The translations under genes and the position numbers were made by a program. The notes beneath the pieces are model-generated. The model saw only the letters and a program-made list of their open reading frames with translations, was not told the DNA's origin and did no database searches. Source: Acidimicrobiaceae bacterium (GTDB taxonomy: Bacteria; Actinomycetota; Acidimicrobiia; Acidimicrobiales; RAAP-2). Taken from it: DNA of 64,000 nucleotides. This document shows positions 1 to 64,000 of the stretch, one piece after another. The DNA is taken from assembly GCA_003142095.1 (NCBI GenBank), contig PLON01000041.1, positions 73,228-137,227 on the forward strand, given 5' to 3'. Every line of letters begins with the position of its first letter. Within the stretch, counting starts at the first letter, position 1.

Positions 1-1
1 C

Positions 2-517
2 CCCTACTCCCTCTCAGCGCTTCCCCGCCCACCGTACCTGCGAGTGACCATCAAGGGACTGGGCGATCAGAGTCGCGCGGTTGCTCGCCTGAAGCCGGGG
101 ACTCGTGTCATCGTCGAAGGTCCTTACGGGACGTTCACTCGCCACCGGCTGAAGGCAGGTCGCGTGGTGCTGATCGGTGCCGGCGTCGGTGTGACGCCCC
201 TTCGGGCACTGCTCGAAGATCTCCCTTCGTCGACTGCGGTGACCGTGGTCGTTCGAGCGCGAAGCTCCGCGCACGTCGTCCACGGTCGCGAGCTCGCGGA
301 ACTCGTCGCCCGTCGCGACGGCCACTATTACGAGCTGTGCGGGACGCGCGATGAAGTGCAACTCGACGAACGAACGATGCGCGGCCTCGTCGGAAACCTG
401 CACGACGCCGACGTCTACGTCTGTGGCCCCGGTGACTTCACTGACGCCGTGGTCGCCACGGCACGGCGCCTCGGAGCGCGCGCTGATCGCCTTCACTTTG
501 AGACGTTCTCGTTCTAG
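2..517 (+). CDS. Ferredoxin-NADP reductase (FNR)-like oxidoreductase, C-terminal FAD/NAD-binding part; 5' end lies outside the window, probably a ferric-reductase-like membrane protein
   Basis: Frame is open from base 2 (PYSLSALP...). Motifs: PYSLS (FAD-binding), VEGPYGTF, LIGAGVGVTP (NAD-binding), YVCGP, and C-terminal FETFSF. Confidence 0.8.
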   Translation, partial: PYSLSALPRPPYLRVTIKGLGDQSRAVARLKPGTRVIVEGPYGTFTRHRLKAGRVVLIGAGVGVTPLRALLEDLPSSTAVTVVVRARSSAHVVHGRELAELVARRDGHYYELCGTRDEVQLDERTMRGLVGNLHDADVYVCGPGDFTDAVVATARRLGARADRLHFETFSF

Positions 518-563
518 TCATGGTCGAGCGCCGCCACGAACTCGAACCCGTAAGGAGTTCACG

Positions 564-1148
564 ATGAAAAGATCCGCCCTGATACTCACGGGCACGGTAG
601 TCGGACTCGTCGGCCTCTTGGGCTATCGGGCCATGTCACCATCACTGCCAACGTTCGTGGCGACACCGACCTCATCGTCTAGTTCGTCGACGACAGCTCC
701 GCGTGCTACGACCACGACGACAGCAGCTCCTCCACCGAAGAACTCCACCACGACGACTACGCCCGCGAGGGGGTCGACATCGCCGCAAGTCCCACCGACG
801 ACGACGCCCCCACCGACAACGACACGTCCGCCCGCGACCACCACGACCATGGCTCCGGCTCCGGCCGCGTCGCGCAGCGCCACCGGTGCATCGGTGAACT
901 ATATCTACGGGGTGCTCTCGGTGGAAGTGACGGCGTCCGGCTCAAAGATCTCAAAGGTGAAGATTGGTTCAATCAACGACGGTGGAAACTATCGATCTGA
1001 ATCGATCGACCAAATGGCCATTCCCCAACTCGAACAGCAGGCCCTCTCCGTTCAAAGTGCCAACATCCAAGGCGTCTCGGGGGCTAGCTACACCTCCGCT
1101 GGCTTTCGACAGTCGTTGCAGTCGGCGTTATCGAAGTTGGGACTGTGA
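564..1148 (+). CDS. Exported FMN-binding (flavinylated) domain protein with N-terminal membrane anchor and Thr/Pro/Ser-rich linker
   Basis: ATG at 564 follows RBS AAGGAG (552-557). Hydrophobic N-terminus, long T/P/S linker, and a C-terminal domain with the flavinylation motif (IQGVSGASYTS, SGA[S/T]). Adjacent to apbE. Confidence 0.85.
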   Translation: MKRSALILTGTVVGLVGLLGYRAMSPSLPTFVATPTSSSSSSTTAPRATTTTTAAPPPKNSTTTTTPARGSTSPQVPPTTTPPPTTTRPPATTTTMAPAPAASRSATGASVNYIYGVLSVEVTASGSKISKVKIGSINDGGNYRSESIDQMAIPQLEQQALSVQSANIQGVSGASYTSAGFRQSLQSALSKLGL

Positions 1149-1954
1149 GCACGGTGGCGCGCTCTAGCGCTGCACGTCTTCACCTCCATCGTGAGATCGA
1201 CGTCATGGGCACCGTCGTCACCATTGATCTCTATGGCGAGGGGCAACTTGACGAGCGGGAGCTCGTTCGAAGCGTTGATGCGGCCGCGAGCGTATTACAC
1301 GACGCCGACGAGGTCTTTAGTACGTGGAAGCCGCAGAGCCCGCTGTCACGACTCCGTCGCGGCGAGCTCTCGATGAGCGAAGTTCCTGCCATGATCCTTG
1401 ACGTTTTAGAAGAGTGCCGTACCGCGCGGCGCTTATCACGAGGTTGGTTCGATCCGTGGTCGATGCCGGGCGGTATTGATCCCACCGGGCTCGTGAAAGG
1501 TTGGGCCGCCCAGCGTGCACTCGACCCTCTGCGAGAACAAGGTCTGAGCGGTGCTCTCGTCAACGCCGCGGGCGACATCGCTAGCTTCGGCGGGCCCGCG
1601 CACGGCGAGCCATTTCGCCTTGGCGTGGTGACGCCCGCCGACCCCAATCGGCTCGCGTGCATCGTTGAGTCACCGGGTGCCGTCGCGACGTCAGGAACAT
1701 ACGAGCGCGGTGACCACCTGGTTAATCCCTTTACGGGAGTTGCCACCGCAACCGCGTCGGCGACGGTGACGGGACCCGAGCTCGGGCTGGCTGACGCACT
1801 GGCAACCGCCCTTGCAGTTGCCGGCCCTCCGGGACTTGAGTTTGTGAAGGCGATCAAGGGCTACGAGGGTCTCGTCGTCGAAACCTCGGAGAGGTTCCAT
1901 GCGAGCGACGGTTTCCCGATGATGGAGTGTTTCCTTAAACGACCACGGTCATGA
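1145..1954 (+). CDS. apbE: FAD:protein FMN transferase (ApbE family)
   Basis: Motifs VMGT, DPTGLVKGWAA, VNAAGDI, VATSGTYERG, ADALATAL. GTGA overlap with the upstream stop. Confidence 0.88.
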   Translation: MSTVARSSAARLHLHREIDVMGTVVTIDLYGEGQLDERELVRSVDAAASVLHDADEVFSTWKPQSPLSRLRRGELSMSEVPAMILDVLEECRTARRLSRGWFDPWSMPGGIDPTGLVKGWAAQRALDPLREQGLSGALVNAAGDIASFGGPAHGEPFRLGVVTPADPNRLACIVESPGAVATSGTYERGDHLVNPFTGVATATASATVTGPELGLADALATALAVAGPPGLEFVKAIKGYEGLVVETSERFHASDGFPMMECFLKRPRS

Positions 1955-2859
1955 CGACAACTCAAACGTCAACGAAAGGCGTGCTTCGTTCGCTGCTCTC
2001 GGCGATGCGCCCATTGCAGTGGGTAAAGAATTGCGTCATCGTGGTCGCGCCGGCGGCGGCGGGCACCCTCACACACTCCGCGGTTCTGGGCCAGACGGTG
2101 ATCGCGTTCGTCGCCTTCTGCTTGGTCTCCTCGGGTGTCTACCTACTGAACGACATCCGCGACCGTGAAGCCGATCGTTGTCATCCGACGAAGCGGTTTC
2201 GAGTGATCGCGTCGGGACATCTGTCAAAGAGGACCGCCCTAGGGGCAGCGCTCGCGCTCCTCGTGCTGGGATTCCTCGTTGCGCAGGTGATAAGCCACCC
2301 CGGTGAACTCCTCATCGTGCTGGCACTTTACGTTGTCATCACACTGGCGTATATCTTCTGGATCAAGAACGTCGCCATCGTCGAACTCGGTGCTGTAGCG
2401 AGTGGTTTTTTTCTTCGGGCCTACGCGGGCGCCGCCGCCTCGCACATTCCGGTCTCGACCTGGTTTCTCGTCGTCATCTCTTTCGGCGCGCTCTTTCTGG
2501 TAGTGGGAAAACGGTCGAGCGAGCTGAAATCTGGCGGCGGTATGGCAACGCGCCGAGTGCTCGCCGAATATAGCGCCAAGTTCCTGGAGTCCGTTCTGAC
2601 CATGTGTGCGACCATCGTGGTCGCCGGGTACTGCCTTTGGGCCTTCGACGCGTCCTCGACTGGTCTGTCGGCGAATCATGACGCCACCCTGCCCGTCCGC
2701 CTGAGCGTCGTGCCAGTCGTCTTCGCGATGCTCTTCATCATGCGCTCCGCCGATGCCGGTCAGGGCGCTGCGCCCGAGGAGCTGCTGTTGCACAACCGCA
2801 CTGTCCAAGTTCTGCTCGCAATTTGGGTCGTACTCATGATCTTCAGCGTGTACGAATGA
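1951..2859 (+). CDS. Decaprenyl-phosphate phosphoribosyltransferase (UbiA prenyltransferase family, Rv3806c-like)
   Basis: MRPLQWVKN, YLLNDIRDREADRCHPTKRFR, GKRSSEL, PEELLLHNR; multiple TM helices; directly upstream of dprE1/dprE2 homologs. Confidence 0.88.
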   Translation: MTTTQTSTKGVLRSLLSAMRPLQWVKNCVIVVAPAAAGTLTHSAVLGQTVIAFVAFCLVSSGVYLLNDIRDREADRCHPTKRFRVIASGHLSKRTALGAALALLVLGFLVAQVISHPGELLIVLALYVVITLAYIFWIKNVAIVELGAVASGFFLRAYAGAAASHIPVSTWFLVVISFGALFLVVGKRSSELKSGGGMATRRVLAEYSAKFLESVLTMCATIVVAGYCLWAFDASSTGLSANHDATLPVRLSVVPVVFAMLFIMRSADAGQGAAPEELLLHNRTVQVLLAIWVVLMIFSVYE

Positions 2860-4184
2860 GCGAAGTACTCGTGGGTTGGGGCGGGCGAACACCCTCGGTG
2901 TCAACGGTGCGAGTACCGCGCAGCGAAGAGGACGTCGCGCGTGAACTTTCGACGGGCGAAGCGATGATTGCGCGCGGGTTGGGGCGAAGTTACGGCGACG
3001 CCGCGCAGTTGAGCGGCGGCGTGGTCCTCGCGAATCGCGGCCTTTCGCATATCGGACCAATTGTCGACGGCGTCGTGACGGTGGGCGCGGGTGTATCCCT
3101 CGACGAACTTCTTGCGATTGCGCTACCTCAGGGATGGTTTGTTCCGGTCACACCGGGCACGCGCCAGGTCACGATCGGTGGGGCGGTGGCGGCCGACGTA
3201 CACGGGAAGAATCACCACCTTGACGGATCGTTCGCGAATTACGTTCGGTCCATGCGCTTAATTACGCCTGAAGCGACGTTGCTCGTGTCGCCCCACGAAG
3301 AGCCGGAACTTTTTTGGGCGACGATGGGCGCGATGGGACTGACGGGCGTCGTCACCTCAGTCGAACTTAACTTGTCACGAGTTGAGACCAACCAGATGAT
3401 CGTCGATACTGATCGGTTCGACGATCTTGCGAGCGTAATGAACGAGATGCGTCTGCGTGACGTCAATTACCAGTACTCGGTGGCCTGGGTGGACTGCATG
3501 AGCGCGGGAAAGACGATGGGAAGATCGATCTTGACGAGAGCTCGACACGCGAGCGCTAACGATGTCAAACACCCTCGTCTCGATCCGCCAGGTCCCGCGA
3601 GGTTATCGATCCCCGTTCGCGCGCCCTCATTCGTCTTGAATGCGTGGTCGGTTCGGGTCTTCAACGAACTCTGGTATCGACGCACGCCGCGACACGAGGA
3701 GGGATCGATAGTGCCACTCGGCACGTTCTTTCATCCGTTGGACGGAGTTCGCGACTGGAATCTTCTCTACGGTAGACGCGGATTCGTGCAGTATCAATTC
3801 TGTGTGCCCGAGGAGAACGCGGACGCAATCTCTGAAGTTATCGAGCTCCTCGCTCGGTCGAAGGTGGCAAGCTTTCTCGCGGTGTTGAAGCGATTCGGTC
3901 CTGGCAATCGCGCACCTCTGTCATTTCCGCTCGCGGGATGGACGTTGGCTCTTGATCTTCCCGTTGGTTCGGCGAAGCTTCCTGACCTTCTCGACGAACT
4001 CGACAGAATCGTCATCACAGCGAACGGACGGGTCTACCTCGCCAAGGACTCTCGACTGCGACCTGAGTACGTTTCTCTGATGTACCCTCGGCTCGAAGAG
4101 TTTCTCCGCGTGAAGTCTCGCGTCGACCCGCACGGTCAGCTCACGAGCGACCTGGCGCGACGCCTTCAACTCGTGGGTGGGTAG
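2856..4184 (+). CDS. dprE1: FAD-binding oxidoreductase, DprE1-like decaprenylphosphoryl-ribose 2'-oxidase
   Basis: ARGLGRSYGDAA, PVTPGTRQVTIGGAVAADVHGKNHH, YQFCVP, LAVLKRFG, GWTLALD, GRVYLAKDSR. ATG at 2856 overlaps the upstream stop (ATGA). Confidence 0.88.
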   Translation: MSEVLVGWGGRTPSVSTVRVPRSEEDVARELSTGEAMIARGLGRSYGDAAQLSGGVVLANRGLSHIGPIVDGVVTVGAGVSLDELLAIALPQGWFVPVTPGTRQVTIGGAVAADVHGKNHHLDGSFANYVRSMRLITPEATLLVSPHEEPELFWATMGAMGLTGVVTSVELNLSRVETNQMIVDTDRFDDLASVMNEMRLRDVNYQYSVAWVDCMSAGKTMGRSILTRARHASANDVKHPRLDPPGPARLSIPVRAPSFVLNAWSVRVFNELWYRRTPRHEEGSIVPLGTFFHPLDGVRDWNLLYGRRGFVQYQFCVPEENADAISEVIELLARSKVASFLAVLKRFGPGNRAPLSFPLAGWTLALDLPVGSAKLPDLLDELDRIVITANGRVYLAKDSRLRPEYVSLMYPRLEEFLRVKSRVDPHGQLTSDLARRLQLVGG

Positions 4185-4186
4185 CC

Positions 4187-4957
4187 GTGGAAAACGCCTT
4201 CGGGCAACCCCAGAACGTGGTGGTGCTGGGCGGCAGTTCGGACATCGCCAGAGCGATCACGAAGAGACTCTGCGCGGCGCGAACGCGTACCGTCATCCTC
4301 GCCGGTCGCAATGCGACACTTCTGGGTGAGGCTGCCGACGAGGCCCAGGAGTACGGAGCGGCGAGAGTCGGTACCGTCCTCTTCGACGCCGAAGAGCCTC
4401 AACACGCCGCCGCCACGGTTCGAGAAGCGTTCGAAAAGATGGGCGATCACGTCGACCTGGTCGTCATCGCGGTGGGTCTTCTCGGCGCGCAGTCGAGCGA
4501 TGAAGACGCCGCTGACGCTGTGGCCCGACTCATCACCATAAATTTTACGTGGCCGGCTGCCGCACTCGCGGAGATTCGCCGTCGCCTTGTTACGCAAGGT
4601 TCGGGTCGCATTCTCGTGATCTCCTCGATTGCTGCGGTTCGAACTCGCCGCAGTGCGTACCTCTACGCAAGCGCCAAGGCGGGGCTTGATCGCATGTGTG
4701 TTGGCCTCGCCCAGTCTCTCGAAGCTACGGGTGTCACGATGCAGATTCTGCGGCCGGGCGTCGTACGGACAAAGATGAGCCGGGGTCTCGCGGAGCCACC
4801 TTTCACCACGAGCGCGAACGAAGTTGCTGAGAACGTGATGCGCGCGCTTGCAACGGACAACGTCGTGATCTGGAGCCCGCCGATCCTTCGTTACGTGGCT
4901 TTTCTCATTCGACACCTTCCTACGGCGCTCTGGCGTCGAGTCGCAGATCGAGAGTAG
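4187..4957 (+). CDS. dprE2: SDR-family DprE2-like decaprenylphospho-keto-pentose reductase
   Basis: [10 protein letters not shown] (DprE2-type Rossmann motif), YASAKAGLD (YxxxK), [10 protein letters not shown]; follows dprE1. Confidence 0.8.
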
Positions 4958-5094
4958 TGGGGTGCAGCAGCCTGACGTCACGGCATGTCTTCGTACTCGC
5001 GGCGCTCGCGGGCGTGGCCAAATTCCCCGTGCGAATCAAATGCGCGACCCTCGCATGGAATACGCTCACCCAAGGCTTGCAGGAGATCGCCTAA
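4957..5094 (+). pseudogene. Remnant of a SufU/IscU-type Fe-S scaffold gene (C-terminal ~32 aa only)
   Basis: 4999-5094 translates as [31 protein letters not shown], which contains the SufU C-terminal signature FPxRIKCAxLAW. The open frame is only 45 codons (GTG at 4957). It is absent from the ORF track. Confidence 0.7.
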
Positions 5095-5101
5095 TTCCTC
5101 A

Positions 5102-6241
5102 TTAACGGACCACCGCAATGCTGAGAGGAAATGCGGTGTCACCGATCAGAATGGGCTTACGCGCTCGACCAGTTTTCAGGTTGATCGTGCTCACTTGGCC
5201 AGAGTAGGTGTCCACCACTTCTGCGAGATGAGATGTCGGCACGACGGTAATCGCGAGTGGGTACGAATACTCTCCGGTGCTGATCGCTTTGCCGGGCCTA
5301 TTGTTTGCTGTTTTAATTGGTGTCACGGTGCCAGAGACTGAATTCACCGCGTATACCGTGGCGCCATCAGGTGAGACCGCTATTGCAACCGGCGAGGAGC
5401 CCACTTTTACCGACTTCTTGGCCTGTCCCGTCGCGACATTGATCGGCGTCACGGTGTCTGAGTCTCCGTTCGACACGTAGGCGGTGCCACCGTTGGGCGT
5501 AAAGGCAATGGCGTTCGGTGCCTGTCCAACGCGGATCGGCTTGCCCGCAGCGTTGGACTGAGTGTTAATTGGTGTCACCGTGTTCGATCCGAAGTTCGCC
5601 ACGTAGAGCGATTTGCCATCGGGACTCATCGCCATCGCCTCGGGATAAGAGCCCACGGGAATTGGCGTGCCCGCCCGCAGCGTGGTGACGTCGATGGGGG
5701 TGATCTCGTTGGAGCTCCAGTCGAGGACGTAGGCGCTGTGACCATTGGGACTCACGAGAATCCCTTGCGGGTGACCACCTACGGTGATGGTTGCGACCAC
5801 ACGGTCAGTAGCGAGCGCGACCACGCTAACGGAATTCGCGTTGGCATCAGCCACGAAGAGTGTCTTTCCATCCGGCGTTACCGCCAGCGCTTGAGGTCCC
5901 GCGCCCACTCGAATCGCGGTTTCGGCCCGGTTGGTCCGGACGTTGATGGGCGTCACCGTCGACGAGCCCGCGTTGGCGACGTACAGCGTCTCACTATTGG
6001 TCGAGAGGACGAGCGCCTGGGGATCTTGGCCCACCCGAATTGCTTTTGACGCGTCATTGGCGGACACGTCGATTGGAGTGACCGTGTTGATGGCCGAATT
6101 GACTACGTAGGCGATGACAGGACGTGAATTCTCCGTGGCGCCCGCGAAAATGACACCATACGCGTTGGTCAGAGTTACGATCGCGGCGACTATCACGGCA
6201 ACCGCCGTGCCACGTTGAAGTCGTCCGCGCAGCGACGTCAC
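5102..6241 (-). CDS. Secreted YVTN/YncE-type beta-propeller repeat protein
   Basis: Signal-peptide-like N-terminus followed by about 8 repeats of the type YVxN..SNTVTPID/N...I.VG..P.A.A.SPDG. Confidence 0.88.
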   Translation of the reverse strand: MTSLRGRLQRGTAVAVIVAAIVTLTNAYGVIFAGATENSRPVIAYVVNSAINTVTPIDVSANDASKAIRVGQDPQALVLSTNSETLYVANAGSSTVTPINVRTNRAETAIRVGAGPQALAVTPDGKTLFVADANANSVSVVALATDRVVATITVGGHPQGILVSPNGHSAYVLDWSSNEITPIDVTTLRAGTPIPVGSYPEAMAMSPDGKSLYVANFGSNTVTPINTQSNAAGKPIRVGQAPNAIAFTPNGGTAYVSNGDSDTVTPINVATGQAKKSVKVGSSPVAIAVSPDGATVYAVNSVSGTVTPIKTANNRPGKAISTGEYSYPLAITVVPTSHLAEVVDTYSGQVSTINLKTGRARKPILIGDTAFPLSIAVVR

Positions 6242-7917
6242 TGCTGACCTCCAAAGACGTCATTCAGTGGCGTCGCATACTCGTCGTTCTTCGTGAGGGC
6301 CCCGAGTCCGAGCGCGGCTTCGGTCGTTCGCAGCAAGCTGTAGTGCGTGTAGCGAACCGTGGACACGAATCCCCTCTTCACGTACTGCGAGCCGATGACG
6401 ATGGTCGGAATCCGTTGGGCAGGATGCTGATGGTCCTGACCGTCCTCGTCCCACGTGATGATGAGCAGCGAGGGCTGGGTCTTCCAGGCTGGCGAATCAA
6501 AGAGTTCAGTGGCGACGGTGCGAAGGAATGAGTCACCTGCCTTGATGCCACAACCCTCCATGTCATCGCAGTCGTTCGCGCCGATCCACGCAAAATTGGG
6601 AGTTGTCGAAGCCTTCTTGAGGTCACCCGTGTACTGGTCGAGCGGTACAACGTGCGCGTCGCAGTAACCCGGGCGATCACGTACGTCCTTGAAATACATC
6701 ATCGGAAGATCATCATCCCAGTAGTAGTCGTGCACGGTGTTGTCACAGGGCCCGTCCGCACTCTGCAAGTACACCTTCCAACTCTCGTGCACGCTTTCAA
6801 CGAGGTCACCGATATTTCGCGCGTCAATCGTGTACTGGGAGTTCTCTTCTGCCGGATCGTCCGGCGGAGCGTCGAACTCACTCCCTCCGGCGAAGGAGAG
6901 GTAGTTACCGTCACTCGGGTGCTCTTCGGCGAAGGTGTTGGCGAGCAGAGTTGATTTTGGCAGGAGGCTATTGATAAACGGAGCGTCTCTCGTATTGCCG
7001 ATGATCGATTTGTAGTCCTGATTCTCCAAGTAAATGAGAACGACGTGGTCGAAGTGAGGGACCTTCGCCGCTGGGGGCCGAAGTGCAGACGGAGCTTGCA
7101 ACGAAACAGAAAGGCTCAGCGAGACGTCGTCGGCGTAGGCGTAATTAAAGCCCACGGTGCTGCCGTTTGGACCGTTGTAGTCCTTCACCGTCGTCTTCAA
7201 CCGCAGCTCGACGAGGGCGCTGGTCGCACTGGCGGGCACCGATCCCTTCGTAGAGACGTCCATGAGTTCGGTGGTGTTCGAGCGATCGCGCGCCGTCACG
7301 GGTGAGAGCGAAGCGGCCGCGAGCACCTTGTCATCACCGTTTTCGAAAATCACTTCCACCGAGGAATCGTCGCTTTGATGCCCTCGTCCGCCTAACGCAG
7401 CCGAGAGTTTGAACGTTGCGTCGGTAAGAGCAGTTCCCGCCACGGGGTCCAGGGCCACGCGCTGAGAGAGTTCGGCGGGGCCTCCGGCGCCGCCCACGAA
7501 TAGTTGACGTCCGCTCGAGGGCGGGCGATGGCTTCCTGATGCGATGAAGCCCTTGGTGCCATAACCGATGACCGACGGCAGTCCGCTGGCGATCTTCCAG
7601 CCCGGAATCGTGACCGCGTCCCAACCCGTGTCCGTACGGTCCCCACTTTCGGCGCCACCGTTCTGCATCAGATTTGTTCCGGGCGTTGCCGTGAGACTTG
7701 ATGTCGTGGCGCCAAGTGCGCGAGACGTCCCGGCGAGCGGGAGTATCGCTCCTGAGAACGCCGTCACGACCGCCAGCATCAGCGTGAGACGCACAGGGTT
7801 CGAAACTGCCGGCGACGAAGAGTCACGCCGAAACTTTCTAGACGAGCTGGAGCTACGACATGCACGTGAGGATGTCGTGCGGCGGCATCGTGGAATGAGC
7901 ACGCTGGACGATAACAA
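6238..7917 (-). CDS. Secreted acid phosphatase / phosphoesterase (SapM-like, PF04185) with an extra N-terminal beta-rich domain; start uncertain (7779-7917)
   Basis: C-terminal half has DHVVLIYLENQDY, HPSDGNYL, NDCDDM, LIITWDEDG, YTHYSLLRTTE. A hydrophobic signal segment starts near 7779. Its stop overlaps the YVTN gene start. Confidence 0.82.
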   Translation of the reverse strand: MLSSSVLIPRCRRTTSSRACRSSSSSRKFRRDSSSPAVSNPVRLTLMLAVVTAFSGAILPLAGTSRALGATTSSLTATPGTNLMQNGGAESGDRTDTGWDAVTIPGWKIASGLPSVIGYGTKGFIASGSHRPPSSGRQLFVGGAGGPAELSQRVALDPVAGTALTDATFKLSAALGGRGHQSDDSSVEVIFENGDDKVLAAASLSPVTARDRSNTTELMDVSTKGSVPASATSALVELRLKTTVKDYNGPNGSTVGFNYAYADDVSLSLSVSLQAPSALRPPAAKVPHFDHVVLIYLENQDYKSIIGNTRDAPFINSLLPKSTLLANTFAEEHPSDGNYLSFAGGSEFDAPPDDPAEENSQYTIDARNIGDLVESVHESWKVYLQSADGPCDNTVHDYYWDDDLPMMYFKDVRDRPGYCDAHVVPLDQYTGDLKKASTTPNFAWIGANDCDDMEGCGIKAGDSFLRTVATELFDSPAWKTQPSLLIITWDEDGQDHQHPAQRIPTIVIGSQYVKRGFVSTVRYTHYSLLRTTEAALGLGALTKNDEYATPLNDVFGGQQ

Positions 7918-8226
7918 CCTGGAGTAAACGCAACTCGATCTTTTCGTGAGTTATTGGTGATGTGAACAGGAACTAATAGCCATAAAAGTGAGCCTTTCAC
8001 TTGGGCCCAATTTCAACAAACGAAAAGGTATCAAACCCAGCGCAGGTCATAATCTCACGTGGTCGTTTCATCCAAGTGACGACATAGACGTTGCAGTCAC
8101 ATCCATCGATTATGGGCATTACGTTCTCCAGACCCCCACGACACAGAATGTCCATCGCTTCGTCACTTCGCGTTTATCTCAACTCACTACTCTCTGAAAA
8201 AGCTGGTCCTTATCCAGGAGGTCGCC

Positions 8227-9630
8227 ATGGTGTCCATGTCTCGTCGTCAATTACTCCAAGTTGGCGGTGCATTCGGGGTTGCGGCTGCAGTCAATCCCCT
8301 GTGGGATCCGGGCACCGCCAACGCATACGCAACGACTGTCCGCCAACCGAACAGTCTTCCGCGACCGACGGTACCGGCGGGCACCGTCGATGAGTCCATG
8401 CCCTTTGACCACATCGTGGTCGTGATGATGGAGAACCATTCCTTCGACAACTATCTGGGGGCTTTGAAGCCGTACGGCAAACCAGGCGCCCAGGGTCTGA
8501 CCTTCAACGCCAAGGGCGTCGCGACGAACACCAATCCCGGCCCGAGCGGTCACGTGCTGTCATTCCCCTTCACCACCACGGCGCAAGGCTCAGACGTCAC
8601 CCAGACCTGGAACGCCACGCACGCCCAGATCGACGCGGGCAAGATGGACGGCTTCGTCACGGGTAACTCCAATAGCCCCCAGGCCATGGGCTACTGGGGA
8701 CCCGAGGTCTTGCCCTTTGCGTACTCTTTCGCGAAAACGTTCACGGTCGCCAACCGTTGGTTCTCTTCGGCACCGTGTCAGACGTATCCGAATCGGCGGT
8801 TTCTCATGGCCGCCACGGCCTACGGCGACATCACCACCGACAGCTCGACAATCACGCTGACGCCCCCGCCCAACGGGACCATCTTCGATCGCTTGAACGC
8901 GCACCAACTTTCGTGGAAAAACTACTTCACCGATCTGCCCCAGACCGCGATCATTCCGTCGATCATTAAGAGCTATCCCACGAACGTGGTATCCATCGCT
9001 GAGTTTTTCGCCGACTGCGCGGCGGGAACGTTGCCGTCGGTCAGTTTCGTCGACCCGGAGTTCGGCGTCTTGAGTGAGATCGGCGCACCCCTCGTGGGAG
9101 TCGTCGGCGTCAACAATGTGGGCGTGGAGTTCAGCGAGCTGGGTGGCGACGAGGAGCCGCCTCAGGATCTCACCTACGGCGAGAACTGGGCGTATCAGGT
9201 TGTAGAGGCGGTTCTCCGCTCACCAGTATGGGCGAGGACCTTATTGATTTACACTTTCGACGAGCACGGAGGTTACTACGACCACGTGGCACCGCCGGCG
9301 GCCATCGCTCCGGACAGCATTGCCCCGGACCTCACTTCCACGGACGTAGCCGGGGGCTACAACCTGTACGGTCCGCGAGTGCCAGCGATTGTCGCCTCTC
9401 CCTATTCGAAGGCGAATGGCGTGAGCAACGTGGTGCACGACCACACGTCTGTGCTCGCCACGATCGAGGCGAAGTGGAACCTCCCGGCGCTCACGTACCG
9501 CGACGCAAACGCCGCAACGGTGCTCGACTTCCTCGACCTGTCGAAGCCCGCACTCTTGACGCCACCGGTTCTCGATCAGCCACTCGAGTTTCTGCGGCAG
9601 TTACTGAGCGATCTGAAAGGAGCATCGTGA
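8227..9630 (+). CDS. Tat-exported phospholipase C / phosphoesterase (PF04185)
   Basis: RBS AGGAGG, twin-arginine motif SRRQLL, DHIVVVMMENHSFDNYLG, QTYPNR nucleophile motif, TFDEHGGYYDHV, GPRVPAIVASP, DHTSVLATIE. Confidence 0.88.
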   Translation: MVSMSRRQLLQVGGAFGVAAAVNPLWDPGTANAYATTVRQPNSLPRPTVPAGTVDESMPFDHIVVVMMENHSFDNYLGALKPYGKPGAQGLTFNAKGVATNTNPGPSGHVLSFPFTTTAQGSDVTQTWNATHAQIDAGKMDGFVTGNSNSPQAMGYWGPEVLPFAYSFAKTFTVANRWFSSAPCQTYPNRRFLMAATAYGDITTDSSTITLTPPPNGTIFDRLNAHQLSWKNYFTDLPQTAIIPSIIKSYPTNVVSIAEFFADCAAGTLPSVSFVDPEFGVLSEIGAPLVGVVGVNNVGVEFSELGGDEEPPQDLTYGENWAYQVVEAVLRSPVWARTLLIYTFDEHGGYYDHVAPPAAIAPDSIAPDLTSTDVAGGYNLYGPRVPAIVASPYSKANGVSNVVHDHTSVLATIEAKWNLPALTYRDANAATVLDFLDLSKPALLTPPVLDQPLEFLRQLLSDLKGAS

Positions 9631-10823
9631 ACGCACGTTCATCTCGTGCGAGGACGCTCGTGGTCCTTAGTCTCTTGGGTGCACTGTCGCTACTCCTCGT
9701 CGCCGTCGCCCCCAGCGCCACAGCAAACTCGAGCGCCGTAGCGTTCAAACTTCCCGCCATCAAGCACGTGTGGAACATCGTGCTGGAGAACGAAGACTAT
9801 GCGTCGACCTTCGGTACACCCTCCGCTGACCCCTACCTCGCCGCGACCCTGCCAGGTGAAGGCGCGCTGCTCGAGGATTACTACGGCATTGGTCACGAGA
9901 GCAACGACAACTACATCACCTTCGTCTCGGGCCAACCCCCAAATCCCGACAACCAAGGCGACTGCCAAGTCTTTGCCAGCTTCGTCCCCTCAACGGTGTC
10001 GAACGGGATCGAGGGCGGTGTGGGGTGCGTCTATCCCTCGTCAATTGAGAACATCGGCAACCAACTGAGCGCGAAAGGCCTTTCGTGGAAGGCGTACGAG
10101 GAGGACATGGGGAATGATCCGACGCGAGAATCGGCCGCGTGCGGTCACCCGGCGCTCACTAGCGTCGACAACACCCAAGACGCCGAGGCGGGCGATGGCT
10201 ACGCGACGCGTCACGATCCTTTCGTCTACTTCGAGTCGGTCATCGACGATCAGTCGTACTGCGACGATCACGTGGTTGCGATGGGATCACCGAAGGGAGT
10301 CATGCCTACGTCGGCGCTCCCGGGAGAAACGGGTCTCGTCACGAGCCTAAAGTCCGCGTCCACGACACCCGCGTATTCGTTCATTACGCCCAACCTGTGC
10401 AACGACGGACACGACTATCCATGCAAGAACGAGACCAGCGGCGTCTCAGCCTTGGCCGATATTGACACGTTCCTGCAAACCTGGATTCCGATCATTCAGT
10501 CGTCGCCCGCGTACAAGCAAGGCGGACTCATCGAGATCACCTTCGACGAGTCTGACGGCGCTCAATCGGACTCGAGCGCGTGTTGCAACGAGACGCCGGG
10601 ACCAGCGTCGCCACTACCTGGCATCACGGGACCGGGCGGCGGACGCATTGGTGCGGTGTTGATCTCGCCGTTCATCAAGCCCGGTACCGTCTCGACGACG
10701 CCCTACAACCACTACTCGACGCTCGCGACGGACGAGTCCATCTTTGGCCTGTCTCGCCTCGGCGAGGCCAACACTGTCTCGAGCACCTTCGGGGCCGACG
10801 TGTTCACGAACATCAGGCGTTGA
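9627..10823 (+). CDS. Secreted acid phosphatase / phosphoesterase (SapM-like, PF04185)
   Basis: GTG at 9627 (GTGA overlap, RBS AAAGGAG), signal peptide, KHVWNIVLENEDY, GHESNDNY, RHDPF, ITPNLCNDGHD, ITFDE, YNHYSTLATDE. Confidence 0.85.
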   Translation: MNARSSRARTLVVLSLLGALSLLLVAVAPSATANSSAVAFKLPAIKHVWNIVLENEDYASTFGTPSADPYLAATLPGEGALLEDYYGIGHESNDNYITFVSGQPPNPDNQGDCQVFASFVPSTVSNGIEGGVGCVYPSSIENIGNQLSAKGLSWKAYEEDMGNDPTRESAACGHPALTSVDNTQDAEAGDGYATRHDPFVYFESVIDDQSYCDDHVVAMGSPKGVMPTSALPGETGLVTSLKSASTTPAYSFITPNLCNDGHDYPCKNETSGVSALADIDTFLQTWIPIIQSSPAYKQGGLIEITFDESDGAQSDSSACCNETPGPASPLPGITGPGGGRIGAVLISPFIKPGTVSTTPYNHYSTLATDESIFGLSRLGEANTVSSTFGADVFTNIRR

Positions 10824-10891
10824 TGTATTGGGTCTCCAACAAAGCTCACGCGGATCAGATGGCGGTTTCAAGGGGTGAGCGCAACATGTTC

Positions 10892-11737
10892 TCACCTCGA
10901 AAAGATGATCACCCGGTCGCCGGCGAGAAACGTTCGATCCTCGGCCTGCAGTCGAACGGCCCGCGCCAGCACCGTTCGTTCGACGTCGCGACCAATCGCC
11001 ACCAGATCCTTTGCCGATTTCGCGTGCGTGACGCGAGTCACGTCTTGCTCGATGATCGGTCCCTTATCGAGATCTGCGGTGACGTAATGGGCCGTCGCGC
11101 CGATTAGTTTCACGCCCCGCTCGTAGGCCTGGCGGTAGGGCTCGGCGCCTTCGAATCCAGGTAGAAACGAATGGTGGATGTTGATGATCTTCCCGCTCAT
11201 CGCTTCGCATACGTCGGGGGACAAGATCTGCATGTAACGCGCAAGAACAATGAAATCAATTGCGTGCTCTTGCACGAGTCCGAGCAGTGACAGTTCAGCC
11301 TGGGCTCTCGAATCCTGCGTGACGGGCAGATGCACGAAAGGTATGCCGTATCGATCGGCGAGTTCTGCGCAATCCGGATGGTTCGAGACAATGAGCGGGA
11401 TGTCGAGCGACAACTCACCAATATTCCAGCGGTAAAGAAGGTCAGCCAGACAGTGATCGGTCTTCGACACCATGACTAGCGCACGTCGGTGTTCGGACTC
11501 AGATCGAATCGTGAGGTGCGGACCGAATATTGAGAGCCGTTCGCCCAAGAGCGCCCGCACTTCATCAAGGTTTTTCGGGCTGTCAAATCCAATGCGCATA
11601 CAGAACATGCCCGTGGGCGGGTCAGAGAACTGGTCGCTCTCGAAGATATTGCCATCCACGTCGACGATTCCTTGCGAGGTTCCAAGAACAATTCCGGGCC
11701 GATCGGGACAGATCAGTGTGAGGATGTAGCGCTGCAA
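10892..11737 (-). CDS. purU: Formyltetrahydrofolate deformylase
   Basis: N-terminal ACT domain (CPDRPGIV), MVSKTDHCLADLL, LARYMQILS, INIHHSFLPGFEGAEPYRQAYERGVKLIGATAHYVT, GPIIEQ. Confidence 0.95.
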   Translation of the reverse strand: MQRYILTLICPDRPGIVLGTSQGIVDVDGNIFESDQFSDPPTGMFCMRIGFDSPKNLDEVRALLGERLSIFGPHLTIRSESEHRRALVMVSKTDHCLADLLYRWNIGELSLDIPLIVSNHPDCAELADRYGIPFVHLPVTQDSRAQAELSLLGLVQEHAIDFIVLARYMQILSPDVCEAMSGKIINIHHSFLPGFEGAEPYRQAYERGVKLIGATAHYVTADLDKGPIIEQDVTRVTHAKSAKDLVAIGRDVERTVLARAVRLQAEDRTFLAGDRVIIFSR

Positions 11738-11762
11738 GTGGTCACCTTATATATGTGGGCAT

Positions 11763-11783
11763 TCTCTCGAACTGCTCGAGAGA
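11763..11783. promoter_or_regulatory. Short inverted repeat upstream of purU (possible operator or hairpin)
   Basis: TCTCTCGA-actgc-TCGAGAGA: 8-bp perfect arms, 26-46 bp upstream of the purU start. Confidence 0.3.
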
Positions 11784-11850
11784 TCATCTCGTCGTAGGCA
11801 TCATCTTAAGGAACCCGCGATGTCCCCGAGATCCGCAGCGATCGAATGTT

Positions 11851-12108
11851 CTAGTAGTAGAGGTACTCCGGCATGAAGTTCTGCAGCGGATTCGTCACGA
11901 GCCTATTCACACCATTGACGGACTTCGCCTTTAAGGTCTTGATGACCTCTCCAGTCGGGGTCGCCTCGGGCTGATACAGGACTGGAAGTTCCTTCGCCGT
12001 GTACTCGGCGTACGTCTTCACACTGGCCGTACCAAAGGTGGTCGCTTCGATGTCGCTGGTGGCGGTCGCGTTGGAGTAATCCCCAACGTTGAATCCGTCG
12101 CGGGAGCC
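11851..12108 (-). pseudogene. C-terminal remnant of a family-5 (oligopeptide) ABC substrate-binding protein
   Basis: Minus-strand frame reads GSRDGFNVGDYSNATATSDIEATTFGTASVKTYAEYTAKELPVLYQP...NPLQNFMPEYLYY*, resembling OppA-type C-termini. There is an in-frame stop shortly upstream, no start codon, and no permease genes nearby. Confidence 0.55.
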
Positions 12109-12206
12109 GCACTCACTCTTTCCGAGGACGACCTCGCCGAACTAAACGGCATCGCAGCGTCGGTACTCGACGCAGTCGATCGAGGTGTCGGTGCCTTACG
12201 TAGTTG

Positions 12207-12662
12207 TTACTTGATCGACGAATCGCCTTCCGTGCCGGTGAGGCGCGTCAGGATGTCCTCGAGATGTGCGAGGTCGGCTGGCGGCAACGACGCGAGGGTC
12301 CGCGGCGGTTCAGCGAGAACGCGTGCGGCGAGTCGCGCCGCTTCGCGGCCCGCCGGGGTCAGTTGCACTAATTTGCGCCGATGGTCGTCGGGGTGGGCGG
12401 TGCGTGCTGCCAATCCAAGTCCCTCGAGTTTGTCGACGATCACTGTTGCGTACGGAGCGTCGATGCAGTTTGCCTCGGCAATCTCACGAAGGGTCAAGGG
12501 TGCGTCCACTAAAAGCAAGAGAAGCTTGACGCGACCGAGTCCTCGACCGAGTCCGAGTATCTCCTGAAGTTCCCGGCGAGGTTCGTTGGCATCAACGAAG
12601 GTCTTGAGCGTCGTCCATACTCGCGTGGCGGCGTCATTGTCTGGCGACTGGGCTGAGGTCAC
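12207..12662 (-). CDS. MarR family transcriptional regulator
   Basis: wHTH pattern LTLREIAEA..IDAPYATVIVDKLEGLGL..R..HPDDHRRKLVQLTPAG; translationally coupled to the MFS gene. Confidence 0.9.
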   Translation of the reverse strand: MTSAQSPDNDAATRVWTTLKTFVDANEPRRELQEILGLGRGLGRVKLLLLLVDAPLTLREIAEANCIDAPYATVIVDKLEGLGLAARTAHPDDHRRKLVQLTPAGREAARLAARVLAEPPRTLASLPPADLAHLEDILTRLTGTEGDSSIK

Positions 12663-14083
12663 GAGACCCGCTCCTTCGAGCGACGCGCGAGTCGCTCACC
12701 GTTTCGCCGAGCCGTTTCTTGCGCCCATTCTCCCGTCGAGACAAGTCCGAGGAAAATTATTGCGACGCCGCAACCGGCGATGACCATCCAGGCCGCGTGA
12801 CTTGAGGAGATGAACGTGGCGCCCGTTCCTGCCGCCACGATCGATCCCGTGACGGCCACGCCCAGCGAAGATCCAACTTGTCGACTCGTCGACGCGACCG
12901 CACCCGCGACGCCCGCCTGATCGATTGGCATTCCCGACATCGCCGTATTGCTGATCGGCGCGTTGACGAGGCCGCAGCCAATACCGATGAATAGGTAGGC
13001 GACGATCAAGTAATAAATCGACGTGTGACCCGTCAAGTGCGTGAGGAGCAGTGCCCCCACAGCGAGCGGAACTCCCGCCAGAGCGAGGGGCAGGCGCGGC
13101 CCGCGACTCCCCACCAGGCTCCCGGACACGCGAGCGAATATGAAGAGCATGAGGGCCACCGGAAGTGTCAAGAGTCCCGACTCCAAAGCGCTGTAATGAC
13201 GGACGTCTTGGAGATAAAGGGTGTTGAGGAACAAGAATGCGCCCAAGACTCCAAAAGCGGCCACCGCCATCAAACTGGCCCCGGAGAACGGCACACTGCG
13301 AAAAAAGCGCACGTCGATTAAGGGCTCACGTCGGCGAAGTTCGGTCACCACGAGCGCCACTGCGCTTAGGGCACTGAGGACAAACAAGCCGAGGATGATC
13401 GGAGAGCTCCACCCACGATTGGGCCCCTCGATGATGCCGTAGGTCAACGACCCCAGCATCACCACCACGATTCCTTGACCAAAGGGGTCAATGCGGCGCG
13501 CTCTCGCCGCCTTGGACTCCGGCACGAAGATCTGCGTGAGGACAATCGCCGCCACGCCAATGGGTACGTTGATCCAAAAGATCGAACGCCAACCGATTCC
13601 CGAAACCAGCACGCCACCCACCACCGGCCCGAGCGCCAGACTCAACCCGAAGACCGATGCCCAGATTCCTATCGCCTTCGCGCGTTCTTTTGGATCAGTG
13701 AACGTGTTCACTATTATCGAAAGGGCCACGGGGTTGAGCATCGATCCACCGACTGCTTGCATTCCGCGGAAGGCGACGAGCCATCCGAGTCCCGGCGCGA
13801 CGCTACAGAGTAACGAGCCAAGCGCGAAGGTAAAGACGCCGATCTGGAATACTCGGCGACGACCGAAGCGATCAGCCATCGATCCCGACAGCATCAATAA
13901 GCAGGCGATCACGAGCGAGTAGGCGTCGATCGTCCACTGCAAGTCACTGACCGACGCATGAAAGTCGCGTTGAATCGATGGCAACGCCACGTTGACGATC
14001 GTGAGGTCGAGGCCCCCGATGAAAAGGCTCATGCAGCAGATCACCAAGATGAGGCTGCGCTGGCGGTAACTCGACTCAGCCAC
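12659..14083 (-). CDS. MFS DHA2-family (EmrB/QacA-like) efflux transporter
   Basis: LDLTIVNVALPSI, WTIDAYSL, GSMADRFGRRR, GPVVGGVL, WRSIFWINVPIG; 14 TMS. GTG at 14083 follows RBS GGAGG. Confidence 0.92.
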   Translation of the reverse strand: MAESSYRQRSLILVICCMSLFIGGLDLTIVNVALPSIQRDFHASVSDLQWTIDAYSLVIACLLMLSGSMADRFGRRRVFQIGVFTFALGSLLCSVAPGLGWLVAFRGMQAVGGSMLNPVALSIIVNTFTDPKERAKAIGIWASVFGLSLALGPVVGGVLVSGIGWRSIFWINVPIGVAAIVLTQIFVPESKAARARRIDPFGQGIVVVMLGSLTYGIIEGPNRGWSSPIILGLFVLSALSAVALVVTELRRREPLIDVRFFRSVPFSGASLMAVAAFGVLGAFLFLNTLYLQDVRHYSALESGLLTLPVALMLFIFARVSGSLVGSRGPRLPLALAGVPLAVGALLLTHLTGHTSIYYLIVAYLFIGIGCGLVNAPISNTAMSGMPIDQAGVAGAVASTSRQVGSSLGVAVTGSIVAAGTGATFISSSHAAWMVIAGCGVAIIFLGLVSTGEWAQETARRNGERLARRSKERVS

Positions 14084-14121
14084 GAAATTCCTCCGTCTTA
14101 GATCGTGCTTCACAACAATTA

Positions 14122-14139
14122 TATTGTGTTAACACAATA
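14122..14139. promoter_or_regulatory. Perfect 18-bp palindrome, probable MarR operator
   Basis: TATTGTGTTAACACAATA is self-complementary and lies in an AT-rich segment about 40 bp upstream of the MFS-marR operon. Confidence 0.7.
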
Positions 14140-14215
14140 GTTATATGACTAATGGATGTAAGAAAATTGAGTGGCGCAAGACTCTGCGGCTCCCGTTACG
14201 TCAGATCCGCCTGGC

Positions 14216-15949
14216 TCACTCTTTGACCAAATCGCGAAGATTGGTCTTTGCGAGTTCGATGATTTCGTCAGCTCCTCCCGACAAAATGGCCCTTGTCGCG
14301 TAGAGCGTGAAGCCCTTCGCTTGAGCCAAGGTCACTTTCGGCGGAAGAGACAACTCCTGGCGCGCAACGTGAACGTCGATGAGCGCCGGTCCAACGTGCG
14401 TGAAGGCTGACGTCAGAGCTCCTTCGAGTTCGTCCGACGTATCGACTGTTACTCCCATGACGCCAATGGCTCGCGCGACTGCCGCGAAGTCGGGATTATC
14501 GAGATCGGTTCCAAAATTGACGAATCCCGCTGCTTTCATTTCAAGTTCGACGAGCGAGAGAGCCCCATTGTTGAAGACCACAATCTTCACGGGAAGGTGT
14601 TGCTGGCGAAGTGTCACCAACTCTCCCATCAACATGGCGAGCCCCCCGTCACCGGTCAGGGTCACGATCTGTCGACCGGGCTGACACGACTGCGCGCCGA
14701 TTCCCTGGGGCAGGGCATTGGCCATGGATCCGTGGACGTACGAACCGAGCAGTCGACGCTGGCCATTCATGTGCAAGTACCGTGCCGCCCAAATAGACGG
14801 TGTGCCAACGTCGGCAATAAAGATCGCGTCTTCGCTGGCCAATCGATCAATGGCCGCCGCGACAAACTGAGGGTGCAGGGGTGTGCCGGGTTTCGAAGGG
14901 CTCGCCAGTCGATCGAGATCGGCGCGAGCGCGCCGGTAGTGTGCCGTCATCTGATCGAGGTGTTCGGTGTCGGCCTTCACCGTCAGCATGGGCAACAGCG
15001 CTTTGACGGTGTCCTTCACTGTGCCAACGAGAGGGACGTCGACCGCAACGCGACGACCGATCTGCTCGGGACGAACATCGACCTGAACGACGGAGACCCC
15101 CTCGGGAAAGAACGGTCGATACGGAAAGTCCGTGCCCAGCATTAGAAGAGCGTCACAGTGCTCCATGGCCCGGTATCCCGAGCTGAAGCCGAGGAGACCC
15201 GTCATACCCACGTCGTACGGATTGTCGTACTCGACGTACTCCTTACCGCGCAGCGCGTGAACGATCGGCGCTTTCAGCGACGCCGCGATCTGTATCAACT
15301 CATCGTGCGCACCCGCAACGCCCGCGCCCGCCAGAATGGTGACGCGGCTCGCGCCGTTTAATACTTCGGCCGCCTTCACGAGCGCGTCGTGAGCGGGGTG
15401 GTATACCGATTCGGTTTTGAAGATTGGTCGTACGGTCCATGAGTCGGGACTTTCAGCCAGAAAGACCTCACCGGGGATGACGACAACAGCGACACCGCGC
15501 CGTTCAATCGCCGTACGCATCGCGATCTCGAGAACGTGCGGCAACTGTTCGGGGATACTCACCAGTTCGCAGTACTGGCTGCACTCGCGAAACAGTTCTT
15601 GGGGGTGCGTCTCTTGGAAATATCCCCCGCCAATCTCGTCTCTCGGAATGTGCGCGGCGATGGCCAGCACCGGTACTCGACTGCGATTCGCGTCGAAGAG
15701 GCCATTAATGAGATGCAGGTTGCCCGGTCCACAACTTGCCGCGCATACCGCTAGCTCGCCCGTAACGGCGGCCTCGGCGCCCGCCGCGAAAGCCGCCGCT
15801 TCTTCGTGGCGGACGTGAGTCCACTCGATGTTGCCGTTTCGACGAAGCGCGTCAGTGAACCCGTTCAGCGAATCGCCGGGGAGTCCGTAAATTCGACGAA
15901 CTCCCGACGCTTGCAGAGTTGAAATGATGTTGTCGGCCACAGTGGGCAT
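14216..15949 (-). CDS. poxB: Pyruvate dehydrogenase (quinone), thiamine-diphosphate dependent
   Basis: IYGLPGDSLN, VRHEEAAAFAAGAEA, SCGPGNLHLINGLFDA, YFQETHP, HGSMANALPQ, TGDGGLAM..G...NN. Confidence 0.93.
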   Translation of the reverse strand: MPTVADNIISTLQASGVRRIYGLPGDSLNGFTDALRRNGNIEWTHVRHEEAAAFAAGAEAAVTGELAVCAASCGPGNLHLINGLFDANRSRVPVLAIAAHIPRDEIGGGYFQETHPQELFRECSQYCELVSIPEQLPHVLEIAMRTAIERRGVAVVVIPGEVFLAESPDSWTVRPIFKTESVYHPAHDALVKAAEVLNGASRVTILAGAGVAGAHDELIQIAASLKAPIVHALRGKEYVEYDNPYDVGMTGLLGFSSGYRAMEHCDALLMLGTDFPYRPFFPEGVSVVQVDVRPEQIGRRVAVDVPLVGTVKDTVKALLPMLTVKADTEHLDQMTAHYRRARADLDRLASPSKPGTPLHPQFVAAAIDRLASEDAIFIADVGTPSIWAARYLHMNGQRRLLGSYVHGSMANALPQGIGAQSCQPGRQIVTLTGDGGLAMLMGELVTLRQQHLPVKIVVFNNGALSLVELEMKAAGFVNFGTDLDNPDFAAVARAIGVMGVTVDTSDELEGALTSAFTHVGPALIDVHVARQELSLPPKVTLAQAKGFTLYATRAILSGGADEIIELAKTNLRDLVKE

Positions 15950-16126
15950 CGTTACCCCCTCACATAGAAGTTGTTCCTGGGACAGAGTATGAATCGACTT
16001 CGTCGCACGGGTCCAACGTAATGGAGAATGAATCGCACACTCAAGAGTCAGTCATGTGCACATCGATTCGCTGAACCGTCGTGCTGGTAGAACTTGAGTC
16101 ACGACTGCGCCCGAGGAGGCTGACCC

Positions 16127-17059
16127 GTGGAACTTCGAATTTTTTGTGAGCCTCAACAGGGCGCCACGTACGATCAGATTCTCGGACTGGCCCTGGCCGC
16201 AGAGGAAGGCGACTTTGGCGCATTCTTTCGCTCCGATCACTATCTAAAAATGGGCGCCGTGAGCGGACTTCCGGGGCCGACTGACGCCTGGATCACCCTT
16301 GCGGGACTCGCGCGCGACACGAGCCGCATCCGTCTGGGGACCCTGCTCACGTCGGCGACGTTTCGTCTCCCTGGTCCGCTGGCCATCAGCGTCGCTGAGG
16401 TTGACGCCATGAGCGGGGGTCGCGTGGAACTCGGACTCGGCGCCGGCTGGTTCGACGACGAGCACACCGCGTACGGAATACCGTTTCCTTCGTTGGCCGA
16501 ACGCTTCGAGAAGCTCGAAGAACAACTCGCCATTATCACCGGACTGTGGAGTGCCGAGGTCGGAAGTACTTACCATTTCTACGGCAAGCACTACTCGCTA
16601 ACGAATAGCCCGGCGTTGCCCAAGCCCTTCCAATCACCGCGCCCACCACTCATCGTCGGCGGTCACGGAGCCAAGCGCACTCCTCGACTCGCGGCCACGT
16701 ACGCCGATGAATTCAACGTTCCGTTCTCTCCCATCGATGTGAGTAAGACCCAATTTGAGCGGGTCGACGTGGCGTGCGCCGCCCTCGCCCGGGATCCGGA
16801 GTCGATTCTCCGCTCCGTTGCCGTTGTCGTGTGCTGCGGCGAGAACGACGCCGAGGTCGCACGACGAGCCGCCAACATTGGGCGCGACGTGGACGAAATG
16901 TCCCGCGACGGACTCGTCGGAACACCGGCGCAGTTAGTCCAAAAAATTGAGACGTACCACGAGATCGGTGTCTCACGCATTTACCTTCAAGTGCTCGAGA
17001 TGGATGATCTCGACCACGTGCGACTCATCGCGTCCGACGTGTTACCAGCGGTGAAGTAG
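16127..17059 (+). CDS. LLM-class F420-dependent oxidoreductase
   Basis: FFRSDHY, DAWITLAGLARDTSRIRLGT, GRVELGLGAGW..EH.AYG, PLIVGG.G.KRT..LAA.YADEFN; RBS GAGGAGG. Confidence 0.9.
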   Translation: MELRIFCEPQQGATYDQILGLALAAEEGDFGAFFRSDHYLKMGAVSGLPGPTDAWITLAGLARDTSRIRLGTLLTSATFRLPGPLAISVAEVDAMSGGRVELGLGAGWFDDEHTAYGIPFPSLAERFEKLEEQLAIITGLWSAEVGSTYHFYGKHYSLTNSPALPKPFQSPRPPLIVGGHGAKRTPRLAATYADEFNVPFSPIDVSKTQFERVDVACAALARDPESILRSVAVVVCCGENDAEVARRAANIGRDVDEMSRDGLVGTPAQLVQKIETYHEIGVSRIYLQVLEMDDLDHVRLIASDVLPAVK

Positions 17060-17063
17060 ACGG

Positions 17064-17531
17064 GTGCCACGACACAGCGCGGGACTACTTCTCTACCGCT
17101 TTAACGATGAGGCGCACATCGAAGTACTTGTCGTCCACCCAGGAGGACCATTCTGGGCGAAGAAGGACGACGGAGCGTGGTCACTTCCCAAAGGAGAGTA
17201 CGACCTCGGCGAAGAACCTTTGATCGTCGCCGGGCGCGAATTCGAAGAGGAGTTAGGGCAACCTCCCCCGTCGGGTCCACGGCGGGATCTCGGTGAACTA
17301 GACCAGTCGAGCGCAAAGCGGGTGCGCGCGTGGGCGATTGAGAGCGACCTGGACGCGGAACACATCATGAGCAATACGTTCGAAATTGAATGGCCACCGA
17401 AATCGGGCGCAATAGTCAGTTTTCCGGAAATAGATCGCGCAGCGTGGTTCTCCATTCCCGAGGCCAGAATCAAACTTCTTTCCGGCCAAGTCGGGTTCCT
17501 GGACCGACTCGTCGAAGCGCTCTCACAATAA
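17064..17531 (+). CDS. NUDIX family hydrolase
   Basis: HPGGPFWAKKDDGAWSLPKGE and Nudix box (GE...E.PL.VA.REFEEELG), FPEIDRAAWF. Confidence 0.88.
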   Translation: MPRHSAGLLLYRFNDEAHIEVLVVHPGGPFWAKKDDGAWSLPKGEYDLGEEPLIVAGREFEEELGQPPPSGPRRDLGELDQSSAKRVRAWAIESDLDAEHIMSNTFEIEWPPKSGAIVSFPEIDRAAWFSIPEARIKLLSGQVGFLDRLVEALSQ

Positions 17532-17657
17532 ATCATTGGAAACTGCGCTGCGACCTCTTAAGCCGCGCCACAACTAGTCGACGTCCGCTCGCGGAAGTTG
17601 CCTGGTACGTTCAGGTTGATGTCCTTCAGAGGTCAAACCATTCCATGGCGTGGCCGC

Positions 17658-18179
17658 ATGAACAGCGCGAGCGGCTCTTCGAGAAAGGTCACGACCCGAC
17701 GCGGCTCTTTCTTACGCGCCACGGCCGTAGTTGCGTCGCTCGCCGCCACGTTGGCACTCGCGGCGACACCGGCGCTGGCGGCGACCAAGTCGGCGCGCGA
17801 ACTCGTACCGGCGGGAGCCCACGTCCTGTATTGGGAGTACCCGATGCCCGTCGCTAGCGGAACGATTGATGGCACCGTCACGGTGAAAAACCAAGTCATC
17901 ATTAATGAAGTTCGCGCGTTGATCAACGCATTGCCGTTGAGCAACACGTTGCATCGGGCCTGCCCCGACGACATGATGTTGCCCGAAACCATCAGTTTCG
18001 CCGCGTCGACAAGGTCAGCACCGTTCACGAGAGTCGTTTTTCAACTCGGCGGGTGTCCGAGCGCGGAAGTCATCCAACACGGCAAGGTCGTGTTACCGAC
18101 TCTTGGCGGTCCGAACTTGTCGAGTACGTACTCAAAAATCGAACACCTCATTAGCCCGAACGGTCAGCCGCTCGCCTAA
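17658..18179 (+). CDS. Hypothetical secreted protein
   Basis: Basic N-terminus, hydrophobic stretch and AxA site (PALA-ATK); mature part of about 130 aa has two Cys; no family recognised. ATG at 17658 preferred. Confidence 0.6.
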   Translation: MNSASGSSRKVTTRRGSFLRATAVVASLAATLALAATPALAATKSARELVPAGAHVLYWEYPMPVASGTIDGTVTVKNQVIINEVRALINALPLSNTLHRACPDDMMLPETISFAASTRSAPFTRVVFQLGGCPSAEVIQHGKVVLPTLGGPNLSSTYSKIEHLISPNGQPLA

Positions 18180-18206
18180 TTCGACGATTCGCCGCGATTT
18201 TCGCGG

Positions 18207-18944
18207 TCAATCCTTCTCCAGCAGCGCCACGTAGGGTTCGCCGACGCGCGTACTAAAAACGCGTGACTGGTGCCAGCCCGTACCGCGAAGAATGTGGCGC
18301 ATCTCGCTTTGACTTACAAAGAGCCACGTAAACCACCCGCCGACGGCGTCACCGTAGCGATAGCGAGCGCGTAGTTCGCCCGGAGGACGGCCGCTTTCTC
18401 GATTGCGCCGGTAGTACGTCTGATCGAATCCGGGGGCTCCCCCTCCGTAGGCACTCGTACTTTCAACGAATATCCGAGCATTCGGCTTCGTGAGCCGCGC
18501 CCACTCCGTGAAGCGTTGACGCGCACGCTCGGGCGTCTCAAAAAGTCCGAAGTTATTTCCGAACAACACGATCGAGTCGAAACCGCCGATCCGCGCGCCG
18601 AGTTTTTCGAGTGACGTACACCATACGGTTTCGACCCCGCGCAGTCGTGCCGCTCGCGCGGCGAGGCGCGAGGCGTCAAGACCCACCACGTCAACTCCGC
18701 GCATCTGCAAATGCAGCGCCACTCGGCCCGCGCCACATCCCAGGTCGAGAACTCGGCCGCGCACATAGCGCAGGGCTTGGCGCTCCGCGCTCGGCCAGCC
18801 CGACGCGCCGGCGAGGTACACCTCGGGACCCGCGCCTTCTTCCGTGTAGCCATCGTCGCGCTCAACGATCTCTGGAATGGTGCCTCCGTGCACCCAGTCC
18901 CAAACGGCGTGTCCGAAGGCATCCGAGGTATCGGCTGCGCTCAC
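18207..18944 (-). CDS. Class I SAM-dependent methyltransferase
   Basis: VLDLGCGAGR, VVGLDAS, FDSIVLFGNNFG; coupled to the upstream gene by overlap. Confidence 0.85.
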   Translation of the reverse strand: MSAADTSDAFGHAVWDWVHGGTIPEIVERDDGYTEEGAGPEVYLAGASGWPSAERQALRYVRGRVLDLGCGAGRVALHLQMRGVDVVGLDASRLAARAARLRGVETVWCTSLEKLGARIGGFDSIVLFGNNFGLFETPERARQRFTEWARLTKPNARIFVESTSAYGGGAPGFDQTYYRRNRESGRPPGELRARYRYGDAVGGWFTWLFVSQSEMRHILRGTGWHQSRVFSTRVGEPYVALLEKD

Positions 18945-19807
18945 CGAGACTCGGGATCGCTTGGCTCGATATGGTTCAGCGATTCGTACAGCTCGGGCCG
19001 CTGCAGTGACCAGACGTCAATTTGAGAACGACGGCGAGCCACCTCGTCGCCACTGACGGTTGCGTAGATGATGTCCTCGCCGTCGACCTCCGATTCAGCC
19101 AGCACCTCGCCCCACGGACCGATGATCATGGAATGTCCGTACGATGACACGCCCTCTTCGGTCGTGCCCGCCTGGGCGGCGGCAATCACGTACGCGTGGT
19201 TTTCAATGGCCCGCGCCCGCAGCAACACCTTCCAGTGGACGCGACCGGTTGCGACCGCGAAGGACGAAGGAACCGCGAGCACTGTCGCACCGTGCAGCGC
19301 CAGTTGCCGATAGAGCTCCGCGAAACGCAGATCAAAACATACCGAGAGACCGAGGCGAAAACCGGGAACGTCGACGAGGACGAGCTGGTCACCGGCCGCG
19401 ATGTTGCGTGACTCCTCGTGTTCGATCTCTCCAGGAACGTGGACGTCGAAGAGATGTCCCTTTCGATAGGTGGCGAGGATGTCGCCGTCGGATCCGATAA
19501 CAGCGCTGGTGTTGTACGACTTGTCGGGGTCGGGCGAACGCTCTAAGGTGCTCCCGACGTGAATGAAGACGCCGAGATCTTTCGCGACCTCGGCGATGAG
19601 CGCCGTCGTCGGTCCCGGAATCGACTCGGCGACGTCGCGATACTTTGACGCCGGCCCGCGGTAGTTGAAGTACTCGGGGAGTTGAACATACGTCGCCCCT
19701 TCGTGCGCCGCCCGCCGCACCATCTCGACGGCCCGCTCCACGTTCGCCGCCGGATTGGCGCCCGCAGTCGTTTGTACCGCGGCGACGCGGATTTCATCAG
19801 TGCTCAC
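18941..19807 (-). CDS. Carbon-nitrogen hydrolase (nitrilase superfamily, Nit1-like amidase)
   Basis: Catalytic triad motifs LPEYF (E), YRKGHLFD (K), SVCFDLRF (C); RARAIEN, SYGHSMIIGPWG. Confidence 0.9.
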   Translation of the reverse strand: MSTDEIRVAAVQTTAGANPAANVERAVEMVRRAAHEGATYVQLPEYFNYRGPASKYRDVAESIPGPTTALIAEVAKDLGVFIHVGSTLERSPDPDKSYNTSAVIGSDGDILATYRKGHLFDVHVPGEIEHEESRNIAAGDQLVLVDVPGFRLGLSVCFDLRFAELYRQLALHGATVLAVPSSFAVATGRVHWKVLLRARAIENHAYVIAAAQAGTTEEGVSSYGHSMIIGPWGEVLAESEVDGEDIIYATVSGDEVARRRSQIDVWSLQRPELYESLNHIEPSDPESR

Positions 19808-19902
19808 TCTTCACCTCCGCGTCCATGTTCGCAGAACTGGCGCTCGGATCGGCCTGAACCAGTGACAATCAACGAAGATAGGATCGGGGTTTCGTGAGAA
19901 GG

Positions 19903-20319
19903 ATGACGCGCACCACATCGACGGCCATTTTCGGGGCGTCGGACGGCCTCGTGGCTACGATGGCCCTCATTCTCGCCACGATGTCCCACGGTCGCAAGGT
20001 TGTTCTGGCTGCCGCCATTGGACTACTCATCGCCGAAGGTTTCGGAATGGCCGCAAGTCAGTACCTCTCTGGCGCGAAGCGCGACCTGCGACTGGCCCTC
20101 ATTATGGGAATTGCGACTTCGCTCGCCATCGTCATGCCCGCGATCCCGTGGTCCTTCACTGGTGGCGCGGCCGCGGTGGTCGCTTCGTGCTAAATAGGAC
20201 TCGTCCTGGCGGGCGTCATTGCCTACCTCCGACCCGGTGGCTGGACGGAATGGGTCCAGACGTACGGGGTTCTCATTTCGGTCGGCGTTATCGCCACCCT
20301 CGCCGGTCGCCTTACATGA
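19903..20319 (+). pseudogene. VIT1/CCC1-family metal transporter interrupted by an in-frame TAA at 20191-20193
   Basis: AIFGASDGLV and AEGFGMAASQYLS are VIT1 motifs. After the TAA the same frame continues with hydrophobic sequence (IGLVLAGVIAYLRPGG...VLISVGVIATLAGRLT*) to 20319. Confidence 0.7.
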
Positions 20320-20362
20320 GCGAGTTTCGCTCGCTAATAACGTCAAGTCAAAGGACCTGCCA

Positions 20363-21238
20363 ATGATGACTCCGAATCAATCCTGGACCGTCGCCAATAT
20401 GCCTGACTTAACGGGGCGCACCATTGTCGTCACGGGCGCATCGAGCGGCATCGGCACTGACGCCAGCCGCGAGTTCGCGAGAGCGGGAGCTCGCGTGGTG
20501 CTGGCGGTGCGCAACGTCGCAAAGGGCGAGGCGGCGGCAAGGACGATTACCGGCAACACCGACGTACGTGAATTGGACCTTGCGAGTCTCGCTTCGATCC
20601 GTGCGTTCGCCGACGCCGTGGGTGACGTGGACATCCTCGTCAACAACGCCGGCATTATGTACGCCCCGAAGGGGCTCACCGCCGACGGCTTCGAACTGCA
20701 CATCGGCACGAATCATCTTGGTCACTTCGCATTGACGAATCTGCTGTTGGATCGGCTCACCGATCGTGTGGTCACGATTACCTCGGGCGTGGCCTCGCGC
20801 GGAAAGATTGATCTCAACGATCTCAACTGGCAACGTCGCACCTATAAAGATTCTCAGGCCTACGCCGATTCCAAGCAGGCCAACATTCTGTTCACTCTCG
20901 AACTACAGCGCCGCCTCGGGCTGGCGGGACGCGACGTAATCGCCGTCGCGGCGCATCCAGGGGTCGCCAAGACGAATCTCATCTCGCATATTGGCGGCTT
21001 CACGGGTTCCGCCACAAAGTTCGTCGTCAGCCTCATTGGTCAAGACAGCGCGCACGGTGCGCTGCCCACCCTCTTCGCGGCGACGGAAGACATCCCCGGA
21101 GCAAGCCTCGTCGGACCACACGGAATTGGTCACATGCGTGGTTACCCTGCACTGCAACACCCGCCGCGCTCGACACTCAACGCCAGCGTAGCGACTCGAC
21201 TTTGGGAGATCTCCGACCAAATGACAACGCTGCGCTAG
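20363..21238 (+). CDS. SDR family oxidoreductase (retinol dehydrogenase/WWOX-like)
   Basis: TGASSGIG, LVNNAGIM, FELHIGTNHLGHFALT, YADSKQAN, AAHPG. ATG at 20363 follows RBS AAGGA. Confidence 0.9.
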   Translation: MMTPNQSWTVANMPDLTGRTIVVTGASSGIGTDASREFARAGARVVLAVRNVAKGEAAARTITGNTDVRELDLASLASIRAFADAVGDVDILVNNAGIMYAPKGLTADGFELHIGTNHLGHFALTNLLLDRLTDRVVTITSGVASRGKIDLNDLNWQRRTYKDSQAYADSKQANILFTLELQRRLGLAGRDVIAVAAHPGVAKTNLISHIGGFTGSATKFVVSLIGQDSAHGALPTLFAATEDIPGASLVGPHGIGHMRGYPALQHPPRSTLNASVATRLWEISDQMTTLR

Positions 21239-21253
21239 CGGTCTTGGTTCGCG

Positions 21254-22204
21254 CTACGGAATCAGGATGATCTTGCCGTGAGCGTGACCGGCCGCGAGTT
21301 CGCGATGCGCGGCCGCCACCTCCGCCAGTGGAAAGGTCGAGGCGACAATCACTCGAAGGGAACCGGCTTCCACGCGCTTCACCAATTCGAGACGTGCGGC
21401 GGCGCGAATTTCCGTTCCAGGATCGCCACCGGGTCCTCCACCGATGGCTTGAATACCGAGAGAACCAGCTCGCCCAGCGCCCACGATGGTCACAATTCGG
21501 TTTCGGTCGCTCACGAGTTCGATCGACACGTCCGCTGCCTCATCGCTACCAATGAGGTCCAGCGCCGCGTCCACTCCATTAGGCGCGAGAGCTCTCACCC
21601 GTTCGAGCAGACCGTCTCCGTACCTGACCGGCTCAGCACCGAGTTCACGCAATAAGTCGTGGGCCGATTCACTCGCGGTCGCGATCACGTGGGCGCCGTC
21701 GGCGACCGCAAGTTGGATGGCCATCAGACCGACCCCGCCCGCACCGCCGTGTACCAATACTGTGTCGCCGTTCGCCACGGAAACCGTGTGGAGCGCGTGC
21801 ACGGCAGTCGTCCCCGTCAGCATGAGGCCGCTCGCCTCTTCGAACGATTGCGCCGAGGGCTTCGCGATCACCGTACTGGCTGGCGTCACGATGGCGTCGG
21901 CGTACGCGCCCGACGCGCGGTAGACGATGACTTCGTCTCCCACGTGAATCGGACCGCTCGGACCTTCTAGTTCGCCATTTACGGTTCGCACCACGCCAGC
22001 CGCTTCCGAGCCGAGACGCATGGGCAGACTTGATGGATCATTTCCGTAGGTGCCGCTGTAGAGCTTGTAATCAATCGGGTTCGTGCCCGCGGCGCGGACA
22101 TCGACGATGACCTCTCCGGGTTGAATCTCTTTGAGTTCAGCGGTAGTGACGACAAGGACCTCGGCTCCTCCGAAGGCGGTGGCGACAACGACGGTGGTTT
22201 CCAT
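21254..22204 (-). CDS. NADPH:quinone reductase-like (MDR) oxidoreductase
   Basis: GTNPIDYK, LGSEAAGVV, VLVHGGAGGVG, GHAHGKIIL; no Zn ligands evident. Confidence 0.88.
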   Translation of the reverse strand: METTVVVATAFGGAEVLVVTTAELKEIQPGEVIVDVRAAGTNPIDYKLYSGTYGNDPSSLPMRLGSEAAGVVRTVNGELEGPSGPIHVGDEVIVYRASGAYADAIVTPASTVIAKPSAQSFEEASGLMLTGTTAVHALHTVSVANGDTVLVHGGAGGVGLMAIQLAVADGAHVIATASESAHDLLRELGAEPVRYGDGLLERVRALAPNGVDAALDLIGSDEAADVSIELVSDRNRIVTIVGAGRAGSLGIQAIGGGPGGDPGTEIRAAARLELVKRVEAGSLRVIVASTFPLAEVAAAHRELAAGHAHGKIILIP

Positions 22205-22256
22205 GACTGGGACCTTATCGGCGGTTGCAGTCCGTGAGCCGGGTCGGTCGAGCGGG

Positions 22257-23798
22257 TCAGTGAGCCTTTAGGTGTCGTCGCGACCACGCTTTGTCGCGCT
22301 CGTAGAGACTCTTGATGTCTTCGGCGCGCTCACGCATCGATCGCCCCTCTTCCGGCGAGGGATGAAAGGTTGTTGCCGAAGGCTCGGGGACATTTTCTAA
22401 GGTATATCGACCGAGGGCTACCGCCCCGAGCAGCGCCGCACCGCGAAGTTGGGCGAGCAGAGGCTGGTCGATTTGGCGCACCTCGCGGTCGAGCGTGTCC
22501 GAGTAAATCTGACACCACAGCGACGATTCTGCCCCGCCACCGAGTAGCCGGATCGGCGTGAGGGTACGGCCCGCGAACTTCTCGATGTATCCGAACAGCC
22601 ACGCGCTATTCGCAGCCACGCCCTCCATCACTGATCGCACGAGTTCAGCGCTCGTAGTGGTGATCGAAAGGTTCGTAAACCCCGCGCGGATGTTTTTATT
22701 GTCAATGGGTGATCGCTCACCCGCGAGCCATGGCGTGAATCGCACTCCGTTTGAACCCGGTGGCGACGTGCCAGCGAGGGCGGTCATCTCATCGAAGCTC
22801 ATTCTCGCGCCCGAGCCGGCCATCACGTTTCGAAGCCATTCGAGCGACTTCGCCCCTGTCTCTTGGTTGTTGATCACCACGTAGGAGTCGTTGGAGAGTC
22901 CGGGGACGGCCGCGATGTTGTGGTTGATATCCGTCTTCTTCTTCGGCACCGGGCAACTGATCCACGACGTCGTTGATAGTGCCAGGTGCGTCTCGTAATG
23001 CGCGGTCGCTCCCGCGCCGATGGCGGCGGCGTGCAAATCCGGAATGGCACTCACGACGACCACATCGCTTGAGAGACCTAACTCGGAGGCGACGGCATCG
23101 CTGAGGGTACCGACGATCGATCCGAAGGGCTGAAGCGGCGGCAAGAACTTCTCATCGAGCCCCACGAGCGCGAGTAGTTGAGTGTCATAGGCGTAGCTGT
23201 CGAGTTTGCGGTTGTCGGTCATCCACATCACGAGGCGCGACGCGTGCGTCGCCGTGGCAACACCAGTGAAGCGCATCGTCAAGAAATCAATGGGTTCCAT
23301 GTACCAACGCGTCGCCGCAGCGACGTCGGGCATCTCTCGTTGTATGAGGAGAATCTGGCCGATTGGATCGGCGCCCGCGGTCGACGGTGCCCCGCCGGAC
23401 CTTCGCACGAAGGGCAACACCTTTCGAGGGTTGTAGCCCTGGAACCAACCGCCGACTGCCTCTCGCGTGTAGCGACCACCTCGTACGTCGAGCCAGGTGA
23501 CGCACGGCCCCGTGGGATTCCCGTTGGCGTCGACCGGCACGGTCGACGCGTACAGGCCCGTCACCGTAATCGCCCTCACGTTCGTGGACGATCCTTCCAC
23601 TGTGGCGAGGAGTCTCTTGGTCGCCTCGACGATAATGCCCCACCATTCGTTCGCGTCCTGGGTCGCTCCGCCGTCACCGGTGAAGTGGGTCGTGACGGAG
23701 TGAACCTCGGTCGCGATGATCTCGCCCTCGAGGGTGACGAGTCCAATCTTCGGTCCCCCACTTCCGAGGTCGATGCTGAGACAGAGCTCGGACGTCAC
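22257..23798 (-). CDS. FGGY-family carbohydrate kinase (xylulokinase-like)
   Basis: SIDLGSGGPKIG, LDVRG, PWLAGERSP, VMEGVA, LLGGGAES..WCQI.SD; GTGA overlap with the upstream lyase gene. Confidence 0.85.
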   Translation of the reverse strand: MTSELCLSIDLGSGGPKIGLVTLEGEIIATEVHSVTTHFTGDGGATQDANEWWGIIVEATKRLLATVEGSSTNVRAITVTGLYASTVPVDANGNPTGPCVTWLDVRGGRYTREAVGGWFQGYNPRKVLPFVRRSGGAPSTAGADPIGQILLIQREMPDVAAATRWYMEPIDFLTMRFTGVATATHASRLVMWMTDNRKLDSYAYDTQLLALVGLDEKFLPPLQPFGSIVGTLSDAVASELGLSSDVVVVSAIPDLHAAAIGAGATAHYETHLALSTTSWISCPVPKKKTDINHNIAAVPGLSNDSYVVINNQETGAKSLEWLRNVMAGSGARMSFDEMTALAGTSPPGSNGVRFTPWLAGERSPIDNKNIRAGFTNLSITTTSAELVRSVMEGVAANSAWLFGYIEKFAGRTLTPIRLLGGGAESSLWCQIYSDTLDREVRQIDQPLLAQLRGAALLGAVALGRYTLENVPEPSATTFHPSPEEGRSMRERAEDIKSLYERDKAWSRRHLKAH

Positions 23799-25174
23799 TG
23801 CGAGAGAATTGCGGACTGCTTGTCCATCATGTCGGCCATGAAGAACTTGATGATTGCGTCGGATTCTTCGCTCGGACCACCAGCCACTCCTCCGTAGATC
23901 GCGCCCGACTGGGGAGCTTCATCTTTGTGCTCGGTCGCGTACTGAACAGCGTCGGCCAAGTCGTCGCGCCAGCGCTCGACCACGCCGGGCTGTGTTTGAG
24001 GACGCGTCACGGCCATGTGAATCGCGTTCGGATACTGCTGGCCGTTCAGGCGCCAGCCGCGCGTGCGCAAAAAGTCGTTGATCAAATAGATGTCGAACTC
24101 GTCGGACGTGAAGGAGAAAAGGAAACTCGGCTTGCCCATGATGCGAAGCGACGGGTGCTCTTTGACGGCGTCTTGCATCGCCGCCGACGTTGCGAAGATC
24201 TGCTCGGCATAACGTCGATAGCCCTCGCGCCCGAGGTGAACCATTGCCGCCCACGTCGCGGCGAGCAGTCCGCCCGAACGAGAGCCGTCCATTCCCGGCG
24301 AGCAGTATTTTCCTCCGGACCAGTCTGTGAGATAAAAATACTGGTCGTTGCGCAGTGCCTTATCGGCGAAGCACAAGACGCTCGTCCCCTTCAGCGCGTA
24401 GCCGTATTTATGTGTGTCGGCCGAAATCGTCGTCACGCCAGGCACGGAGAAGTCGAAGGGCTCAATGTCGTAACCCAGCTCACGACCGAAGGGCAGTATC
24501 CATCCCCCGAGGCACCCGTCCACGTGCAGACCGATGTTTCGCTCGAGGGCCAATGCGCCAAGGTCGCCAATCGGGTCGATCGTGCCGTAGCCGTAGTTGC
24601 ACGCGGAACCGATCAGTGCCACCGTGTTCTCGTCAATGTGATCCCTCACCCAGTCGAGATCGACCTGCGTGGTTGTCGGATCGACGGGAGCGATCATCAT
24701 GTCGACGCCAAAGAGATGTCCCGCCTTGGAGAACGCGGGGTGGGCGGTCTCGGGTTTAATGATGTTGGGTCGACCTGTCGTCGGGTGGTGTTCGCGGTAC
24801 GCGAGCACGGCGTGCGCGATCGACCCTGATCCGCCCGAGGTGACAAGTCCAACTGGCGTCGAGTCCGTGAGATTCGACGCCCCGAGCAGATCAAGCGTCA
24901 TTGCAATGATCTCCGCTTCGAACTTCGTGTTGGACGGACACATGTCGCGCTGCAACGAGTTCACGTAGGAGAAGTAGGAGAACGCCTCGTTCAAGAAGTC
25001 GTAGTGGTCGTGGTCTCCGCAGTACATAGTGCCCGAACACTGCCCCGTTTCCCAGGCAGGATTCTCGGCCTGCGACATGACCGCCAGCGTGAACAGCACG
25101 GCGTCTTTGTCCATTCCGATCTCGGGAAGGGTTCGATGGACCTCGAACTGATCTTCGTAGGGAAACCCGCCCAT
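23795..25174 (-). CDS. PLP-dependent sphinganine-1-phosphate aldolase (S1P lyase)-like enzyme (group II decarboxylase fold)
   Basis: SGTMYCGD, NSLQRDMCPS, TSGGSGSI, TAHPAF.KA, GTIDPI, LHVDGCLGG, SADTHKYGY (PLP lysine), GSRSGG; RBS GGAGG. Confidence 0.82.
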   Translation of the reverse strand: MGGFPYEDQFEVHRTLPEIGMDKDAVLFTLAVMSQAENPAWETGQCSGTMYCGDHDHYDFLNEAFSYFSYVNSLQRDMCPSNTKFEAEIIAMTLDLLGASNLTDSTPVGLVTSGGSGSIAHAVLAYREHHPTTGRPNIIKPETAHPAFSKAGHLFGVDMMIAPVDPTTTQVDLDWVRDHIDENTVALIGSACNYGYGTIDPIGDLGALALERNIGLHVDGCLGGWILPFGRELGYDIEPFDFSVPGVTTISADTHKYGYALKGTSVLCFADKALRNDQYFYLTDWSGGKYCSPGMDGSRSGGLLAATWAAMVHLGREGYRRYAEQIFATSAAMQDAVKEHPSLRIMGKPSFLFSFTSDEFDIYLINDFLRTRGWRLNGQQYPNAIHMAVTRPQTQPGVVERWRDDLADAVQYATEHKDEAPQSGAIYGGVAGGPSEESDAIIKFFMADMMDKQSAILSQ

Positions 25175-25302
25175 TGTCGCCTCCTCGCGTCCTTCGTAGC
25201 GTAAGCCACTCGCGGGGACACTTTGGCGGCTCTCGACGCTACGCTCAGCCTCATACGTTGTCCGAGTCTGAAGTCACTGCGAAACCGCGAAAGTAGGAAC
25301 TC

Positions 25303-25743
25303 ATGGAACTAAAGGATCTCTTCAACAAGATGACGAGCCACTTGTCAGTGGGTCGGGTATTCGGTGTGGCGTACGAGAAGGATGGCGCGCTCATCATTCC
25401 TGTAGCCCTGGTCGCGGGCGGAGGCGGCGGTGGCGGAAGCGAAGCGCCGACGATGCACGCGTCGGTACGCCACTTTGACATCGACGACGACGACGACGAC
25501 GACGATGACGACGACGACGACGATGATGACGATGACGAGGAAGAGACATTCGTTGGGCGACCGATGGGCGGCTCCGGCGCAGGATTTGGCGGCGTCGTGA
25601 TGCCGGTCGGGGTCTACGTCGTAAAGGACGACCGCGTTCGTTGGGTACCCGCCATCAACGTGACGCTCATTGCGATATGCGCGATCAGTCTCGCTCATGT
25701 CTTGGCTCGACCCTCATTGAAGAGACATCACCGTCGTCACTGA
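25303..25743 (+). CDS. YtfJ/GerW-like small membrane protein with a poly-Asp insert
   Basis: VGRVFG.AYEKDG..IIPVA.V.GGGGGG and G.GFGG...PVGVYVVKDD.V.W.PA match YtfJ-like proteins; C-terminal TM helix. Confidence 0.7.
   Translation: MELKDLFNKMTSHLSVGRVFGVAYEKDGALIIPVALVAGGGGGGGSEAPTMHASVRHFDIDDDDDDDDDDDDDDDDDDEEETFVGRPMGGSGAGFGGVVMPVGVYVVKDDRVRWVPAINVTLIAICAISLAHVLARPSLKRHHRRH
25483..25545 (+). repeat. GAC/GAT trinucleotide tract coding D18-E3
   Basis: 18 consecutive GAC/GAT codons (25483-25536), then GAG GAA GAG. Confidence 0.95.
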
Positions 25744-25771
25744 CGTGCCCTAGAAGTACGTCGAAGCGAAT

Positions 25772-26242
25772 TTACGAATTCGCGGCGTTCGTGCTTTGAC
25801 CTTCGATGGCTTTGCGCAGTAGATGTGCGAGCGTCGAGCGCTCCTCGGCATCCAAAGCTCCGAGAATCTCGTCTTCGAGCGTTTGCTGGGCGGCTTCTGC
25901 TTGGTGTAGGGCCTTACGACCTTGCTCGGTCATCGACACAATGTGACGACGTCGGTCCGCGGGATCGCGGCGGCGCTCTACCAGTCCTGATGATTCAAGA
26001 TCGTTCAACAACATCACGCAGTAGTTGGTGTCAATGCAGAGACCTTCGGTCAGCGCCTGCTGCGTCACTTCGTGGTAGTCGCGTAAGTGCGAAAGGGTGG
26101 CGAGTTCCTTCAACGTCTGTCCAAGAAGCTCGGGCGTGCTGCGTCGGTTAATCAAACGTGACAGTTGGGTGAGGAGAAGAATCGGTCCGGTGGACGAATT
26201 TTCCTCCATGGAAGTTAATGGTAGCGAGGTATCGATATTCAT
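25772..26242 (-). CDS. MarR family transcriptional regulator
   Basis: TQQALTEGL.ID...CV.LLNDLE..GLVERRRDPADRRRHIVSMTEQG; divergent from an MFS gene. Confidence 0.9.
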   Translation of the reverse strand: MNIDTSLPLTSMEENSSTGPILLLTQLSRLINRRSTPELLGQTLKELATLSHLRDYHEVTQQALTEGLCIDTNYCVMLLNDLESSGLVERRRDPADRRRHIVSMTEQGRKALHQAEAAQQTLEDEILGALDAEERSTLAHLLRKAIEGQSTNAANS

Positions 26243-26323
26243 GCTATCATGATTATACCGAGAACACGATGATAAAGAATCGTTGTTCAGTGTTCCCTAC
26301 ACTACCCGCGAAGGACCTCGTCT

Positions 26324-27817
26324 ATGACAATTTCTCCTACCCTCTCATTAGGAACAACAAACCGTCGACGCTGGATCGGGCTCATTGTGGTGTGTCTGGC
26401 CATGTTGATGAACGCCCTGGACTCGTCCATCGTCAACGTGGCGCTGCCCTCCATTCAACGCGACCTCCACTTTTCCCAGTCGAATCTGACGTGGGTTGTA
26501 GACGCATATCTGATCGCCTTCGGCAGTTTCTTGCTGCTCGCGGGACGCCTCGGTGACCTACTCGGGCGAAAGAAAGTGTTCCTGAGTGGCGTGGCGCTGT
26601 TTACGGCGTCCTCGTTTATCTGCTCACTCGCGAGTAACCAAGCGATGCTCATTACCGCGCGATTCTTCCAAGGTATGGGTGGCGCAATCTCGACGTCGGT
26701 CATCGTGGCGATCATCGTGACGGAGTTTCCTGGCGCCAACGAGCGCGCGAGGGCCATGAGCGCGTACATGTTCGTCGCGGTCGGTGGAGGATCCATCGGA
26801 CTGCTTGTCGGAGGGATCTTGACCCAGGCCGTGAACTGGCACTGGATCTTCGTCATCAACGTGCCGATCGGCATCGTCACCTTCATCCTCGGTTCGTTCC
26901 TCATCAAGGAGAACCCGGGCCTCGGCGTACGCGAGGGACTTGACCTCAAGGGTTCACTTCTCATGACGGTCTCGCTCATCGTGGGCATTTACGCCATCGT
27001 GACGGCGTCGACGTACGGTTGGCTGTCGGCACACACGCTGGGCTTTGGCGCCGCGTCGCTTTTCCTGATGGGCACGTTCACTCTCTTCGAGACCCGCATC
27101 GCCAAGCCCATAATGCCAATGCGAATCTTGAAGCTGCGTAGCCTCACGACCTCAAGCGTCGTGCGAGGACTCTCGTTCTCGGCGATGTTCGCGATCTTCT
27201 TCTTCGGCGCTCTGTACCTCGAGCGCGTGCTGGGCTACGACCCACTGCGCACCGGTGTTGCGTTCTTACCGCTCACTCTTGCAATGGCGATCATGTCACT
27301 CGGGCTCACCAGTCGACTCCTTGCGCGCTTTGGCCCCATGAAGTTGCTGATCCCCGGAATGTCGATGGCCGTCATCGGGCTGCTCTGGTTATCGCGTTCG
27401 GGCGTGCACGCCAACTACCTCGTCGCCATCCTGCAAGCGTTCTTGCTGCTCGGTGTGGGCATGAGTGTGTCGGCCGTACCGCTCTTAACGATCGCCATGG
27501 CCGACGTGCCGCGCGAAGACGCCGGTCTGGCGTCGGGAATCGTGAATGTCTCAATGTGGCTCGCTTCGTCGGCGGGACTGGCAGTCTTTGGCACGCTCGC
27601 CGCGAGCAAGTCGAAGACTCTTCTCGCGAAGGGCTACTCGAGCGGTCAGGCGCTCGTGGCGGGTTATCACGAAGCGTTCTTCATCGGCGCCATTTTGGCC
27701 GCGCTCGCACTGCTCGTCATAGTCACGATGCTTCGCGCGCCGGCCAAAGAGGCCTCGGACAATCGCGAGAGCCTCGAAGAAGAGATGAGTCACTTCGAGA
27801 TCGTTGCCGAGTTCTAA
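26324..27817 (+). CDS. MFS DHA2-family efflux transporter
   Basis: LDSSIVNVALPSI, WVVDAYLI, GRLGDLLGRKK, WHWIFVINVPIG; 14 TMS. Confidence 0.92.
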   Translation: MTISPTLSLGTTNRRRWIGLIVVCLAMLMNALDSSIVNVALPSIQRDLHFSQSNLTWVVDAYLIAFGSFLLLAGRLGDLLGRKKVFLSGVALFTASSFICSLASNQAMLITARFFQGMGGAISTSVIVAIIVTEFPGANERARAMSAYMFVAVGGGSIGLLVGGILTQAVNWHWIFVINVPIGIVTFILGSFLIKENPGLGVREGLDLKGSLLMTVSLIVGIYAIVTASTYGWLSAHTLGFGAASLFLMGTFTLFETRIAKPIMPMRILKLRSLTTSSVVRGLSFSAMFAIFFFGALYLERVLGYDPLRTGVAFLPLTLAMAIMSLGLTSRLLARFGPMKLLIPGMSMAVIGLLWLSRSGVHANYLVAILQAFLLLGVGMSVSAVPLLTIAMADVPREDAGLASGIVNVSMWLASSAGLAVFGTLAASKSKTLLAKGYSSGQALVAGYHEAFFIGAILAALALLVIVTMLRAPAKEASDNRESLEEEMSHFEIVAEF

Positions 27818-27824
27818 TTCACAT

Positions 27825-27867
27825 CGCTACCTAACGTTCGCCGCTACAGCGCGCGCGTTAGGTAGCG
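27825..27867. terminator. Stem-loop just after the MFS gene (possible terminator without U-tract)
   Basis: CGCTACCTAACG (27825-36) and CGTTAGGTAGCG (27856-67) are perfect 12-bp complementary arms with a 19-nt loop. Confidence 0.45.
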
Positions 27868-27874
27868 TGTAGTT

Positions 27875-28171
27875 ATGAAACTTGACGTGTATAGAAGTTG
27901 CTCTCGCCACGAGAAGCGCCAAGTCCTCGAAGCCTTCTGGCACACCAACGTTGAGTCGTCGAGCCGCATCCACGACGCAGCCGTTCAATATGGTCCTTAC
28001 GCGGTGGCCTGTTTAGTAGCAGTCGCCGCCGAACTCGTCGTCGTCATTGTCGCCTCACTGCACCGAGTGTCGGTGATCAGTTGGATCGCTGTCGTGGTGG
28101 AAGCCGTTGTGGTCCTTTCCCTGTGGCGGGCGGTCGTTCGCTCACGCGCGCTGAAGCGCGAGCTCGCGTAA
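27875..28171 (+). CDS. Hypothetical small membrane protein (2 TM)
   Basis: 98-aa ORF with two hydrophobic helices; TAGCGT -10-like box 6 nt before the ATG. Confidence 0.6.
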   Translation: MKLDVYRSCSRHEKRQVLEAFWHTNVESSSRIHDAAVQYGPYAVACLVAVAAELVVVIVASLHRVSVISWIAVVVEAVVVLSLWRAVVRSRALKRELA

Positions 28172-28220
28172 CCAACCGCTTGCACAAGGGTCGACTAACG
28201 CTCACACCTACGATGCAGGA

Positions 28221-30140
28221 ATGGCCACGCACCCGAAAGAGATAAAGGTGGCGGGTCGAACGCTCTGGACGGTGCTGATCGGGCGCCCCCTTCGCTCGAG
28301 CGAGGCGTCCAAGGAACAGATCAATCCCTTCGAAGGCTTGTCGGCACTGTCTCTCGACGCGTTGACCTCGGTCGCGTACGGTCCCGAAGCGATCATCGTC
28401 GTGTTGGCACTGGCTGGTGCCGGGGCCCTGCACCTCATCTTGCCAATCACATTGGCGATCATCGTGTTGCTCGCGATTCTCGTGGTCTCGTACCGCCAGG
28501 TCATCGACGCCTACCCCGGCGGCGGCGGTGCCTACGCGGTGTCGAGAGCAAATCTCGGCGCAAACGCAAGCCTGGTTGCGGGTGCGGCTCTCATTGTTGA
28601 CTACACGCTCACCGTCGCCGTTTCGATCGCCGCGGGCGTCGCCAGTCTGACGTCGGCCTTTCCGAACTTAAGCCCGTACACCGTGGCGATCTGTCTCGGG
28701 ATTCTGGCCCTCATTACGGTGCTGAATTTGCGCGGCCTTGGCGACAGCGCGCGGGCGTTCTTGTTGCCCACGTTTGCGTTCATCATCGGACTCCTCGCCG
28801 TCATCGCCGTTGGTCTCATCCACCCGCTCGGGCTTCATCAAGCGCAACCAGGCCATTCGCTCCTCTCCGCGCACGGCCTGCAAGTGGTGTCGGTGCTCTT
28901 GATTTTGAAGGCGTTTTCGGCCGGGTGCAGCGCGCTCACGGGCGTTGAAGCCATTGCCAACGGCGTGCCACTCTTCAAGGAACCGCGCGCGAAACGTGCA
29001 AAACGCACGGAGTTAATGCTCGGTCTCGTGCTCGGTGCGATGCTGCTCGGACTCGCGGTGCTCGCTCATCGCTGGCACATCGGACCGCGATCACAAGAGA
29101 CCGTGCTCAGTCAGATCATGGGAATGGCCGTAGGTCGCCACTGGGCGTACTACATCGTCTCGCTCACGATCACGGTGGTGTTGGCCCTCGCCGCGAATAC
29201 GTCATTTGGGGGGTTGCCCATCCTCGGCAGCCTTCTGGCGCGCGACAACTATCTGCCGCACCTCTTCGGACTACGCGGGGACCGCCAGGTCTTCAACAGC
29301 GGCATCTGGGTTCTCGCATCGCTGTCCGCGCTTCTGCTCATCGCCGTCGGCGGAAACACCATCGAGATGATCCCTCTCTTCGCCATCGGCGTCTTCGCCG
29401 GCTTCACCCTCTCGCAGACGGGGCTCGTCGTTCACTGGTGGCGCGAACGGCCACCCAAGTGGCACTATCGCGCCGTCATTAACGGCACGGGGGCCATCGT
29501 GACCGGCGCCGCCACCATCATCTTTCTCATCTCCAAGTTCACCCAAGGGGCCTGGATAGTCGTCATTGCGGTGCCCCTCTTCATTGTGTTGTTCAAGCGC
29601 ATTAACGCGTACTACCGCAGCGTTACCGCAGCGATCGGCATCGATAAAGCTCCGCCCGCGCCCGAAGGGCGTGACACTCTCGTCATCGTGCCCATCGTCA
29701 ACGTGTCGAAACTCACGAGTTACGCCATCTCCGAGGCCCTTTCACTTGGTCAGCAAGTCATCGCCGTCTCCGTCATCATCGACAACGCCGACGCGAACCA
29801 GCAACGCGAATCAACTCTCAGCGAAGAGTGGGAAAAGTGGAACCCGGGAGTTCCGTTGCAACTGTTGCATACGGACTACAGCTCCATCGTGGCGCCGATC
29901 TGTGAGTTCATCGACGAGCAGCGCGCCGCAGACGATCGACAGATCGTCGTGCTGATTCCTGTCTTGGTGCCGAGCAAACTTCGTTACCGCATCTTGCACA
30001 ACCAGCTCGACCTCATTCTCAGTCGAGACCTTCGTAAACGCACCGACGTTGTTGTCGCGCGCGTGCAGATGCCCTTTCCTCCCATGCCGCCGCGACCCGA
30101 TCAACGCTCCGTCCGTCAGAAGAAATCGTCGAAACGCTGA
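28221..30140 (+). CDS. APC-superfamily permease, KimA/YdaO-like (putative K+ or amino-acid transporter)
   Basis: LSLDALTSVAYGPEA, YRQVIDAYPGGGGAY, DYTLTVAVS, CSALTGVEAIANGVP, NTSFGGLP, LIPLFAIGVF-like helix, and a soluble C-terminal domain. Confidence 0.85.
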   Translation: MATHPKEIKVAGRTLWTVLIGRPLRSSEASKEQINPFEGLSALSLDALTSVAYGPEAIIVVLALAGAGALHLILPITLAIIVLLAILVVSYRQVIDAYPGGGGAYAVSRANLGANASLVAGAALIVDYTLTVAVSIAAGVASLTSAFPNLSPYTVAICLGILALITVLNLRGLGDSARAFLLPTFAFIIGLLAVIAVGLIHPLGLHQAQPGHSLLSAHGLQVVSVLLILKAFSAGCSALTGVEAIANGVPLFKEPRAKRAKRTELMLGLVLGAMLLGLAVLAHRWHIGPRSQETVLSQIMGMAVGRHWAYYIVSLTITVVLALAANTSFGGLPILGSLLARDNYLPHLFGLRGDRQVFNSGIWVLASLSALLLIAVGGNTIEMIPLFAIGVFAGFTLSQTGLVVHWWRERPPKWHYRAVINGTGAIVTGAATIIFLISKFTQGAWIVVIAVPLFIVLFKRINAYYRSVTAAIGIDKAPPAPEGRDTLVIVPIVNVSKLTSYAISEALSLGQQVIAVSVIIDNADANQQRESTLSEEWEKWNPGVPLQLLHTDYSSIVAPICEFIDEQRAADDRQIVVLIPVLVPSKLRYRILHNQLDLILSRDLRKRTDVVVARVQMPFPPMPPRPDQRSVRQKKSSKR

Positions 30141-30164
30141 CGCGATTAGCGGGGCGAACGCGCT

Positions 30165-30201
<37 letters not shown>

Positions 30202-30308
30202 AGACCGACCCTGAAAAGTTGCTCAGTATTCGCACCGCGCTTACGTTCTCCGATCACCAGTCAAGGCGCACAGGTACAAATCCAACGTCGGTTCGCTACG
30301 CTTCGACT

Positions 30309-31337
30309 ATGCCTACCTACAATCCCTCACCTGACCGCTACGAGAAGATGACGTATCGCCGCAGCGGTCGAAGCGGCGTCATGTTGCCCGAGATTTCACT
30401 TGGACTCTGGCACAACTTCGGCGACGATCGTCCCATTGATACCCAACGTGCCATCCTGAGACGCGCCTTCGATCGCGGCGTAACGCACTTCGATCTCGCA
30501 AATAATTACGGGCCGCCCTACGGCAGCGCCGAGACGAATTTCGGCCGCATTCTGCATGAGGACTTCGCTCACCTGCGCGACGAACTCATCATCTCGACCA
30601 AGGCCGGCTGGGACATGTGGCCCGGTCCCTACGGCGACCTCGGCTCGCGCAAATACCTTCTCGCCAGCCTCGATCAGAGCCTCACGCGCATGGGCCTCGA
30701 CTACGTCGACATCTTCTACCACCACCACTTTGACGCGACGACCCCGCTGGAAGAGACAATGGGCGTGCTCGATCACGCCGTACGCCAAGGTAAGGCTCTC
30801 TACGTCGGAATCTCGTCCTACTCGGACGAACGCACGAAAGAGGCGGTCGCCATTCTGCGCCGGCTCGGCACGCCGCTTCTCATTCATCAGGCTTCCTACT
30901 CGCTCTTCAATCGCTGGATCGAAGAGAAATTGCTCGACGTGCTTGAAGAGGAAAGCATCGGGTGCATTGCGTTCTCGCCCCTGGCGCAGGGCCTCTTGAC
31001 CGACCGCTATCTAAACGGAGTGCCGGAAGGGTCACGTGCCACGAAGGGTGACTCGCTCGCCATGTCGATGTTGAGCGAGCAGAATCTGAACCACGTTCGC
31101 GCCCTCAACGACATCGCACAGGCTCGGGGCCAGAAGCTCTCGCAGATGGCGCTGGCGTGGATTCTTCGCGATCCGCGCGTGACTGCGGCACTGATTGGCG
31201 CGAGCAGCGTCCAACAACTCGACGAGAATCTCGACGCTCTGAACAACCTCGACTTCAGCTCCGACGAACTTGCGCGCATTGACCACCACGCCGTCGAAAG
31301 CGGCATTGACCTCTGGCGCACGGTCGCGACGAGCTAA
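30309..31337 (+). CDS. Aldo/keto reductase, L-glyceraldehyde-3-phosphate reductase (YghZ/Gpr-like)
   Basis: YRRSGRSG..LP.ISLGLWHNFG, FDLANNYGPPYGSAE, ISTKAGWDMWPGPYG, GSRKYLLASLDQSL. ATG at 30309. Confidence 0.92.
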   Translation: MPTYNPSPDRYEKMTYRRSGRSGVMLPEISLGLWHNFGDDRPIDTQRAILRRAFDRGVTHFDLANNYGPPYGSAETNFGRILHEDFAHLRDELIISTKAGWDMWPGPYGDLGSRKYLLASLDQSLTRMGLDYVDIFYHHHFDATTPLEETMGVLDHAVRQGKALYVGISSYSDERTKEAVAILRRLGTPLLIHQASYSLFNRWIEEKLLDVLEEESIGCIAFSPLAQGLLTDRYLNGVPEGSRATKGDSLAMSMLSEQNLNHVRALNDIAQARGQKLSQMALAWILRDPRVTAALIGASSVQQLDENLDALNNLDFSSDELARIDHHAVESGIDLWRTVATS

Positions 31338-31555
31338 TTCGTTAGCCTCCGCGCGGTCCGGCGGCGGCGATTCTCTTCGACGTCGACGACGACGCGGTCC
31401 GGCGCCAGCGCGACAATGTGGTCAATATCCGGGATCTTGGTGCCGCCCACGTGTTCGAGATCGTCTCGTTCGCAGAACTTCGTGCACCCAATCGGCGTGC
31501 GATCCCACGCCGACAGCGTTTCCGTGAACGACGGCACCAAACTGACGATTCTCAC
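31334..31555 (-). pseudogene. Truncated BtuF-like / helical-backbone metal receptor (N-terminal ~64 aa only)
   Basis: MRIVSLVPSFTETL..W...PIG.TKFC......VGGTKIPD.D.I.ALAPD.VV.D.EENRR is the typical start of a roughly 250-aa periplasmic-binding-fold protein. The frame degenerates and stops right after ENRR. Confidence 0.7.
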
Positions 31556-31589
31556 GTCTCGATTGTTGCCGATAGAAGGCGACCACCGA

Positions 31590-33038
31590 TTAGAGGTTCT
31601 GTTCGAACTCCAAAAGGACGGCCACGCGATCTTCCTTCGGCGCCATCTTGAAGTAGGGGTTCTTCTTCGCCATGTAATAGAACATCGGAATCAGGCCGAG
31701 GGCCATGGCGCCAAGACCCACCCACAGGGTCGGAGCATTCAGTCCCGGTATGGCCTCAACGAACAGATAGCCCATGAAGACGGCTCCAACGAGGGGCCAC
31801 AGTCCCATAAAGATGAAATTCGTTACGGACATAAACAGCTGTCGACGATATAAAGCCACGACCGCGAGACCAGCCAGGGAGTAGTAGATGCAAATCTGAA
31901 GACCAATGGCGTTAATCGCGTCGGAGAGGATCGATCCGATCGTACCGATGTGCTGTGACCCAACGAAGAGCGCCAGGGAAATGATGGTCACAACGACCGT
32001 CGCGACAATCGGCGTTTTCCGGGTACGGTGCACCCTGCCCAGAGCCTTGGGCAGCGTGTTGTCGCGACCCATCGCGAACATGGTGCGCGTGACTTGAATA
32101 AGCGTCGTCTCTAGTGTTGCGATCGTCGAGAGCACGACAGCGAGAATGATGAATTTGCCCCCGGCTCCGTGCCAGACCTGCTGGCCGAGCACACTGAGTA
32201 CGTCGGCCGGATTGTTGTTGATCTGGGCGCTGGTGAGGACCATGTTGATGGCGATCGTGAAGACCTCGAAAAGCACGAAGACCACGAGGATCCCGATCAT
32301 GGCTCCGAGACCCGGCGTCTTCTTCGCGCCCTTGGTCTCCTCGTTCAGGTTCGCCGTAACGTCCCAGCCCCAGTAGTAGAAGGCTGCGATGAGCGCTCCG
32401 CCAACGAATCCCTTTTGGCCGTGAAAGATCCCCGGCGAGAACCAGTGCCACGAGAACGTGTGGACGTGATGACCGTGGAAAATAGCGAGTATCGCGAAGA
32501 GAACCAGCAAGAAAAGCTCGATGCACGACATCACAATCTGCACGGTCACCGTGATCGTCACTCCCGCGGCGACGGCAGTCACCATTAAGAGGAAGAAAAT
32601 GGCGCCCACCAACGTGACGTCGGTGGTGTTGTTCGCGGCGGTGTGAGAAAATAGTCCGAGAATGTACGAGCCCGCGGGCACGGTCGCTGCGACCATGAAA
32701 ATAAGCGCAGACACGATGAGCGCCCAGCCCGAAAGAAACCCGAGGACGGGGTGCAGGGCCCGGCGAACCCACGAGTAGCTGGCGCCCGCGTTGGTTTCGA
32801 CCCGACCGAGGTAGCTGAAGGCGAAGACAATCCCGAACATCGCGATGCCGCAGTAGAGCAAAGCGGCCGCGCCACCGAGAACTACTGCTCCGAACAGCAC
32901 GGCCGTGGATGCAGCAATCGAATAACCCGGCGCGACGCCCGCAATGCCCATGATCACTGAGTCGAAGAGTCCGAGGACTCCCGCTCGCAGGCTGTGCTCT
33001 GACGCGCCCGACTCCGGGATCTCGAGGGTATCGGTCAT
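31590..33038 (-). CDS. APC family amino-acid permease
   Basis: GIAGVAPGYS, NAGASYSW, FYYWGWDVTANLNEETK, RTMFAMGRD..LP; 12 TM. ATG at 33038 follows RBS AAAGGAG. Confidence 0.88.
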   Translation of the reverse strand: MTDTLEIPESGASEHSLRAGVLGLFDSVIMGIAGVAPGYSIAASTAVLFGAVVLGGAAALLYCGIAMFGIVFAFSYLGRVETNAGASYSWVRRALHPVLGFLSGWALIVSALIFMVAATVPAGSYILGLFSHTAANNTTDVTLVGAIFFLLMVTAVAAGVTITVTVQIVMSCIELFLLVLFAILAIFHGHHVHTFSWHWFSPGIFHGQKGFVGGALIAAFYYWGWDVTANLNEETKGAKKTPGLGAMIGILVVFVLFEVFTIAINMVLTSAQINNNPADVLSVLGQQVWHGAGGKFIILAVVLSTIATLETTLIQVTRTMFAMGRDNTLPKALGRVHRTRKTPIVATVVVTIISLALFVGSQHIGTIGSILSDAINAIGLQICIYYSLAGLAVVALYRRQLFMSVTNFIFMGLWPLVGAVFMGYLFVEAIPGLNAPTLWVGLGAMALGLIPMFYYMAKKNPYFKMAPKEDRVAVLLEFEQNL

Positions 33039-33202
33039 AGCAACTGCACTCCTTTTATTTATCACCTTCAGTAAAACATTTGGGGGTCAGGCAATGTAAC
33101 ACGAACTTACGCTCAGTTCTGGGGCTCAAAGTTGTTCCTGATCGAGAGAACGGGCGTACATCGGGGACCATGGTCCGTCGCGTGTAAATTCATCTCCGAG
33201 CG

Positions 33203-34954
33203 TTGAGAGAGTGTTCGAGGCGCGCTGACAGAGAGAAAATCGGAAACTTGCCACTCCTCCAACGATTCGACGACGACTCGATTGCGCCCTTGACGCCCGA
33301 GGAAATCAAAGCCCGCTGGGTCCACTTCCATCAAGAAATCCGTCGTCTCTCGGGCACCCGACTCCAGCGCATCGCCGGGCGCATGCTCGGTGAGGACACT
33401 TTTCGATACGCGTTGGCCCGCACGATCTTTCGTCCTCCGCTGCGTCTGTGGCGCGCCTGGCGAAAGAAAGAAGCCAAGAAGGTCACGCTGGTCTCGGCGG
33501 CGAAGGCAACGGAGATCTACCCGGTGAACTATCGCCCTCGGATCATTGACTACGAGCTCGAGCTCGCGAGTCTCACGGTCGACGCCAATGACGTCGCCAT
33601 CGTGGAAGTTGACGAAAATGGACCCACCGCTGCTCCAGTGGTGGAGGCACTGAACGACACGCTCAACGAAACGACGGCGGAGTGGATCTTTCTCTGCGAC
33701 GTCTCGACGTCCGACGAAGCCCGTCAATACAGCGTTGCCAAACTCCTCGCGCACGCCACGCGAGACGACGACGTTGTCTTCGCTGACGAAGAAGGTCCCA
33801 ACCAGTTCGCTCCACTCCTGAAGAGCCCCGGCGTCGGTCCGCACACGCTCCTCAGCTACAACGTCGTCGGTCGTCCCGCGCTCGTGCGCGTCGAGACGCT
33901 CTTCGCCGCCGGGGGATTTTCCGCCGACGCCGGCTGGGCCTATGAGCACGACGCGTACCTGCGACTGAGTGAAGCGGGCGCCACGTTTCACCACCTGGCC
34001 CGGGTTCTCCCGGCTGGACGCGGTCAACAGGAGTTCGACGCCACGCGCGTCAACGCCGATTCCTGCCGTGTCGTGCAGACCGCGATCGAGCGTCGCGGCT
34101 GGCGCGGGACGACGTTTCCCGGTGCTCTTCCCGGACTGGTGTCGTGGTCCCTTGGGTCCCCGACACCCGCGCCCTCAATTGACATCATCATTCCTACCCG
34201 GGATCGCATCGAGCTCGTGCGCCAATGCATCGCGGCCATCGAGGAAAAAACGACGTACCCGAACTACGACATCATCATTCTCGACAACGATTCTGTCGAA
34301 GAAGAATCGATGGCGTACTTCAACGACACGAAGTACGCGGTCGTCCCCTGCCCCGGGCCCTTTAATTACGCAAAAATCGTCAATCGCGGGGTGAACCACT
34401 CCAGCGCTGATTACGTGGTCACCCTCAACAACGACACCATCGTCGTCACGCCCGACTGGTTGGAACAGATGCTGGCCCTCGCGTCGCTCAACGACGTTGG
34501 AATTGTGGGCGCCTGCCTGCTCGACCCCGACGGGCGACGCGAGCACGAAAGCATCGTGATCTCGCCCTACCCTCAACACCTACGAACGGACTCGAACTAC
34601 CCCCACGTCGACTACTTCTCTCTCGCCACGCGCGACGTCGCGGCCGTGACCGGCGCCGTGCAGATGGTCGAGCGTGCATTCTGGCAACACCTTGGAGGCA
34701 TGGACGAAGAGTTAAAGGTCGTCATGAACGACGTCGACATCTGCCTTCGCAGTCAGATGGAGGGCCGCTACGTCGTCTACACCTCCAACGTCCGGCTCTT
34801 TCACCACGTGGGGTCCTCGCGCGGCGACCTTGACCCGCTTGACGATCGCAATCGCTTTATTCGCCGCTGGGACATTTTTGGCACGTTTCGCGATCCGTAC
34901 TTTCCTGAGTCGCTTCTTCTCTTGGGCGAGAAGATGTACTTCTTCGTACGATGA
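33203..34954 (+). CDS. Glycosyltransferase family 2 (two-domain, polysaccharide-biosynthesis type); start uncertain
   Basis: Degenerate N-terminal GT-A domain (DVVFADE, LLSYNVVG); C-terminal domain IIIPTRDR, LDNDS, FNYAKIVN, LNNDT, AAVTGA, NDVDICLR. Confidence 0.85.
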   Translation: MRECSRRADREKIGNLPLLQRFDDDSIAPLTPEEIKARWVHFHQEIRRLSGTRLQRIAGRMLGEDTFRYALARTIFRPPLRLWRAWRKKEAKKVTLVSAAKATEIYPVNYRPRIIDYELELASLTVDANDVAIVEVDENGPTAAPVVEALNDTLNETTAEWIFLCDVSTSDEARQYSVAKLLAHATRDDDVVFADEEGPNQFAPLLKSPGVGPHTLLSYNVVGRPALVRVETLFAAGGFSADAGWAYEHDAYLRLSEAGATFHHLARVLPAGRGQQEFDATRVNADSCRVVQTAIERRGWRGTTFPGALPGLVSWSLGSPTPAPSIDIIIPTRDRIELVRQCIAAIEEKTTYPNYDIIILDNDSVEEESMAYFNDTKYAVVPCPGPFNYAKIVNRGVNHSSADYVVTLNNDTIVVTPDWLEQMLALASLNDVGIVGACLLDPDGRREHESIVISPYPQHLRTDSNYPHVDYFSLATRDVAAVTGAVQMVERAFWQHLGGMDEELKVVMNDVDICLRSQMEGRYVVYTSNVRLFHHVGSSRGDLDPLDDRNRFIRRWDIFGTFRDPYFPESLLLLGEKMYFFVR

Positions 34955-34996
34955 CGCGATCCCGTTCGTGCCAATCGACCCTTGTAGCCTAAGAAG

Positions 34997-37252
34997 GTGC
35001 ATTCGACCGGGGAAAGATTAATCGACCGGTACCGCCGACTCTCCCCGACAACCAAAGCGATTGCTCTCATCGTGCTCGTGGTCCTCGCGGCGAACGGGAT
35101 GTACGTCTTCGGTCTCGCCAACAGCGACCCCATCTCCTGGACTGCCGGCATTTCGCACCACCTGTGTCGTCTCACCTGCGGGCGACCGGCGATCGACCCC
35201 AACGTCGGATTCGTCACCCAAAGCCTTGGCCACGAAGCGGCGATGGACATCTTGCATGGTCACTTCCCGTGGTGGACCTATACCCAGGGCCTGGGTCAAC
35301 CCCTCGCCGGCGAGATGCAGTCAGGCGCGCTGTTCCCGCTAACTCTGCTCTTTGCGTTCTCCTCGGGACTCATGTGGTTTCACATCGCCCTCGAAGTGAT
35401 CGCCGGCGTGTCGACATATTTCCTCGCGCGCCGACTCTCCTTGCCAGTTTTCTTTGCCACGTTCGCGGGCATCCTCTTTTCGCTGAACGGAACGTACGCC
35501 TGGCTCGGGAACTCGGTCCTGAACCCCGTCGCCTTCATGCCCATGGCCATTCTCGGCGTTGAAATGGTCATCGATAGTGCCTCGAGTACCAAGAATCGCG
35601 GCTGGTATATCTTGGCGATCGGCCTCGCGCTCTCGCTCTACGCCGGATTTCCCGAGGTCGCGTACCTAGATGGGCTCTTCGTCTTTGGGTGGGCCGTCGT
35701 TCGGATTTTCAGCGTCGCGCACGTTCAGCGTCTGCGCGCGCTTCGACGACTCGTTCTCGGCGGGGTCATGGGCATCATTCTCGCCCTGCCGATCCTTGTC
35801 CCCTTCGACGACGATCTCAAGGTAGGTTTCATCGGCGCCCACACCGCGGGTGCCGATGGATCGCTCGCGCTGCCGCACTTCGCTCTGCCCACGTTTATCG
35901 ACCCCTACATCTACGGAACGCTCTTCTCGAACACGAAAGTCATCGTCATGTGGGGTGGGATCGGCGGCTACTTCGGTGCCGGTGTGTGCGCTCTCGCTCT
36001 CGTGGGTCTCTTTGGTTCAAAGAAGCGACCGCTGAGGATCTTTCTCGGTGCCTGGACCCTCGTCGCCATGGCTGGCACGTTCAACTTTCTCGACTTTCAC
36101 AAACTCTGGAACCTAATCCCGGTGGTGAGCCGCTCTTCGTTCGAGCGCTACAGCACGCCGGGCTGCGAACTGGCGATCGTCATGCTCGCCGCCTTTGGGC
36201 TGTACGACTTCACTCAGAGCGTTCGCGCGAAGAGACTCCAGACGACGATGGCGGCCGTCATGGTGCTTTTGCTCGTCTGGGGGGTGCTCGTATCGCGCAA
36301 CCTCAACGCCGGAACGCACTTCAGCTCCCGGAGCGTCCACATCGTCTGGTTCGGCCTTGAGGCCCTTCCCTTCATCTCCGTGTTCCTTCTCCTGGTTTTT
36401 GGTCGACTACATCGATGGCGCTTCACGCCCTTTCTCCTCGCCCTCGTGGTGGTCGGTGAATCTTTGCTCCTCTTTTTCGTGCCCCAAGCTGAAGCCCCGA
36501 AGCAGATCACGATTGACTACGCCCCCATTGCGTTCTTGCAGAAGCACCAAGGCCAGGAGCGCTTCTTGGACTTCGCCGTCCTGTATCCCAACTGGGGCAC
36601 GTACTTTGGCCTCAACGAACTCAGTGACATTGACCTCCCGTTCCCCAAAGCCTTCAAGAACTTCATTGAGACGAACCTTCGTCCTGGCCTCAAGCCGGGT
36701 AACCAGTTCGTCGTGAAGGGCGGACTGGTCGGCGTCGAAGAGCTTGAACACTCCGTCGTCAATCACCTGCGACAGTATGAAGACGCGTCCGTCAAGTACT
36801 TGCTCATCCCGAGTTCGGTGGTGCTCATACCGGGTCTCGTGAAGGCCGGCGTCACGCAGGTCTTCCGCGATTCATTGGCGACCATCTACGAACTGCCCCA
36901 CCCTCGGGCCTTCTTCACGACGGCCTCGTCCTCGTGCACCGTGTCGAGCACGGGCTACAACGAAGCGAGACTGAACTGTCCAAAGGCGACCACATTGTTG
37001 CGCACGGAACTCTCCATGAAGGGGTGGAAGGCATTCGTGAACGGCAAGAGCGTTCCCATTACGACCGAGCATCACGTATACCAAGAGATCTCCGTACCGG
37101 CGGGCAAGTCCACCGTGACGTACAGCTTCTCGCCACCGCACGAACGTGATGCCCTCATCGTCGGATTCCTTGGCGGGCTCTTCCTCATTGGCTCATTTGT
37201 CAATGAGCGACGCCCTTTCGTACCAACTCGACGACGCCCAAAGCACCAGTAA
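34997..37252 (+). CDS. Polytopic membrane protein, YfhO-like (putative GT-C glycosyltransferase)
   Basis: PWWTYTQGLGQPLAGEMQSGALFP (W.P....G.P..a..Q...fyP pattern), about 12 TM helices, and a YfhO-type C-terminus (GWKAFVNG..VP.......Q.I.VPAG...V...F.PP). Confidence 0.7.
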   Translation: MHSTGERLIDRYRRLSPTTKAIALIVLVVLAANGMYVFGLANSDPISWTAGISHHLCRLTCGRPAIDPNVGFVTQSLGHEAAMDILHGHFPWWTYTQGLGQPLAGEMQSGALFPLTLLFAFSSGLMWFHIALEVIAGVSTYFLARRLSLPVFFATFAGILFSLNGTYAWLGNSVLNPVAFMPMAILGVEMVIDSASSTKNRGWYILAIGLALSLYAGFPEVAYLDGLFVFGWAVVRIFSVAHVQRLRALRRLVLGGVMGIILALPILVPFDDDLKVGFIGAHTAGADGSLALPHFALPTFIDPYIYGTLFSNTKVIVMWGGIGGYFGAGVCALALVGLFGSKKRPLRIFLGAWTLVAMAGTFNFLDFHKLWNLIPVVSRSSFERYSTPGCELAIVMLAAFGLYDFTQSVRAKRLQTTMAAVMVLLLVWGVLVSRNLNAGTHFSSRSVHIVWFGLEALPFISVFLLLVFGRLHRWRFTPFLLALVVVGESLLLFFVPQAEAPKQITIDYAPIAFLQKHQGQERFLDFAVLYPNWGTYFGLNELSDIDLPFPKAFKNFIETNLRPGLKPGNQFVVKGGLVGVEELEHSVVNHLRQYEDASVKYLLIPSSVVLIPGLVKAGVTQVFRDSLATIYELPHPRAFFTTASSSCTVSSTGYNEARLNCPKATTLLRTELSMKGWKAFVNGKSVPITTEHHVYQEISVPAGKSTVTYSFSPPHERDALIVGFLGGLFLIGSFVNERRPFVPTRRRPKHQ

Positions 37253-37286
37253 CCTCCGCGCACCCGGTCGAGTACTTTGAAGTTCT

Positions 37287-38081
37287 ATGGCCAAAGACAC
37301 CGTAAACCCCGTCGACGAGATCGATCTCTCCGAGACGATGACCAAGGAAGAGTCTGACCGTCGCGTCATAAAAGCCCAGCACCGTTTGACACAACTACGC
37401 CTCTTCAGCGCCGGACTGCTCGAGCCTCAGGCCGTTGGTCCCGGACTGGTCGTGCTCTTCGAGGGCTTCGACGCGGCCGGAAAGGGCGGCGCTATTCGTC
37501 GCCTGACCGCGAGTCTCGACCCGCGCCACGTGCTCGTGCACCCCGTCGGGTCTCCCACCGAGGAAGAACTGCGTCACCATTTCCTATGGCGATTCCAAGA
37601 GTTCATACCGGGGCGCGGCGAGATGACCGTCTTCGATCGCTCCTGGTACGGGCGGCTTCTCGTGGAGCGCGTCGAAGGCGAAATCAACGCCGACGTCGAC
37701 GCGCGTTCCGCGAAAGAGATCGTCGAGTTCGAGCGCATGTTGACCAACGACGGCGTCACGATTGTGAAGTTCTGGTTGCACATCTCGAGCGAGGAACAAC
37801 TCAAGCGCTTCACGTCTCGCGAGAAAGATCCTCTGAAACGCTGGAAGCTCACGCCGAATGACTGGCGTAATCGCGAGAAATACAAGGAGTATCTGAAGGC
37901 GTTGCGCTTCGTGGTTGAGAAAACCGATCAAAAGCACGCGCGCTGGAACCTCATTCCCGCCGAGAGTAAGCCTTACGCGCGCGTCGCGGTCCTCGAGACA
38001 CTCATCGAGCGCTGGGAGCACGACCTCGTGTCTCGCGGCTACGAAGTTCCGGCGCCGCGCCACGGCGATTTCTTAAGTTAA
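37287..38081 (+). CDS. ppk2: Polyphosphate kinase 2 family (single domain)
   Basis: Walker A FEGFDAAGKGG, PTEEELRHHFLWRF, FDRSWYGRLLVERV, KFWLHIS.EEQ.KRF, WKLTPNDW. Confidence 0.9.
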   Translation: MAKDTVNPVDEIDLSETMTKEESDRRVIKAQHRLTQLRLFSAGLLEPQAVGPGLVVLFEGFDAAGKGGAIRRLTASLDPRHVLVHPVGSPTEEELRHHFLWRFQEFIPGRGEMTVFDRSWYGRLLVERVEGEINADVDARSAKEIVEFERMLTNDGVTIVKFWLHISSEEQLKRFTSREKDPLKRWKLTPNDWRNREKYKEYLKALRFVVEKTDQKHARWNLIPAESKPYARVAVLETLIERWEHDLVSRGYEVPAPRHGDFLS

Positions 38082-38117
38082 GTCGCCCGGCCTTGCCCGA
38101 TCTGAAACACTGATTCC

Positions 38118-39071
38118 ATGACTGCTCGCTACGGCATCACCATTCCCTTCGAGGGCGTCACGTTGCTCGAGCACCGCGACTGGTTCCACCGTCTCGCCGA
38201 TCTCGGCTACACCGACGTCTGGTCCGCCGAAGTGGATGGCGCCGATGGTTTCACGCCGCTCACGGTTGCCGCACTGAGTGAAGAACGTCTGAATCTCGGG
38301 GTCGCGGTTACGCCAACCTTTACCCGGGGTCCGGGACTGCTGGCGATGAGCATCGCGGCCATGGCCGAGGTCGCCGGCGGTCGCTTCACCATGGGACTCG
38401 GCGCGTCGAGCCAGCCCGTTGTGGAGCGCTGGAACGGCATCAGCTACGAAAAGCCGTACCAACGCACTCGCGACGTGTTACGTTTCGTGAAACGCGCGCT
38501 CGACGGCGAAAAGATCGACGAGGTCTTCGAGACGTTCGAGATTCACGGCTTCAAGCTGTCGCGTCCCGTGATCAACCGGCCCCCAATTCTGCTCGGAGCA
38601 CTTAGGCCCGGCATGTTGCGTCTCGCGGGTGAAGAAGCCGACGGAGCGATCTTGAACTGGCTCGCCGCGAGCGACGTGGCGCAGTGTCGACGCGAGGTCG
38701 GCGACAACAAGACGATTGCGGCACGCCTCTTCGTCATTCCTCTCGAAGACGCCGACGCGGCGAGGTTCGTTGCGCGTCGCATGATCTCGTCGTATTTGAC
38801 GGTGAACGCCTACGCCGAGTTTCATCGCTGGCTCGGGCGTGGTGAGGCGCTGACGCCGATGTGGGACGCGTGGGGCGAGGGAAATCGCAAACTTGCCAAC
38901 GAGGTCATCCCCGATGAGGTCGTCGACGAGCTGGTGATTCACGGCTCCTACGACGAATGCCGCGAACACGTCGGGCGTTACATCGAGGCCGGCGTCGAGA
39001 TTCCTTCGATCGCGATCGTGCCCTTCGGCGTCGACCTCAAAGACGCCGTCGAGGGCCTCGCGCCGCGCTAG
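38118..39071 (+). CDS. LLM-class F420-dependent oxidoreductase
   Basis: DVWSAE.DG.DGFTPL, TRGPGLLAMS, GRFTMGLGASS, LGALRPGML.LAGEEADG. Confidence 0.88.
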   Translation: MTARYGITIPFEGVTLLEHRDWFHRLADLGYTDVWSAEVDGADGFTPLTVAALSEERLNLGVAVTPTFTRGPGLLAMSIAAMAEVAGGRFTMGLGASSQPVVERWNGISYEKPYQRTRDVLRFVKRALDGEKIDEVFETFEIHGFKLSRPVINRPPILLGALRPGMLRLAGEEADGAILNWLAASDVAQCRREVGDNKTIAARLFVIPLEDADAARFVARRMISSYLTVNAYAEFHRWLGRGEALTPMWDAWGEGNRKLANEVIPDEVVDELVIHGSYDECREHVGRYIEAGVEIPSIAIVPFGVDLKDAVEGLAPR

Positions 39072-40372
39072 ACCTTTTCGGCCTCGAGGAATTCGAGAAC
39101 ATCGGCGAACTTGATCCTCGCGGCGGCCGCGCGCGTCGGAATGTGGTCCGTCGGCACGTCTCGCGCTTCGTAGCTCTTCAAGGCGTGACGCGCCACGGTC
39201 TGGCGGTGGACCTCGTCGGGCCCGTCGTAGATGCGTGCCGCTCGCGCCGCGCGGTACATCGACTCGAGGGGCATGTCGGAGGAGTAGCCGAGCGATCCGT
39301 ACGTTTGAATCGCTCGGTCGATGACGTTGTGCAAGACGCCCGCCCCGTAATACTTGATCATCGCGATCTCGTCGCGCGACGCCGACGCGCCGACCTGGTC
39401 CAGCTTCCACGCCGCGTGCAGGGTCATCAGGCGCGCGGCGTGCATCTCGGCTTGGGAGTCGGCGATCCAGTTCTGCACCGTCTGCTTTTCGGCCAAGAGC
39501 GACCCGTGGGTGAAGCGACTGAGCGCTCTTTCGCACATCATGTCAAAGGCGCGCTGCGACTGACCGAGCCAGCGCATGCAGTGGTGGATGCGACCCGGAC
39601 CGAGGCGAGTCTGAGCCAACAGAAATCCCGAGCCCTCGTCCCCGATGAGGTGATCGGCGGGCACGCGTACGTCCTCGTAGAGGATTTCGGCGTGGTTACC
39701 GAACTGTCCGTAGACAACGTCGGGGTGGTCCATCGCGCCCACGTCGCGCAGGATCGTGAGTCCCGGCGTGTCGACCGGAACGACGAACATCGACGAGCCC
39801 TGGTAGGGGTGGACGTCAGGGTTGGTGACGGCCATCACGATCAAGATGTCGGCGACCGATCCGTTCGTCGTGTACCACTTGCCGCCGTTGATCACCCACT
39901 CGTCGCCGTCTTTGACGGCGCGGGTCTTCAAGAGCCGCGGGTCACTGCCGGCGGTGTTGGGCTCGGTCATCGAGAATCCCGATCGAATCGAGCCACTCAA
40001 CAAGGGCGCGAGCCATCGTTCGCGGATGTCTTCGCGTCCGGTCATCTCCATACCGGCCGCGAGCAACTCGGCGTTCCCGCTGTCCGGCGCGTTGTTGCCA
40101 AAGACGACCGGTGCGTACATCGACTGACCGAGGATCTCGTGCATGAGACCGAGCTTCACTTGACCAAAGCCCATTCCCCCGAGTTCGGGCGGCAGATGCG
40201 CGGCCCACAGACCGCGCGCCTTCACCTGTTCCTGCAGGGGCTTGATGAGGGCGAGTATCTGATCGTGTTCGAGCGAGAGTGTTTCGATCGGGAAAACTTC
40301 GTCGCGCACGAACTCACGCATCCAGGCGAGTTGCTCTTCGTACTGCGCGTCGGTGGAAAAGTCCCAGGCCAT
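39068..40372 (-). CDS. Acyl-CoA dehydrogenase family protein
   Basis: APDSGNAE, FSMTEP..AGSDP, INGGKWYTT, AQTRLGPGRIHHCMR, RIYDGPDEVH. ATG at 40372. Confidence 0.92.
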   Translation of the reverse strand: MAWDFSTDAQYEEQLAWMREFVRDEVFPIETLSLEHDQILALIKPLQEQVKARGLWAAHLPPELGGMGFGQVKLGLMHEILGQSMYAPVVFGNNAPDSGNAELLAAGMEMTGREDIRERWLAPLLSGSIRSGFSMTEPNTAGSDPRLLKTRAVKDGDEWVINGGKWYTTNGSVADILIVMAVTNPDVHPYQGSSMFVVPVDTPGLTILRDVGAMDHPDVVYGQFGNHAEILYEDVRVPADHLIGDEGSGFLLAQTRLGPGRIHHCMRWLGQSQRAFDMMCERALSRFTHGSLLAEKQTVQNWIADSQAEMHAARLMTLHAAWKLDQVGASASRDEIAMIKYYGAGVLHNVIDRAIQTYGSLGYSSDMPLESMYRAARAARIYDGPDEVHRQTVARHALKSYEARDVPTDHIPTRAAAARIKFADVLEFLEAEKV

Positions 40373-40466
40373 GGCCCCCTCTTTCGAGCCCACTCTACGG
40401 CACTGAAAATTCGCCCTGAGTGACGATTCATTCCACTGCCTACAATGAGACAGAGATTGGAGTCAC

Positions 40467-40988
40467 GTGGCGAAGAAGAAGAAAACCAAATCCGACAAGG
40501 GCGACCAGAAGGTGAAGATCGCGGTCGTCGACACGATGTTTGCACGATTCGACATGGGCGCGGCGGCGCGACGCGAGCTCACGAAGTGCCCGGGGTATGG
40601 CGAAAAGTTCGAAGTGATTAGCCAGACCGTGCCAGGTTTCAAAGACCTGGCCGTCGCGGCAAAGAACCTCATTGAGCGCGATGGTGCCTCAATTGTCGTG
40701 GCTCTCGGCATGCCAGGCTCCACCCCGATCGACAAGCAGTGCGCCCATGAAGCGTCGCTGGGCATCATGCAGGCGCAGCTCTTGACTTCGACGCCGATCC
40801 TGGAAGTGTTCGTCCACGAAGACGAGTCCGACGATCCCAAGGTGTTGGCGAAGGTCTTTGACAACCGTTCGCGCGATCACGCCCGCAACGCCTACTGGAT
40901 GCTCTTTGAACCCGACGAACTCGCCAAACGCGCCGGTCAAGGCATCCGCCAGGGCTTCGCTAACGTCGGCACCTTAGAAAACAGCTGA
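40467..40988 (+). CDS. ribC: Archaeal-type (pentameric, lumazine-synthase-fold) riboflavin synthase
   Basis: VVDTMFARFDMG, TVPGFKDLAVAAK, VALGMPG, DKQCAHEASLG, AQL, ILEVFVHEDE, AGQGIRQGF match the archaeal RibC family (M. jannaschii MJ1184 type, recalled from memory). RibH motifs are absent. RBS GGAG. Confidence 0.88.
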   Translation: MAKKKKTKSDKGDQKVKIAVVDTMFARFDMGAAARRELTKCPGYGEKFEVISQTVPGFKDLAVAAKNLIERDGASIVVALGMPGSTPIDKQCAHEASLGIMQAQLLTSTPILEVFVHEDESDDPKVLAKVFDNRSRDHARNAYWMLFEPDELAKRAGQGIRQGFANVGTLENS

Positions 40989-41035
40989 GTCCTCATCGGG
41001 CGGCACCGCAGCGCCGTTGATTCGGTGCATCGACG

Positions 41036-41446
41036 TCAATCCTTCAGACGAAGAATGCCTGCGGCACTTGGCGTAAATCCGCAACTTTCCAGATAGAAAT
41101 TAGACAGTTGCTCCTCGAAGTCCACATGGAGCCACTCGAGGCCAGCCCTCGAACATTCGTCGCGAACAATTTCCACCAGGCCCTTAGCATCGCCACGACG
41201 TCTCAATTGCGAATCAACCATCAGGTCTTGAATCCAAGCATGGACGCGGCCATCCCAGACGACGTTGACAAAGCCTGTCAGCAAATCACGCGCTCTCGCC
41301 GTCACCCATCCCAAACTTCGCAGATCGATTGACGCGCGCCACCCCTCCGCTTGGGCGTCGACACTCGAACCGAAGACGCCTTCGTGGAGAACAAGATATT
41401 CATCATCGGTGAAGTCACCGCGCCACCGATAGGTCCCGGACATCAC
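41036..41446 (-). CDS. GNAT family N-acetyltransferase
   Basis: GFVNVVWDG..HAWIQDLMV....RRRG....LV, EWLHVDFE, FYLESCGF. Confidence 0.85.
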   Translation of the reverse strand: MMSGTYRWRGDFTDDEYLVLHEGVFGSSVDAQAEGWRASIDLRSLGWVTARARDLLTGFVNVVWDGRVHAWIQDLMVDSQLRRRGDAKGLVEIVRDECSRAGLEWLHVDFEEQLSNFYLESCGFTPSAAGILRLKD

Positions 41447-41555
41447 GTCATGCTATGTCGTTGTTGAAAAACGAGGAATGACCTCAGCGTTAACGGGGCC
41501 AACGGAGCGAGTCGATAGGCTCTCTTGAGTCACATTTGTAACTCAGGAGACATCC

Positions 41556-42764
41556 ATGCCCGAAGCCGTCATCGTCGCCACCGCGCGTACTCCCATTGGC
41601 CGAGCCTTCAAGGGCTCTCTCGTCGATCTGCGGCCCGACGACCTCACCGCATTCATCGTGCAGGCCCTGCTCGAGAAAGTTCCTTCGCTCGACCCGCACA
41701 GCGTCGAAGACCTCATCGTGGGTTGCGGCCAGCCGGCGGGCGAGTCGGGATTTAACGTCGCACGCGTCGCCGCCGTTCTCGCCGGACTCGACGACGTACC
41801 CGGCGTCACCGTCAATCGCTACTGCTCATCGTCTCTGCAGACCATTCGTATGGCGGCGCACGCCATCCGCGCCGGCGAAGGTGACGTCTTTATCGCAGCC
41901 GGCGTCGAGACGGTGTCACGTTTCGGCGGCGGGGCGTCCGACAGCGGCCGCAATATGAACCCGCGCTTTCACGACGCACTCGAGCGCACGAAGGGCCGCT
42001 CGGAGAAAGTCACCGAGCCGTGGACTCCACAGCCGGGCCTGCCAGACATATACATTGCGATGGGCCTAACAGCCGAAAACGTCGCAGAGTTCGAAAAGGT
42101 CTCGCGTCTCGAGATGGACGAGTTCGCACTGCGCAGCCAAGAACTGGCCGTCGCGCACCAGGAGAATGGTTTCTTCGAACGCGAGATCACGCCCGTCACC
42201 CTGCCCGACGGGACAGTGATTTCGAAAGATGACGGTCCTCGCGCCGGCACAACTCTCGAGAAGCTCCAGAGTTTGAATCCCGTATTCCGAGAGGGCGGCA
42301 CGATAACGGCCGGCAACGCCTGTCCACTCAACGACGGCGCAGCGGCCGTCGTCGTGATGAGCGATACCCGGGCCAAAGAACTCGGTATCACTCCTCTTGC
42401 GCGCATCGTCGCGAGCGGCGTCAGTGGTCTCAATCCCGAGATCATGGGACTCGGTCCGATCGAGGCCTGTCGCCAGGCGCTCGGACGCGCCGGCATGACG
42501 ATGAAGGATATCGACCTCGTCGAGATCAACGAAGCCTTTGCCGCGCAGGTGATCCCCAGCGCGAAGCACCTGAAGATACCGCTCGACAAGCTGAATATCC
42601 GTGGCGGAGCGATTGCGCTCGGACACCCCTTCGGCATGACCGGGGCGCGCATCATGACGACGCTGCTGAACTCCCTCGAAGACGCCGACAAGCGCTTCGG
42701 ACTCGAGAGTATGTGTGTCGGCGGCGGCCAGGGCATGGCCATGATCGTCGAGCGACTGAGTTAG
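41556..42764 (+). CDS. Acetyl-CoA C-acyltransferase (thiolase)
   Basis: TVNRYCSSS (active Cys), TAGNACPLNDGAAA, EINEAFA, GGAIALGHPFG, SMCVGGGQG. Confidence 0.95.
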   Translation: MPEAVIVATARTPIGRAFKGSLVDLRPDDLTAFIVQALLEKVPSLDPHSVEDLIVGCGQPAGESGFNVARVAAVLAGLDDVPGVTVNRYCSSSLQTIRMAAHAIRAGEGDVFIAAGVETVSRFGGGASDSGRNMNPRFHDALERTKGRSEKVTEPWTPQPGLPDIYIAMGLTAENVAEFEKVSRLEMDEFALRSQELAVAHQENGFFEREITPVTLPDGTVISKDDGPRAGTTLEKLQSLNPVFREGGTITAGNACPLNDGAAAVVVMSDTRAKELGITPLARIVASGVSGLNPEIMGLGPIEACRQALGRAGMTMKDIDLVEINEAFAAQVIPSAKHLKIPLDKLNIRGGAIALGHPFGMTGARIMTTLLNSLEDADKRFGLESMCVGGGQGMAMIVERLS

Positions 42765-42767
42765 GTC

Positions 42768-42995
42768 CTAGCCTTCGCCGGTCAGTCGAGCGCCCGGGTC
42801 GTCCTCGAACGATTGGGCTTCCTCGTCACTCACCGGGCGCGCCTCATCGGGCAACATCACCGGAATTGAATCGCGCACTTCGTAGGCCACGCGCAGTCGA
42901 GGGTTATAGAGCACGTCGCGCGACGGTACGTACAGGAGCGTCCCGTGGTCGACGGGGTCCTCGAGCAAGTTGAGCAGAAAGTTATCGAGGGCCAT
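42768..42995 (-). CDS. Trm112-like (UPF0434/YcaR) protein
   Basis: LL.LLEDPVDHG.L....LYNPRLRVAYEVRDSIPVMLPDEA; directly follows manB as in other actinobacteria. Confidence 0.85.
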   Translation of the reverse strand: MALDNFLLNLLEDPVDHGTLLYVPSRDVLYNPRLRVAYEVRDSIPVMLPDEARPVSDEEAQSFEDDPGARLTGEG

Positions 42996-44344
42996 TAGGC
43001 GAGCTCCTTAATCATGGCGACGACGCCGTCGACGTGACGTCGAAGAGCTTCGTCGTCGGGCGCTTCAACGTTGAGACGCAACAGCGGCTCGGTATTCGAG
43101 GGCCGAAGGTTGAACCACCAGGATCCGTAGTCGGCCGTCAGACCATCCAAGAGATCAACCGCGACGCCGTCTCGTTCGAGGCGCTCGCGCACCCGCTCCA
43201 CCGTCGCGGCGGGACTGCTCACTTCGGTGTTGATCTCGCCCGAACTGGCGTAACGCTGAAAGGGCTTCGCGAGCTGTGAGAGCGTCTGGTCGGATTGACT
43301 CAGAAGTTCCAAGACGACGAAAGCGGTAATGATCCCCGAGTCCGCGCGGTAGTTGTCGTGATAGTAGTAGTGGCCCGAGTGCTCGCCACCGAAGACGGCG
43401 CCGGTTTCGGCCATGATCTGCTTGATGTAGCTGTGCCCGACGCGGGTGCGCACACCAACTCCACCCGACTCGGCGATGACCTCGGGCACGGACTTTGAAC
43501 AGATCAGGTTGTAGAGCACGGTCGCCCCGGGATGGCGCTTCAACATGACGGTCGCCACCATGGCCGTCGTCGTCGACCCGCTGACCGGCTGGCCCAGCTC
43601 GTCGATCAAGAAGACTCGGTCGGCGTCGCCGTCGAAAGCGAGCCCCACGTCGGCACCCGTTTCCAGGATGCGGGCTTGAAGGTCCACGAGGTTCGCCGGG
43701 TTAAGCGGGTCGGCCGGATGATTCGGGAACGTGCCGTCGAGTTCGCCATAGAGAATGTCGAGGTCGAAGGGCAGTCCCTCAAAGACGAGCGGCGCGACGA
43801 GCCCGCCCATGCCGTTCGCCGTGTCGGCGACGATTTTCAGAGGACGAAACGTCGACACGTCGGCGAAGGAGTGCACGTGGGTGACCCACTCGTTCGTGAG
43901 ATCGAGCGTCGTGTACTCCGCGAGTTCGCCTTCGGCCGGCGTCTCGTAGAACTCGTTGGTCATCGCCTCGATTTCCACGAGGCCCGACTCGACGCCGACG
44001 GGCTTCGCGCCGGCGAGGCAGAGCTTGATGCCGTTGTACTTGGCGGGATTGTGCGACGCGGTGAACATGGCGCCGGGCGCTCCGAGGTATCCCGACGCAA
44101 AGTAGAGAAAGTCCGTCGAGGCAAGACCGCAGTCGACCACTTCCACGCCGACGGCGCGCGCACCCTTCGCGAAAGCCGCAGACAGTGATTCACCTGAGGC
44201 GCGCATGTCGCGCGCCATCACGATCCTCGGAGTTTGGGTAAACGCGGCAAAGGCCGAGCCCACCGCCTGAGCCATGCGTTCATTGAGCTGATCGGGGTAG
44301 GTGCCGCGGATGTCGTAAGCCTTGAAAATAGCGGTCGTATCCAC
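42995..44344 (-). CDS. manB: Phosphomannomutase/phosphoglucomutase
   Basis: IFKAYDIRG, MFTASHNP (phosphoserine), AFDGDADR, GGEHSGH, NLRPSNTEPLLRLNVEA. Confidence 0.93.
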   Translation of the reverse strand: MDTTAIFKAYDIRGTYPDQLNERMAQAVGSAFAAFTQTPRIVMARDMRASGESLSAAFAKGARAVGVEVVDCGLASTDFLYFASGYLGAPGAMFTASHNPAKYNGIKLCLAGAKPVGVESGLVEIEAMTNEFYETPAEGELAEYTTLDLTNEWVTHVHSFADVSTFRPLKIVADTANGMGGLVAPLVFEGLPFDLDILYGELDGTFPNHPADPLNPANLVDLQARILETGADVGLAFDGDADRVFLIDELGQPVSGSTTTAMVATVMLKRHPGATVLYNLICSKSVPEVIAESGGVGVRTRVGHSYIKQIMAETGAVFGGEHSGHYYYHDNYRADSGIITAFVVLELLSQSDQTLSQLAKPFQRYASSGEINTEVSSPAATVERVRERLERDGVAVDLLDGLTADYGSWWFNLRPSNTEPLLRLNVEAPDDEALRRHVDGVVAMIKELA

Positions 44345-44355
44345 GGTTGCTGAGT

Positions 44356-47115
44356 CTACCGAGAGGTCTTTCTCCTGCGACGTAGAACCATATAAAGAAC
44401 GATGAGCCCCGAGATGACCGTGAGATCACTGAGCGCGTTGCCGAGTGACAGCGCCGGAGTACTCATGTAGTTGAGTGACACGTTCTTGGACGTCGGCACG
44501 ACCACCATGAGGTTCGGGCTGACGCGATAGGGACCCGTGGCGCCGGTCACGTGCCAGCGTGGGTAGTACGAGATCTTCACCAACATCGGCACGCCGACGC
44601 GACTGACGTGAAACGAGAGCGACTGCAGGCCGACGTGCACGTGGCTCACCGTCACCGACGCCAGGGGCGCGGACTTGGTCATCGTGGTAACGCTCGACGC
44701 GCGCGGCCAGTTGGCGGGACCAGTTTCGGCCGCGTACACGCTCTGTAGTGAAGGCGTCAACCACCATTTCTCGTTCGCGTTCAACCAGTTGTACTGCGAG
44801 GAAATGTTCGCCACGACATTGGGCGTCGCCGCGAGCGGCTCAACCATCGGGCTGTCCTTAATCAGATAGATCCGCCACTGCGCGCCCGGCGCGGGCCACG
44901 TCTTCGTGGTCGCGATGAGTTTGAGATCGGGGTCCTTCTTCGCTTGGGCGAAGACCGCGGGAGAAAAGGCCATGTAGTACTTCACCCCGAGCATCTGGAG
45001 GTGGCGCACGCCTTCGGCGACGTTGAGCGGTCCGTAGTCGAGGCCGACCTGCGGGTCGCTCGGCGCAAGGCTGAGTTCGGACTGGTCGAGGTAGTGGTAC
45101 GGCGTGGTCGGCGTGGACTCCATGAGGAGGCCCTCCATGGAATCCACGCAGTTATCGGTCCAGTACGGCAGGATCATCAACGCCTCGGGAGTGCCCCAAC
45201 GATTCTCCGACGAGTTGTACTCCCACATGGCGCGGCCACACCCGTAGCGCTTCGACACACTTTCCATGGTCGTGATCAAATCGTGATACTCGGGCCACGA
45301 GGCCTTCGCCTGATAGCCCGAGTAGTTCCACTGCGCCCAGCTGGAGACCTGGTTGCCGCCGGTGGCGAGGTGCAGATCATTCGCGAGCGGCGTGATCAGT
45401 CCCGGCAGCGTGGAGCCCAGTCCGAGCACCGCGACAATGCACGTCGCCCAAAAGACGCGCCCCCGGCGCCAAGTCGAGTCAGCGAATCGCGACGTTGTCG
45501 GCGCAGGAGAGTTTGAGCCAACCGGGACCGCTTCACGAACGCGCTCTAGGTCATCCGCGTAGCCAAACTCGTAACCCTCGTCGAAGACGGGTGTCCAGCG
45601 GCGACGTAGTGGGGTGTACGCGGCCCAGCGCGAGGCGAGATATCCCACCATCCAACCAGAGACGAGATAGATGGAGATGAACCAGAACGGAATGACGCGC
45701 TGATTCCAGATCGCGCTCTGCGGATCGAGGACGAAAGTCCAAAACGTGAGAACCGTCACCGTGGCGAGCACCATGCCGAGACGATCGCGCACGACAAAGG
45801 CCACGATGATCGACACGCACGCAAAGACAATGATCCATCGATCCCCGGCCGCGCCCCCGGTCGCGTTGAACCACCCCAGCGTGGAAAAGATCTCGTGCAG
45901 GTTCGACACGGGAACGTTGGTGTAGCCGAGCGAATCTGAGAGCGACTGAGACGTGGCAAAAGGAAAGAGCCACCAAGCCGAAAGGCCGAGGGAGATCACC
46001 CCCGTGCCGAGGGCGAAGCGTACCGGACGTGCGTAGTCCCCGCGTTGCATCGCGCGTTCGTCGAGCGTGCGCGGTCCGCGGCGCTGGAACAGTTCGAAAG
46101 CCGTCATGACAAGTATCGACGCCAGCGCCCAGCGCACCGCTACGAAGAAGGACGCCACCGTCAGCGCAACGCCAACTAGGGCTAGCGCGTAGCCGCGTCG
46201 CGCAAAGAACAACTGGACGATGCGGCCGACGGCGAACAGTCCCAAGAGAACTGTGAAGATCATCGAGTACGGAGACTCGCGGACCGAGAGAAAACCCGTG
46301 CCATTGGTCGTCGCTGCTGTGTCGAAGAAGAACGGAACAAAGGCGAGGCATAAGAGCCCGACCCCAACCGCGAGGCGGTTTGGACGAGTGTCCGCCTCAC
46401 CAAGGCGAGCTTCGCGCGCGATTGGTCCGCCATTGCCGTATCGGTACAGCAGTTCGAAGACGAGCAGTACCGCAACGGCGCCCAACGTAAAGAGCCACGG
46501 CAGTACGTGTGCGGCCAAGGTGGCGCTGAGTGAGAGCGCCGCTAGCCAGTAGCCGCGTCCCTCGCGCATGCCGCGCGCGAAGAGTCCAATCGTCAGTAGC
46601 GCCAGGGCGAGCGAGAACGAAAAGGCGTACTCGCCGGCCATTGTCGAGAAGAGATTGCCGCCGTCGATCGTGAAGGTCGCGTCGAAGAGAAACGGCAGCG
46701 TGGCGAGCGCGAGCGCCGCGGGAATGGGCCGTGGCGCGCGAAAGAGTCGGGCCATTCCGTAGGCCGTGATCGGCATCAGCACCGAACCGAGCACCGTCGC
46801 CAATTTGAAAGCCGCGGCGAAGCCAATGACGTAGCTCGCGAATGTCGCGAGCACGTCGGGCAGAACGAAGTAGTACGTGTAGGCGGGAATGCCCGCGAAC
46901 CAGCCGGGATACCACGGCGTGAAGTTGAAGGGATTGCCCGTCGTCTTTAGGTAGGCCGGCATCGCCAGGTGCGAGCCGGTATCGCCACCGGTGAGGAGTG
47001 TCGACGAGAACAGAAGATTCGGGTGGAGTTCCCAGATCGTGATGAAGATCACCGACGCGACGAGCACGGCGTCAAAGATTCGCTCGGTCGTCCAGAAAGC
47101 TTTGAAGCGCTCCAT
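44356..47115 (-). CDS. Large polytopic membrane protein, PTPS-related / GT-C-like putative glycosyltransferase
   Basis: GGDTGSH, W.PGWFAG.PAY.YYF, GGNLFSTMAGEY, many TM helices, and an extracytoplasmic C-terminal domain (WNYSGY, LVKISYYPRW, RVSPNLMVV). ATG at 47115 overlaps the upstream stop (TGATG). Confidence 0.75.
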   Translation of the reverse strand: MERFKAFWTTERIFDAVLVASVIFITIWELHPNLLFSSTLLTGGDTGSHLAMPAYLKTTGNPFNFTPWYPGWFAGIPAYTYYFVLPDVLATFASYVIGFAAAFKLATVLGSVLMPITAYGMARLFRAPRPIPAALALATLPFLFDATFTIDGGNLFSTMAGEYAFSFSLALALLTIGLFARGMREGRGYWLAALSLSATLAAHVLPWLFTLGAVAVLLVFELLYRYGNGGPIAREARLGEADTRPNRLAVGVGLLCLAFVPFFFDTAATTNGTGFLSVRESPYSMIFTVLLGLFAVGRIVQLFFARRGYALALVGVALTVASFFVAVRWALASILVMTAFELFQRRGPRTLDERAMQRGDYARPVRFALGTGVISLGLSAWWLFPFATSQSLSDSLGYTNVPVSNLHEIFSTLGWFNATGGAAGDRWIIVFACVSIIVAFVVRDRLGMVLATVTVLTFWTFVLDPQSAIWNQRVIPFWFISIYLVSGWMVGYLASRWAAYTPLRRRWTPVFDEGYEFGYADDLERVREAVPVGSNSPAPTTSRFADSTWRRGRVFWATCIVAVLGLGSTLPGLITPLANDLHLATGGNQVSSWAQWNYSGYQAKASWPEYHDLITTMESVSKRYGCGRAMWEYNSSENRWGTPEALMILPYWTDNCVDSMEGLLMESTPTTPYHYLDQSELSLAPSDPQVGLDYGPLNVAEGVRHLQMLGVKYYMAFSPAVFAQAKKDPDLKLIATTKTWPAPGAQWRIYLIKDSPMVEPLAATPNVVANISSQYNWLNANEKWWLTPSLQSVYAAETGPANWPRASSVTTMTKSAPLASVTVSHVHVGLQSLSFHVSRVGVPMLVKISYYPRWHVTGATGPYRVSPNLMVVVPTSKNVSLNYMSTPALSLGNALSDLTVISGLIVLYMVLRRRRKTSR

Positions 47116-47864
47116 CAATGACCTGAGCGCAAGTGGATGACCATGATGAACGCCGTCGCGTTGAACGAAGCGTGCGTCAAGTAGCTCGGCACGAGCCTCT
47201 TTGCGCGATAGGCGACGACCGCGAGCACGACGCCGAGCGCCGCCAGGCCCGCGAACTCGAGTAACTCGCCGTGCGCGAGACCAAAAAGGACGGCACTCCC
47301 GAGAACGCCGAGCACGACCGCGGTGCGACGAGTGACACCGGTGACACCTTCGGCGATGGCGCGAAAGAGTACTCCGCGAAAGAGCCACTCCTCAAAGAAC
47401 GGCGCGAACAACACCGTCATAAGTCCGATCACCACGAAGCCGGTGCCGTGTGACGCGGCGAAAAGATGATTCACCGGCTGATTGAGACTCTTGAAGTGAA
47501 AAGGGTCGTAGGCGAGATCGACCGCGTACTGACACGCGACACCAAGGACCACGTAGAGAAGATCGCTCACGCGCGGGCGCCACTGATCGGGCCACGGCAC
47601 CAAACGTCCCTCGCGATAGGCGTAGATGATCGCCGCCATGAAGCCCGTCCAGAGACCTAACAACCCGAGCGAGTTCGCCCACCACGGCGGGTTCGCGACT
47701 TTCGCGAGTGCGCTCAAGCCGCCCGGATAGTGCGTGAGGGCGACTCCGAGGGCCTCGAGCAACGTGGCGAGTATCTGTCCGGCTAAGAATCCGATAAAAC
47801 CCGCCGCCACAATCGCCACGACGCGTGGGCGATCGGCCAGTGCGGGTACGGAAGAAGAACTCAA
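47115..47864 (-). CDS. CPBP (Abi/CAAX) family intramembrane glutamic endopeptidase
   Basis: APFFEEWLFRG, LFGLAH, H..FN motifs; multiple TM helices. Confidence 0.9.
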   Translation of the reverse strand: MSSSSVPALADRPRVVAIVAAGFIGFLAGQILATLLEALGVALTHYPGGLSALAKVANPPWWANSLGLLGLWTGFMAAIIYAYREGRLVPWPDQWRPRVSDLLYVVLGVACQYAVDLAYDPFHFKSLNQPVNHLFAASHGTGFVVIGLMTVLFAPFFEEWLFRGVLFRAIAEGVTGVTRRTAVVLGVLGSAVLFGLAHGELLEFAGLAALGVVLAVVAYRAKRLVPSYLTHASFNATAFIMVIHLRSGH

Positions 47865-47938
47865 AGGGGTGGCGCTTTCGACTCTAGGTTTTGCACAGGC
47901 CTAAACGACGTCTCGTCGTTCACCTCTAGATTAGATAC

Positions 47939-49975
47939 GTGGCTGACGCACCAAACGATCAAAACGGATACAAAAAGTTTCTCCCGGGTGGTGAGAAGCC
48001 GATGGCGCCTCAGATGAGACGTCGAATTATCGTCATTGGCCTGATCGCGTTCCTGCTCGGTCTTTTGATCATTAATTCGACTTTCTCACACCAAAACGTC
48101 AAGTCTCTCTCGTATTCGCAGCTGCTGCGCGACGCAAAAACGAAAGACGGAGTTATTTCGGCGGGGATCAACAACTCCAGTGGCGTGATCACCGGTCAGC
48201 TCAATAACGGCACCAACTACAGCGCGAACGGTCCCGTACCCGCACTATCGCAGGAAGTCAACACTCTCCGCACCGACAACGTCACGGTCACCTTCGTGAA
48301 TCCCTCCAGTCTCGCCGGGGAACTGCTGCCGTACCTCATCTGGATCTTGATCTTTGGTGGCTTCATCTACTACGCGAGCCGCCAAGCTCGCGGTCAGATG
48401 AACGGCATGATGTCGGTTGGTCGCTCTCGCGCCAAACAGTTCAACGAAGACCATCCGAAGACCACGTTCGCCGACGTCGCGGGATACCTCGGAGTCAAAC
48501 AAGAGATCAGCGAAGTCGTTGAGTTTCTGAAGAACCCTCTTCGCTACAAGACCATTGGCGCGACCATTCCGAAGGGAATCTTGCTCGTCGGACCTCCGGG
48601 CACCGGTAAGACGATGCTCGCGCGCGCCGTCGCCGGTGAAGCGGGCGTTCCCTTCTTCTCAGTCTCAGGCTCTGACTTCATGGAAATGTTCGTCGGCGTG
48701 GGCGCGAGTCGCGTGCGCGACCTTTTCGCCACCGCGCGTAAGCAGGCCCCGGCCATCGTCTTCGTTGACGAGATCGACTCCATTGGTCGCAAACGCGGCG
48801 CGGGCTTGGGTGGCGGCCACGACGAACGTGAACAGACGCTCAACCAGATGCTGAGTGAGATGGACGGTTTCGAGCCCACCGAGGGAGTCGTCGTCATCGC
48901 CGCGACCAACCGACCCGACGTGTTGGATCCGGCGCTGCTTCGTCCGGGTCGCTTCGACCGCCAGATTGTCGTCCCCCTCCCCGACCTCGAAGAGCGCCTA
49001 CCGATCCTCGAAGTGCACTCCAAGGGTAAACCGCTCGATCCCTCGGTCGACCTCACCATGGTCGCGCGCGGAACTCCCGGCATGAGCGGCGCCGACTTGG
49101 CGAACCTCGTCAACGAGGCCGCCCTGCACGCCGTGCGCCGTAACTCCTCCGTGATCTCCATGGAGGACTTCGAGTCCTCACGCGACCGAGTTCTCATGGG
49201 TCAAGAGCGCGACACCATGGTTCTCCAAGACGACGAGCGTGAGCGCATTGCCTTTCACGAAAGCGGCCACGCGCTACTCGCCTACGTCCTCGATAAGACC
49301 GATCCTCTGCACAAGATCTCGATCATCCCGCGCGGCATGGCGCTCGGTGTGACAATGACGTTGCCCGAAGAGGACCGCCACATCATGGCGCGCCAGCACC
49401 TTGAAGACTCACTGTGCATGCGCATGGGTGGGCGCGTCGCCGAGCTCCTTGTCTACGGCGACCTCTCAACGGGTGCCGCCGACGACTTACAGCGCAACAC
49501 CGAGCTGGCGCGTCGCATGGTGCGCGAGTGGGGCATGTCCAAGGAGATCGGGCCCATGGCCTGGAGTTCGAACAACCAGGTTTTCCTCGGTGAAGACCTC
49601 ATGCACACGCGCGACTACTCCGACCACACGTCCAAAGTGATCGACGACGAAGTCGAGCGGATCTTGCGAGAACAGGAGTCGCGCGCGATTGAAGTACTCA
49701 CCCTGCACCGTCGCGGTCTCGAGGCGCTGACGCGCGCGCTCCTCGAACACGAGACGATTGATGGCGCCGAGGCGGCGCGACTGATCGACGAAGCGAACGG
49801 CGAGCCGGTGCACCCGGTCGGCACGAAGACCGTAAGCGCCCTATCGGCCGCGAGCCGCGCCGCAGCAAAAGAGGCAGCCAAGGCTCAAGCCGCGAGCGTG
49901 CCCGTACCGCCCACGCCCACGCCCACACCCGCACCCGCGCCCAACTGGCAGCCGCCGACGCTACCTGCCGTCTAG
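47939..49975 (+). CDS. ftsH: ATP-dependent zinc metalloprotease FtsH
   Basis: Two TM helices, TFADVAG, Walker [55 protein letters not shown]. Confidence 0.97.
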
Positions 49976-51352
49976 CGGCGCTATCACGTACAGTCCGCGA
50001 GGACGACTGGGAAGAGTCAACGTCACGATCGCGCTCGGTCGCGACGACGTTACGAGGTAGGTCTCAGCGGGACGCGTGAGTGGGGTAGAAATCAGCGTTG
50101 CGAGTGACGTTGTGGTGCCGCCCGCCAGGGTGATCCCGTGGGTCGTGACGTCCTTACTTTGCGACGTGGCGCCGAAGGTCGTGACGTGCAGCGTCACCGA
50201 GCGCGACGAGGTGTTGGTCACGCTCGCCCTATCGAACCCGAGTCCCGTAAAGTCGCGCACGACGTAGGCCTGCGACGGCGCCTGGGGTGACGAGAGCGCA
50301 ATCCAGTTATCCTCACCCGTCGCGAGTCCCGCCACAACCGGGACGTTCGAGTGCAGACTCAAACTCGCGTAACCGGCAACGGGAATGGCCGGATTGGGTG
50401 TGATCGTGACGAGGCCGGTCGTGAACGGTGCGAGAGTCACCGTCTGCGGGACAATCTTGAAGTTCCCGAGCGACACGTCGACACTCACGTTGGCAATGTG
50501 ATTGTTGGGGTTGGCGAGGCGAATCTCGGCCGTCGCGTCGTTCGCCGTCGTCACGGCCGGGAACCAGGACTGCACTTCGGGCACGTTGACCCCTTCGTCA
50601 AAGGAGGTTGTACCGAGCGAATCTTGCACGCCGACGATCGCGAGTGAACCGCGCACCACCTTCACGCCAACTCCCACGTTGGCCGTATTCACGACGTCGT
50701 GTCCGAGGTCGATCTCTTCTTGAGCGTGCGCGGGTACCGATATGCCCTGAAGATCTTCGGGGGCGGAGAAACCATTCGCACCAAAGATCGATACATTCAA
50801 TACCGCTTCTGTACCGGTCGGGTTATAGAGACTTAGGGACGTATCCGAACCGACCAGCGTGTTAAATCCTGTGGCATACCAACGCGTGACCCCTTGTGAG
50901 CTGCACGGTACCGACGCATTGCCCTGGATCTCATCGCCCACGACTCCCCCGCCGCTGATCTGTACCGCCACGCCGTAACTCGTCGTCACGGTACTCACGT
51001 GACCCGACTTCGTGCGATGGGTGGCGGGAGCGTCGACGAGCCTCGGCTGCACGATCTGACCGGCGTGAGCCGCGAGTTCCACCGTCCCGCTCCACGTGGT
51101 GCCGAGGTTCGACACGACTGAGACGCTGAGGGTGCGTGAGGCGCTCGCGGTGTTGAAGAAGGAGATCCGCCCGGGCAACGCACTCGAGAGCCCCGTGCAG
51201 TAGAGCGCCGTGGATTCCGCGTTGATCGAGATCGACAACCCGTTCGGTAACTCGGACGGATTCGTTGGGTGGCGGAGCGTCGTCGCGAATCCCGTCGCGG
51301 CGAGAAGTATCGCCAACACGACGAGCAGGGGAACGCGGCGCAGGTTACTCAT
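49961..51352 (-). CDS. DUF5719-like secreted/membrane-anchored protein
   Basis: N-terminal TM, LYC..., PC....TRWY..G..T......L.LYNP....AV..V, W.FP....; sits downstream of the large GT2, the usual DUF5719 position. ATG at 51352. Confidence 0.72.
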   Translation of the reverse strand: MSNLRRVPLLVVLAILLAATGFATTLRHPTNPSELPNGLSISINAESTALYCTGLSSALPGRISFFNTASASRTLSVSVVSNLGTTWSGTVELAAHAGQIVQPRLVDAPATHRTKSGHVSTVTTSYGVAVQISGGGVVGDEIQGNASVPCSSQGVTRWYATGFNTLVGSDTSLSLYNPTGTEAVLNVSIFGANGFSAPEDLQGISVPAHAQEEIDLGHDVVNTANVGVGVKVVRGSLAIVGVQDSLGTTSFDEGVNVPEVQSWFPAVTTANDATAEIRLANPNNHIANVSVDVSLGNFKIVPQTVTLAPFTTGLVTITPNPAIPVAGYASLSLHSNVPVVAGLATGEDNWIALSSPQAPSQAYVVRDFTGLGFDRASVTNTSSRSVTLHVTTFGATSQSKDVTTHGITLAGGTTTSLATLISTPLTRPAETYLVTSSRPSAIVTLTLPSRPRGLYVIAPLDGR

Positions 51353-54300
51353 CGTGACCCGGTTCTTCCCGTGGCGTGACCCGACGTCGCCGTCCGGTGA
51401 AGAGCCACCCGCGGCGATGGATCCAACCAAAGCCCAGCCAGACAATTGCCCACATGCCGAGCGTGAAGAGCGCGATCAGACCGTTCAGCGGGAATTGGTG
51501 CAAGGTCAACGCACCCTCGAGTTTCGCCGGGGCCGTCGCGACTGAGTAGTACGGGGTCCAGGTGTCGTAGGTCGAGCGCGGCGCGGGTTGTCCGTTGACA
51601 TTGAGCGCAAAGGCCCCTGCCGGGGCGAGTCCCGCCACCACGGTCGAACCGGGGGTCAACGGTCCTGAGTTCGACGTCGTCGAAAAGATGGGCGCCAGCG
51701 TTGTCGAGCCGGGCTTCGAGGCGGCGACAATGCCGTGGAATAGTGAATTGGAAAAGACTTCGACGGACGGCGTCTTCAGCACGAGTGACAGGTCACTTTG
51801 ATCGTTCAACGCTGTCGAGAGGACTCCCGGAGCACTACGCAGTGGCACGCTCTGCACTCCGGGAAGATCGGGAGCACCGGAGTTCATGAGGACAATGGTG
51901 GAGATACCGGCCGGCGCCAACATCGCACCGAGTCGAACCGTGTGCCCGTCCATCGCGCTCGAGACGCCTTGCATGATGACGTCACTCGCGCCCGAATCGG
52001 GAGGGCTAAAGAGCGAGGATCCTCCGGGCAGTCCGTCCATGGACGTGGCCGCTTCAAGACCGGGCGCCACCGTCCATCCCGCGAGGGGCATCACCGAGGG
52101 ATCGCCGAGCCAGAGCACCCGGTACCCGCCGGCGTTACTCGGCGCCAAGGTGCTGAGGGACTGGGCCACGCTCGTCGTCGGCAGATCGAAGCGACCGCTG
52201 CCGAGACTCTGGAGGAACGGAAGACTTGCCACGACGAGAGTAACGAGCGAGAGTACGGCGGCGATTTGACGCCACCCGAATCCCGCGTCGCGCAGGTCGT
52301 GTTCGAGTGCGCCAATCCCGAGACCGATTAATGAGGCGAGCGTCACCGCATAGAGCGCAAGCAGGACGTCGAGGTCCGGCGAGAACGAACCGAGCCAATG
52401 GCGCGAGACGAGCGTCGCGAGAATCAAGGTCAGTGCGGCAATGGTCGCGAGCTTCGTCGCCACGCGACGACGGTCGCCGCGACAGAGCACGAGTGCGAGC
52501 AGGGCCGCCGCCGGCAACAGCCAGCCCCACCACGTTGCGCCAAAGGCGCCATCAACGTCGCGCAGCAACAGTGAGAAGGACGGCACCGACCACGGTCCGC
52601 GCGGCAGTCCGAAGATCTCGGCCGAACGACGCCCGGCGAAGAAGACGTCGATCGTCATGGGCAGAAGAAATATGGCGACGTTAAAGACGAGCGAACCGAG
52701 AAAGCGCGTCGACCCACGAAAGACACTCGCGGGGTCGGGCTCGAAGAGCCGCGAGAGCGCGACGCCCACGACGACTAGTCCCGTGGCCACGAGCGTCGCG
52801 GGCGCCATCGCCGTTGCGAGAGCGACGATCATGATGAGCGTCATGCGCTGGCCGGCTTCGGTCGTGCGCCATCCGCGGTACCCGAAGGGTACGGGTTCGT
52901 CGTAGGGTTGGCGGCGAAAGCCCGGCACGTCCATCAACTCGAACACTCGTCGCACGATGTAGGGCAGACTCGCGACAGCCATCAACACGTCCACGCGTCC
53001 CTGACCGATCGAATTCAGGCCAAGTGGCATCGCCGCGTACGCGAGCGCCCCAACAAGCCGCGCACGATTCGACGCACGATCCTTCAGCAGGCGCCCGACC
53101 CCGACCGCACCGACCGGAACGGTGAAGATCAACGCAAGACGTGGTAGCGCCCCCATCCGCCCGAGCACGAACGTGCCCGCGAAGGCCAGAACGCCGTAAC
53201 CGGGCATTCCTGGCGTACCCGTGCCAACACCGTTCGACGACCACGACGCAAAGAAGTGTCGCCACGTTGACCACCACGAATCGAGCGGTGCGAGCCGTCC
53301 GATGAGCGGTAGGTGCATCGCCACGAGGTTGCGCGAGCCGATAAACCACAACAGAGCCGCGATAACGACGAGTGTCGCCTGCGCGCGAAACGACGTCATG
53401 ATGCGCGAGGGACGTGTACGAATCTCGAACTGCTCGCTCTGGGCGATCTCGTCGAACTCCTCGTCCTCGGAGAAGGCGGCGGCGAAACCGACACCCGCCT
53501 CTTCGCTCTCCATGATCTGTTCGTGCTCACGCGTTACTTCGGCCGGCAGAATACCTCTCGCCTTGTCGTAGCCCTCGCGCGCGAGCGTCACTACGAACTG
53601 GCGAAGGCGCACGGCTCCGCCAATCTGAAGACGGTGCAACTCGCTGTCCGAGAGAACCCGCAATGCGTTCAACTGACGGCGACGTTGACGCACTCGTCGG
53701 CGATGCTTAAAGAGCCAGCGCCACGATCCGGCGATGGCGCCCGCGCGATCGGTGTCGCCGCCCACGAGAGCCAGCGTCACTTCGAAGACGTCGAGCACCA
53801 TCAGCATCGCCAACGTCCACCAGGCCGTGCGGCGATGCCAACCCGACGCCACCACCAAGAGTTGGTGTCGGCGCTGCAAGTCGCGGCGACTCGCGCGCCG
53901 CGCGCCCAGTGCACTCGTGGCGCGTTCACCGGTCGCGATGGTTTCGCGGTGGGCCACTTTGGCGAGAGGAGCTACGACAATGCGCGCACCCGCCACTTGC
54001 GCGCGCCAGCACAGATCGAGGTCTTCACCGAGCAGAGTAATCAGCGGGTCGAATCCTCGCAACGTCGAAAAGAGGTCGGCGCGAACCAAGGTGACCCCGC
54101 CGGGCGCGACGAAGACGTCTCGCTCGAGGTCCTGTTGACCGTGATCAATTTCACCCAGTACGACCCGTTCACGTACGACGCCGAAGCGGTCACTGGCTTG
54201 ACCCACGTGCAGCAGGACGAGCGGATCCTCATAGGCCACGAACTTTGGCGTGACGATGCCTGCGTTCGTGCGAAACGCCGCCTCCACCATCAGCTGCACC

Positions 54301-54602
54301 GCGTCGGGCTCGAGACGCACGTCATCGTGACAGAAGAGGAAGAACGCTGAACCCTCGACCATGAGGGCCGCCTCATTGCAGGCTGGTCCGAAGCCTCGGT
54401 TCTCCTCCAGCACCCTCACGAACGCGTGCGGCGCCACGGACGCCACACGTTCGGCCACGTGAGCGGCGTCGCCGTTCGCGACGACAAGCAGACTCAACTC
54501 TTCGTAGTTCTGACCCGCCAGCGAAGCCGCGGCGGCTTCGAGACCCGGTCCGGAGCCGGTGGTGACGATGACGGCAACAACGGCCGGAGCACGGGAGTCC
54601 AT
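51345..54602 (-). CDS. GT2 glycosyltransferase fused to a large multi-TM C-terminal region
   Basis: N-terminal GT-A domain (NRGFG.A.N, FCHDDV, GEDLDLCWRA) followed by about 700 aa with numerous TM helices and an extracellular domain. Confidence 0.85.
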   Translation of the reverse strand: MDSRAPAVVAVIVTTGSGPGLEAAAASLAGQNYEELSLLVVANGDAAHVAERVASVAPHAFVRVLEENRGFGPACNEAALMVEGSAFFLFCHDDVRLEPDAVQLMVEAAFRTNAGIVTPKFVAYEDPLVLLHVGQASDRFGVVRERVVLGEIDHGQQDLERDVFVAPGGVTLVRADLFSTLRGFDPLITLLGEDLDLCWRAQVAGARIVVAPLAKVAHRETIATGERATSALGARRASRRDLQRRHQLLVVASGWHRRTAWWTLAMLMVLDVFEVTLALVGGDTDRAGAIAGSWRWLFKHRRRVRQRRRQLNALRVLSDSELHRLQIGGAVRLRQFVVTLAREGYDKARGILPAEVTREHEQIMESEEAGVGFAAAFSEDEEFDEIAQSEQFEIRTRPSRIMTSFRAQATLVVIAALLWFIGSRNLVAMHLPLIGRLAPLDSWWSTWRHFFASWSSNGVGTGTPGMPGYGVLAFAGTFVLGRMGALPRLALIFTVPVGAVGVGRLLKDRASNRARLVGALAYAAMPLGLNSIGQGRVDVLMAVASLPYIVRRVFELMDVPGFRRQPYDEPVPFGYRGWRTTEAGQRMTLIMIVALATAMAPATLVATGLVVVGVALSRLFEPDPASVFRGSTRFLGSLVFNVAIFLLPMTIDVFFAGRRSAEIFGLPRGPWSVPSFSLLLRDVDGAFGATWWGWLLPAAALLALVLCRGDRRRVATKLATIAALTLILATLVSRHWLGSFSPDLDVLLALYAVTLASLIGLGIGALEHDLRDAGFGWRQIAAVLSLVTLVVASLPFLQSLGSGRFDLPTTSVAQSLSTLAPSNAGGYRVLWLGDPSVMPLAGWTVAPGLEAATSMDGLPGGSSLFSPPDSGASDVIMQGVSSAMDGHTVRLGAMLAPAGISTIVLMNSGAPDLPGVQSVPLRSAPGVLSTALNDQSDLSLVLKTPSVEVFSNSLFHGIVAASKPGSTTLAPIFSTTSNSGPLTPGSTVVAGLAPAGAFALNVNGQPAPRSTYDTWTPYYSVATAPAKLEGALTLHQFPLNGLIALFTLGMWAIVWLGFGWIHRRGWLFTGRRRRVTPREEPGHDE

Positions 54603-54680
54603 CAGTCCCAAAGGCTAGTAGTCCTCGAGGAACATGTTGGGCGCCAACAACGAGCAAATCATTCGAGAAATAAAAACTCT

Positions 54681-55580
54681 CTACTTCTCGCGGCGAGTTA
54701 CGAGATCGCTCACGACGTCGTCGAGGGTTTGGCGTAGTGAGATCTCCGGTGACCAACCGGTTGCCTGATGCAACTTCTCGAAGCTGCCGCGAAACACCGG
54801 AATCTCTACCGGACGCAGTAGCGACGGATCGACCACAAGCGCGACGTGTGGCGCCAGTCGCTCAACGAGCTGCGCGGCGATATCGGTCAACGCCACATCG
54901 TGGCCCGACGCGACGTTGTAGGCCTCACCCGAAACTCCGAGAGTCGCGAGTAGTCGATACGCGCGCACGACGTCGCGCACGTCACTGAAGTCGCGACTTG
55001 TCGAGAGGTCACCCACGAAAATCTCACTGTCTCCGTGCTCGACCGCGTCCAGCAGTCGAGTGACGAGCGCCGGCACGACGAACGTGGGCGACTGGCCCGG
55101 CCCAAGGTGGTTGAAGGGCCGCGCGATCACCACACGCTGGCCGCGCAGGCGCACTACGTCGCGCGCGACGTGTTCGGCTTCGACCTTGCTTGCCGAGTAA
55201 GGGTTCGCCGGAGCGACACGAAACGTCTCACGCAAGGGCTGGTCCTCGGCGCGCACGATCCCGTAGACCTCGGAGGTCGACACCACGACTGTCGTCGACG
55301 TGGGGACCGCCTCGAACGCGGCGTCGAGGACTCGTTGCGTGCCCACGACGTTGACCCGCGTGAACTCGTCAGCGTGATCCCACGACTCGCCGACGTGCGT
55401 GAGCGCGGCAAGGTGATAGGTCACGTCAGGGTGAAACCACTCGAAGACCTGGCGCATGCTGACTTCGTCGGTTACGTCGCGTTCGCGGTCGATGCCGTAG
55501 ACTTCGTCACCGCTGTCACGAAGATGGCGAATGAGGTGATGCGCGACGAACCCATTCGATCCGGTAACGAGAGCGCGCAT
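54681..55580 (-). CDS. GDP-sugar extended SDR (GDP-4-keto-6-deoxy-D-mannose reductase Rmd-like / GDP-mannose dehydratase family)
   Basis: LVTGSNGFV, YHLAA.THVGESW, STSEVYG, NPYSASK, RPFNH.GPGQ...FVVP, RDFSDVRDVVRAY, YNVASG. ATG at 55580. Confidence 0.8.
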   Translation of the reverse strand: MRALVTGSNGFVAHHLIRHLRDSGDEVYGIDRERDVTDEVSMRQVFEWFHPDVTYHLAALTHVGESWDHADEFTRVNVVGTQRVLDAAFEAVPTSTTVVVSTSEVYGIVRAEDQPLRETFRVAPANPYSASKVEAEHVARDVVRLRGQRVVIARPFNHLGPGQSPTFVVPALVTRLLDAVEHGDSEIFVGDLSTSRDFSDVRDVVRAYRLLATLGVSGEAYNVASGHDVALTDIAAQLVERLAPHVALVVDPSLLRPVEIPVFRGSFEKLHQATGWSPEISLRQTLDDVVSDLVTRREK

Positions 55581-56695
55581 TAATTCACTGCCTGTTCGTA
55601 GGCCACGAGGTGCTGGTCGACGCAGGAGTCCCACGTGAAGTTCTCGGCTCGAGCGCGCGCGCGAGACGACCACGCGGAGCGATCGTCAACGGTTGCGGCC
55701 ATCACGGCACGAAGACAGTCCGCAAGACCCGTCGCGTCACCGACCGCTACCAATTGAGCACCGTCACCAGCAACTTCGGCCATGACGGTGTCGGCACTCG
55801 TAACGACAAGTGCTCCGCAGGCCATTGCTTCGAGCACGGGGAGACCGAACCCTTCTCCGCGTGATGGGTAGGCCACAACCCGGGCTTCGCGATAGAGCGC
55901 GGGAAGAAACTCATCGTCCACGAAACCGAGACGGCGGATGCGCGCTGAGTACGGGTGAGCGGCGATCTGCTCTTCAATCGGTCCGATCCCCCACCCGGTT
56001 TGGCCGGCGAGCCACAGCTCTACAGCATCGATCTCGCTCGCGAGCTCGGCGAAAGCTTCGAGGAGTACGTCAAGTCCCTTTCGGGGTTCCACGGTGCCCA
56101 CAAAGAAAATATAGGGAACATTTTGCGGTAGGCCGCGACTTTGAAAGAGCGCGGCGTCGCCGGACGGGTCAGGTTGAAACTTGTCGAGCTCCACTCCCAG
56201 GGGCGCCACGACGACGGGTGCATGTCCGGGAAGGATCTCGTCCAGAAGTCGAGCGGTGTAGGAACTTACGCTCACGAGAACCCGAGCGTGCTTGGCAGAG
56301 TACTGAATCGCGCGACGAAAGAACACAACCTTGGAGCGCTCGTGCCACTCGGGGTTCGTAAAAAATGTGAGGTCGTGGATCGTCACGACACACGGCGAGA
56401 CGCGCCGACGCGGCATCGTGTAGTGCGGCGCGTGCCAGAGATCACTCTCACGGGCCGGGCGACTCCGACCGAGCAGCCACGCTTCACTGATCAGACGCGC
56501 CACGCGCGTACTCGGTACGAGCCCCGCGCGCGCAGCGTTCGGCGAGAGAGTCGCCCAGCGATCAACGTCATCGCGTCGTGTCACCAGCGTCGTTGTGACG
56601 CCGCGTTCCGGTAGACGTCGGGAGAGTTCAACGACATAGCGGCCCGCACCCGCGACTTGGTGCGGTACCGCTGACACGTCCAGAGCGACTTTCAT
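55580..56695 (-). CDS. GT4 family glycosyltransferase
   Basis: VVTIHDL, VGTVEPRKG, YPSRGEGFGLPVLEAMACG (EX7E). ATG at 56695. Confidence 0.9.
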   Translation of the reverse strand: MKVALDVSAVPHQVAGAGRYVVELSRRLPERGVTTTLVTRRDDVDRWATLSPNAARAGLVPSTRVARLISEAWLLGRSRPARESDLWHAPHYTMPRRRVSPCVVTIHDLTFFTNPEWHERSKVVFFRRAIQYSAKHARVLVSVSSYTARLLDEILPGHAPVVVAPLGVELDKFQPDPSGDAALFQSRGLPQNVPYIFFVGTVEPRKGLDVLLEAFAELASEIDAVELWLAGQTGWGIGPIEEQIAAHPYSARIRRLGFVDDEFLPALYREARVVAYPSRGEGFGLPVLEAMACGALVVTSADTVMAEVAGDGAQLVAVGDATGLADCLRAVMAATVDDRSAWSSRARARAENFTWDSCVDQHLVAYEQAVN

Positions 56696-57774
56696 TGCCA
56701 GCTCGCCAGATGATCGAGAGCCACGTTTTTCCACGTCAGATCGGCAACGCTCTCACGTCGACGCGAACGAGCGATTTCGTCGTTCGAGAGAGACAGAGCT
56801 TTCACGAGACCCACTTCGATGGCGGTCACGTCGAGCGGATCCACGACGATGACTTCTTCGTTGTGCGCCACGCTCGGTGTGGTCACACTCGCGACCACTC
56901 TCGCTCCCTCGTGCAGCGCCTCGACCGGAGGCAGTCCCCACCCTTCCGCGCGCGGCACGTACGCAACGACACTCGCGTCACGATAAAGACCCTTCAGAAT
57001 CGATCTCTCAATAACGCCAAGGACGACGGCGTCGGCGCTATCGACGCTCCCCCAGCCGGGCGGCCCGACCAAAACCAATGTGCCAAGTTCATCGCAGTGA
57101 ACGGAGGCCGCCGCGTGCGCGGAGATGAGTCGTTCGAGATTCTTTCTCGGTTCCATCGTGCCCACGTAGAGGGTGAAGGGTCCCGTGACGCCGCGCTCGA
57201 GGAGGAACGCCCGTACGTACTCCTCACTCTCGGGGACTACGTTGTCGTCGTCGACTCCGAGGCGAACTTCGTGGAGTCGTTCGGGCGCGAAACCTTCCGC
57301 GACAAGGCGTCCAACGAGACCGGGAGCCGTAAGAATGACTCGCACGTCACCGTGTCGTCGCAGAAGTTGGAGGCGCTGCTCGTGAAAGCGAATACCTCTG
57401 GGAGTGCTCGCACTCGGCTCGTCACGCCACAGGAGATCGTGGAGCGCAAGTGAGTGCACTGCCCGCTTAGCGCCGCCGCGGTACGGGCCAGCCAAGGACG
57501 TAGCGTGAACGACGTCGCTGGTTCTCGGCACCCCGAGCGGCCAGCGGGACCAGAGTCTCGTCAGCAGTTCGACCGGAACCGGCACAGTTACCCGCTTCAG
57601 CTCGAGGTCGTCGATCGACTGGTGTGGCGATCCGGTCGGCGCGACGCCGGTAACCGCCAGCGACTCGTCGTGAAGTGATGCGAGACCGCGCACCAGCCCG
57701 CGCACGTACGTAGCGATGCCACCCGGCTGGGGCCGATAGAACTGGTCGAGAGTGATACTGACGGCGCGAGTCAC
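56692..57774 (-). CDS. GT4 family glycosyltransferase
   Basis: GGIATYV, LHDL, VGTMEPRKNL, EGWGLPPVEA (EX7E). Confidence 0.88.
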   Translation of the reverse strand: MTRAVSITLDQFYRPQPGGIATYVRGLVRGLASLHDESLAVTGVAPTGSPHQSIDDLELKRVTVPVPVELLTRLWSRWPLGVPRTSDVVHATSLAGPYRGGAKRAVHSLALHDLLWRDEPSASTPRGIRFHEQRLQLLRRHGDVRVILTAPGLVGRLVAEGFAPERLHEVRLGVDDDNVVPESEEYVRAFLLERGVTGPFTLYVGTMEPRKNLERLISAHAAASVHCDELGTLVLVGPPGWGSVDSADAVVLGVIERSILKGLYRDASVVAYVPRAEGWGLPPVEALHEGARVVASVTTPSVAHNEEVIVVDPLDVTAIEVGLVKALSLSNDEIARSRRRESVADLTWKNVALDHLASWQ

Positions 57775-57779
57775 GCCTC

Positions 57780-58781
57780 TTAGCCTCGCACGACTTCGCG
57801 ATAGAGCGCGACGTACGCGCGCGCCGCGGTCGCGGGAGCGAAGTCCTGCGCACGCGCGCGCCCCGCGGCGATGGTGATCGCGCGTCTCGCCGAGCTGTCC
57901 CAGAGGTCTCTTAGTAGCGGCAAAACATCGTCGTCGCTCTCGGTCAACGCGGCAGCACCACTGAGCAGTTCACGGTTGATGGCGGTCGCTCGGGCAATGG
58001 TCGGTACACCCGCCGCAAGGGCGGCGATCGCGAACGACGGGAACCGCGCGCCGTCGGAGATGTGTAAGACGACGCGGGCGTTGGCGAGTGCGCGACGCGC
58101 TTCGCTGCGTGGGAGCAGCTGTACGTCGATACCGCGTGCGCGGATGCGCTGGGCAACCGTCGCACTGGCAACCGCGTCGACGTGGGTACCGCGCTGCTCG
58201 GCAAAGGCGATGAGTTCCGGCGCCATCTTCAAAAATGGTTCGGCGACGCCCGTAAGATTGACGACCAGCGCGGACCCGTCGACGGTCGGCTCGACGAGGG
58301 GAACGGCCGGAGGCACGACGACCACGCGAGCGCGATCGACGCCGAGTACCCGCAGCACCTCGTGACTCGCACTGCGCGTTGAGGCGACGAGCAGAGCCCC
58401 GTGATCTACCGCTCGACGCAGTTGGGTGATCCTTTGGTGCTCGCGGGAATCACCGCGAAGCGGACGAAGGTCATCGACCGACACCACGAGAGGTGTCGCC
58501 CTGGTCGGTGGGGTTGCCCGACCGGCCACGTGTACGACGTCAACGGGCTCGAGAAGTCGGTCGACGGCGAGCCCGAGACCTCGACGCCAAAACGGTGACC
58601 AGAGAGCCCGTCCGCGAAGACGTGCCTCATTAGCCGAGTGCGGGGCGCTCAGAGAACGAAAACGCACGAGTTCACACTCGTGCGTTGCGTCGAGGGCGTC
58701 CGCAAGGTCCGTCATCGAGTTGCCGAGTGATTCGAGCGACCCGTCGAGGTCGAGTGCGACTCGAGGGACCTCGGCGCTCAC
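57780..58781 (-). CDS. GT4-like protein with degenerate catalytic motif
   Basis: N-terminal GT-B features (VVSVDDL) but C-terminal GARFPSFAIAALAAGVP replaces EGFGLPxLEAMA. GTG at 58781 overlaps the upstream stop. Confidence 0.65.
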   Translation of the reverse strand: MSAEVPRVALDLDGSLESLGNSMTDLADALDATHECELVRFRSLSAPHSANEARLRGRALWSPFWRRGLGLAVDRLLEPVDVVHVAGRATPPTRATPLVVSVDDLRPLRGDSREHQRITQLRRAVDHGALLVASTRSASHEVLRVLGVDRARVVVVPPAVPLVEPTVDGSALVVNLTGVAEPFLKMAPELIAFAEQRGTHVDAVASATVAQRIRARGIDVQLLPRSEARRALANARVVLHISDGARFPSFAIAALAAGVPTIARATAINRELLSGAAALTESDDDVLPLLRDLWDSSARRAITIAAGRARAQDFAPATAARAYVALYREVVRG

Positions 58782-59584
58782 GGAGCGAGAGCCAACGCAC
58801 GCGCCGCGCTGGTCCACCGGGGCCAGAGCGAGACCGCCCACGGGCCAAAGGGCTCCGTGCTCGTCGCAACGACGGCGATGGCCTCGTCGGCGTTCACCAA
58901 CAACAATGATCCACTCTGGCCAAAGTGCCCGAAACTGCGCGGAGGCCAGTCGCCCATCCAGTGCTCCTTGTCACCGCGAACTTCGGGCCCCATGCCCCAC
59001 GGACACGGCGTGAAACGCCCAAAGCCGGGCACGATGCCCGCGAGGTCGGGCAGGTACGGGTGAATGAGCCGGTCACGCGTCGCCGGCGCGACGAGGTCTG
59101 AGCGCATCCAGGCGAGCGCGAACGTTGCGAGGTCGTTCGTCGAACCGCTCACTCCGGCGGCCGGGCGGTCAACGAGCGTAGTCGTCGTCATCCCCAGCGG
59201 CAAAAAGACTCGGTCATTCAACCACTCCGCGGCCGGATTCTCGCCGACCAGTGCGGACACCGCGAGCTCCACGCCGTAGTTCGAGTAGATCCTCTTCGTG
59301 CCGATCGGCACGACGGGGTCGCTCTCTTCGAGGCCCAGTCCGCTCGAGTGCGACAGAAGATTGGCGTAGTTCGCGCCCTGCGGCCCGACCATCTCGGTGT
59401 AGCTGTGCAGATCCCAGTCCATCTCGACGCCGAAGGCCATGGCGACAGCCAATTTCGACACGGAGGCCCACGGGCGCACCGCATCGAGGTCGCCGTGTTC
59501 GGCTACGCGCTGCACGGTCCCGCCGTCCATACGCAACACGACGTAGGCCGGGGAACCGGGCCAGTCGTCGTCGAGAGTGCTCAC
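58778..59584 (-). CDS. Serine hydrolase, beta-lactamase/class C-like family
   Basis: WASVSK (SxxK), LLSHSSG, RIYSNYG (YxN), FGHFGQSG. Confidence 0.88.
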   Translation of the reverse strand: MSTLDDDWPGSPAYVVLRMDGGTVQRVAEHGDLDAVRPWASVSKLAVAMAFGVEMDWDLHSYTEMVGPQGANYANLLSHSSGLGLEESDPVVPIGTKRIYSNYGVELAVSALVGENPAAEWLNDRVFLPLGMTTTTLVDRPAAGVSGSTNDLATFALAWMRSDLVAPATRDRLIHPYLPDLAGIVPGFGRFTPCPWGMGPEVRGDKEHWMGDWPPRSFGHFGQSGSLLLVNADEAIAVVATSTEPFGPWAVSLWPRWTSAARALALAP

Positions 59585-59621
59585 TCCTCGATGTTATCCA
59601 CGCGCCTCTAAGGTTTCGGAG
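59585..59621. promoter_or_regulatory. Back-to-back leaderless-type promoters for the serine hydrolase operon and cofDE
   Basis: In a 37-bp gap, TAACAT (minus strand, 59591-96) lies 6 nt before GTG 59584 and TAAGGT (plus strand, 59609-14) lies 7 nt before GTG 59622. Confidence 0.55.
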
Positions 59622-60536
59622 GTGATCACGGTTCTCAGTGGAGGTGTCGGGGCGGCGCGACTACTGCGCGCATTGAGCGACGTCATGGATCCCAGCGAGC
59701 TCACGGCAATCGTCAACGTCGGCGACGACCTGGTCCTGCACGGGCTGACAATCTGTCCCGATCTGGACACCATCACGTACACGTTGGCCGGACTCAACAA
59801 CGACGAACTCGGCTGGGGGTTGCGCGGTGAGACGTGGCGCGTTATGGACGAACTAGACGCGCTCGGCGGTGCGGCCTGGTTTCGACTGGGCGACCGCGAC
59901 CTCGCGACGCACCTCTATCGAAGCCAGCGTCTCACCGAGGGTGCATCCAAGACCGACGTCACTCGCGAACTCGCTACGCACCACGGCGTCAAAGTAACCC
60001 TGTTACCCGTCAGCGACGACCCGATCGCCACGGAGTTTCTTACCGAGGACGGGCGACTGAGCTTTCAGGAGTACTTCGTTCAACGCCACCATGACGTGGT
60101 GGTGAGCGGTGTCGAGATCACCGGTGTCGAGAGCGCGAGAGCGACGAACGACGTCGAACGCGCCCTCGAGCAGTCCGCCCGACTGGTTATTGCGCCCTCG
60201 AACCCCGTCATCTCCATCAACCCAATTCTCCAGGTCAGAGGGGTTCGCGAGGCGCTGCGCGCTCGACGCGACGACGTCGTCGCCGTCTCTCCGATCATCC
60301 AAGGCGCGGCGCTGAAGGGACCCGCCGACCGGCTGATGCGAGAACTCGGCTACGAGTCGAGCGCTCTCGGTGTCGTCGATTTCTACGGTGATCTCGTTGG
60401 CACCTGGATCATCGACGAGGCTGACGCCGCCCTCGCTGACGCGATTCGCAGTCGCGGCGCACGCGTTGAAGTCACGACCACGATCATGGCCGAACCCGAG
60501 AACGCGCGTCGCCTCGCCAAAGTGGTTTTGTCGTGA
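59622..60536 (+). CDS. cofD: 2-phospho-L-lactate (or PEP) transferase for F420 synthesis
   Basis: LSGGVGAARLL, IVNVGDD...HGL.ICPDLDT, WFRLGDRDLATH, APSNP.ISI.PIL, VSPII.G.ALKGPA. GTG at 59622. Confidence 0.93.
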   Translation: MITVLSGGVGAARLLRALSDVMDPSELTAIVNVGDDLVLHGLTICPDLDTITYTLAGLNNDELGWGLRGETWRVMDELDALGGAAWFRLGDRDLATHLYRSQRLTEGASKTDVTRELATHHGVKVTLLPVSDDPIATEFLTEDGRLSFQEYFVQRHHDVVVSGVEITGVESARATNDVERALEQSARLVIAPSNPVISINPILQVRGVREALRARRDDVVAVSPIIQGAALKGPADRLMRELGYESSALGVVDFYGDLVGTWIIDEADAALADAIRSRGARVEVTTTIMAEPENARRLAKVVLS

Positions 60537-61243
60537 GCGAACTTCGCCTGACGGCACTCGCGAGTCCCGTCAACGTTCAGCGCGGAAACGATCTCGTGAC
60601 CATGTTGATCGACGCGCTCGAGACCGCGGGCGAAACGTTGCGTCGTCACGACCTCGTGATCGTGACGAGCAAGGTGGTCTCGAAGTCCGAGGGTCAGGTC
60701 GTCGCCTACGACGGCACCGACGAACACAAAGTCGCCATCGTCGAGGGCGAGTCAGTGCGCGTCCTTCGACGACGCGGCACACTGCGCATTACAGAAACGC
60801 GTCACGGATTCATCAACGCCAACGCCGGGGTCGATCTCTCCAACACTGAGGACGGCACGGCGGTGCTCTTACCAAAAGATCCCGATCGCTCGGCGCGGCG
60901 ACTACGCGCGGAGTTGGGCCGGCGCCTCGACGTGGATGTCGCCGTGATCATTACCGACACCTTCGGTCGCGTGTGGCGTCAAGGCGTCACGGACGTGGCG
61001 CTGGGATCTGCGGGCATCAAGCCACTGCTCGATCTGCGCGGCACGCTCGACGCCAACGGTCGACTACTCGAAGCAACGGAGGTCGCCATCGCCGACGAAA
61101 TTGCGGGCGCCGCCAATCTCGTTCTGCACAAAGCGGCCGCGACGCCCTTCGCGCTCGTGCGGGGACTCGACGAAACTTTCTTTGGACCCGGGTCGATCGG
61201 CGACAACATCGTGCGTTCGAAGAACGACGACCTGTTTCGTTGA
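60533..61243 (+). CDS. cofE: Coenzyme F420-0:L-glutamate ligase (single-domain)
   Basis: VTSKVVSKSEG, ANAGVDLSN, LLPKDPD.SA, IITDTFGRVWRQG.TDVALG, AIADEIAGAANL. Confidence 0.92.
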   Translation: MSELRLTALASPVNVQRGNDLVTMLIDALETAGETLRRHDLVIVTSKVVSKSEGQVVAYDGTDEHKVAIVEGESVRVLRRRGTLRITETRHGFINANAGVDLSNTEDGTAVLLPKDPDRSARRLRAELGRRLDVDVAVIITDTFGRVWRQGVTDVALGSAGIKPLLDLRGTLDANGRLLEATEVAIADEIAGAANLVLHKAAATPFALVRGLDETFFGPGSIGDNIVRSKNDDLFR

Positions 61244-61244
61244 C

Positions 61245-62270
61245 CTAGACGCCACCGAGTCGGACATCGCCAAAGAGGCGAGAGTCCGGCGCCACGTGCT
61301 CTTTCGCTCCGACGACGCAAGTCGGACCAAGTTGCGAGCCCGTCCCGATGACTGCTCCGGGTCCGATGATGGAAGAACGAATCTCGCAACCATTCTGGAC
61401 GATGGCTCCCGGCAACAGAACGGAGTCCTCGAGCACGACACCGGCGCCGACCACGCAGCCGGCATCGACGACCGCATTCATCAGAATCACTGACGGGTCG
61501 ACGGTGGCCGAACTGGAACGCCACGATCCGTCCTCGACGCCTGCGAAGTCGTGTTGAGCGTTGCGCCCCTTCAACATGTCAATGTTGGCTTGCAGGTAGA
61601 GCTGGGGCGTTCCCGTATCGAGCCAATAGGCGTGATCGGCCATGGCGAAGAGCGTGTGGGCGGCCGCCAGAGCGGGAAAAGTGTCGCGTTCGACACTGAC
61701 ACGCCCGGTCGCGACAATACGGTCAAGCACGCGCGGCTCGAACACGTACGTGCCGGCATTGATGAGATTCGTCGGCGCCTCGCCGGGCGGCGGCTTCTCC
61801 ACGAAAGCAATAACTCGGCCGTCGTCGGCGGTCGGTACGACGCCAAAGTGTGACGGTTCTTCGACGGGGTGCAACGCAATCGTCGCTTCGGCGTTGTGCT
61901 CTGCATGAAATGAGAGGAGCTTGGTAACGTCCAGGTCGGTCACGACGTCGCCGTTCACGACCAAAAACGTTTCGTCGACGCGGGCGAAGGTAGCCGCGAA
62001 GCGAATGGCGCCCGCAGTATCAAGCGGTTCGGGCTCAACGGCGTAGGCGACGCGCACGCCCTTGATGAGGTTCGACGGGTACGCCTCGGTGAATCGGTCG
62101 GGCAAGTACCCGAGCGACAGTACGGCGTCCGTCACTCCGTGACGCGCGAGGGATTCGAGGACGCACTCGATCATCGGCACGCCGACGAGCGGCAACATCT
62201 GCTTGGGAGTCTCGTAGGTGAGCGGACGAAGTCTCGTGCCTTTGCCGCCGACGAGAATGATCGCCTGCAA
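61245..62270 (-). CDS. Sugar-1-phosphate nucleotidyltransferase (mannose-1-phosphate guanylyltransferase-like) with C-terminal hexapeptide repeats
   Basis: ILVGGKGTRLRPLT..PKQMLP, EPEPLDTAGAI, VNGD, FVEKP, INAGTY, WLDTGTP, left-handed beta-helix tail. Confidence 0.9.
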   Translation of the reverse strand: MQAIILVGGKGTRLRPLTYETPKQMLPLVGVPMIECVLESLARHGVTDAVLSLGYLPDRFTEAYPSNLIKGVRVAYAVEPEPLDTAGAIRFAATFARVDETFLVVNGDVVTDLDVTKLLSFHAEHNAEATIALHPVEEPSHFGVVPTADDGRVIAFVEKPPPGEAPTNLINAGTYVFEPRVLDRIVATGRVSVERDTFPALAAAHTLFAMADHAYWLDTGTPQLYLQANIDMLKGRNAQHDFAGVEDGSWRSSSATVDPSVILMNAVVDAGCVVGAGVVLEDSVLLPGAIVQNGCEIRSSIIGPGAVIGTGSQLGPTCVVGAKEHVAPDSRLFGDVRLGGV

Positions 62271-62272
62271 TC

Positions 62273-63064
62273 TCAGCCCTTGGTGGTGGTCGTCGTCGGC
62301 GTACTCGTCGTGGTCGTGGGGCCTGTCGGGGCGGTCGTCGTGGTTGTCGGCGCCGTCGTCGTGGTCGTCGGCGTGGTCGCGTCGAGCACCATCTCATTCT
62401 CTGAGGTCTGTGACGGTGGCCTGGGGGTCACGCCGGTCGGTTCGAAGGCCAGCGTCAGGCGAAGGTCCTTCGTGAACTTGATCTTGGCGGGATTCGTCGT
62501 CAACGTGGGGGTCTTTTGCGCCAACGTGGCCCAGTAGGCGTAGACGACTTTGCCCTTCTTACCGGGGTACTTCGTGGTCGGGCCGCACGCGTCGCCGTTC
62601 TTAAAGGTCGTCTTGGGGTTAGCCAGACCCGCACCCTTGGGTACGGCCAGCTCTTTCGACGTCGCCGTCAGGCCGGAGTACTCAGTCGCGAAGGTCTTCA
62701 AGGTGGCGTTATTACCCGCGTCGGCGGCCGTCAGAGGGGTCAGGCGGACCACGTTGTCACTGCCCACGATGAAACCGCCGCCCTTATAGGTCGTATCGGC
62801 CAGCAAATTGGGCAGAGTCACGCCACAGTTCTGGATGGAAAGGGCGGCGTACTGGACCGAACCGATCACGGGCGAGACCACGGTTGTGTGGTGCTTCACT
62901 GGGTTTTGGTACTCGTAGCGCGAATAGGCGGTTAGCGCGAGACCGAGTATCACGATGACGGCAAGTGCACCATAAAAGTTGGAGGGACGGGTTTTTTGGT
63001 AGGTCTTTCCGCCACCTGCGGCGCCCACACGACTAACCCATTTACCTGAAGTGCTTTTCGCCAC
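62273..63064 (-). CDS. Hypothetical membrane-anchored exported protein with Thr-rich C-terminal tail
   Basis: Basic cytoplasmic N-terminus, one TM helix, extracellular domain with 2 Cys, and tail TTPTTTTTAPTTTTTAPTGPTTTTSTPTTTTTKG. Confidence 0.7.
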   Translation of the reverse strand: MAKSTSGKWVSRVGAAGGGKTYQKTRPSNFYGALAVIVILGLALTAYSRYEYQNPVKHHTTVVSPVIGSVQYAALSIQNCGVTLPNLLADTTYKGGGFIVGSDNVVRLTPLTAADAGNNATLKTFATEYSGLTATSKELAVPKGAGLANPKTTFKNGDACGPTTKYPGKKGKVVYAYWATLAQKTPTLTTNPAKIKFTKDLRLTLAFEPTGVTPRPPSQTSENEMVLDATTPTTTTTAPTTTTTAPTGPTTTTSTPTTTTTKG

Positions 63065-63104
63065 CCTTCAACGCTACTAAAAATTGAGCACGGCCCACGC
63101 TGCG

Positions 63105-63178
63105 TAGGGGCGAAGGGACTCGAACCCTCACTGGAGGCGGTTTAAGCGCCCTGCCTCTGCCAATTGGGCTACGCCCCC
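63105..63178 (-). tRNA. tRNA-Leu, anticodon TAA, short variable loop, no encoded CCA
   Basis: Reverse complement GGGGGCG TA GCCC AATTGGCA GAGGC A GGGCG CTTAAAC CGCCT CCAGT GAGGG TTCGAGT CCCTT CGCCCCT A folds into a cloverleaf; anticodon loop CT-TAA-AC. Confidence 0.93.
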
Positions 63179-63270
63179 GCGCAGCACGGGTGCGTCGTAA
63201 CGCTAATGCAAAGTAACGATTTCATTTAAACAACGGGTTTTTCAGGGCAGCGTAACTAGGCTCGTTCTAT

Positions 63271-64000
63271 ATGTTGCGCGTGCGTCGTCGGAGCACGATT
63301 CGAATTATTTCTCTTCTCCTTGCGGCTGCACTGAGCGGGTCGTGGCTCGTCGTGCCGACTCCCGCGGGGGCACGTTCCATCGGCCAGACCCAAAAGGCCA
63401 TGGCGGACCTGTCGGCCGCCCTCTCACGTCAAGAAAAGCGTAGCGAGATCTCGGCCAACGAATACGACGCCGACGAGGCCAACCTGGCCTCGATCAACGA
63501 CAACATCAACACGCTCGACGCCAACATCACCAACCTCAAGGTTAAGGAGGCGAAGAAACGCACCCAGGTTGACGCCACAAAGAAAAAGGTGACCGTCGCG
63601 GTCGTGCGCGCCTTCGTGCTGGGAGTCTCGCAATCACAGATCATCTCGCTGTTCAACCAGAACGTTAACAAAAGCAACGCCGAGCGGATCTATCAGGACC
63701 AGGTCATCGGTAACCTCGACGCACTCGTGGCCAAACTTCAGCGAGAGAAATCCTCACTCGAGCACACCGTCGCCAAGGTCGCAGCGCAGCGCGCCCGCGT
63801 CGCCAGTCAACGCGTCAAGGCTCAGCAACAGACCTACGCGATGCAGTCGCTGCTCGCGGCCAACGTCGCGCTCGAGAATCAGACGCAGACCGAACTCGCC
63901 AATGTGACCTCCCAGTACCGAGTACAGATCATCAACTACGAGATCGCCCAGGGCGTCATCGCCGCAAAGGACTACAACACGGCCGGTGAGGAACAGGCCG
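63271..64000 (+). CDS. Secreted coiled-coil protein, N-terminal part (PcsB/CwlO-like peptidoglycan hydrolase architecture; truncated by the window end)
   Basis: Open frame from ATG 63271 to the window end: MLRVRRRSTIRIISLLLAAALSGSWLVVPTPAGA signal peptide, then long heptad-rich helix (LASINDNINTLDANITNLK...). The catalytic domain is not visible. Confidence 0.7.
   Translation, partial: MLRVRRRSTIRIISLLLAAALSGSWLVVPTPAGARSIGQTQKAMADLSAALSRQEKRSEISANEYDADEANLASINDNINTLDANITNLKVKEAKKRTQVDATKKKVTVAVVRAFVLGVSQSQIISLFNQNVNKSNAERIYQDQVIGNLDALVAKLQREKSSLEHTVAKVAAQRARVASQRVKAQQQTYAMQSLLAANVALENQTQTELANVTSQYRVQIINYEIAQGVIAAKDYNTAGEEQA

Follow-up and report, generated by a model that had tools for sequence, protein, structure and literature searches.

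In a 64,000-nucleotide stretch of an Acidimicrobiaceae genome (contig PLON01000041.1; hereafter the window), the gene of an S1P-lyase homologue overlaps that of a kinase of the FGGY family. Our analysis shows that this FGGY-kinase/S1P-lyase gene pair is a conserved bacterial unit, undescribed in the literature searched, where no paper linking FGGY kinases with S1P lyases was found. Because the pair is conserved, the lyase is of the S1P type and the kinase is neither a xylulokinase nor a glycerol kinase equivalog, the best reading of the sequences is a kinase-then-lyase route with a kinase of non-DAGK type. The FGGY enzyme would phosphorylate sphingoid bases for the lyase and the pair would act as a self-contained module for the breakdown or detoxification of these bases, a proposal to which we assign a probability of about 0.55.

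Both genes are located on the minus strand. The lyase gene (23795..25174; ORF call, Pfam and PDB matches) starts with ATG, encodes 459 amino acids (P0001) and is preceded by a Shine-Dalgarno-like sequence, GAGGAGG, at 25180..25186, 5 nt 5′ of the ATG. The kinase gene (22257..23798) starts with GTG and encodes 513 amino acids (P0002) carrying the Pfam domains FGGY_N and FGGY_C. Its GTG start codon and the TGA stop codon of the lyase share the bases GTGA at positions 23795..23798, an overlap by which the two genes are translationally coupled. The GTG start is supported by the close relatives of P0002 (88–92% identity), since these are also 513 residues long and align over their full length. The two ORFs bear out the first-pass annotation, which had described a 459-residue PLP enzyme with the motif SADTHKYG and its own ribosome binding site, joined through a GTGA overlap to a 513-residue FGGY kinase. 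An accessory gene, coding for a 316-residue MDR of the zeta-crystallin/quinone-oxidoreductase type (21254..22204, minus strand), begins 52 nt downstream of the kinase. No terminator-like site was detected between the kinase and MDR genes in a site scan. The scan gave no promoter-like site, and its terminator-like matches did not exceed the shuffled expectation.

P0001 contains a Pyridoxal_deC domain (Pfam PF00282), characteristic of the group II PLP decarboxylase fold. Its closest solved relative is S1PL2021 from Burkholderia pseudomallei (PDB 5K1R; E = 1.7e-168 over residues 4–451). StSPL from Symbiobacterium thermophilum (PDB 3MAD) was matched with an E value of 1.5e-115 and the human and yeast S1P lyases with E values of 1e-83 to 1e-87, as compared to only about 1e-20 for the MfnA and GAD decarboxylases. 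Both S1PL2021 (PMC5234717) and StSPL (PMC3148216) cleave S1P in vitro. Residue roles were taken from the studies of these enzymes (PMC5234717, PMC10243590). The PLP-site residues H145, D219, H255 and K256 of P0001 correspond to H201, D274, H310 and K311 of StSPL, and all four are invariant across seven diverse orthologues (alignment A1). K256, the PLP-binding lysine of the SADTHKYG motif (codon at 24407..24409, minus strand), is also aligned with K271 of S1PL2021. P0001 belongs to the same family as StSPL (3MAD/3MAU) and retains its head-group and phosphate residues Y105, N126, K317 and S353 (PMC10243590), as Y51, N72, K262 and S298. Unlike StSPL, P0001 has Thr in place of A103 and Gln (Q75) in place of H129; the same Gln is found in the active S1PL2021. 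No signal peptide or transmembrane segment was visible in the hydropathy profile of P0001. A tblastn search of plasmids with the lyase returned only relatives of 36–38% identity, which belong to another subfamily.

One could imagine instead that the kinase phosphorylates an amino acid, which the PLP enzyme then converts as a decarboxylase or in some other capacity than that of a lyase. Such a combination is known from cobalamin synthesis, where an L-threonine kinase works with a threonine-phosphate decarboxylase. The group II decarboxylase fold is compatible with this idea, as are the matches to the MfnA and GAD family models, which lie below cut-off. However, the S1P-lyase match is about 100–150 orders of magnitude ahead of that to any decarboxylase and the residues that hold phosphoethanolamine in StSPL are conserved. 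We regard this reading as very unlikely. Judged by its sequence, P0001 is an S1P-lyase-type enzyme of the EC 4.1.2.27 family, as the first-pass annotation had supposed, and not a plain amino-acid decarboxylase.

The kinase P0002 matches PF00370 (FGGY_N; 7.7e-29, residues 6–261) and PF02782 (FGGY_C; 4.7e-21, residues 304–461). It shares with E. coli XylB and GlpK the two-domain FGGY organization, the catalytic Asp and the ATP-site residues. In a MAFFT alignment with these two enzymes, D254 (codon at 23037..23039, minus strand), the counterpart of the catalytic base, corresponds to D245 of GlpK and D233 of XylB. D254, D10 and T276 of P0002, equivalent to D245, D10 and T267 of GlpK, are invariant in 40/40 lyase-linked kinases. 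In contrast, the polar glycerol ligands R83, E84 and Q246 of GlpK are replaced in the lyase-linked kinases by aromatic (Y/W), small (A/S/G) and hydrophobic or other (L/S/T) residues, respectively. All 40 lyase-adjacent kinases are placed by the FGGY tree in a single clade, with a support of 96 (trees were built with FastTree only). Every lyase-linked kinase is contained in an FGGY clade of 105 rows. At GlpK positions 246 and 270, uncharacterised kinases beyond this clade can have hydrophobic residues as well, and the pocket residues are therefore weak evidence for a lipid pocket.

The top NCBIfam model for P0002 is XylB (TIGR01312), with a score of 197.9 bits, far below the equivalog cut-off of 380.25. 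The remaining FGGY equivalog models gave scores below that of XylB, and the E value with XylB structures was just 1e-23. Public annotations name the kinase xylulokinase, and the ESM Atlas yielded nothing beyond generic 'xylulokinase family' clusters. By these scores, P0002 is neither a xylulokinase nor a glycerol kinase equivalog. The first-pass annotation had proposed a kinase of non-DAGK type. Indeed, only FGGY domains are recognized in P0002 by Pfam, the DAGK_cat domain (PF00781) being absent. A search of the whole genome (G000) found no DAGK_cat domain either, while the same search was positive in 13 of 14 control genomes.

The distribution of the two genes was examined at several taxonomic levels. 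An even sample of 300 Acidimicrobiia contained 71 other genomes with the lyase, and in 61 of these the kinase gene is directly adjacent, in several gene orders. The kinase is located elsewhere in 6/71 lyase genomes and none was detected at the threshold used in 3/71; the lyase can therefore stand apart. Among 24 congeners, both genes are present in 14, always adjacent, and both are missing from 10, so that presence or absence of lyase and kinase agrees in 24/24. A draw of 400 genomes across the phylum gave five lyase genomes, all five with an adjacent kinase, the two genes being either co-directional, with both orders represented, or divergent. The pairing is present too in the metagenome representatives P0126, P0137, P0188 and P0148. 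Adjacency persists between pair lineages that are just 33–45% identical, across changes of order and orientation. A contig scan gave 584 relatives, the best 80 of which are all from Acidimicrobiia. Genomes that at first appeared to have the kinase without the lyase proved to be an artefact of the E-value threshold: in 6/6 inspected, a lyase homologue of 40–42% identity directly follows the kinase. Overall, the data show that the lyase-kinase pairing is far beyond chance. The co-occurrence that the first-pass annotation had put forward as a check on its single locus holds in the class as well as in the genus.

These distributions also bear on the idea that the two enzymes have no common substrate, the kinase being one of the usual pentulose or polyol kinases and adjacency resulting from co-regulation or from a hitch-hiking two-gene cassette. 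The xylulokinase label, given by both the top family model and public annotation, would fit such a view, as would the six lyase genomes with an unlinked kinase. On the other hand, adjacency that survives rearrangement and such divergence between pair lineages argues against it, as does the joint presence or absence of the genes in the 24 congeners. Moreover, the XylB score is half of the cut-off and no xylose-pathway genes were found near the pair. We consider this explanation very unlikely.

Since the genes flanking the pair vary, the conserved unit is the lyase-kinase pair. MDR, AKR, Gfo/Idh/MocA and malic enzyme genes were considered as extra operon members and rejected, because each is confined to subsets reflecting local synteny; the same was found for class-V aminotransferase, MFS and MarR genes. 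The MDR gene downstream of the kinase is kept in only about 8–12 closely related loci. The variable neighbours nevertheless carry indications on the substrate. In a genome of the sister family (G032), a lyase of 71% identity is clustered with a neutral ceramidase, a P450, an aldehyde dehydrogenase and an acyltransferase, and a related kinase is preceded by the gene of a FadE-like acyl-CoA dehydrogenase. In G290 the kinase is followed by a P450 homologue, and in G440 the gene of a YceI-like lipid-binding protein stands before a related kinase. Together with the lack of a DAGK_cat kinase in G000, these neighbours point to lipids. A search for ceramidase (PF04734) was negative in G000 and in all 24 congeners, so that free long-chain bases would need an outside source.

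Other neighbours raise the possibility that the same kinase-then-lyase chemistry is applied to a 2-amino-1,3-diol that is short and soluble in water; serinol, amino-tetritols, amino-pentitols and aryl-serinols would be examples. Phosphoethanolamine and a small aldehyde would then be produced, in a route scavenging nitrogen and carbon. In one locus (L114), the gene of an APC-family, amino-acid-type permease overlaps the lyase start and is thereby translationally coupled to it. Three loci (L079, L106 and L109) have Gfo/Idh/MocA and MFS genes ahead of the pair, and AKR and MDR oxidoreductases recur nearby. The lack of a detected ceramidase in the genus points in the same direction. So do the substrates of the FGGY family: to our knowledge, the characterised members, including those behind the NCBIfam matches, all act on small polyols or sugars, and we know of no FGGY kinase with a lipid substrate. 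Against a short diol, small amino-diols are scarce in nature relative to sphingoid bases. In addition, the polar ligand residues of GlpK are lost, ceramidase, P450, YceI and FadE-like neighbours are found in related loci, and the nearest assayed lyases use C18 S1P (PMC5234717). Overall, the genomic context favours long-chain sphingoid bases over short amino-polyols, and we hold the short-diol alternative to be rather unlikely.

In the preferred reading, with sphingoid bases as substrates, sphinganine, sphingosine and phytosphingosine would derive from the sphingolipids of plants, fungi or bacteria in peat. First, the cytosolic FGGY kinase would use ATP to phosphorylate the 2-amino-1,3-diol head group at its C1 hydroxyl, thus standing in for the eukaryotic sphingosine kinases with a DAGK fold. 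The PLP lyase, judging from its close homologues among assayed enzymes, would then form an external aldimine and break the bond between C2 and C3 in a retro-aldol reaction, releasing phosphoethanolamine and a fatty aldehyde. In a third, speculative step, the aldehyde might be disposed of by general oxidoreductases, such as the downstream MDR here or aldehyde dehydrogenases elsewhere; one may speculate that the MDR reduces the aldehyde or an enal product. We judge the odds to be about even that the FGGY enzyme truly acts as a kinase on sphingoid long-chain bases, in which case it would represent a lipid kinase class that is new and has no relationship to the DAGK-fold sphingosine kinases. The route sketched in the first-pass annotation, phosphorylation of a sphingoid base or aminopolyol followed by cleavage, is strengthened by the conservation of the pair, the type of the lyase and the non-equivalog kinase, while we infer the substrate.

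A comparable sequence of reactions is known in eukaryotes, where SPHK1/2 or yeast Lcb4/5 kinases provide the substrate of the S1P lyase (SGPL1, Dpl1), followed by a fatty aldehyde dehydrogenase. The lyases are homologous, and the proposed C1-OH phosphorylation and PLP-dependent retro-aldol cleavage would be the same. In contrast, the kinase found here has the FGGY (actin-like ATPase) fold instead of DAGK_cat, and the two enzymes are soluble and encoded in an operon. If P0002 and its relatives are long-chain-base kinases, the FGGY family would reach from sugars to lipids, with a first lipid-directed member, and would supply a substitute for sphingosine kinase that is not homologous to it. Free-living bacteria that are abundant in soil and peat could then consume or detoxify eukaryotic sphingolipid backbones, and would act as a sink for the carbon and nitrogen of sphingolipids in these habitats.

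To date, bacterial S1P lyases have been viewed as tools that intracellular pathogens direct at the S1P of their hosts. S1PL2021 (BPSS2021) is described as a virulence factor of such a pathogen, acting on host S1P; the paper describing it mentions no kinase partner or gene neighbours (PMC5234717). P0001 resembles S1PL2021 in its PLP residues, in having Gln in place of His129 of StSPL and in being a soluble bacterial enzyme. However, it belongs to a free-living peat bacterium and its gene is coupled to that of an FGGY kinase. A kinase beside the lyase offers a testable answer to the question of why sphingolipid-free, free-living bacteria keep S1P lyases: they may produce the lyase substrate themselves, with free sphingoid bases or comparable amino-diols as starting material. 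Another bacterial system, that of Pseudomonas aeruginosa, senses and metabolises host sphingosine. It includes SphBCD and the ceramidase CerN and employs oxidoreductase and aminotransferase-type enzymes, without a kinase or an S1P lyase. The present pair is similar to it in the proposed metabolism of sphingosine by a bacterium, whereas the sequences are unrelated, including those of SphR and SphA, which take part in the sphingosine response of P. aeruginosa (PMC8151288).

The S1P-lyase homologue P0001 (459 aa, ATG start, Pfam Pyridoxal_deC) is encoded on the minus strand at 25174..23795, and the FGGY kinase P0002 (513 aa, GTG start, Pfam FGGY_N and FGGY_C) on the same strand at 23798..22257. 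The two open reading frames are arranged head to tail, and the stop codon of the first overlaps the start codon of the second in a GTGA sequence (23795-23798, minus strand). A GAGGAGG motif, also on the minus strand, lies 5 nt ahead of the ATG codon of P0001. The sequence confirmed the layout described in the first-pass annotation, a 459-aa PLP enzyme with its own RBS followed by an overlapping 513-aa FGGY kinase gene. A gene for a zeta-crystallin-type MDR oxidoreductase (22204..21254) starts 52 nt downstream of P0002, and a terminator scan found no terminator-like site between the two. Both P0001 and P0002 lack signal peptides and membrane segments. Upstream of P0001 (25303-27817) lie, in order, a divergent YtfJ-like gene (Spore_YtfJ, weak match), a gene for a MarR regulator and a divergently oriented MFS transporter gene. 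It is only in the closest relatives (L013, L033-L042) that the MarR and MFS genes keep this position next to the lyase, so that their placement probably reflects synteny rather than function. Further along the window, a 99-aa ORF at 19894-20193 has a match to the VIT1 iron/manganese transporter profile that is confined to the first quarter of the profile (positions 3-56 of 214); this ORF is probably a truncated gene.

P0001 was compared with characterised PLP enzymes. The E value was 1.7e-168 with S1PL2021, the crystallised Burkholderia pseudomallei S1P lyase (5K1R), 1.5e-115 with the Symbiobacterium lyase StSPL and about 1e-83 to 1e-87 with the human and yeast lyases, as compared to only about 1e-20 with amino-acid decarboxylases. 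Thus, the earlier assignment of the PLP enzyme to the S1P-lyase type holds. Residue-level alignment, using the roles established in the structural literature (PMC5234717, PMC10243590), identified K256 as the PLP lysine and showed that the PLP-site residues H145, D219 and H255 are present. Residues Y105, N126, K317 and S353 of StSPL, which bind phosphate/phosphoethanolamine, correspond to Y51, N72, K262 and S298. StSPL H129 is replaced by Gln75, and a glutamine is likewise found in the active S1PL2021. All PLP-site and phosphate/phosphoethanolamine-site residues, including Gln75, are invariant in seven orthologues with identities down to 62%. By every sequence criterion tested, P0001 is assigned to the S1P-lyase family, whose chemistry requires a phosphorylated 2-amino-1,3-diol.

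P0002, a bona fide FGGY kinase, retains the catalytic base and phosphate-loop residues of the family (GlpK D10, D245, T267). The best curated model, XylB, scored 198 bits, well short of its cut-off of 380, so that P0002 was rejected as an equivalog of a curated FGGY kinase. The nearest solved structure gave an E value of only 1e-23. Judged by these comparisons, P0002 belongs to the FGGY family but to none of its characterised subfamilies. Its FGGY domains also led us to reject a DAGK-type kinase. Two other FGGY genes of the genome (G000:C46:55879-57288 and G000:C72:32858-33703) are distant paralogues; the former, in which every GlpK ligand residue (R, E, W, Y, D, Q, F) is kept, presumably encodes the glycerol kinase. 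A tree of 136 FGGY sequences (loci, 50%-identity representatives and the two paralogues as outgroup) was built with FastTree rather than by careful maximum likelihood. All 40 lyase-adjacent kinases fall within one 78-row clade (support 96, two subclades). Pairing also occurs just outside it, with the metagenomic representative P0148, within a 105-row clade of support 100. Unlinked family members are found at L113, L122, L140, L141, L146, L147, L149 and L150.

The comparative check called for by the first-pass annotation, conservation of the pair, was strongly favourable. Of 24 congeneric genomes, 10 lack both genes; the remaining 14 carry the two side by side, with the lyase first in every case. 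The kinase lies immediately downstream in 58 of 80 lyase loci (the best 80 of 584 relatives in species-representative genomes, all Acidimicrobiia). An even draw of 400 Actinomycetota yielded a close lyase in five other genomes only, each with an adjoining FGGY kinase; the two genes are either divergent or point the same way, the latter in both orders. An even sample of 300 Acidimicrobiia (completeness of 80% or more; lyase E <= 1e-110, kinase E <= 1e-60) gave 71 other genomes with the lyase, and the kinase directly adjoined it in 61. The kinase was 1.3 kb off in one further genome, elsewhere in six, and not found at E <= 1e-60 in three. For two of these three, no more than about 1.4 kb separates the lyase from a contig end, so that an adjoining kinase could lie beyond it. 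Fourteen genomes appeared to have the kinase and no lyase; in all six inspected, a lyase homologue of more divergent sequence (40-42% identity) directly follows the kinase. A PF00282 gene also adjoins the kinase in the metagenomic representatives P0126, P0137, P0188 and P0148 (33-44% identity to P0002). The pairing is very strongly conserved, with at least three old lineages within class Acidimicrobiia. The surroundings vary by lineage (leuCD/leuB/ilvE, malic enzyme, radical SAM, SulP, diguanylate cyclase, others), showing that the conserved unit consists of the lyase and kinase genes alone.

The candidate substrates fall into two classes, long-chain sphingoid bases and short amino-polyols. 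Several observations favour the lipids. Genome G032 (99% complete, from another family of the same order) has a lyase 71% identical to P0001; its cluster at L031:5630-12685 (contig C59) encodes a neutral/alkaline ceramidase (669 aa, PF04734 at 1.6e-53), the lyase with a cytochrome P450 immediately downstream, then a divergent aldehyde dehydrogenase and an acyltransferase. This cluster, which contains no FGGY kinase, looks like a ceramide-to-fatty-acid route; the unlinked kinase of G032 follows a FadE-like acyl-CoA dehydrogenase. At L116:5158-7859 (G290:C18), the kinase and lyase genes are divergent, and a cytochrome P450 38% identical to that of G032 comes after the kinase on the kinase strand. 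At L140:6974-9907 (G440:C1), an unlinked FGGY kinase of the same family as P0002 lies 14 nt after a gene for a YceI-like lipid-binding protein, and a MarR regulator is encoded divergently; the G440 lyase stands alone, beside a SulP transporter. A genome search of G000 found no DAGK-type kinase, which could otherwise make the lyase substrate. In lyase-linked kinases, the polar GlpK glycerol ligands R83, E84 and Q246 are replaced by Y/W, A/S/G and L/S/T, which we counted in favour of a lipid. This pocket argument is weakened because uncharacterised kinases beyond the 105-row clade holding every lyase-linked kinase likewise have hydrophobic residues at GlpK positions 246 and 270. To our knowledge, no FGGY kinase acts on a lipid.

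Other loci point to short amino-diols. At L114:3049-7569 (GCA_040960095.1), genes for an APC-family amino-acid-type permease, a lyase homologue and an FGGY kinase follow one another with overlaps of a few bases. A dedicated transporter was seen at no other locus; the permease is translationally coupled to the lyase and belongs to a type that handles polar amines. Three loci have Gfo/Idh/MocA and MFS genes ahead of the pair, and a search of the genus of G000 found no ceramidase. Against this, the closest lyases that have been assayed act on C18 S1P (PMC5234717, PMC3148216), and ceramidase, P450, YceI-like and FadE-like neighbours occur in related loci. Overall, we favour sphingoid bases, with a probability of roughly 0.55, and consider short amino-diols an unlikely substrate; a decarboxylase-type reaction and an unrelated pairing share what is left. 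The route proposed at first, phosphorylation by the kinase followed by cleavage by the lyase, stands as the best available interpretation and agrees with the comparative data, its substrate and both activities being predicted from sequence.

This proposed module, resting on two soluble enzymes, would follow the logic of eukaryotic long-chain-base degradation (sphingosine kinase, S1P lyase, fatty aldehyde dehydrogenase), although its kinase is from a different superfamily than sphingosine kinase. A full-text search of a limited literature collection found no paper joining FGGY, xylulokinase or carbohydrate kinase with S1P lyase, sphingosine or sphingoid bases in bacteria. The finding bears on the unexplained S1P lyases of free-living bacteria.

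Some genomes, such as G703, carry two pairs. At L126:5972-8957 (G033:C5), the pair is decayed: two in-frame TGA stops interrupt the lyase homologue, and the kinase is spread over two reading frames. Either a genuine pseudogene pair or an assembly error could account for this. In G023, all that is left of the kinase after a second lyase copy (79% identity; L020 / L053, C35:19211-20732) is a 34-residue N-terminal piece; this appears to be a duplicated pair minus its kinase.

Follow-up and report, generated by a model that had tools for sequence, protein, structure and literature searches.

The window, by which we mean the whole 64,000-nucleotide stretch of DNA that was analysed, contains at 40467..40988 on the plus strand an open reading frame of 173 amino acids with a GTG start codon. 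We assign it as the coding sequence of an archaeal-type riboflavin synthase (RibC_arch, predicted EC 2.5.1.9), using TIGR01506, PF00885, the PDB entries 2b98/2b99 and an AF2 model. A Shine-Dalgarno sequence GGAG is read on the plus strand at 40459..40462, 4 nt ahead of the GTG at 40467, and (GAT)CGGAG or TTGGAG stands at the matching place in most orthologous upstream regions. Upstream lie a divergent acyl-CoA dehydrogenase gene (39068..40393, minus strand; Pfam Acyl-CoA_dh N, M and C) and an F420-dependent LLM oxidoreductase gene (38118..39071, plus strand; TIGR03841, 281.2 bits, cut-off 213.65). Downstream there is a convergent GNAT acetyltransferase gene (41036..41446, minus strand; Pfam Acetyltransf_1/7/10, with no NCBIfam match), followed by an acetyl-CoA C-acetyltransferase (thiolase) gene (41556..42764, plus strand; NF005890, 698 bits).

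The six motifs on which the original prediction was based are all present in the 173-aa translation. They are DTMFARFDMG (residues 22-31), TVPGFKDL (54-61), LGMPG (80-84), DKQCAHEAS (89-97), EVFVHEDE (113-120) and GQGIRQG (157-163). The protein has thousands of homologues in the databases, so this is more than a chance reading frame. The GC3 of the gene is 0.77, compared with 0.75-0.83 for its neighbors, and the median dN/dS against 39 ungapped orthologues is ~0.11, a value that is only rough because dS is near saturation. The homologues are already named riboflavin synthase in public databases, and the annotation pipelines have them right.

The profile scores separate the protein clearly from the other enzymes of this part of the pathway. 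TIGR01506 (ribC_arch, NCBIfam) gives 168.6 bits against a curated equivalog cut-off of 100.55, with residues 17-169 aligned over positions 1-150 of the 151 in the model. The lumazine synthase equivalog TIGR00114 gives a partial match over residues 36-112 with 30.4 bits against a cut-off of 84.6, which does not place the protein in RibH. In the Pfam scan PF00885 (DMRL_synthase) was the sole match, at 54.9 bits; PF00677 (Lum_binding) was absent from the 173-aa protein, which puts it outside the trimeric RibE/RibC class. The assignment as an archaeal-type riboflavin synthase, neither RibH nor trimeric RibE, is therefore upheld. The best match in the PDB was the enzyme of M. jannaschii (2B98/2B99) with E = 2e-45 and ~50% identity, residues 17-169 aligning with 4-153. 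In the same sequence search the true lumazine synthases appeared at E ~0.1.

We examined conservation using 28 family representatives, one for each cluster at 50% identity, and an AF2 monomer model built on the same 28 sequences had a pLDDT of 93.4. Foldseek found 2b99 and 2b98 as the best structural matches to this model, with TM 0.93-0.95 and an rmsd of 1.2-1.6 Å. Lumazine synthases were the next best, at TM ~0.66 and ~22% identity. All 10 invariant columns of the alignment (T54, V55, P56, G57, K59, G84, D89, L127, R161 and G163) and all 11 nearly invariant columns are kept in the window protein, including the family features DT.F, TVPG.K, G84, D89, E120, R134, H138 and AG.G.R.G. A D-x-x-C catalytic region had been ascribed to this type of enzyme. 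This could not be sustained as a family-defining feature because the cysteine of DKQC, C92, is replaced by serine in 10 of the 28 representatives; D89 is invariant. The archaeal riboflavin synthase of M. jannaschii is a homopentamer with its active sites at the subunit interfaces, and by its likeness to that enzyme the Acidimicrobiales protein is probably pentameric as well.

Ahead of the conserved core there is a Lys-rich N-terminal tail of residues 1-16, MAKKKKTKSDKGDQKV, encoded at 40467..40514 on the plus strand. The extension noticed originally is thus real, with seven lysines in these 16 residues. It is also a property of the group, since 113 of the 119 close homologues keep a basic tail 10 or more residues long; its median length is 12 aa with six K/R, and it follows the pattern MAKKKK..K.VK. 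No Lys-rich tail occurs in the archaeal relatives, in the M. jannaschii enzyme or in the protein of S. camelliae. The tail has no secondary structure in the AF2 model. A-rich lysine codons placed after the start codon may be a trivial aid to initiation in a GC-rich genome. Alternatively the tail might have a function of its own, for example docking to a partner or to a polyanion.

The gene stands apart from other genes of riboflavin synthesis, as had been claimed for it. A Pfam scan identified no rib gene among the 49 open reading frames of the window, and tblastn with E. coli RibA, RibB, RibC, RibD and RibE gave no match, whether in the window or in 80 related loci searched out to 10 kb from the gene. 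Rfam, applied to the whole window with gathering thresholds and to 39900-41700 with the looser limit of E ≤ 1, gave no FMN riboswitch. Association with rib genes is usual in this family, if not strictly defining; it is seen in the archaeal relatives and in Streptomyces, and is lacking here. With rib genes unlinked to it throughout this clade, the gene gains no functional support from its surroundings here.

Comparison of the orthologous upstream regions revealed a putative −10-like promoter hexamer, TACAAT, at 40441..40446 on the plus strand. Of 46 orthologous upstream regions (set L001-L048), 36 have the pattern TA[CG]A[AC]T with a Shine-Dalgarno sequence 6-17 nt beyond it; in shuffled controls the number averaged 0.75 and never exceeded 4. 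A generic sigma-70 scan, in which a −35 box was required, returned no promoter and no plus-strand terminator. It is likely from the conserved hexamer that the riboflavin synthase gene has its own promoter and a leader of ~14 nt. Such a leader would be too short to hold a riboswitch, and the gene would therefore not be under FMN-riboswitch control. A further conserved motif, CCACTCTA[CG], which reads TAGAGT on the minus strand, is found beside the start of the divergent acyl-CoA dehydrogenase gene, and is probably the −10 element of that gene. Metatranscriptome contigs from the same peat study (three assemblies) included none over 39000-43000, a result that does not show absence of expression.

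Related genes are widespread and their surroundings are conserved. Among the protein homologues, the top 120 share 75-94% identity with that of the window; those with a name are called riboflavin synthase, and their organisms, where named, are Acidimicrobiales or Actinomycetota. A relative is encoded in at least 498 species genomes, some of which may be archaeal. The best 80 of these (GTDB representatives) have proteins 69-88% identical to that of the window, and most derive from samples of peat, bog, palsa or soil. Nearly all are labelled Acidimicrobiales, Acidimicrobiaceae or broader actinobacterial MAGs, and two are labelled Acidobacteriota. The gene is also present on the complete chromosomes OY969907.1, OY970152.1 and OY970319.1. 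About 45 of the 80 loci keep the gene order GT2, YfhO, PPK2, F420-LLM, (divergent acyl-CoA dehydrogenase), riboflavin synthase, thiolase, Trm112, phosphomannomutase, large membrane protein and FtsH. The gene might have been an isolated or recent arrival by transfer. This is contradicted by the broad syntenic distribution across Acidimicrobiales, an outcome that the original prediction had itself named as one that would lower the novelty.

The individual neighbors are conserved to differing extents. Within 10 kb, 52 of the 80 loci have an acyl-CoA dehydrogenase homologue, which is immediately upstream in about half of those. The F420-LLM is present in 40 of the 80, and in loci without the acyl-CoA dehydrogenase it is the immediate upstream neighbor of the riboflavin synthase gene. 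On the downstream side a thiolase homologue is located within 10 kb in 47 of the 80 loci, and in ~41 it is the next gene, starting 475-560 nt past the start of the riboflavin synthase. The divergent acyl-CoA dehydrogenase is still upstream in a more distant homologous locus of Acidimicrobiales type (L087, 65% identity). A second group of loci (L049-L080, ~72-74% identity) has a different neighborhood; the one locus of these that was scanned, L064, contains acyl-CoA dehydrogenases, biotin synthase, an HNH protein and an acyl-CoA synthetase, and no rib genes. The large membrane protein is encoded in the window at 44356-47388 on the minus strand. It is a predicted membrane protein of 1010 aa with no Pfam or NCBIfam match; in 33 related genomes it is found in synteny, flanked by phosphomannomutase and FtsH, and is 49-74% identical.

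The GNAT gene behaves differently. No homologue of it was found in any of the 80 related loci. It is present without differences in independent peat assemblies. Because it is absent from all 80 loci, it is taken to be a local insertion specific to the window, between the riboflavin synthase and thiolase genes. RibT of B. subtilis is also a GNAT protein. A RibT-like role for the gene at 41036-41446 was considered and rejected, given its absence from 80 of 80 loci and the lack of an NCBIfam match.

The host is a bacterium of the Acidimicrobiales (Actinomycetota) from peat. The window encodes functions typical of actinobacteria, namely ApbE, decaprenyl-phosphate phosphoribosyltransferase, DprE1, CofD, CofE, FtsH, PPK2, thiolase and phosphomannomutase. 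All of the flavin- and F420-related genes listed originally (ApbE, DprE1 with 507 bits, CofD, CofE and two LLM enzymes) were confirmed in the window. ApbE, decaprenyl-phosphate phosphoribosyltransferase and DprE1 form a cluster at 1145-4184, an arabinan-type cell-envelope pathway in this Acidimicrobiales genome, and an adjacent CofD/CofE pair for F420 synthesis is situated apart from it at 59577-61243. Thirteen of the listed metagenome runs, mostly from peat, contain 100% of the words sampled from the region. In three of these runs the stretch 38000-42746 or 39780-42746 is covered by a single assembled contig without any difference. With independent peat contigs covering the locus exactly, and flanks of actinobacterial type, the genome is bacterial and the contig is not chimeric, as originally supposed.

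The downstream side of the region has an unusual feature. The Logan contigs of three independent peat runs all end at 42746-42754, within the segment 42676-42842, where the 3' end of the thiolase gene and the Trm112 gene show a spike in depth of 181x compared with ~14x; one run has skips of 117-172 nt. The shared break and the depth spike suggest that this segment is common to several co-occurring strains or species.

We next consider the origin of the gene. The family is small once clustered at 50%, with 239 representatives reaching E ≤ 1e-3 and 39 reaching E ≤ 1e-30. Beyond the bacterial clade, the nearest sequences are 59-62% identical, and are carried on contigs with archaeal markers (ribosomal proteins S17e and L21e, Rpb4, diphthamide synthase and the A-type ATPase subunit D). 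In these archaeal relatives the gene lies within a ribB - ribL (CTP_transf_like) - RS - ribH cluster. Named relatives include Thermoplasmata and Micrarchaeia. Another bacterial copy occurs on a metagenomic contig with actinobacterial-looking genes, and a further one, annotated ribC, lies on plasmid NZ_CP115301.1 of S. camelliae; its product shares 59.5% identity with the window protein. In a neighbor-joining tree (155 columns, 100 bootstraps, distances computed in numpy) all the sampled bacterial sequences, including the Streptomyces ribC, form one clade with a modest bootstrap value of 64, and the subclade containing the window protein has 96-99. The deeper nodes have values below 50.

A transfer from an archaeon to a bacterium was part of the original prediction. 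An ultimate archaeal origin is plausible, with the nearest outside relatives being archaeal and rib-clustered, but a recent or isolated event is not what is found. The simplest reading of the sequences would be one old transfer from an archaeon to Actinomycetota followed by vertical descent in Acidimicrobiales, and both its direction and its age are inferred.

Some members of the family have unusual domain arrangements. Fusions of riboflavin synthase and lumazine synthase domains of ~290-325 aa were observed (P0144, P0145, P0157, P0169, P0171, P0174, P0192 and P0311-P0319), one of them named Micrarchaeia. P0170 has the reversed order, with lumazine synthase preceding riboflavin synthase. P0130 and P0131 (381-408 aa) have a Pro-rich N-terminal extension of 230-250 residues ahead of the riboflavin synthase domain.

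The window protein can be compared with four known enzymes. It is most like the M. jannaschii riboflavin synthase (MJ1184), sharing 50% identity in the core, the fold and the invariant residues; it differs from this and the other archaeal enzymes in having a bacterial host and the 16-residue Lys-rich tail, and its gene lies outside any rib cluster, whereas those of its close archaeal relatives are within one. Lumazine synthase RibH, which catalyses the preceding step of the pathway, is a paralogue with a flavodoxin-like fold in the same Pfam family, PF00885, but is separated by its low identity and TM score and by TIGR00114. The trimeric RibE/RibC (PF00677) carries out the same overall reaction, EC 2.5.1.9, which for the window protein is assigned by homology; the two are unrelated in sequence and fold. 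Although the pentameric and trimeric types catalyse the same reaction, they do so with a pentacyclic intermediate of opposite stereochemistry (PMC13151069).

The fourth enzyme is the archaeal-type copy of Streptomyces. The S. camelliae locus (L090, NZ_CP115301.1 98639-117097) is a roseoflavin-type cluster on a 273-kb linear plasmid containing ribA, the archaeal-type ribC, ribX and rosB, and this ribC corresponds to the RibE2 of roseoflavin producers. The Streptomyces protein (that of S. davaonensis and S. berlinensis, and here of S. camelliae) is another actinomycetotal enzyme of archaeal type, in the same modestly supported clade as the window protein. Its gene is part of a specialised-metabolite cluster, here on a plasmid, whereas the Acidimicrobiales gene is chromosomal and syntenic. 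In addition the S. camelliae protein starts directly at the conserved core, where the window protein has its Lys-rich tail. RibE2 of the roseoflavin producers has been described as an additional synthase, and attributed to horizontal transfer (PMC11039241). The occurrence of this type of enzyme in bacteria has thus been reported before. It is the sole bacterial case that we found in the literature; among the papers searched, none linked Acidimicrobiia to riboflavin synthase or to the biosynthesis of riboflavin, and TIGR01506 was not mentioned in any.

Taking these results together, we believe that the gene encodes a functional archaeal-type riboflavin synthase, an old archaeal gene that has been vertically inherited at a fixed position in peat Acidimicrobiales, and we place the probability of this at about 0.85. 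Elsewhere in the family a link to flavin synthesis is seen in the archaeal rib clusters, in the Streptomyces gene beside ribA and rosB, and in the fusions with lumazine synthase domains. Catalytic activity, i.e. dismutation of 6,7-dimethyl-8-ribityllumazine, is probable from the likeness to the M. jannaschii enzyme, which is characterised and 50% identical. Judged from this homology, a pair of 6,7-dimethyl-8-ribityllumazine molecules would bind at the subunit interface and dismutate, with a four-carbon unit passing between them. The products would be riboflavin and 5-amino-6-ribitylamino-2,4(1H,3H)-pyrimidinedione, the latter being recycled by lumazine synthase, and potentially also supplying the synthesis of FO and F420. 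That the pyrimidinedione feeds F420 (FO) synthesis was remarked upon in the original prediction. It is correct as general biochemistry; it holds for any riboflavin synthase and is not evidence particular to this locus. The gene would have come into Actinomycetota from an archaeon long ago, and thereafter have been inherited vertically at one chromosomal position, in the PPK2 ... FtsH neighborhood. Transcription would start from its own conserved −10 element, giving the leader of ~14 nt.

The conserved position and the strong purifying selection favor a housekeeping role, and the enzyme may be the housekeeping riboflavin synthase of these bacteria, possibly the only one. That it has replaced the canonical RibE in these bacteria we regard as close to an even chance, and probably a little below it. 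The fuller scenario, in which across much of Acidimicrobiales RibE has been fully displaced, the gene has become uncoupled from the rib operon and the FMN riboswitch, and a lineage-specific Lys-rich tail has been gained, is somewhat less likely than not.

The most serious alternative is that the enzyme is an accessory second riboflavin synthase that works beside a canonical trimeric RibE, boosting or buffering the supply of flavin or F420 precursors. This departs from the preferred reading only on whether the enzyme is the sole synthase. The Streptomyces precedent makes coexistence with RibE possible, because there the rosB cluster is described as contributing an extra synthase, RibE2 (PMC11039241), and the absence of linkage to any rib gene and the conserved F420-dependent LLM neighbor point in the same direction. 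Yet a redundant gene is less likely to be kept at a fixed position amid metabolic and housekeeping genes in dozens of species, the dN/dS of ~0.11 indicates strong constraint, and no specialised-metabolite genes are nearby. We consider the accessory role a real possibility, somewhat short of even odds. A different view of the F420-dependent neighbor is that the enzyme has been re-purposed, either for another lumazine or deazaflavin substrate tied to F420, or as a scaffold acting via its basic tail. The clade-specific tail in 113 of the 119 homologues and the detachment from rib genes could be read in this way. However, every residue that is invariant in the family has been retained, the core shares 50-62% identity with archaeal enzymes, rib-clustered ones among them, and the lysine codons after the start may merely favor translation initiation. 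Re-purposing is thus improbable.

Two further explanations are weaker still. Were the protein a RibH paralogue devoid of riboflavin synthase activity, PF00885 as the sole Pfam match and lumazine synthases as the next-best structures would be accounted for. Against this stand the scores on both sides of the two equivalog cut-offs (30.4 against 84.6 for TIGR00114, and 168.6 against 100.55 for TIGR01506), the 50% identity to a characterised riboflavin synthase compared with ~22% to lumazine synthases, and the presence in archaeal relatives of a separate RibH gene adjoining that of the riboflavin synthase; we think this very improbable. Finally, the predominantly archaeal membership of the family, and a gene standing alone without rib partners, might have indicated a recent horizontal acquisition, or a contig that is chimeric or archaeal by artefact. 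The GC3 is native, and the flanks are bacterial and of actinobacterial type (DprE1, DPPR synthase and FtsH). Recent acquisition or a chimeric contig is refuted by the synteny in ~45 Acidimicrobiales genomes together with the independent single contigs that span 38000-42746 with no differences, and its probability is next to nothing.

The enzyme of the peat Acidimicrobiales, read as an anciently acquired and vertically inherited riboflavin synthase, is real, correctly identified and ordinary in kind; no new enzyme, mechanism or system is involved. Reviews present the pentameric riboflavin synthase as archaeal, and essentially as an enzyme of methanogens (PMC5397151, PMC13151069). Its presence at a conserved chromosomal position in an abundant bacterial order of soil and peat would be a modest widening of that archaeal-only picture. 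The remaining interest lies in the possible displacement of RibE throughout the lineage and in the conserved basic tail. If this is the sole synthase of these bacteria, it bears on the calling of pathway completeness in MAGs, and tools that look for PF00677 only would mis-score them as riboflavin auxotrophs.
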